From a virus (taxonomy: Duplodnaviria; Caudoviricetes), in IMG/VR virus record IMGVR_UViG_3300006169_000163, positions 1 through 24,589 of that record: DNA of 24,589 nucleotides, one strand, 5' to 3'. Below, one piece after another: positions 1-24,589 of the stretch. The translations under genes and the position numbers were made by a program. The notes beneath the pieces were generated by a model. It saw only the letters and a list, made by a program, of their open reading frames with translations, ran no database searches and was not told the DNA's origin. How positions within the stretch are numbered: position 1 is the first letter of the stretch; each line of letters begins with the position of its first letter.

Positions 1-99
1 CTATGACTCAGAACAGCAAGAACCCGCCACCACCTCAGCAACTTGTTCAAGAGCGGCGACCGTCGCCGCCACCCCCACCACCGAAGAAGTGAGACCTTG

Positions 100-555
100 A
101 TGACGACGTTTTACAATCAACTTTGGCAGGATCGTCTCAACGAAAAGAGCAAGATTGAAGACTTCAAGAGTGAAGCAACGGACCTCTTGAACAAGATTTT
201 CGAGGAGTTCCATGAGGAGTGCGGTGTGCCGCATGGTCGATCCTGCTTTCGACCACATGACGAAGAAGACGGGCCGACCACTTGGACGGCTACTGATCAG
301 GTAGAACTTGTCGATCGAGACATGGCAGCGGTGAGATATGTGATGCACGTCGTACCGCCATCGGGCGACGAAGAGAACTTGGTCGAGCTTTCGTCGATCG
401 TGACTTGCCATCGAGTCGAAGGGGGCATGAACGTCTCGATCGATAACGAAGTCGTCGGAACTTTCAGGTTCGGCGACCATCATCATCAAGAGGAGAAGTG
501 TCTTCACAACATGAAGGATTTCTTCCGAAGCAAGATCAAACGAGAGACGTTCTGA
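100..555 (+). CDS. hypothetical protein
   Basis: ORF 43..555; the ATG at 100 is the more plausible start. Codon usage matches the other genes and a terminator follows. Confidence 0.6.
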   Translation: MTTFYNQLWQDRLNEKSKIEDFKSEATDLLNKIFEEFHEECGVPHGRSCFRPHDEEDGPTTWTATDQVELVDRDMAAVRYVMHVVPPSGDEENLVELSSIVTCHRVEGGMNVSIDNEVVGTFRFGDHHHQEEKCLHNMKDFFRSKIKRETF

Positions 556-573
556 CTCGATTGATGCTGCGAT

Positions 574-604
574 GAGCCTCGGTAGTCCCGGGGCTTTCTT
601 TTTG
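574..604 (+). terminator. intrinsic terminator
   Basis: Stem AGCCTCGG/CCGGGGCT followed by TTCTTTTT, just after the stop at 555. Confidence 0.7.
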
Positions 605-612
605 CGCATGGC

Positions 613-618
613 TAAATA
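613..618 (+). promoter_or_regulatory. putative late promoter motif TAAATA (leaderless start at 624)
   Basis: CTAAATA, 5 nt, then ATG with no SD. The same arrangement recurs across the window. Confidence 0.55.
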
Positions 619-623
619 GAACC

Positions 624-941
624 ATGCCGCAACGCATCGGGTACGAACGACAAGTCAACGTCAAAGCCCGCCCGGTCGAGGAACACGATCCCGATCGAGC
701 CGAAGCCAATCGCTTCTATGCCTCGGCACAATGGCGATGGCTTCGTCGTCTGATCTTGAGACGTTCGCCACTTTGCCAATGCAAAGACGAGTGCGGCGGC
801 TTGTCCGAGGAAGTGCATCACGTCATCGATCGACGTGTGTGCCCTGAGAGGGCTTTTGACCCGACCAATTTGATTGCGATGACGAAGGCTTGTCACTCAC
901 GAGAGACTAGGGCTCGGCAGATCGACAAGGGCAAGTCATGA
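624..941 (+). CDS. HNH endonuclease, terminase-associated (HK97 gp74-like)
   Basis: FY.S..WR.LR...L...PLC, EVHHV, NL....KACHSRET motifs; 105 aa; upstream of the packaging genes. Confidence 0.88.
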   Translation: MPQRIGYERQVNVKARPVEEHDPDRAEANRFYASAQWRWLRRLILRRSPLCQCKDECGGLSEEVHHVIDRRVCPERAFDPTNLIAMTKACHSRETRARQIDKGKS

Positions 942-1087
942 CCGACACACTCATCGAGATCAATACTCAACTCGCCGAGTTGATCATCAGGTTTGAGAGC
1001 GCTCTCACCGCTCTCGGTGGTCGCGGTAACGATTCCGACAAAATCGAAAAAAGTTCGTCAAAATCGGGCAGCGTGACGCTTACCTAA
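938..1087 (+). CDS. small hypothetical protein (49 aa)
   Basis: ATGA overlap with the HNH stop; translated by hand as MTDTLIEINTQLAELIIRFESAL...; below the ORF-track cutoff. Confidence 0.35.
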   Translation: MTDTLIEINTQLAELIIRFESALTALGGRGNDSDKIEKSSSKSGSVTLT

Positions 1088-1090
1088 GTC

Positions 1091-1291
1091 ATGCAGCACA
1101 CGGAAGACGATGACGACCTCTTGAGACCGGGCGAAGTCAAAGCCCGTTTCGGGCTCTCGCGGATCACTCTGATCAATTGGGAAGCCACCGGTCTCTTGAC
1201 GGCTCTTTACACGCCCGGGGGACACCGCCGCTATCGTCTCGGCGACCTGAAGCGGCTCGTGAAGCCGCGGAACACGGAGGCAGATGACTAG
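1091..1291 (+). CDS. MerR/excisionase/BldC-type winged-helix DNA-binding protein
   Basis: LLRPGEV..RFGLSRITL.NW...G.L....TPGGHRRY signature. Confidence 0.85.
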   Translation: MQHTEDDDDLLRPGEVKARFGLSRITLINWEATGLLTALYTPGGHRRYRLGDLKRLVKPRNTEADD

Positions 1292-1493
1292 GTACGACTC
1301 AAACCTTTCTGCCGTCGATGCCATGACCAAGGCAGTCGCCTCGGGGGCGCTACCAAAAGACCGAGTCGGCTATTGGCTCGAACTCTCCTCGACCGGGCCA
1401 CGTGTGGCGATGTGGTCCGAGGGACTCACAATTGAGCAAGAGGAGATCTTGAAGGGAATCGTCGAGAAGGCGACCTCAAGAGGAGGCAGATGA
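1284..1493 (+). CDS. hypothetical protein
   Basis: GGAGG SD; start overlaps the upstream gene end. Confidence 0.6.
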   Translation: MTRYDSNLSAVDAMTKAVASGALPKDRVGYWLELSSTGPRVAMWSEGLTIEQEEILKGIVEKATSRGGR

Positions 1494-1756
1494 GTGAGGC
1501 ACGACCTATACCAACAGGGCACCGCACACCGCGGCACTACATCACCCCGGTCTTGTGGCACTCGCCCGGACCATACGGGCAACGGATAGAGATCAACACG
1601 GTCGAGCCGTTACCTGATCGCATCACGAGCCCGATCACCGTGACGTGTCGTGATACAGGCAAGAGGTACAGACTCTATCGGAAGTCATGTGGCTTGCCAC
1701 ATTGCATGTGTGATGCGAGGGCATCACTGATCGAGGAGGAAGATGAGAGACAATAG
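1490..1756 (+). CDS. hypothetical protein with Cys cluster (possible metal binding)
   Basis: GGAGG SD, ATGA overlap, CGLPHCMCD motif. Confidence 0.6.
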   Translation: MSEARPIPTGHRTPRHYITPVLWHSPGPYGQRIEINTVEPLPDRITSPITVTCRDTGKRYRLYRKSCGLPHCMCDARASLIEEEDERQ

Positions 1757-2039
1757 AAGCATCAGGGGCGCCGAGCGATACAACGTCTCACTCCCGGCTG
1801 AGTGGGCCGATCGACTGGCCGAGATCGAAGCCGAGACGGGCGTACCTGCCATCGAACTGATGAGGCAGGCGATCTCGATCGCTTATGACCTACCTGATCC
1901 GGTCATCGCGATCAGGCGACGTGCGACTGAGACGATGGCAAAGGTCGTCGCTCAACGTGAGGCCGTCTTCGCCGCGACCGATGCCGTCGCCGGTTGCCTC
2001 AAGGGTCGCGTGCTGGACCACGCGACGGCGCCGCGGTGA
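1743..2039 (+). CDS. ribbon-helix-helix (CopG/Arc-like) DNA-binding protein
   Basis: RYNVSLP.EW..RL..I..ETG....ELMRQAI fits a beta-alpha-alpha RHH pattern; GGAGGA SD. Confidence 0.6.
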   Translation: MRDNRSIRGAERYNVSLPAEWADRLAEIEAETGVPAIELMRQAISIAYDLPDPVIAIRRRATETMAKVVAQREAVFAATDAVAGCLKGRVLDHATAPR

Positions 2040-2043
2040 ACGC

Positions 2044-2135
2044 AGGAGGGGGAAAGGGGGTCAATTCGCTACCACCCCTTCCTTCCTAGACGCACCCCGC
2101 ATGTGCATTTTTTGGGTGCGAAATTGGCAAGCCGG
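2044..2135. other. cos-like packaging/cleavage region
   Basis: Non-coding G-run GGGGGAAAGGGGGTCAA ... CGCACCCC ... TTTTTT GGGTGCG AAATT with two dyad symmetries. It resembles the cos regions between HNH and terS in HK97/P27-type phages. Confidence 0.45.
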
Positions 2136-2180
2136 GGAGTTCAACGACCCGGGGATTGAAACAACACAACACGGAGGCAG

Positions 2181-2414
2181 ATGAAGCACTTCATCGACAA
2201 GATCAAAAGGTTCTTTAACCACAACACAACGATCGCGGCATTCAGGCTGAAGATGGAACCAAACAACACGCCCGAGACCGCCGTCGCATACGTGAAGGGG
2301 ATGATCGATGCGGAGTGGCCGGCGCATGTCCGAGAGCATCTCACGATCGATGCAACTCAGCCCGACCCGGCGGCAACAGTGTTCGAGGTCACGATCAACA
2401 ACGGAGGCAGATGA
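2181..2414 (+). CDS. hypothetical protein
   Basis: ACGGAGG SD followed by ATG. Confidence 0.6.
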   Translation: MKHFIDKIKRFFNHNTTIAAFRLKMEPNNTPETAVAYVKGMIDAEWPAHVREHLTIDATQPDPAATVFEVTINNGGR

Positions 2415-2569
2415 TCTACCCACAAGATAAAGCCGAGATCCTCGGCTTTGATCGACACACGCACTCGCGCGATGACGGCACCGAGACCCTTCAGCCTGAG
2501 TCGCAGAAGATGAGAGTCGAGTTCCATCGCACACAAGGCGACGTTCATGGCTTGCAAAGCAAGCCATGA
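2411..2569 (+). CDS. small hypothetical protein (52 aa)
   Basis: GGAGG SD and ATGA overlap at 2411; the 3' part of ORF 2315..2569. Confidence 0.5.
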   Translation: MIYPQDKAEILGFDRHTHSRDDGTETLQPESQKMRVEFHRTQGDVHGLQSKP

Positions 2570-2721
2570 ACGTCGCCTTCCCGCCCGGAATGGAAGACGG
2601 ACACGGAGTGATCGAAGAGGTGACGTTCTCTCAGCACGACGAGAGCGGCGTGATCTTCGACATCGAGATCCGATACAAGCCGATCGTCCGAAAGGTCGAG
2701 CCGAGTACGGAGGTCGAGTGA
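2566..2721 (+). CDS. small hypothetical protein (51 aa)
   Basis: ATGA overlap; MNVAFPPGMEDGHGVIEEVTF...; overlaps the next start at GTGA. Confidence 0.45.
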   Translation: MNVAFPPGMEDGHGVIEEVTFSQHDESGVIFDIEIRYKPIVRKVEPSTEVE

Positions 2722-2942
2722 CACCTTGTGGCCGGTTCTACTCTCAGGCATCGATGTCTTTTCCGGACGATCTCACGAAGTCGTCGAACTACTGGACGAT
2801 CCGCTTCGGTCTTCGATGGGCTCTGAGTCGAGTTCTCAATCCGGTGTTCGTTCCGACTCCTGAAGATGTCGAGTACATGGCGATCGAATACAGACCCGAT
2901 GGCGAGATTGAAGAGATACACTTCCGGGCGTTGCGTCCATGA
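2718..2942 (+). CDS. hypothetical protein (74 aa)
   Basis: ACGGAGG SD and GTGA overlap; the 3' part of ORF 2547..2942. Confidence 0.5.
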   Translation: MTPCGRFYSQASMSFPDDLTKSSNYWTIRFGLRWALSRVLNPVFVPTPEDVEYMAIEYRPDGEIEEIHFRALRP

Positions 2943-3019
2943 GCTTTCAAGTATAAAAGCCGAGCGAAACGACGAGCCCGACTCTAACTAATTGAAACAA
3001 CCTAACCCCTAGGAGACCG

Positions 3020-3439
3020 ATGCCCCTTGTGTGCCCTGATCAGGGCGAGTTGCGCCTACTCGACATCATGTTGAAGGCCGCTCTGTCCGCCAACGAAAAC
3101 TACATTTTGAAGCTCTACCGGAACGACTACACGCCAGCGAACACCGCGGCACCGGGTTCGTTCACGGAAGCCAACTTCACCGGTTATGCCGCCCGGACCC
3201 TGACCCGATCGAACTGGAATGCCGCGACGACCGTGAGCGGCAAGGCCGAGTCGAGCTACGGTAGCGCTCCGCAGTCTTGGACTTGTGGCGCCACCGGCAA
3301 CACCGTCTACGGCTACTGGGTCGAAGGATCGACCTCGGCCAAGGTGCTTTGGGGCGAGCGGTTCGCGACGGCTCGCACTTTGGCGAGCGGTGATCAGCTT
3401 AATTTAACGCCGAAGTTTACCCTCTCGTCCGAGAACTGA
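3020..3439 (+). CDS. probable virion structural protein (beta-rich, minor tail/fibre-associated type)
   Basis: AGGAG SD; LKLY.ND.TP...F.EANF.GYA...L....W, TVYGYWV and LASGDQL.LTP motifs typical of small phage structural proteins; TAACTA motif at 2985-2990. Confidence 0.65.
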   Translation: MPLVCPDQGELRLLDIMLKAALSANENYILKLYRNDYTPANTAAPGSFTEANFTGYAARTLTRSNWNAATTVSGKAESSYGSAPQSWTCGATGNTVYGYWVEGSTSAKVLWGERFATARTLASGDQLNLTPKFTLSSEN

Positions 3440-3487
3440 TCGACGTGATCAAAGGAAACTGACGGACCGGATCGTAGGTCTGTCTCG

Positions 3488-3533
3488 AAGCCACGGAATA
3501 GGGCCATGCCTATTCCGTGGCTTTTTCTTTTTT
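3488..3533 (+). terminator. intrinsic terminator
   Basis: 15-bp perfect stem AAGCCACGGAATAGG/CCTATTCCGTGGCTT plus a T-tract. Confidence 0.85.
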
Positions 3534-3579
3534 GCCACCGAACCGACGGAAAATGGAAGTGGCGTGCATAGCTACTTCC

Positions 3580-3987
3580 ATGAACACACACACTTCTAAT
3601 CTCTCTGAGATCATCACCCCGACCTTTGGTCATCTTCTGGTTCGCGTCGAGGCTAAGCCATCTCGACATCGATACTTCGTAGGAGTCGTCGAGAAGACGA
3701 GCCCGAGACATCCTGACTTCGAGGACGAGATACAGGCCGGAGATCGAGTCTTATTCCGATACGTCGAGTGCATCGTTGTGACCGACGATGTCATGATCGT
3801 GCCCGAGACCTCAGTCGTCGGTATTCTCGAAGACGACCACAAGGTCGATGACACCGGCAAGATCGTTCGTGCTCGTCGAGATCTCACTGAACTCTTCGGC
3901 GAGCCCGAGCGATACACCGAGATCGATGCTTCTACGATCGACGATCGAAAGCCAAGGTTCTACAAGCGCACCGAGAGGTCAGCATGA
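3580..3987 (+). CDS. GroES/Cpn10-like co-chaperonin (divergent)
   Basis: ITPTFGHLLVR, GVV, IQAGDRVLF and MIVPETSVVGIL align by eye with GroES motifs (IxPLxDRVxV, GxV, VKVGDxVxF, IMxExDILAI). ATG 3580 chosen because it follows TAGCTA. Confidence 0.65.
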   Translation: MNTHTSNLSEIITPTFGHLLVRVEAKPSRHRYFVGVVEKTSPRHPDFEDEIQAGDRVLFRYVECIVVTDDVMIVPETSVVGILEDDHKVDDTGKIVRARRDLTELFGEPERYTEIDASTIDDRKPRFYKRTERSA

Positions 3988-4217
3988 GCCAAGACCCGCA
4001 GCAACCGTTGCGGGTCTCTGACCACGCGATTGTCAGATACATCGAGCGGGTCATCGGGATCGACACTGATCAGATCAGGGCAGCGATCCTCGGACCTATC
4101 GCCGGGCTCACCGCGAAGGTCGGCGATACAGGACGGTTCCCGGCGGACGGCTTCAAGGTCGTCGTGAACAAGGGAGTCGTCGTCACCGTTATCACAAAAC
4201 AGGAAGACAAAGAATAA
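3984..4217 (+). CDS. hypothetical phage protein (SDHA..RY.ER motif)
   Basis: ATGA overlap; VSDHAIVRYIERV...VVVTV. Confidence 0.7.
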   Translation: MSQDPQQPLRVSDHAIVRYIERVIGIDTDQIRAAILGPIAGLTAKVGDTGRFPADGFKVVVNKGVVVTVITKQEDKE

Positions 4218-4229
4218 CCACGGAGGCAA

Positions 4230-4895
4230 ATGAAGAATGAGGCAGATCCGGGCAGGGTCGAGATTCAACTGACGAACGGGGGCGTGACTTACGTGAGCCC
4301 CGAAGACTTCGAGTTCGTGAGCCAGTTCAGTTGGCATCGAGAAAAGAACAAACACACGTACTATGCGAGAGCCTCGATCGGCGGCAAGCAAATTCGGCTT
4401 CATCGACTGATCGCTCATGCCGAGCCCGGTCAGATGGTGGACCACAAAGACGGCGACGGACTCAACAACACTCGCGAGAACATCCGTGTCGTCACTCACA
4501 CGCAAAATAACTGGAACCGTCGCAAGTTCGGCGAAACAGCGAGTCGGTATCTCGGAGTAGTTCCAAATTACGGTGGCAGCAAAGACCGACCTTGGCTCGT
4601 GCGGTTTTTCCACGAAGGCAAGGCGATCAGATGTGGCACCTATGCGACCGAGATCGAGGCCGCGGAAGCCTACAATAAGTTGATCGTGACGTATCGAGGC
4701 GAATACGCCCGACTGAACGAGATCACGGAGGACAAGTGGCAAGAGGACGAATCCCAAGACCGCGAGTCATCAACGACTTGCGAGGCGATCCGCACAAAAG
4801 ACGAAGACACACAATCGAGCCTGAACCGCCAAAAGGTCGCCCGGTGCCGCCGGATGATCTCAGTGAGGTCGCACTCGAAGAGTGGCGCCGCATAA
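4230..4895 (+). CDS. free-standing HNH-AP2 homing endonuclease
   Basis: HNH: RLHRLI...VDHKDGDGLNNTRENIR..T..QN..N. AP2 domain: SRYLGV...W......G.Y.TEIEAAEAYN......GEYARLN. Confidence 0.92.
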   Translation: MKNEADPGRVEIQLTNGGVTYVSPEDFEFVSQFSWHREKNKHTYYARASIGGKQIRLHRLIAHAEPGQMVDHKDGDGLNNTRENIRVVTHTQNNWNRRKFGETASRYLGVVPNYGGSKDRPWLVRFFHEGKAIRCGTYATEIEAAEAYNKLIVTYRGEYARLNEITEDKWQEDESQDRESSTTCEAIRTKDEDTQSSLNRQKVARCRRMISVRSHSKSGAA

Positions 4896-5194
4896 CTGAT
4901 GACCTCGACTCGATGGGTCTTCTCAGTCGTGCCGATCGAATGGCTCTCGTGTTGTACGTCGAGGCATTCGATCGATACACGCAAATGAAGCGATCAAACC
5001 CGGTTCAGGAATACGCGAACGGCGCCGACAACGTGAGCGGCGCCTATTCAGTAATGAAGGGTGAGAGAGAGATCATGCGACGGCTTCTCGTGGAATTTGG
5101 TTTGACGCGAGCGGCTCGGAGTCGCATGGCACTTCCAAAAGACACGAGCGGCTCACCCGACGTTCTTAGCTTCATCGCGAGGAAGTCAGCGTAA
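4736..5194 (+). CDS. terS: terminase small subunit (P27 family)
   Basis: GTG start with ACGGAGG SD; MARGR.P.P.....LRG.P.KR, P.PP..LS..A..EW.R, EFGLT.A.RSR. Confidence 0.9.
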   Translation: MARGRIPRPRVINDLRGDPHKRRRHTIEPEPPKGRPVPPDDLSEVALEEWRRITDDLDSMGLLSRADRMALVLYVEAFDRYTQMKRSNPVQEYANGADNVSGAYSVMKGEREIMRRLLVEFGLTRAARSRMALPKDTSGSPDVLSFIARKSA

Positions 5195-5235
5195 AACGAT
5201 CGGTGCTCGTTTCAACAAGTTCCCTTGTTCCGATC

Positions 5236-5270
5236 GACTCCGGGGTGTGTTGTCCCGGAGTTTTTCTTTG
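5236..5270 (+). terminator. intrinsic terminator between terS and terL
   Basis: Stem ACTCCGGG/CCCGGAGT followed by TTTTCTTT. Confidence 0.7.
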
Positions 5271-5289
5271 CGCCATGCGTTGATACCTC

Positions 5290-7038
5290 ATGGCAAAGAG
5301 GGTTCCGAAGAAACAAGCAAAGTCGATCGATCTCACATGGTGGATCACAGGCCCGAACGATCAGAAGGCTCTCGATGAAGGATGCTTCATCGACCCGTCT
5401 GAAGGCGAGTTCATCTGTGACTTCATCGAGAAGTTCATCAGATACAGCGGCGGTGATGAAGTCGGACAACCGGTGAAGCTCCTCGAATGGGAGCGCTCAT
5501 TCATCATGCGTCTGTTCTCTTGGCGACGACCGAAGCCCGATGGTCGTTCAGTTCGCCGCTACTCTTCGGCGAGCGTGTGGATATCCAAAAAAAATGGTGT
5601 CTTGCCCCGGTGACTTCGGATGTCACCGGGGCAAGACACCGAACTCGGTAAAACAACACTCCTCGCATGGTTGATCGTCGCGCTACTTGTGGCAGACGGT
5701 GAACCACGATGTGAAGTCTATTCGGTCGCGAACTCGACGAAGCAAGCCAAGAAGATCCTCGAAGAGATCGGTCGAGTGATCAAGGCAAGCCCTGAACTCT
5801 CATCGATCCTCGAAGTTATTCCGTCCGCCGGTCGCGTGATCTTCTCGGCGACGAACAGCTACTTCGAGGTCTTGCCGAGTCGTCCATCTTCCGTCGAGGG
5901 CGTGGACGGGCACGCGGTAATTTTCGACGAGCTTCACAAACAACGCGATTCGGAATTGTGGGCGGCTCTTGAATGGGCCGGGTCGGCGCGAAGGCAACCT
6001 CTTTGCCCGGTGAGCATATCGACCGCTGGTGTACTCGATCCGACGGCGATCTCATGGCAGGTTTACCAGAGGGCGAAGGCGATCATCTCGGGTGCTCTTG
6101 AGAACACGGACACCCTCGCGATCGTGTATGAGATCGAGCCCGAGGATGAGTGGCGAACGACTCTTGCCGATGGCTCACCGAACCCGAAGGCCGAGGCAGT
6201 ATGGCGAAAAGCGAACCCGTCTCTCGGCTACACGATCGACCTCGACAAGTTCCGTCGTGAGGTCGAGAAGGCCGAGAAGGATACACCTTCAGCACAAGCC
6301 GACTTCGCTCGATACAGGTTCGGGGTCTGGTGTGGATCTTCCGACCCTTGGATCTCTGACACGGACTGGATGGCTTGTGCCGGTGAGCCGCTCAAGCCCG
6401 AGATCGCCAGCACACTCGAATGGTACGGCGGTCTCGACCTAAGCTCGACGACCGACGTGACCGCTCTTGTGTTGACGACGAAGTATGAGGGCACGACCTA
6501 CGTCGTGCCGTTCTTCTGGGTCTCCGAGGAACAAGCCAAGCTCCGGAGTCACCGAGACAAGGTGAACTATCTGAACTGGGTGAAGAGCGGCGACATCCGC
6601 GAGACCGAGGGCGCCGGTATCGACTACAGCAAGATCCGGAAGGATATCGTCGAAGACATCGGCCAGAAGTTCCCGATCGTGAAGCTCGGCATGGACCGAT
6701 GGAACGCGACTCAACTTGCTCAGCAACTCGCCGACGACGGACTGAACGTCGTGTGGCGGGGTCAAGGGTACAAGGATATGGACCCGCCGACGAAAGAGAT
6801 CGAGCGACTGATCGTGGCCAAGGAACTCTGTCACGGTGGTCCGGGGTCGCCGGTGCTTCGCTGGATGGTTGGCAACGTGATGATCCAACGCGACGACGCC
6901 GGAAATATCAAAGTCTCGAAGAAACGGTCACGAGAAAAAGTGGACGGTGTCGTCGCTCTCTGTATGTCGATCGGGGCTTCGATGATCGCCGAGGCCGCTC
7001 CGTCGATGTATGAGTCGGAAGGTGTGTTCGTCGTCTAA
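5290..7038 (+). CDS. terL: terminase large subunit, interrupted by a 51-nt coding gap (joined 5290-5598 + 5650-7038, 565 aa)
   Basis: The N-part has L.EW....I..LF.W and RRY....VWISKKNG. The C-part has KTTL, Walker B IFDELH, ISTAG, W.KANPSLG, GLDLSSTTD and K.DGVVA. Both parts are in the same frame, separated by a TGA at 5611. Confidence 0.9.
5596..5649 (+). other. putative translational bypass element (GGT take-off, hairpin with stop, GGT landing)
   Basis: GGT 5596-5598 and GGT 5647-5649; perfect 19-bp inverted repeat 5596-5614/5622-5640; loop TTCGGAT; in-frame TGA 5611-5613. Confidence 0.65.
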
Positions 7039-7067
7039 GAACGTCGAGTCGCCGTGCTACATAACGC

Positions 7068-9044
7068 ATGGCCCGAAGAACTCGAAAGGCGAAGCCGACC
7101 GCCGAAGACATCTACTCCGCGACACCGTTTTTGCGGAGTCTCCGTGCTGGGGCAAATTCCGTCGCCGGTGTTGCCGTCGATGAAAAGTCGGCTCTCTCTC
7201 AAAGTGCCGTCTATGCGGCGATCAGGATCATCGCCGAGACTCTCGCGACTTTGCCCTTGCCGGTCTATGAGAGGAAGCTCCGAGGCCGACAACGTCGAAC
7301 CGATGTCGAGGCACATCGCATCCTGAACCAGACACCCGACATGTATCTCGGGTCGGTTCAGTGGCGAGAAGCGATCCTCGGCCATGCCGTCTCTTGGGGC
7401 AACGGTTATTCAGAACTCGAAGTCACGAAGGGCGGTGAGCCCTTGAACGCTCACTTGATCCCACCGGACAAAGTTGAACCTGAACGAGACAAGGCGACCG
7501 GCGCCCTTCAATACAAAGTTGAAGGCTCTCACGTTCGAGTTCCCGCAGATCGAATGATCCATGTCGCCGGGCTCGGATACGACGGGTGTGTCGGATACAG
7601 CCCGATCAAGTTGCACCGCGAGGCGATCGGCTTGGCCAAAGCGACCGAGGTCTTTGGTAGCGCATGGTTCGGCAACGGCTCACGAGCCGCCGGTGTGATC
7701 ACTCACCCCGGAACGCTCACGGCGGATGCGAAAAAGAACATCGCCGACAGTTTGGAACAGAACCACGGCGGACCTGAGAATTTCGGGCGGTGGTTTATCT
7801 TCGGCGAAGGGGTCTCGATCGAGTCGATCGGCATCCCGCCCGAGGATGCTCAGTTCCTACAGACTCGACAATTCCAGATAGCCGAGATCGCTCGGATCTT
7901 CAGGATCAATCCGTTGTTCCTTCAGGATCTTGAGCACGCGACGTTCTCGAACATGGAGCAAGCGGCGATCGATCTCGTCGTTCACACGCTCCGACCTTGG
8001 GCGGTTCGGTTCGAGGCAGAGTTGAACCGGAAGCTCTTCGGTCTTCAGTCGGATTTTTATTGCGAACACCTGATCGACGGCTTGCTTCGAGGCGATACAG
8101 CGACCCGCTATGCCGCCTACGCGATCGGCAGAAATTGGGGATGGCTTTCCGCTGATGACATCTGCGAACTGGAAAACCGCGACCCGTTGCCGGACGGTCA
8201 AGGCTCGATCTATCTCGTGCCGGTGAACATGGTCAACGCGAAGACCTACGTGATGCCCGAGGTCGAAGAGAAGACCGAAGAGCTTGAGGTCGAGGAACCG
8301 AAGGCCGTCGAATCTGATGCCGCTGAAGTGCCGACCCTCGATGGCGCCGATGTCGCGATCACCGAGGTTCAATCGGCATCGATGAACGGAGCGCAGACGA
8401 CGAGCTTGCTCGACATCGTCGGTCTCGTCGTCGCCGGTACTTTGCCGGTCGAGTCAGCACGAGCCATCATCGCCGCGGCATTCCCGATCCTCACGATCGA
8501 ACAGATCGACGCGATCCTTGCACCACTCGCAAACTTGCCGAAGCCCAAGGTCGAGGAACCGGTCGAACCGAAGACCGAAGAGCCCGTCGATCAGGATACA
8601 GAGGAGGGCACGGAAGCCCCCGAGCCGGATGAGTTCGCACTCGACGCCGTTCGCGGTGTCGCCGCGGATGCATACGGTCGGATGATTCGTCGTGAAGCAC
8701 AGGCCGTTCGTCGTGCCGCAAAGAAGCCGAAAGAATTTTTGAACTCTCTCGACGAGATCTACAACGACCATCGAGAGACGGTGGCGATGGCGACGGCACC
8801 GGCAGTCAAAGCGGTCGCGAGTCTGTACGGCATGACGAACCCGGCAGATGTGGCCGGTGTGTGCCAGATGTTCGCCGCGAAGATTGCCGACGAACACCGC
8901 GAGGCTTTGCTCGATCTCTCGGGCAGGGTCGCCTCGGACGGTCTTGTCACCGCTGTCGATGAGCTTGTCACGAAGTGGGAAGCCGAGCGACCCGCAGAGA
9001 TCGCGGTGTCGTTGGCTAACTACTGTCATGGACGCATCGACTAA
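7068..9044 (+). CDS. portal protein, HK97 family, with long C-terminal extension
   Basis: AVYAAIRIIAETLATLP, WGNGY, G.SPI, PEDAQFL.TR.FQ..EIARIF, FSNMEQ, LLRGD, G.LS.D.I..LEN..P. Confidence 0.95.
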   Translation: MARRTRKAKPTAEDIYSATPFLRSLRAGANSVAGVAVDEKSALSQSAVYAAIRIIAETLATLPLPVYERKLRGRQRRTDVEAHRILNQTPDMYLGSVQWREAILGHAVSWGNGYSELEVTKGGEPLNAHLIPPDKVEPERDKATGALQYKVEGSHVRVPADRMIHVAGLGYDGCVGYSPIKLHREAIGLAKATEVFGSAWFGNGSRAAGVITHPGTLTADAKKNIADSLEQNHGGPENFGRWFIFGEGVSIESIGIPPEDAQFLQTRQFQIAEIARIFRINPLFLQDLEHATFSNMEQAAIDLVVHTLRPWAVRFEAELNRKLFGLQSDFYCEHLIDGLLRGDTATRYAAYAIGRNWGWLSADDICELENRDPLPDGQGSIYLVPVNMVNAKTYVMPEVEEKTEELEVEEPKAVESDAAEVPTLDGADVAITEVQSASMNGAQTTSLLDIVGLVVAGTLPVESARAIIAAAFPILTIEQIDAILAPLANLPKPKVEEPVEPKTEEPVDQDTEEGTEAPEPDEFALDAVRGVAADAYGRMIRREAQAVRRAAKKPKEFLNSLDEIYNDHRETVAMATAPAVKAVASLYGMTNPADVAGVCQMFAAKIADEHREALLDLSGRVASDGLVTAVDELVTKWEAERPAEIAVSLANYCHGRID

Positions 9045-9669
9045 ACCCGACCGATATTTTTTCGCAACCGATCTTGCCGCCGAGCAACCGACAGATGACT
9101 CACCCGGGACACTCTCGGGATACGTCGTCAAGTTCAACGTCTTGAGCCATGACCGAGGCGGATACAGAGATGTGTTCCGCCGCGGTGCCTTTAAGAACCT
9201 CGACGATCCGAGCAAGAGCCCGGTCGATATCAAGGCATACAGGGACCACGACGAGACCTACTACCTCGGTCGCACCTCGAACGGCACCTTGAAGCTCGTG
9301 ACCGATGAGGTCGGTGTCCGGTTCAGTCTCAAGTTGCCGAACACTGTCGAGGGTCGAGACACCGCAGCGCTCGCCGCAAGGAAAGACTTCGGAGGAATGA
9401 GCTTCGGGTTCTATCCCGATTCCGACGGCTACTCATGGAAGCATGAGAAAGCCGGGTCGATCCGTGAGATGTATAGCGGAACGCTCGTCGAAGTGAGTGT
9501 TGTATTCGAGCCGGGCATACCGAAGACCGAACTCGTTCTTCATTCTCTCGACGCAAACGATGAGAAGGCAGAACAGGAACTCGCCGAGCATCATGCCCAA
9601 GAGCGGGAACGACGTTTGAGAATTCTTGAGATTGCCGAGAAAGAAATTCTCACAAAGAGCACTAAGTAA
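9028..9669 (+). CDS. prohead protease, HK97 family
   Basis: GY..KFN, F..GAF, DHD...LGRT..GTL.L..D..G, GMSFGF (catalytic Ser), L.EVSVV..P. Start at ATG 9028 after TAACTA. Confidence 0.92.
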   Translation: MDASTKPDRYFFATDLAAEQPTDDSPGTLSGYVVKFNVLSHDRGGYRDVFRRGAFKNLDDPSKSPVDIKAYRDHDETYYLGRTSNGTLKLVTDEVGVRFSLKLPNTVEGRDTAALAARKDFGGMSFGFYPDSDGYSWKHEKAGSIREMYSGTLVEVSVVFEPGIPKTELVLHSLDANDEKAEQELAEHHAQERERRLRILEIAEKEILTKSTK

Positions 9670-9816
9670 GAACAGCAAGCAAGAGAGGTCGCTCCTCTTT
9701 AACTCGCAAGGGACAACCACGGCGAACCGCGGACCCGACCGACACCGAATTCATTTCCGGTGCCGCTCGACCAACGGTTCGCCGTTTGTGTTTTGTGCGG
9801 CACCACTAGGAGCAAA

Positions 9817-11094
9817 GTGAACGCACACGACGCACAAAAGCAGCACGCTCAGGCAATCGCCTCGGCTCGTGCTATCCAGAACGATGCCGACAAGAACAGC
9901 GGCGGAGTTCTCACCGCTGAACAGTCCGAGAACTACAACAAGGCGATCGCAGACGCCGAGAAGTACAAGGCGGAATATGACCGTCTCAGCAAGCTCGAAG
10001 GTCTGGAAGTCGAATCGAAGGCTTCCGCCGGTCGAGTCTCGAAGCCGGTTGAACTGCCCAAGGGCAGCAAGCAGCGCTACTCTCTGATCAAGGCCGCTCG
10101 TGAGCTTGCTTCGGGCAAGGGTCTCACCGGTCTCGAAGCGGAGATCTCTCAAGAGATCGCTCATCAGTACGGCAAAGATCCTCAGGGCTTTTACTTCCCG
10201 ACTCGGTTCGAGGCTTACGACTTTGACCTTTCGGCAGGTACAGGCTCGGTCGTGAGCCAGCACAAGCCCGAAGAGTTCATCGATGCTTTGCGGAACAAGA
10301 TGATCACGGCTCTTGCCGGTGCGCGAGTTCTCGCCGACCTCACTGGTTCGAGCATCACGATCCCGAAGAAGACCGCGACGACTACCGCTTACTGGGTCGG
10401 TGAATCTACCGCTCCGACGGAGTCTGCCGGAACCATCGGTCAAGTCACACTGACTCCGAAGACCGTCGGTGCTTACGTCGATATCAGTCGCAAGCTCATG
10501 CTTCAGTCGAGCTTGGATGTCGAGGCAATGGTTCGTCAGGATCTGATCGACACCCTTGCCGTAGAGTTGGACCGAGTCGGACTTAATGGGTCGGGTTCAG
10601 GGTCCGAGCCGACCGGCATTTTGCAGAACGGTTCGATCAACTCGGTCGCCGTCGGCACCAACGGTGGTGCTCCGACCTATGCTCACTTCGTGAGCATGGA
10701 AACGGAAGTCGCCGACGACAACGCCGACATCGGTACTCTCGCCTACATCGTCACGCCTAAGCTGCGCGGAAAGATGAAGGTGACTGAGAAGGCATCCTCG
10801 ACCGCTCAGTTCCTTTGGGAACCGGGCAACTTGGTCAACGGCTACAACTGCTATGTGACCAAGCAACTTCCCGACAACTTGACGAAGGGCACCGCTTCGG
10901 GCGTTTGCTCGGCGGCACTCTTCGGCAACTTTGCCGACCTGATCTACGGTATGTGGGGCGCCCTCGATCTGACGATCGATCCCTACAGCAACAGCACGAC
11001 CGGTATTCTCCGACTCGTCGCTTTGCAGGATGCCGCCGTTGCGGTTCGTCGCAATGAGAGCTTCTGCGCCGTCAAGGACTTCACAACGACCTAA
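9817..11094 (+). CDS. major capsid protein, HK97 fold
   Basis: AGGAG SD (9808-9812) and GTG 9817; helical delta domain, AYWVGE, VTLTPK, ISRKL..QS, G.G...EP.GI, FGNF..L....WG. Confidence 0.95.
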   Translation: MNAHDAQKQHAQAIASARAIQNDADKNSGGVLTAEQSENYNKAIADAEKYKAEYDRLSKLEGLEVESKASAGRVSKPVELPKGSKQRYSLIKAARELASGKGLTGLEAEISQEIAHQYGKDPQGFYFPTRFEAYDFDLSAGTGSVVSQHKPEEFIDALRNKMITALAGARVLADLTGSSITIPKKTATTTAYWVGESTAPTESAGTIGQVTLTPKTVGAYVDISRKLMLQSSLDVEAMVRQDLIDTLAVELDRVGLNGSGSGSEPTGILQNGSINSVAVGTNGGAPTYAHFVSMETEVADDNADIGTLAYIVTPKLRGKMKVTEKASSTAQFLWEPGNLVNGYNCYVTKQLPDNLTKGTASGVCSAALFGNFADLIYGMWGALDLTIDPYSNSTTGILRLVALQDAAVAVRRNESFCAVKDFTTT

Positions 11095-11127
11095 TGATCT
11101 CGTCGAGCTAGTCTCGACATGGACGAC

Positions 11128-11167
11128 AAAGACGACGAGCCAGATATCTGGCTCGTCGTTTTCTTTT
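11128..11167 (+). terminator. intrinsic terminator after capsid gene
   Basis: Stem ACGACGAGCCAG/CTGGCTCGTCGT followed by a T-tract. Confidence 0.85.
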
Positions 11168-11188
11168 GGGTCAAGCTCTCTATAGGTC

Positions 11189-11362
11189 ATGAGCGACACG
11201 ACTGAACAAGACGAAGTAGATCAGTGCAAAGACTGCAAGTGGATCTTTCCGAAGAGCGAACTTCGCTATGGGCCAGACCCGTTCGCGGAAGAGATACACG
11301 GCGACACCACGCCGACCGTGCTTTGTGAGGGATGTTACCGGTCTTCGTGTTGGGAGATCTAA
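11189..11362 (+). CDS. small CxxC...CxxC zinc-finger protein (57 aa)
   Basis: Hand translation MSDTTEQDEVDQCKDCKWIFPKSELRYGPDPFAEEIHGDTTPTVLCEGCYRSSCWEI; fills the gap between the terminator and the next gene. Confidence 0.65.
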   Translation: MSDTTEQDEVDQCKDCKWIFPKSELRYGPDPFAEEIHGDTTPTVLCEGCYRSSCWEI

Positions 11363-11389
11363 GGTCGAGGCACGGGGGATAGATAAAGC

Positions 11390-11602
11390 ATGAGCACAAC
11401 ACACAAGATCAAGTTCACGAAAGAGACCCTGAACGGCTCGGTCGTTTATTCGCCGGGCGACATCATCGAGGTCGATCGCGATCGCTTTAACCATCTGGTT
11501 CACGAGGCCAAGGTCGCCGAGGCAGTTCGCGAAGAGATCGTCATCGATGTTCCGGTCGAGGTCGTCGAGCCGAAGCCAAAGAAGAAAAAGGTGGCCGAGT
11601 GA
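11390..11602 (+). CDS. small head-associated protein
   Basis: KIKF......G..Y.PGDIIEV......LV...VAE with a Lys-rich tail, typical of small genes after HK97 capsids. Confidence 0.7.
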   Translation: MSTTHKIKFTKETLNGSVVYSPGDIIEVDRDRFNHLVHEAKVAEAVREEIVIDVPVEVVEPKPKKKKVAE

Positions 11603-11826
11603 AGCGGAACTTTTGGCTTCAACAGAGAGCAGACATCGAGCGACTGATCGAGTCGTTCGAGAATGAGCTTGAGATACCCGGCGACATCTTCACCCGATAC
11701 ACCGATCTCAAGCTCGTCTCGCATGGAACGACCGTGACCTTTGCGACCGATTCGTCGCGACTCGGCACACTTATACGACTCGCCGTGAAACGAGTCGAAG
11801 AGATCACTTCAGGAGGACAATGCTAA
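11599..11826 (+). CDS. hypothetical protein
   Basis: GTGA overlap with the upstream gene; contains the SD of the next gene. Confidence 0.55.
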   Translation: MKRNFWLQQRADIERLIESFENELEIPGDIFTRYTDLKLVSHGTTVTFATDSSRLGTLIRLAVKRVEEITSGGQC

Positions 11827-12374
11827 GTGTTACAGTCGCGCCGACCGCCGCCGTCGTTTCGCTTCCTGAGTTGAAGGCACATCTTCGCATCGATGGTGAT
11901 GACGAGAACGATCTCCTCGAAGGTCTGATCTCGGCAGCGACGGCAATTTGCCAGACGAAGAGCGGTCGGCAATTCGTCACCGCGACCTTCGTGCAAAGAG
12001 AAGACTTCACGGGTCTCCGGAATGCAGTCTTCGGCTATGCGAATTCGCCGAGTGTTCCCGGTGCTCGTGTCGTGCTCACGGCGACACCGGTCGTCGAGGT
12101 CGTCTCGTGTGTCGATGGTGATGGCAACGCGGTCACATACACCCTCGACGAGAGCGGTCTTCAGACGGTTCTCGTGCCGACGACTTGTCCTGATCAACTC
12201 GTGATCACGTACAAGGCAGGGTATGGCACTGAACCAGACACCGTGCCGTCATGTGCTCGTCTCGCCGTTCGGGTCGCCGCAAGTTATCTGTGGACTAATC
12301 GTGAGTCAGGTGATCGACTGCCGATGGCGATCGATGCACTCCTCGACCCGATCCGTTTGGTCCCAGTTCGTTAA
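11820..12374 (+). CDS. head-tail connector (gp6/phiE125 gp8-like)
   Basis: VSL.ELKAHLRID.D.E..LL..LI.AA, I.Y.AGYG.....VP, W.NRE, LL.P.R. Confidence 0.9.
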   Translation: MLSVTVAPTAAVVSLPELKAHLRIDGDDENDLLEGLISAATAICQTKSGRQFVTATFVQREDFTGLRNAVFGYANSPSVPGARVVLTATPVVEVVSCVDGDGNAVTYTLDESGLQTVLVPTTCPDQLVITYKAGYGTEPDTVPSCARLAVRVAASYLWTNRESGDRLPMAIDALLDPIRLVPVR

Positions 12375-12450
12375 GACGCCGGACCGAAGCGGGTCTCCTG
12401 AGACCGCCTAGGTTTAGGAACCGACCCGCGACATCGGGCGTCAAAGTCGC

Positions 12451-12494
12451 AAGAGCCCCGAGGCACGCTCAGTCGTCTCGGGGCTTTCTCTTTG
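12451..12494 (+). terminator. intrinsic terminator
   Basis: Stem AGCCCCGAG/CTCGGGGCT followed by TTCTCTTT. Confidence 0.7.
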
Positions 12495-12513
12495 TCCTGC
12501 CCTAGATAAAGGC

Positions 12514-12837
12514 ATGACTCCGACACCAGCAGGACAACGACGACACCGTATCACCGTTCAGCGATACACGACGACGAGCGACCTCGGTCAAGAGGTTCAG
12601 ACTTGGTCAACAGTCGGCACCTATTGGGCCAAGGTCTCGCCGGTCTCGTCGAGCGAAGACCCGGCAGATGACGGCACGACGGCAACCGTCAAGTATCGGA
12701 TCAACATGCTCTACACGGGAACGATCACACACAAAGACCGGATCGTGTATGGCGGACGGAACCTGATGATCGAGAGCATCATCAACGTCGAAGAACTGAA
12801 CATCGAGTATCTGATTCAAGCAAGTGAGGTTGAATGA
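12514..12837 (+). CDS. head closure / head-tail adaptor (SPP1 gp16-like)
   Basis: AG..RHRIT.Q.......G.....W..V...WA.V.P.S, RI.Y.GR...I.SI.N. Confidence 0.9.
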   Translation: MTPTPAGQRRHRITVQRYTTTSDLGQEVQTWSTVGTYWAKVSPVSSSEDPADDGTTATVKYRINMLYTGTITHKDRIVYGGRNLMIESIINVEELNIEYLIQASEVE

Positions 12838-12992
12838 TCGGAATCACGTACAAGTTCGAGATCTTCGGCAACACGTTCGAACTCGATGGCGCCGGTGCTG
12901 AGTTCGCAACTTTTGTGATCTCGTCGATCGTCATCCTCGGCGGATGTTGGGTCGCAAAGAAGCTCGCCGAGTGGTGGTTCAGAGGAGGCTAA
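12834..12992 (+). CDS. small single-TM membrane protein (52 aa)
   Basis: ATGA overlap upstream and TAATG overlap downstream; hydrophobic FATFVISSIVILGGCWVA followed by KK. Confidence 0.6.
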   Translation: MIGITYKFEIFGNTFELDGAGAEFATFVISSIVILGGCWVAKKLAEWWFRGG

Positions 12993-13411
12993 TGGATTAC
13001 GTCGTCAGCATCACCGGCGACCGGGAGATCGATAAGGCGCTTCAAGACCTCGACAAAAAGGTTCGCCGGAAGATCATCAAGGGCGGCATGACCCAAGGCA
13101 TCAAGGTCATGCGGGAAGGGGCGAAGGCGAACGCTCCGATCGGTGAGACAGGCTCACTCAAAGAGTCGATCGTGAGCAAAAGTCAGAAGCGGAGTCGGAA
13201 AGGCTTCGGCATCAACGTCATGTCGAGCAAGAAAACACAAGACGGCGACTTGCCGTTCCATACAGCGGCGGTCGAGTTCGGCGCGAAGTCGAGAGGCATC
13301 GAGGCGAAGAACACCTTCCGCGACACGTTCGAGGATAAGGGACAAGAGACCCTCGACATCACGATCAAAAACATTAGAGACAAGATACTTCAGGCCGCGG
13401 AGGGCAAGTGA
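12992..13411 (+). CDS. HK97 gp10-like tail completion/neck protein
   Basis: GGAGG SD and ATG 12992; ITG..E....L..L, AK.NAP...TG.LK.SI, VEFG, F.R..F. Confidence 0.85.
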   Translation: MDYVVSITGDREIDKALQDLDKKVRRKIIKGGMTQGIKVMREGAKANAPIGETGSLKESIVSKSQKRSRKGFGINVMSSKKTQDGDLPFHTAAVEFGAKSRGIEAKNTFRDTFEDKGQETLDITIKNIRDKILQAAEGK

Positions 13412-13830
13412 CGCCAGATGAAGCATTCCTCAGTTATCTCAAGACACACGACGATGTGATCGCGTTGTTCGGTTCGAGGATCTACTCGAACCACTTGCCG
13501 GAGTCTCCGACGCTTCCCGCGATCGCGATCGGTCTTCGGACCGCTGAACACCTTGCCGTGCTCTCAGGTTCAGCGGGGATCGTCACAGCGACGTTTGAGG
13601 TCCGGATCTGGTGTGAGACTTTCCGTGCCGCCGTCGAGGCCGGTGATGTGATTCGTCAAGCGGTGCAAGGCTACCGGGGCGCCATGGGCACGTTGACATG
13701 TCTCTCGTCGATTCTTACCGACGATCAGAATTCGACCGTCGCCCCCGATGAGGGAAGCTCGGCTTACGTATACGCCAAGAGCTTGACCTACAAGATCAAG
13801 TTCCGCGAGGCGATCCCGAGCTTCCCGTAA
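13408..13830 (+). CDS. tail terminator protein (DUF3168/gp17-like)
   Basis: V.AL.G.RIY...LP...TLPAI; located before the major tail gene. Confidence 0.8.
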   Translation: MTPDEAFLSYLKTHDDVIALFGSRIYSNHLPESPTLPAIAIGLRTAEHLAVLSGSAGIVTATFEVRIWCETFRAAVEAGDVIRQAVQGYRGAMGTLTCLSSILTDDQNSTVAPDEGSSAYVYAKSLTYKIKFREAIPSFP

Positions 13831-13895
13831 AGAGAACCGTCGCCGACTGCCATACATACCCGCAGAAGGTTCCGCGAACCCACCTGTGAGGATAG

Positions 13896-14309
13896 ATGGC
13901 AGTATACGAAGGCGAAGGCACAAGTTTGCATGTAGGCGCGACGAGCACCGTGACCGAGATCGGGCAGGTGTTCTCGATCAGTGGTCCGGGTATGGCGGTC
14001 GGTGAGATCGAGAAGACTCACCTTGCCAGCACGTTCAAGGAGTTTAGACCCGGCTTGCTCGACATCGGGCAAGTCACGTTCTCGATTTACTTCGACAGCG
14101 CGAACACTCAACACACGCTCGTCGAGTCGTCGATCACGACTCCGGCAACCCTGTATTGGGAACTTCAAACCACCGACGGAAAGACCCGTGCTTTTCAAGG
14201 CTTCCCGGTGAGCTTCAATTACACCGGAATGGAAGTCGAAGGGAACTTGACCGCCGAGGTCACAATTCGAGTCACGACAGTTCCGGTCATCTCAACAACC
14301 GGCGCTTGA
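13896..14309 (+). CDS. major tail (tube) protein, lambda gpV/HK97-like
   Basis: GT.L......EIG.V.SISGPG.....IE.THL.S..KEF.PGL.D.G.VTF, F.GF. Confidence 0.9.
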   Translation: MAVYEGEGTSLHVGATSTVTEIGQVFSISGPGMAVGEIEKTHLASTFKEFRPGLLDIGQVTFSIYFDSANTQHTLVESSITTPATLYWELQTTDGKTRAFQGFPVSFNYTGMEVEGNLTAEVTIRVTTVPVISTTGA

Positions 14310-14324
14310 TAGAGACGGAGGAAG

Positions 14325-14660
14325 ATGCTTAACCGCGATGCGATTCTTGCGGCAGACGATCTGCCGAAAGAGAAGATCACGATCAAGGCTTGGGGTGGCG
14401 ACGTTTTTGTCCGAACCATGAAGGCCGCCGATCGCGATCGATGGGAGCAATGGGTGTCGAAGAACCCGGGCGTCAACGTCAGGGCTTCGCTCGCCGTCAA
14501 CACGGTGTGCGACGAGAACGGGAACCTTCTCTTCAGCGAGGCAGACATCGAAGCACTCGGCCAGAAGAGCGGGGCGGCACTGGGTCAGATCGCGGATGTC
14601 GCGTTCAAGCTCAACCGGGTTCTCTCGGAAGATGTCGAGGCCATGGAAAAAAACTCTTGA
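14325..14660 (+). CDS. tail assembly chaperone (gpG-like)
   Basis: LNRD.IL...D, WGG.V.VR.M...DRD.WE, CDENG..LF...D...L; ends MEKNS at the slippery site. Confidence 0.88.
   Translation: MLNRDAILAADDLPKEKITIKAWGGDVFVRTMKAADRDRWEQWVSKNPGVNVRASLAVNTVCDENGNLLFSEADIEALGQKSGAALGQIADVAFKLNRVLSEDVEAMEKNS
14645..14654 (+). promoter_or_regulatory. programmed -1 frameshift site (G GAA AAA AAC)
   Basis: A AAA AAC heptamer at 14648-14654; the -1 frame stays open to 15034. Confidence 0.8.
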
Positions 14661-15034
14661 GCGACCCGGTAAGGCGAATGATCGTTCGCCTTGCCGTGGT
14701 CAACGGGGGTTCGGTTCGAAAGATTGAACAGGGTCTCGACTCGACCGACATCTCATGGATGCTCGCGGCGGAACGGGTCGGACTGATTCCCGATCCATGG
14801 CAACAAACCGCCTTCATCTGCGCAGCCGTGATGAATGCGAACACGAAGCGAAAAGATGGAAGGTCTTGGACTGCCGACGACTTCTATCCGTTTAAGCGAC
14901 GAGCAAAACGGATGAAGGGTGCCGAGATCGCGAAGATGTTCGACTCGATGACCGAGCACATCGACAAGAAGAAAAGGCGCGGCGGTATCCGCAAGCTCGA
15001 CATCACGAAGACGGAGACCACCTCGGAGGATTAG
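14651..15034 (+). CDS. tail assembly chaperone frameshift extension (gpT-like part of gpGT)
   Basis: -1 frame reads LLSDPVRR..VRLA...G.SV......DS..I..W; located before the tape measure gene. Confidence 0.75.
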   Translation, partial: KLLSDPVRRMIVRLAVVNGGSVRKIEQGLDSTDISWMLAAERVGLIPDPWQQTAFICAAVMNANTKRKDGRSWTADDFYPFKRRAKRMKGAEIAKMFDSMTEHIDKKKRRGGIRKLDITKTETTSED

Positions 15035-17145
15035 TGGCATTAGTCGGAGCAATCGTCATCGGTCTCAAGGCGGACAACACCGCTTTGAGCAAAGGGCTCA
15101 TCAAGGGCGGTAAGCAAGTCAAGGCTTTCGGCGATGAGGCGAAGGGTGGACTCGACGAACTGAAGAGCTTCGCCGCGAACTCCTATGCCGCCCTCGACAC
15201 TCTCGTTCACGTTGTCGGCGCCCTCTCGAAGTCGATCTCGGCACTGATGATCCAGATGGCCGAGGCGGCTCAAGATGAGTCTCTCGCGGGTGCGGCGATC
15301 GAACTTCAGCAAGAAGTCGATGACGTTGTTGGCCAGTACGTGCAGATGAAAAAGGCCGCGGTACTGGCGAACGAAGAGGCGGCAAAGCAACTGGCCATGC
15401 AAGCCGCAGCAGCAGCGAAGGCCGCTCGGACAATTCATGCTCGGCTCGGTCGAGCGTGGCATGGTCTTCGAGGCGGCATCAATAGCGCTGGCAACGCGAT
15501 GATGAGCTTCAAGGGCATGGTCGTCGGTCTCGGTGCCGCGGTCGGTGTCGGTCTTGCCGTCGATAAGTTTAAGGAGATGGCAGTTCATGCCGCGAACAAC
15601 ATCGCCGCACAAGATCGACTCGCGAAGAGGATCGGCACCACGACCGAAGAGATGAGTGCTCTCGAAGGTGCCTATCGGATGGCGATGGGGACTGATGAGG
15701 TTGATGGCTTCCGGGATGCTCTCTCGGACATGCAAGAAAAGATCGGTGACGTGACCACCGAGGCCGGTGGTGCCGCCGAGATCTTGAAGCTCGTCGGGCT
15801 CAACGCTGATCAGATGGCCGGACAAGACGCCATCGAAAACTTCAAACAGATCGCGGACAAGGTTCAGGGTCTTCAGAGCCAAGCCGACAAACTACACGTC
15901 GCCGACACCCTGTTCTCGGGTGAAGGTCAGAAGTTTTTGCCCTTCCTTGAAAAAGGTCGGAAGGGCATCGAGGAGATGCAGGCCAAGGCGAAGGAACTCG
16001 GGCTCACCGTCAACTCGTTCCAAGCCGCCGAGGTGATCAAAGCTCAACAGGCGATGCAAGAATTGAAGATGGCGTTCGAGGGCTTCGTGACCAAGCTCGT
16101 CGTCGAAGCGGCGCCGGTGCTGACGGCTCTCGTCGATGAGATCAAGCTCATGGGCACTGAAGGTGTCAACTCCTCTGACATGGTGACGGACGCGATCTAT
16201 GGCACCGCCGAAGCCGTCGGCTTCCTCGGCGACATGTGGCGAGCGGTCGTCGATGGCTTCCGGTTCGCACAAGCCTACATCACGAAGGGTCTCGCGTGGA
16301 TCGCCTCAGGCATCACGAAGCTCTTCGAGGGGATCGATGCTGGCTTGATGAAGGTCGGTCTCGGTGCAACCGGTCTCGGTGAGTCACTCAGATCGTTCTC
16401 TGATGGAATGCACGCCGAAGCCGATCAGAGCATCGACGAAGCATGGCAGAGCTTTATCTCGAAGACACCGAGTGAGAAGGTCACGAGCTTCATGGATCGT
16501 GTCGCTCAAGGCGCCGAGGAAGCTCGGAACAAAATGGAAGAATTGCCGACGGCGATGGACGGTGTGACCGCGGCAACTCTTCGACTTGCTCAAGGTGTCG
16601 AAGACCTTGAGAAGAGTCTCAAGGAACAGATCGCGACGTTCGGCATGTCGAGTGCCGAAGCCGACATCTTCAAGTTGAAGATGCAAGGTGCTACGGACGA
16701 GCAACTCGCCTCGGCTCGTGCGATGGCCAAGCAGATTGAACAGATGGAGAAACAAAAGGAAGAACAAGATCGACTGAAGGATCTTGCGAAGAGTGTGTTC
16801 GACGAGACCCGAACCCCGCTCGAAAAGTATCAGACCAAGATCGAGGATCTCAAGAAGCTCTTCGATCAGGGCTTGATCAACAGCGACACCTTCGACCGTG
16901 CCGTGAAGCAAGCGAAGGGCGAACTCGGCGGAAACGAGATTCAGTTCTCGGGGCCGATGGAACTCGGCAGCAACGAAGCTCGGTCGGTGCTTTTGCAAAA
17001 TGCTTTCGGCGGTTTGGGTCAGTCGATCGATCCGCAGAAAGACATGCTCAAGACGAGTCAGAACTCTCTCAAAGAGCAAAGAGAACAGACCGTCTTGCTT
17101 CGACGTATGGTCGGCGCTGAAGCCACACCGACCTTCGCGTTTTAA
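15034..17145 (+). CDS. tape measure protein
   Basis: 703 aa, Ala/Gly-rich and helical; N-terminal I.I.L.AD, LAKRIG.TTE, late TRTPLE.Y motif; follows the chaperones. Confidence 0.92.
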   Translation: MALVGAIVIGLKADNTALSKGLIKGGKQVKAFGDEAKGGLDELKSFAANSYAALDTLVHVVGALSKSISALMIQMAEAAQDESLAGAAIELQQEVDDVVGQYVQMKKAAVLANEEAAKQLAMQAAAAAKAARTIHARLGRAWHGLRGGINSAGNAMMSFKGMVVGLGAAVGVGLAVDKFKEMAVHAANNIAAQDRLAKRIGTTTEEMSALEGAYRMAMGTDEVDGFRDALSDMQEKIGDVTTEAGGAAEILKLVGLNADQMAGQDAIENFKQIADKVQGLQSQADKLHVADTLFSGEGQKFLPFLEKGRKGIEEMQAKAKELGLTVNSFQAAEVIKAQQAMQELKMAFEGFVTKLVVEAAPVLTALVDEIKLMGTEGVNSSDMVTDAIYGTAEAVGFLGDMWRAVVDGFRFAQAYITKGLAWIASGITKLFEGIDAGLMKVGLGATGLGESLRSFSDGMHAEADQSIDEAWQSFISKTPSEKVTSFMDRVAQGAEEARNKMEELPTAMDGVTAATLRLAQGVEDLEKSLKEQIATFGMSSAEADIFKLKMQGATDEQLASARAMAKQIEQMEKQKEEQDRLKDLAKSVFDETRTPLEKYQTKIEDLKKLFDQGLINSDTFDRAVKQAKGELGGNEIQFSGPMELGSNEARSVLLQNAFGGLGQSIDPQKDMLKTSQNSLKEQREQTVLLRRMVGAEATPTFAF

Positions 17146-17178
17146 GAACGACTCGTGAGCCGGATAGATACCGGCACT

Positions 17179-18024
17179 ATGGCAGTCGTCGATGTCCGAG
17201 AACTATTCAATCGCCGCGGGAACGAGAACGCTAAAGGGCACAGAACCTACGTTCGTGTCTTCCGGGTTCAGACGGATGACCCCGAAGACGACTCTCTCGT
17301 CGCGACGGCGCCGCTCGTCGCTCTTGGACTGGTCCGCGGCACGAGCTACGTGACTCCGTCGAGCACGGACACCGGGGCTCTCCTCTCGGAGATCGATGCC
17401 CAATGTACCGAGGAAGACGGTCTCACTTGGGAGATCACACTGAGTTGGACTACAGATCAAGAAGTCACGTCGTCGCCGCTGCTTGAAGATCCCGAATACA
17501 CTTGGGAGTTCAACGGCAAAGAAGTGCCGATGGATGTGGACCTCGACGGCAAGCCGTGCGTGAACAAGGCCGGGCTTCCGTTCCTCACACCGATCACACG
17601 GTTCGCGAGTGACCCAATCTTGAAGGTCACACGGAATCAAGCGAACTTCCCGTTCACTGACTTCCTGTTTCGCGACTGTATCAACAGCGACTTGTTCCTC
17701 GGCTACTTCCCACCGGGCACGGCTCGTTATATGCCGCCCTCGGTTCAGTTCGTCCCGGACAACACGTGGGGCGACTATTACAAGGTGGGTCGTCAATTCG
17801 CAATCGACCCGGACGGATGGGAAAAGCCTGTCTTAAATGCCGGTGTATGGGAACTTCGTGACGGTAAGTATCGAGCGATCTTGGGCGCCGATGGTTTGCC
17901 CGTCACCGAACCACAACTTCTCGACAACAACGGCAAGGCGCTCCCGCCCGGGAGCGCGAAGAGTGCGATCCCGTTGTGGTTCCGTCGATACAACAAAGTT
18001 CCCTTCAATCCGATCCTCGCGTGA
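17179..18024 (+). CDS. tail tip/distal tail protein (putative)
   Basis: Directly after the tape measure gene; R.Y.R.F.V, NKAG.PF, IN...F.G..PGT, LNAG, P.LLD..G. ATG 17179 preferred over GTG 17155. Confidence 0.7.
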   Translation: MAVVDVRELFNRRGNENAKGHRTYVRVFRVQTDDPEDDSLVATAPLVALGLVRGTSYVTPSSTDTGALLSEIDAQCTEEDGLTWEITLSWTTDQEVTSSPLLEDPEYTWEFNGKEVPMDVDLDGKPCVNKAGLPFLTPITRFASDPILKVTRNQANFPFTDFLFRDCINSDLFLGYFPPGTARYMPPSVQFVPDNTWGDYYKVGRQFAIDPDGWEKPVLNAGVWELRDGKYRAILGADGLPVTEPQLLDNNGKALPPGSAKSAIPLWFRRYNKVPFNPILA

Positions 18025-18030
18025 GGCTCA

Positions 18031-18450
18031 GTGGCAGACGTAAAGCTCGACCTACAATCAGCACGACGAATCGCCGCGGTAACGAAAGAGACCGAGTATG
18101 CGATCGATAAGAGCGACACGTCTCGTCGTCACGTCGCGACACCAGCATTCACGATCAAGGTCGCGAAGAGCCCTGAGGGTGGCATCCCCGCGAGAGACAA
18201 GCTCAAGCCGGGTAAGGCCGAGTGCAAGATATATGAGTTCGAGGATCTGACGGCAGAAGAGCCGAAGCTCAAGGTCTCGAAAGATGCCTCGGGCGAAGAC
18301 GCGACCCTCGAAGTTTTCAACATCGCTCGAACTGAGATCGAAGAGAACACGATGATGTTGATTCAATTCGGCACCGGTGTCTGGTGGTGCATTGTCGAGG
18401 TGTGTGACGGTGCTGAAGACGAAGAGGGCGAAGATGAAGGCGAGAGTTAA
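18031..18450 (+). CDS. putative tail tip protein
   Basis: GTG start; GGIPA, G.A.C.IY, V.N, W....EVC; acidic C-terminus. Confidence 0.6.
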   Translation: MADVKLDLQSARRIAAVTKETEYAIDKSDTSRRHVATPAFTIKVAKSPEGGIPARDKLKPGKAECKIYEFEDLTAEEPKLKVSKDASGEDATLEVFNIARTEIEENTMMLIQFGTGVWWCIVEVCDGAEDEEGEDEGES

Positions 18451-19619
18451 AACTCGTGAGGCAGTCGCCCAAACGCACCAGCGCGACCCGGTCTAATCGC
18501 AATATCAGGCACCGTCAACATGCCGCCGGTCGTGATCGGTGGTGGTGCCTTGTTCTCGGATTGCTTCAACAGTTCACCCGTCCGCCAATTCCATTTGCGG
18601 AGATATCGCGGGAACTCACGTTCGAAGTCGCCCGACGAAACATAGACGACATCTTCGTCGTCGTTGCATCTGACGCCGAAACCTTGGTAGTACCCGTAGG
18701 CAGTGTCGAGTTCGGCGACCACGCCGCCAGCGTCATAGACGACAAGGCGAGTGTTACGTTGTGGCGATCCGCCACCATAGTCGGCATGTCGTCGAGTGAA
18801 ACAGTAGCCGCGGTCGTTGACTTGAAGTTCGTTCAACACGTTCGTCTCGCCGGGCGGAACTCGATAGTCAATGCGACTGAGTTGTTCGCCGTCGCCGCTG
18901 AACCGGAAGATCGTGTAGCCGTCAGTCGCCCAGATCACGTCACCCGCCGGTTGCGTTGCGCAGTGTCTCAGGATGCCTTGGGCATCGAACTCACCCTCAG
19001 GTGACGGATCGGTCGTCGTAGCCCACACGAGTTGACCGGTCGGACTAATCTTGACGAGCCCGATCGTCCGCTCGCCGTTTGCGGAATCTACAAGTAATGC
19101 ACCGCTGCCGCACACATACCAATTGCCAAAGCGATCGACATCAATTCCCGAGATCGAATTCATGAGGTCAAGTTCGAGAAGATCGATATGCCACTGTTCG
19201 TCGCCGAACTTGTCGTAAACGGTCAAGGTACATTCGACTCGGTGGATGTATTTGCCGGCGCCGATGTTTCCGGCAGCATCGACGGCGAATGGTGAATGAG
19301 TGTAGCCGAGCACCAGCGGTGGCGTGCTCATCTGGAGTTTGCCGTTCGGCTTTCGGAAGTTGTTTCCGTCGGCACCGGTATCACGAAAGCGATGAATCAG
19401 ACCTGTGTTGTTTCGTCGAATGAGCCAGACGCGACACGTGTCATCGACACTGATCGATGGCGCATACTCAAGCAACCCGGCATAGCCTTCGATGAATTTG
19501 TATTTGTATTCACAGTCAAGATCGAAGACGGTCCAATAACCAGTCACGTCGAAAAAAAACGATCCGACATAGATGTCTCCGCAACCGCAGCAATTGCAAC
19601 CCGGACTGTTTTTCTTCAT
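18447..19619 (-). CDS. beta-propeller protein with Cys-rich N-terminus (putative receptor-binding/tail protein)
   Basis: AGGAG SD and ATG 19619; MKKNSPGCNCCGC; blade-like repeats ISVDDTCRVW, FAVDAAGNI, IDVDRFGNWYV, LQVNDRGYCF. Confidence 0.7.
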   Translation of the reverse strand: MKKNSPGCNCCGCGDIYVGSFFFDVTGYWTVFDLDCEYKYKFIEGYAGLLEYAPSISVDDTCRVWLIRRNNTGLIHRFRDTGADGNNFRKPNGKLQMSTPPLVLGYTHSPFAVDAAGNIGAGKYIHRVECTLTVYDKFGDEQWHIDLLELDLMNSISGIDVDRFGNWYVCGSGALLVDSANGERTIGLVKISPTGQLVWATTTDPSPEGEFDAQGILRHCATQPAGDVIWATDGYTIFRFSGDGEQLSRIDYRVPPGETNVLNELQVNDRGYCFTRRHADYGGGSPQRNTRLVVYDAGGVVAELDTAYGYYQGFGVRCNDDEDVVYVSSGDFEREFPRYLRKWNWRTGELLKQSENKAPPPITTGGMLTVPDIAIRPGRAGAFGRLPHEF

Positions 19620-19627
19620 CTCTCCTC

Positions 19628-20443
19628 TTAGGTCACACTGACAAGGTCGTCTTCCTCGGCGCCGACCGTGTAGAACTGGCTCACACAATAGTTGTCGTGC
19701 TCGGCTTTGAGATAAGCCGCCGACTTCGCTTCGGGGTAGAAGCGAACCTCTTGAAGATTGCCTTCCGGCACCGAAGCCTCATTCTTCCTGAAGAGGAAGT
19801 TCCCGTTCGTGAGAGAGACCGTCTGAAGCTCGGTGACTTCGAGTTCACCGTCGAGCACACCGTCGAGGTACACCTTCAGCCCGACACCACGCTCCCAACT
19901 CACCGCAACGTGATACCACGTGTTTTGTGTGAGGGTCGTATCGCCTCGAAGCTCATACGACATCGTGACACCCTGAGAGGTGAGCACGTTGATCGAGGCT
20001 TGAAGTGTGTTCAAGAAAGAGTGACCGAACGAGAAGACCAACTTATCACCATCGACAGAGTCGAAGCCTCGACTGAAAAAAGTTCGTTCCTTGTAGAACG
20101 TCTCGAACCTGAACCACATTGAAGCCGTGAATGACTGCGCTTCGTCGAGCCCGTCTTCAGGAAGCGTGATGTATTGTCTTCCGTCGGAGTGAGCCGAGAA
20201 CGTACAGAACACACCTTGATCTTGTTCCGGTGCCAGATCGATCGTGCCGCCCGGACCACCGGTGCCGTGCAAGCCGTTACCAGTTCGATCGACATACTCA
20301 TCAGTGTCGCCGACACCGAACTCGTCGAGCGGCAAGACGAAGATCACACCGTCATACACGTCGCCGACGACATCGACAAAAGCCGACCCGCCGCATGTGA
20401 CGCCACCGGTCGCCGAACTGAAATCAATAGGACAGCATGTCAT
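19628..20443 (-). CDS. LamG/concanavalin A-like jelly-roll protein (putative tail fibre/adhesin)
   Basis: LPLDE, D.TGNG.HGT, FTASMWF, WYHVAVSW, KVYLDG, G.L.EVRFY. Confidence 0.85.
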   Translation of the reverse strand: MTCCPIDFSSATGGVTCGGSAFVDVVGDVYDGVIFVLPLDEFGVGDTDEYVDRTGNGLHGTGGPGGTIDLAPEQDQGVFCTFSAHSDGRQYITLPEDGLDEAQSFTASMWFRFETFYKERTFFSRGFDSVDGDKLVFSFGHSFLNTLQASINVLTSQGVTMSYELRGDTTLTQNTWYHVAVSWERGVGLKVYLDGVLDGELEVTELQTVSLTNGNFLFRKNEASVPEGNLQEVRFYPEAKSAAYLKAEHDNYCVSQFYTVGAEEDDLVSVT

Positions 20444-21465
20444 CAGAGAGCCCCGTAGTTGATAAAGATCGTTGTGTCGATCGAGTCGCTCAAAGGTGTT
20501 TTGACGACGGCGAGATAGAGGCCGGTCGTCGAGTCATAGCTTCGGAAGTCATGAGCCAGACGAGCACCGGAAGCCGACGTGAAAAACACTGACTCAGGGT
20601 CGCCGATCCGAGTTGCAGGAATGATCAAGGCGACCGACAAGAGATACTTGTCGAGTGCGCTTTCGACTTTATCCGCGGCGATCGTGATCGCTCTCGTGTA
20701 GTGCCTGAGAGGATCACCGACGACGGCACCACCGGTCATCGAGAGCTTGTGATATACCGGCACGGCAGCGGTGCCACCGACCTCGGCACCAGCACTCGCG
20801 ATCTCGGGCGTGATCACCGTCGAAGGTACGGCGGAACTACCGACTCGAACTGAACCGAGGCCGACAGGAATTCCGTGTTGTGCCCAAGCCTCACCGCCAC
20901 CGACGACACCGCCGCTCATCGTGTTGCTATATGCGATCCCAGCGATCGCCGAGCCGCCACCGACGATGCCGCCGAACATCGTGTTGTGATACGTGTTCGG
21001 AGGAGAGGTGAAGCACGACGTGAAATCATATGCGCCATTGTTCTGGGCATTGCTATGAGTGAAGATCACGCGAATTTGATAGAGAGTGCCGGGTGTCAGA
21101 CCTTCGATCCTGAAGATGTTCGGCGAGCCGAACATCAGCCACGTCCCATCGGCGGTGACATCGACCCAATCGCCGCCGCTGAAAATGTGGGGCCTACCCG
21201 TGATGAGGATTTCTTGATCCTCGCAACTCAAAACATGTGCCGACGACCACGCGATGGTGATCGAAGTCGGTGTCGATTCTCCGGTACAGTCGAGATCACC
21301 GGCGACGTGGATTCTTGGATTGTGGCAGTCTTCTTCCGCATATCCGTAGTCATACGTGAGCGCGCTCAAGACGGGCTCGGTGACGACCTCTTGGCTCGTC
21401 CAAGCTCGGCGGAATTCCTCACGCTTATCGGCGGGGAGCAAATCGTCGTATATCTCAAAACTCAC
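20443..21465 (-). CDS. putative tail fibre: FN3-like domain, Gly-rich repeats, DUF2341-like C-terminus
   Basis: GGAGGA SD and GTG 21465; TPTSITIAWS...GLTPGTLYQIRV; GG.V.GG.A repeats; Y.R.ITI...KV...L..Y...F....G..L......YD..TG.....VK.PLS...T.I.I.YG. Confidence 0.7.
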   Translation of the reverse strand: MSFEIYDDLLPADKREEFRRAWTSQEVVTEPVLSALTYDYGYAEEDCHNPRIHVAGDLDCTGESTPTSITIAWSSAHVLSCEDQEILITGRPHIFSGGDWVDVTADGTWLMFGSPNIFRIEGLTPGTLYQIRVIFTHSNAQNNGAYDFTSCFTSPPNTYHNTMFGGIVGGGSAIAGIAYSNTMSGGVVGGGEAWAQHGIPVGLGSVRVGSSAVPSTVITPEIASAGAEVGGTAAVPVYHKLSMTGGAVVGDPLRHYTRAITIAADKVESALDKYLLSVALIIPATRIGDPESVFFTSASGARLAHDFRSYDSTTGLYLAVVKTPLSDSIDTTIFINYGAL

Positions 21466-22301
21466 TGATCCTCCCGACGACCCAAAAAGTACGCCCTCAC
21501 TTCGCCGACGATCGTCGGTTTGTTTCCCGCCCAAGCCATCACTCCCTTCTCGTCGATCGCGACATCAGTCGTCGGGTCGTAGTCATGCGACACAAGGATC
21601 TTGTCTCGACTCACGTACTGCCTGTTCCTGAGGCGCCCGTGAAAAAGATGAGTCGCGTGATGACTGATGTGCGTGACTCGACCTTGAGTTCTCGCGTATA
21701 GCTTGGCCATATAGCCGAGTGCGTCTCGACGATGTGCGACCGTGTACCGGTTGAGGTGTTCGGCTGAGAACTCACCCGTCGCACCTTTGCAAAAAACGAC
21801 ATCACCGGAACCGAGAACCGATCTGTCATAGAGGCCTATGCCGTCGAGCACCTCACGGCGACACGCCCATATAAACCCGGGCCGACCTTTCTTCTGTTTC
21901 GCCGCAACGATCGACTTCGACCAACGCATCCGCTCACCGTTCGGACCAAGGTCGGTCATCGATTCAAACGGTTGAACGACCGGTGTGTGATCGAGGGCTT
22001 GATCAAGTTGCTCATACCAAGCCTCGGGATCGTCGAGGATCACATCCGCATCGATCCAACAGACGCGATCTACCTCGGGCGGCAAGCTCTCGATCGCCAG
22101 ATTCAAGAGCCGTTCTTTTTGCCACAAGATGTTTTGCGGCTCGGCTTCGATCGTGATCTCGGCGCCGAGCTTCGGTTCGCCGAATGCCAACTCGATCGCC
22201 GTGACCGGCAGATCACCGAGCGACTGTCGGAAGGCCCGATAGTTGTGCCTCGGTGCCGACCATCCGACCGGGTTAAAGTGCGATGTGACGAGATGCAGCA
22301 T
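21462..22301 (-). CDS. glycosyltransferase-like protein (GT-A fold)
   Basis: WQKERLLNLAI, WIDADV (DxD), G..WA.RR..L...GLYD....GSGD, HL.HG. Confidence 0.75.
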   Translation of the reverse strand: MLHLVTSHFNPVGWSAPRHNYRAFRQSLGDLPVTAIELAFGEPKLGAEITIEAEPQNILWQKERLLNLAIESLPPEVDRVCWIDADVILDDPEAWYEQLDQALDHTPVVQPFESMTDLGPNGERMRWSKSIVAAKQKKGRPGFIWACRREVLDGIGLYDRSVLGSGDVVFCKGATGEFSAEHLNRYTVAHRRDALGYMAKLYARTQGRVTHISHHATHLFHGRLRNRQYVSRDKILVSHDYDPTTDVAIDEKGVMAWAGNKPTIVGEVRAYFLGRREDQ

Positions 22302-22308
22302 TCCCTAT

Positions 22309-22812
22309 TTAGGGCTCATACACCGCGATCAGTCGGCGAATACCACCGACCTCAGAGACGATCTCAGAGACGCTCGGCTCTCGACCCGTCCATCGTTTGA
22401 GCTTCTCTTCATCAACGGGATCTTGGACGTGATATCGACAGAGTTGCGCCGGCCATTTGTACGGCACTGAGATCACGACGCGGTCGCCGACCTCGAAGAG
22501 CTTCGCGGTGAATCGCTCGACGATCTCGTCGGGCAAATGCTCTACGACTTGAAGACAGCACACCACGTTGAAGTGATCGAGGTCGTGATCAAGGAAGTCA
22601 TCTTGAATAAACTCGACACCATCGGGCATGTGCTCGGAGTGGTCGTCGAGGTCGAGGCAGACTCGACGACTGAAGTGCTCGGCGCCGACAGGGCAGGGGC
22701 CAGACCCGACCTCAAGTAAAGAGCCGCCGAGGGTCGCGAGACGGTCTCGGGCTCTCTTGTAATAGAGATAGTTTGCTCGGGTGCGGCGATACGTTGCGGG
22801 GTCAGAGGTCAC
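22309..22812 (-). CDS. class I SAM-dependent methyltransferase
   Basis: LLEVGSG (motif I), CLDLD, F...DFL, F.VV.CLQV.EHL, ISVP. Confidence 0.85.
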   Translation of the reverse strand: MTSDPATYRRTRANYLYYKRARDRLATLGGSLLEVGSGPCPVGAEHFSRRVCLDLDDHSEHMPDGVEFIQDDFLDHDLDHFNVVCCLQVVEHLPDEIVERFTAKLFEVGDRVVISVPYKWPAQLCRYHVQDPVDEEKLKRWTGREPSVSEIVSEVGGIRRLIAVYEP

Positions 22813-23131
22813 GCTCTATGTAGTCGAGTGATCGTACACGTCGCCGCTCGGTCGTGATCTGACGGGTCTGACGCCAGACCCTTCGCTCGGCGGTCGAGAT
22901 CAGGTACGACCTCGGGTTCTTCTCGACATCGATCGTGTCGAGCGACTTCAAGAGGTGAAGGATGAGATCGCCTTTCGCGTTGTCCTGATCGACTCCGGAC
23001 CATCGAGGGCCGAACCAATTCCAGACGGCGACACTGACTTCGATCAGAATCTCGCCGAGACGTTCAGACACCTTACCGGTGTCGCGGTGTCGCCTCAGTT
23101 CTTCAAGAAGTTCGTCGTCGTCAAAGCTCAT
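22802..23131 (-). CDS. small sigma-factor-like protein (region 2; T4 gp55-like late sigma)
   Basis: ELLEEL....TGKVSERLGEILIEV...D....D.IL.LL..L..ID.EKNP.SYL...A.R...R; the pattern parallels gp55-family proteins as I recall them (FDPEK..NPFAYFT). Confidence 0.6.
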   Translation of the reverse strand: MSFDDDELLEELRRHRDTGKVSERLGEILIEVSVAVWNWFGPRWSGVDQDNAKGDLILHLLKSLDTIDVEKNPRSYLISTAERRVWRQTRQITTERRRVRSLDYIERDL

Positions 23132-23263
23132 CCTTTATTTAGGCCGGCGACGGCTTCTCACTTTTTGTCGGGTCTATTGACAGTCCGTCAAGGATCGTGT
23201 CAGGTGCGCCGGTTTGCCCTCAGTGTGAGGGCTCGTGTACTGGCACTACACGGAGATCTAACG

Positions 23264-23536
23264 ATGTCGGAGTTTTGCTTTGCGGTGATGGCGGCTCGTT
23301 TGTTCGACCTTGAGGGAGTTGATCGAGACGATCGCGACGACCGGTTCGTGAGGCACTGTCGCGAGAAAGAGATCGAGGTGACTGTCGATCGGCTCGGACT
23401 GTATCGGGATGTCGTCGAGGTGTTTGAGGAGTTCGGCTTCTGGGTCGAGAATGAGGATCTCCTCGACAATCTCGAAGCTAGAGGATGGAAGACGAGCTTC
23501 TTGAAGATGGACATTCCGTCGGAAAGTGCGACCTAA
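23264..23536 (+). CDS. hypothetical protein (90 aa)
   Basis: ACGGAG SD and ATG 23264; the 3' part of ORF 22955..23536. Confidence 0.6.
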   Translation: MSEFCFAVMAARLFDLEGVDRDDRDDRFVRHCREKEIEVTVDRLGLYRDVVEVFEEFGFWVENEDLLDNLEARGWKTSFLKMDIPSESAT

Positions 23537-23658
23537 AAATCGTCATGAAAAATTCGGTGGTCTCTCCGTAGGATCGGATAGAGACCACGTTGTTCGAGTC
23601 TCGATCAAAACAAGATAGGCGCCTTCAGGGGCGCCTATCGCTACTTGGAGTGCGCACC

Positions 23659-24027
23659 TTGAAGAACACGAAGACGGCACCGACCAAGACGATCGGTGAA
23701 CTGAGGCAAGAAGCCGAAGAGTACCTCGAAGTCTCGATCGAAGACGGCGATCCGAGCCTGATGAGAGTGTGGCTCAAGGCGATCGGCGACGAGCGGGTCA
23801 GATGGCTCGATGATGACGAGCGACCGATCAGGGCGATCTTCACGATCGCGCAGATGGCCGACTCGGCTTCACGGTCGAAGGGCGAAGGGTGTGACCGTGC
23901 CCGTTGCTTGATCGATGCACTGCCGAAGCTCGGAAATATCGCGCTCGTGAGACTGATCGAAACCTATGGTCGAGGCACTGGCGACGCTCTCGACGAATTC
24001 GTCGATGCGATCGACAAGGTCGAATGA
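23659..24027 (+). CDS. hypothetical protein
   Basis: GGAG then TTG 23659, after two hairpins; the start could be 23590. Confidence 0.55.
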   Translation: MKNTKTAPTKTIGELRQEAEEYLEVSIEDGDPSLMRVWLKAIGDERVRWLDDDERPIRAIFTIAQMADSASRSKGEGCDRARCLIDALPKLGNIALVRLIETYGRGTGDALDEFVDAIDKVE

Positions 24028-24041
24028 CCCTCTTCAAGAGA

Positions 24042-24071
24042 AGCCCGAGCCAGTGCGTACTGGCTCGGGCT
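24042..24071. terminator. hairpin between convergent genes (likely terminator)
   Basis: 13-bp perfect stem AGCCCGAGCCAGT/ACTGGCTCGGGCT between the stops at 24027 and 24080. Confidence 0.7.
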
Positions 24072-24079
24072 CATCATCT

Positions 24080-24391
24080 TCAAGATGCGATCCCCGCGAA
24101 CCGTTCGAGGATCGACGGCGAGAGTCTCGTGATGTGCATGTTACCAAGGTGCCAACGTCGGCAGATGACCGGGGCTTGGTCGCCGCCATCCCACTCGATC
24201 CGACTGAGGTACACCGTCACTTCGCCGCCGTCGGGCACTTGTACCTTCACGTCGCCAGCCTGAACCCTCGGGTCTGGCTCTTTAAGATCGGTCGGTCGCT
24301 CACCGCCGAGGAACTCATAGATGTCGCCGATCAGTTCGGCAGTCGTGTTGTATCGACCGGCGAGAAGATCGGTCGCTGAAAGAGTCGTCAT
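24080..24391 (-). CDS. hypothetical protein
   Basis: GGAG SD and ATG 24391. Confidence 0.55.
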   Translation of the reverse strand: MTTLSATDLLAGRYNTTAELIGDIYEFLGGERPTDLKEPDPRVQAGDVKVQVPDGGEVTVYLSRIEWDGGDQAPVICRRWHLGNMHITRLSPSILERFAGIAS

Positions 24392-24499
24392 ATTGTGCTC
24401 TCCATGATGCACGTGTTGCTCGGCGGGTTTGCCGAGCGGCGAAGTACAATAGTGAATTTGCCCCGATAGGTGGGGACAAATTTTGGCCCGAAAGGCAAT

Positions 24500-24589
24500 T
24501 TAGACCTCAAAGTTCCGTCGTCTGTTCTCCATGATCCGCCGGAAGATCTCGTCTCTGACCTTGCCGCCCGTCATCTGGTAAAGACCCAT
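24500..24589 (-). CDS. probable 3' end of a gene truncated by the window edge
   Basis: Open frame ...MGLYQMTGGKVRDEIFRRIMENRRRNFEV then stop. Confidence 0.3.
   Translation of the reverse strand: MGLYQMTGGKVRDEIFRRIMENRRRNFEV

Follow-up and report, generated by a model that had tools for sequence, protein, structure and literature searches.

Hairpin-filled coding gaps at the terminase P-loop of uncultured phages as a family of probable translational bypass elements

To our knowledge, programmed long-distance bypass in bacteria is limited to gene 60 of phage T4, its homologues and the short gaps of the Streptomyces phage Hau3. Ribosome hopping is a decoding mode with very few known natural cases. 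The available part of a study of T4 gene 60 and its homologues in myovirus topoisomerase genes (bioRxiv 2022.08.31.505936) describes gaps of about 50 nt between matched or wobble-matched codons, a take-off codon on the 5′ side of a stem, a site that shifts by one codon together with a change of codon (Gly/Asp), and a mobile insert that near relatives do not carry. The terL locus described here and its relatives are alike in all these respects, the change of codon being Gly/Asn. The byps in the mitochondria of Magnusiomyces capitatus are likewise short mobile inserts (27–55 nt) present at several sites (accessible part of PMC5009743). In Hau3, as proposed here, the bypass is located in a terminase gene, and in Hau3 it is supported by mass spectrometry in E. 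coli (accessible part of PMC10732093).

The gap under study was found in the terL gene of a 24,589-nt stretch of DNA (IMG/VR record IMGVR_UViG_3300006169_000163), referred to below as the window. This gene encodes the DNA-packaging motor of an uncultured phage and belongs to an intact HK97-type head module. On the plus strand, the module contains the terminase small subunit gene terS (4736–5194 bp, PF05119), terL, and the portal, prohead protease and capsid genes (7068–11,094 bp; PF04860, PF04586 and PF05065), all with open frames. The portal protein (7068–9044 bp, 658 aa) has a long acidic C-terminal extension past its Pfam domain (residues 46–370). For the nearest TerL homologue, the only relative with a solved structure is chain 6z6d_A, which we take to be the HK97 terminase. 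Close relatives of the window phage were not found, the best identity being 39% among viral contigs and 53% among proteins. A planctomycete is the likely host, given that Planctomycetes are the source of the named TerL relatives. A TerL relative was present in 32 of 401 genomes of this phylum, and the 21 P-loops there that were readable by the pattern were all unbroken. Terminator-like hairpins were located on the plus strand at 3487–3534 and 5236–5272 bp; one of them lies between terS and terL, so terL expression may need read-through or a promoter of its own.

The 5′ part of terL (5290–5598 bp, plus strand, 103 codons) ends with WISKKNG, the first half of the Walker A motif. Up to KKNG it is 52% identical to the N-terminus of P0002 (E 1e-28), the closest TerL homologue (53%), which has no gap and reads WVAKKNGKTT. 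An A-tract, AAA AAA AAT (Lys Lys Asn, 5587–5595 bp), which travels with the Gly-class elements described below, abuts the 5′ side of a hairpin. It is followed by the GGT of the P-loop Gly (5596–5598 bp), the predicted take-off codon, which makes up the first three bases of the stem. The coding gap occupies 51 nt (5599–5649 bp), that is, 17 codons in frame, and related gaps of 46–51 nt were found in other phages. It includes an in-frame TGA as its fifth codon (5611–5613 bp), an unpaired spacer GAACTC (5641–5646 bp) and a second GGT (5647–5649 bp), the predicted landing codon and the first GG past the stem. The next codons, AAA ACA ACA, open the 3′ part of the gene (5650–7038 bp, 462 codons from KTT), in which the ATPase and nuclease domains are intact (PF03354, PF20441) and which aligns with P0002 and P0003. 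Re-reading of the sequence returned the same gap, GGT codons and TGA as the initial annotation. Its statements that removal of the gap gives 565 codons with a whole P-loop and that the remaining TerL motifs are intact were borne out as well. An unbroken P-loop of the KKNGKTT type was found in nearly all of the 120 proteins listed, the exceptions being partial proteins and four proteins with an intein.

The hairpin (5596–5640 bp) has a perfect 19-bp stem with arms at 5596–5614 and 5622–5640 bp. All 19 pairs are Watson–Crick pairs, and GGT 5596 pairs with ACC 5638–5640. Thus, folding confirmed the perfect stem that had been described as starting at the first GGT, and the family model and covariation in relatives agree with it. 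The C-TTCG-G reported earlier at the loop is present as sequence; it does not form a tetraloop in the long-stem register, where the loop is the 7-nt TTCGGAT. The 111-nt region around the gap had a folding energy of −51.8 kcal/mol (z −6.56), none of 200 shuffles was as stable, and perfect stems in 20 triplet-shuffled windows reached at most 7–11 bp. The hairpin is not a product of chance. Two decoy Gly triplets are located out of frame inside the gap (GGT 5609 and GGC 5630), both of which a hop must skip, and a mini-Shine–Dalgarno sequence 5–7 nt before the landing codon is absent in the window. A weaker stem-loop was predicted at 5546–5572 bp, about 25 nt before the take-off codon, in a position like that of the T4 5′ stem-loop.

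The exact window hairpin had no matches in viral contigs or in metagenome contigs, and its 16 matches in genomes had nothing in common beyond the stem pattern. A search for P-loops with a repeated Gly codon gave 28 loci, two of which were terL genes with a similar hairpin. A refined pattern built on these two loci and requiring GG at both ends gave 77 loci, 44 of them near terL and 41 with a related hairpin at KKNG|KS. With a pattern of the hairpin only, all 47 matches were located in terL, as were 11 of the 12 matches in a metagenome scan. Patterns of the codons only gave 38 matches, none of them in terL, and a further 120 matches (4 of 64 parts of the collection) without a P-loop gap. Loci L241, L281 and L283 were left out because the pattern matched outside their P-loop. 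Many contigs had been fetched repeatedly; after duplicates were removed, 43 non-redundant loci remained, and 33 distinct elements of 46–51 nt at the terL P-loop were obtained, including that of the window. The loci are related by descent, and these counts are not independent events.

The window element is 52–70% identical to the others. A covariance model of 26 hairpins, from which that of the window was excluded, had its best match in the window at 5599–5637 bp (26 bits, E 6e-5). An assembly artefact is unlikely, since a model made from the hairpins of other phages alone matches exactly there. The window element had no counterpart among cultured phages, in which the region of a relative matched terL coding sequence only. 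In 151 genomes of the likely host phylum, two unrelated weak matches were obtained (44 candidates scored per genome). The possibility of a dispersed host palindromic repeat (REP/MITE) was considered and rejected, as there was one copy per record in all five carrier records analyzed.

Across the family, the stem is GC-rich, has 17–20 bp, fills most of the gap and starts at or just after the take-off codon. The spacer is A/C-rich and 2–8 nt long. The loops of the relatives vary (4–7 nt), and a UUCG or GNRA tetraloop is not conserved. In L347, L348, L350 and L359, the hairpin is located one codon upstream, in a 46-nt gap bounded by AAT and AAC (Asn class). L422 has no P-loop insert and contains two related 50-nt hairpin gaps further on, both of which match the family model: CTG...CTG with a UUCG loop (975–1027) and the unmatched TGG...AGA with a GAGA loop (1083–1135). 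In L370 (about 2490–2545), a 51-nt gap ends with TGC instead of GGN (GGC...TGC) and terL is otherwise open.

Two further hairpins were noted outside terL. A non-terL gene of the 175-kb viral record L128 has, between GGC codons after KNG, a stop-containing 53-nt hairpin (1501–1567) that is possibly an unrelated coding gap. In the window, a second perfect hairpin (2535–2579 bp, 21 bp, AAA loop) spans the stop of the ORF 2411–2569 and the ATG of the ORF 2566–2721. The distance from GGC 2537 to GGA 2587 is exactly 50 nt, and a hop there would fuse the two ORFs. This hairpin may be another bypass, and a translational-coupling hairpin is equally likely. It was rejected as a member of the terL family (8.7 bits with the family covariance model), and homologue searches gave none for either frame.

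In the alignment of the terL stems, 99.1% of the cells were paired, five of 17 pairs were changed on both sides and eight never varied. The covariation score was reached by none of 500 shuffles, though related sequences can beat shuffles without any structure. G-U pairs were counted 62 times across the family versus a single A-C; therefore, the selected structure is on the mRNA strand, and the stem acts as sense RNA. Alignment of the terL homologues, which the initial annotation had suggested, thus revealed relatives with and without the gap, and a stem that covaries.

Gap lengths of 46, 47, 48, 49, 50 and 51 nt were found in 4, 9, 9, 1, 6 and 4 elements, respectively, and cover all three frames. 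A stop is present inside all 13 in-frame gaps and 8 of the 20 frame-shifting gaps, and is missing from 12 of the 33. It stands next to the take-off codon in none of the 33, the first stop being met after 4–100 codons. When the flanks were left free, the triplet at the 3′ end began with the same two bases as the codon in front of the hairpin in 46 of 47 loci; likewise, both ends share their first two bases in 32 of the 33 distinct elements. The landing site is the first GG after the stem core (24 of 25 elements). The repeated codon tracks the insertion site, being Gly at KKNG|K, Asn one codon upstream and Leu (CTG...CTG) in L422. Peptidyl-tRNA re-pairing predicts a 3′ end whose sole defining feature is that it copies the last codon read. 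Whatever the mechanism, a Gly-class element needs Gly at one of its two end codons, and a repeat at the ends would also result from a short target-site duplication. Third-base mismatches among the 33 elements are GGY to GGA (four) and GGG to GGT (one), and 27 of the 33 pairs are readable by one tRNA under standard wobble. The mismatched Gly pairs fit bypass because in T4 mutants a GGA tRNA lands on GGU and GGC, according to the available part of bioRxiv 2024.12.09.627546. Two inserts break the matching rule, namely that of L370 and the second one of L422 (50 nt).

Translational bypass, in which ribosomes would hop over the gap, is the best reading of the family and is probably correct. We infer the hop from the insert, its family, the selection on terL, the sense-RNA stem and the codon match that follows the site. 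Bypass between matched codons, as proposed in the initial annotation, remains the best-supported reading, given the codon repeat that tracks the insertion site, the three frames and the gene under selection.

An unlikely rival is a minimal intron: the mRNA would be cut by a host or phage nuclease at the stem base and again behind the spacer, and its halves would be rejoined by a ligase. Such excision would agree with the selection for structure on the sense strand, with a 5′ boundary that in the Gly and Asn classes alike lies invariably two bases ahead of the CTTG core, and with the eight invariant stem pairs, as a protein-binding site might show. It would need no tRNA match in the unmatched insert of L370 and the second insert of L422, and these two misfits keep the RNA-excision model alive; as the 3′ triplet of L370 is TGC, only its 5′ GGC can supply the P-loop Gly. 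However, the 3′ boundary has neither a constant sequence nor a constant distance (the spacer varies, and the ends are GGN, AAC or CTG), and the sole rule for it is the copy of the upstream codon seen in 46 of 47 loci. The gaps are also far below the size of self-splicing introns. Group I, group II and other known introns were rejected, as no Rfam intron model matched in 2000–7100 bp; in this region, no Rfam family reached a useful score and only sub-threshold hairpin matches were obtained. Informal inspection of the computed folds showed no bulge–helix–bulge motif. RtcB was found in none of five carrier records, three of them near complete, although a host enzyme could act instead.

Removal at the level of DNA or transcription, with a polymerase slipping across an extruded hairpin between short repeats, is very improbable. 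As DNA, the window stem is indeed a perfect palindrome, and its ends carry a direct repeat. However, the repeats are only 2–3 nt long, and DNA cruciform deletion fails to account for the G-U excess, which favours one RNA strand. Precise loss would also leave AAA AAA AAY scars, and none was present in 40 insert-less alleles (56 loci compared, of which 13 had no readable P-loop and three were carriers).

The carrier terL genes were then analyzed for signs of decay. The full 3′ frame is open (444–462 codons) in 38 of the 43 non-redundant loci, and the other five reach the contig end. In 17 close pairs picked from the tree, dN/dS was 0.011–0.169 downstream of the gap and 0.05–0.36 upstream. The relaxed selection in insert carriers that the initial annotation had considered was not seen. 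The element itself is often better conserved than silent sites, with 49 of 50 bases retained at dS near 1. The split terL is the only terminase found in five carrier records, three of which are 96–99% complete (searched with P0117 and PF03237). Thus, the terL flanks of carriers are open and under purifying selection. It is accordingly highly doubtful that the insert inactivates terL in a dead prophage or beside a helper terminase, or that it is an assembly error or a minus-strand terminator. In favour of these readings, the hairpin with a U8 is terminator-like on the minus strand, and a second terL is possible in the window's contig, where the search covered 24.6 of 54 kb. Against them stand open frames and a low dN/dS throughout a long-branched clade, the single terL of the three near-complete carriers and the same element in many independent assemblies. 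A minus-strand terminator also fails to account for the G-U pairs, which would be A-C mismatches on that strand. If bypass is true, a terL called broken in metagenomes may be a working gene.

Stop readthrough, frameshifting, or two chains with re-initiation at ATG 5620 can be dismissed almost entirely: although the window gap is in frame with an ATG of the 3′ frame inside it and gene callers give a 472-aa protein, the gaps span all three frames and 22 of the 33 have no in-frame restart codon, so these modes cannot serve the family, in which six frame-shifting gaps have a 3′-frame stop inside, and they would place 15–17 unconserved residues or a chain break between the P-loop G and K, which are unbroken in homologues.

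If ribosomes bypass the gap, the peptidyl-tRNA-Gly would detach from GGT 5596 and, once past the hairpin, pair again with GGT 5647; the predicted product is a 565-aa TerL in which the P-loop is whole. A trigger consisting of the hairpin and the A-tract is proposed because no stop or rare codon follows take-off: the first A-site codon is GTC in 20 of the 33 elements, GCC in 8, TCC in 2, CCC in 2 and CTC in 1, and GTC is the commonest Val codon in the large genes of the window (89/164). This trigger is less certain than the hop: the ribosome could pause on the A-tract and the GC-rich stem. The hairpin, starting at or just after the P-site codon, might then refold in the A site and block tRNA entry, taking over the role of T4's stop codon and A-site loop, and the tRNA would come down on the nearest matching triplet beyond the stem. 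Ribosomes failing to hop would stop in the gap or run out of frame, so that no TerL with a padded P-loop would be made; the TGA in the window gap looks like a safeguard against in-frame read-through, not a trigger. In the available parts of the cited papers, consecutive AAA codons make E. coli ribosomes pause and slide (PMC4363877), and a long stem-loop, aided by a purine stack, can dock in the A site and keep tRNA out (PMC7282821; PMC8861025). The spacing of such stem-loops from the P-site codon is 11–12 nt in these sources, and here the hairpin is adjacent.

The A-rich flank, which had been described as unusual for this gene, proved to be so: AAA AAA AAY is present in all 43 Gly-class loci found with the hairpin-only pattern versus none of the insert-less alleles, and AAA accounts for 141 of 723 Lys codons in the remainder of these genes. 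The A-tract is not a general requirement, since it is missing from the Asn class and the L422 sites, and it may be a hitch-hiking part of the cassette instead of a pause signal. The upstream peptide is conserved terminase sequence, and its conservation cannot separate a nascent-peptide signal from its role in TerL.

To evaluate the mobility of the cassette, the carriers were placed among other TerL proteins. The window TerL is 31–41% identical to those of the other carriers and clusters with the insert-less P0002, L291 and P0003 (support 99). A single clade of the window and the other carriers was rejected by the AU test (p = 0.00014, 34 rows), the group having been defined after a first tree had been seen. 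Since the window TerL belongs to a different clade, the cassette is likely mobile. Among near-identical, P0117-related alleles, it is present in 3 of 43 readable ones, and in these carriers the stretch of recoded codons begins about 9 nt ahead of the cassette and ends 6 nt behind it.

A free-standing HNH_3 endonuclease gene (4230–4895 bp) overlaps the start of terS at a distance of 700 nt from the gap; the C-terminal part of its product is presumably AP2-like. A homologue of this gene was found in none of 99 carrier loci, many of which have short flanks. Long HNH frames upstream were present only in L215, L259, L350 and the window, and short HNH genes in carriers and non-carriers alike; among the carrier loci compared, no endonuclease is consistently linked to the cassette. 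Inteins are inserted at KKNGK|S in P0063, P0067, P0088 and P0094, which belong to the same TerL family, and P0088 contains a LAGLIDADG domain. Recombination at the conserved P-loop could spread the cassette together with its recoded flanks, and the cassette may persist because it destroys the target site of homing inteins, whose insertion point is one codon away. By analogy, immunity to homing is a possible benefit of the cassette, and such immunity has been reported for gene 60 (Manning and Atkins, available part of bioRxiv 2022.08.31.505936).

These features suggest, tentatively and with somewhat less than an even chance, a portable bypass element. Its 17–20 bp hairpin would drive a hop of about 50 nt without a stop, a rare codon or a linked endonuclease, and would work after Gly, Asn and Leu codons at several sites. 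Such an element would move between distant phage lineages with recoded flanks and shield the P-loop from homing inteins. If true, it would be a splicing-free counterpart of the intron and would bear on what drives ribosomes forward in bypass. The natural variants (three frames, three codon types and two mismatches) are a ready mutational series for one reporter.

A comparison with known systems indicated that the terL family is distinct from each of them, and a hairpin-gap family in terL was not found described in the open-licence PMC and bioRxiv literature. P-loop inteins of terL (P0063, P0067, P0088 and P0094) are similar in being parasitic inserts into the same TerL family at a distance of one codon; they differ in protein splicing, in their length (140-plus residues, in frame) and in that some carry a homing endonuclease. 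The byps are alike in that several per gene are possible, as in L422, and some codon matches are imperfect. They differ in having an unused A-site codon and loose mitochondrial decoding, whereas here bacterial ribosomes would read common codons such as GTC and GCC (accessible part of PMC5009743). The first Hau3 junction, ...KGWG|KD, seems to fall at the G|K of the P-loop as well. However, the Hau3 gaps are 7–10 nt long, start with a rare UUA, are proposed to be regulatory and have no long gap-filling hairpin in the part of PMC10732093 accessible to us; in the terL family, the gaps are 46–51 nt and no TTA follows take-off, so the Hau3-type signal is absent. As for T4 gene 60, the likeness claimed in the initial annotation holds for the matched codons and the gap of about 50 nt; it does not extend to an adjacent stop (0/33), a conserved UUCG loop or a mini-SD, the triplet of which is present in only 13 of 33 elements. 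As far as the gene 60 source is available, the T4 system further differs in being a MobA-type endonuclease element in a topoisomerase large-subunit gene, whereas the window element lies in terL and is unrelated in sequence. The terL family is distinguished from it by a GC-rich stem of 17–20 bp across most of the gap, and has no stop or rare codon at take-off, no conserved UUCG/GNRA loop or mini-SD, no AU-rich tract and no consistently linked endonuclease. The window adds a GGT-bounded copy in a distant TerL clade. If true, a second bypass family, unrelated to that of T4 and without its adjacent stop, tetraloop and mini-SD, would show which signals are truly needed.
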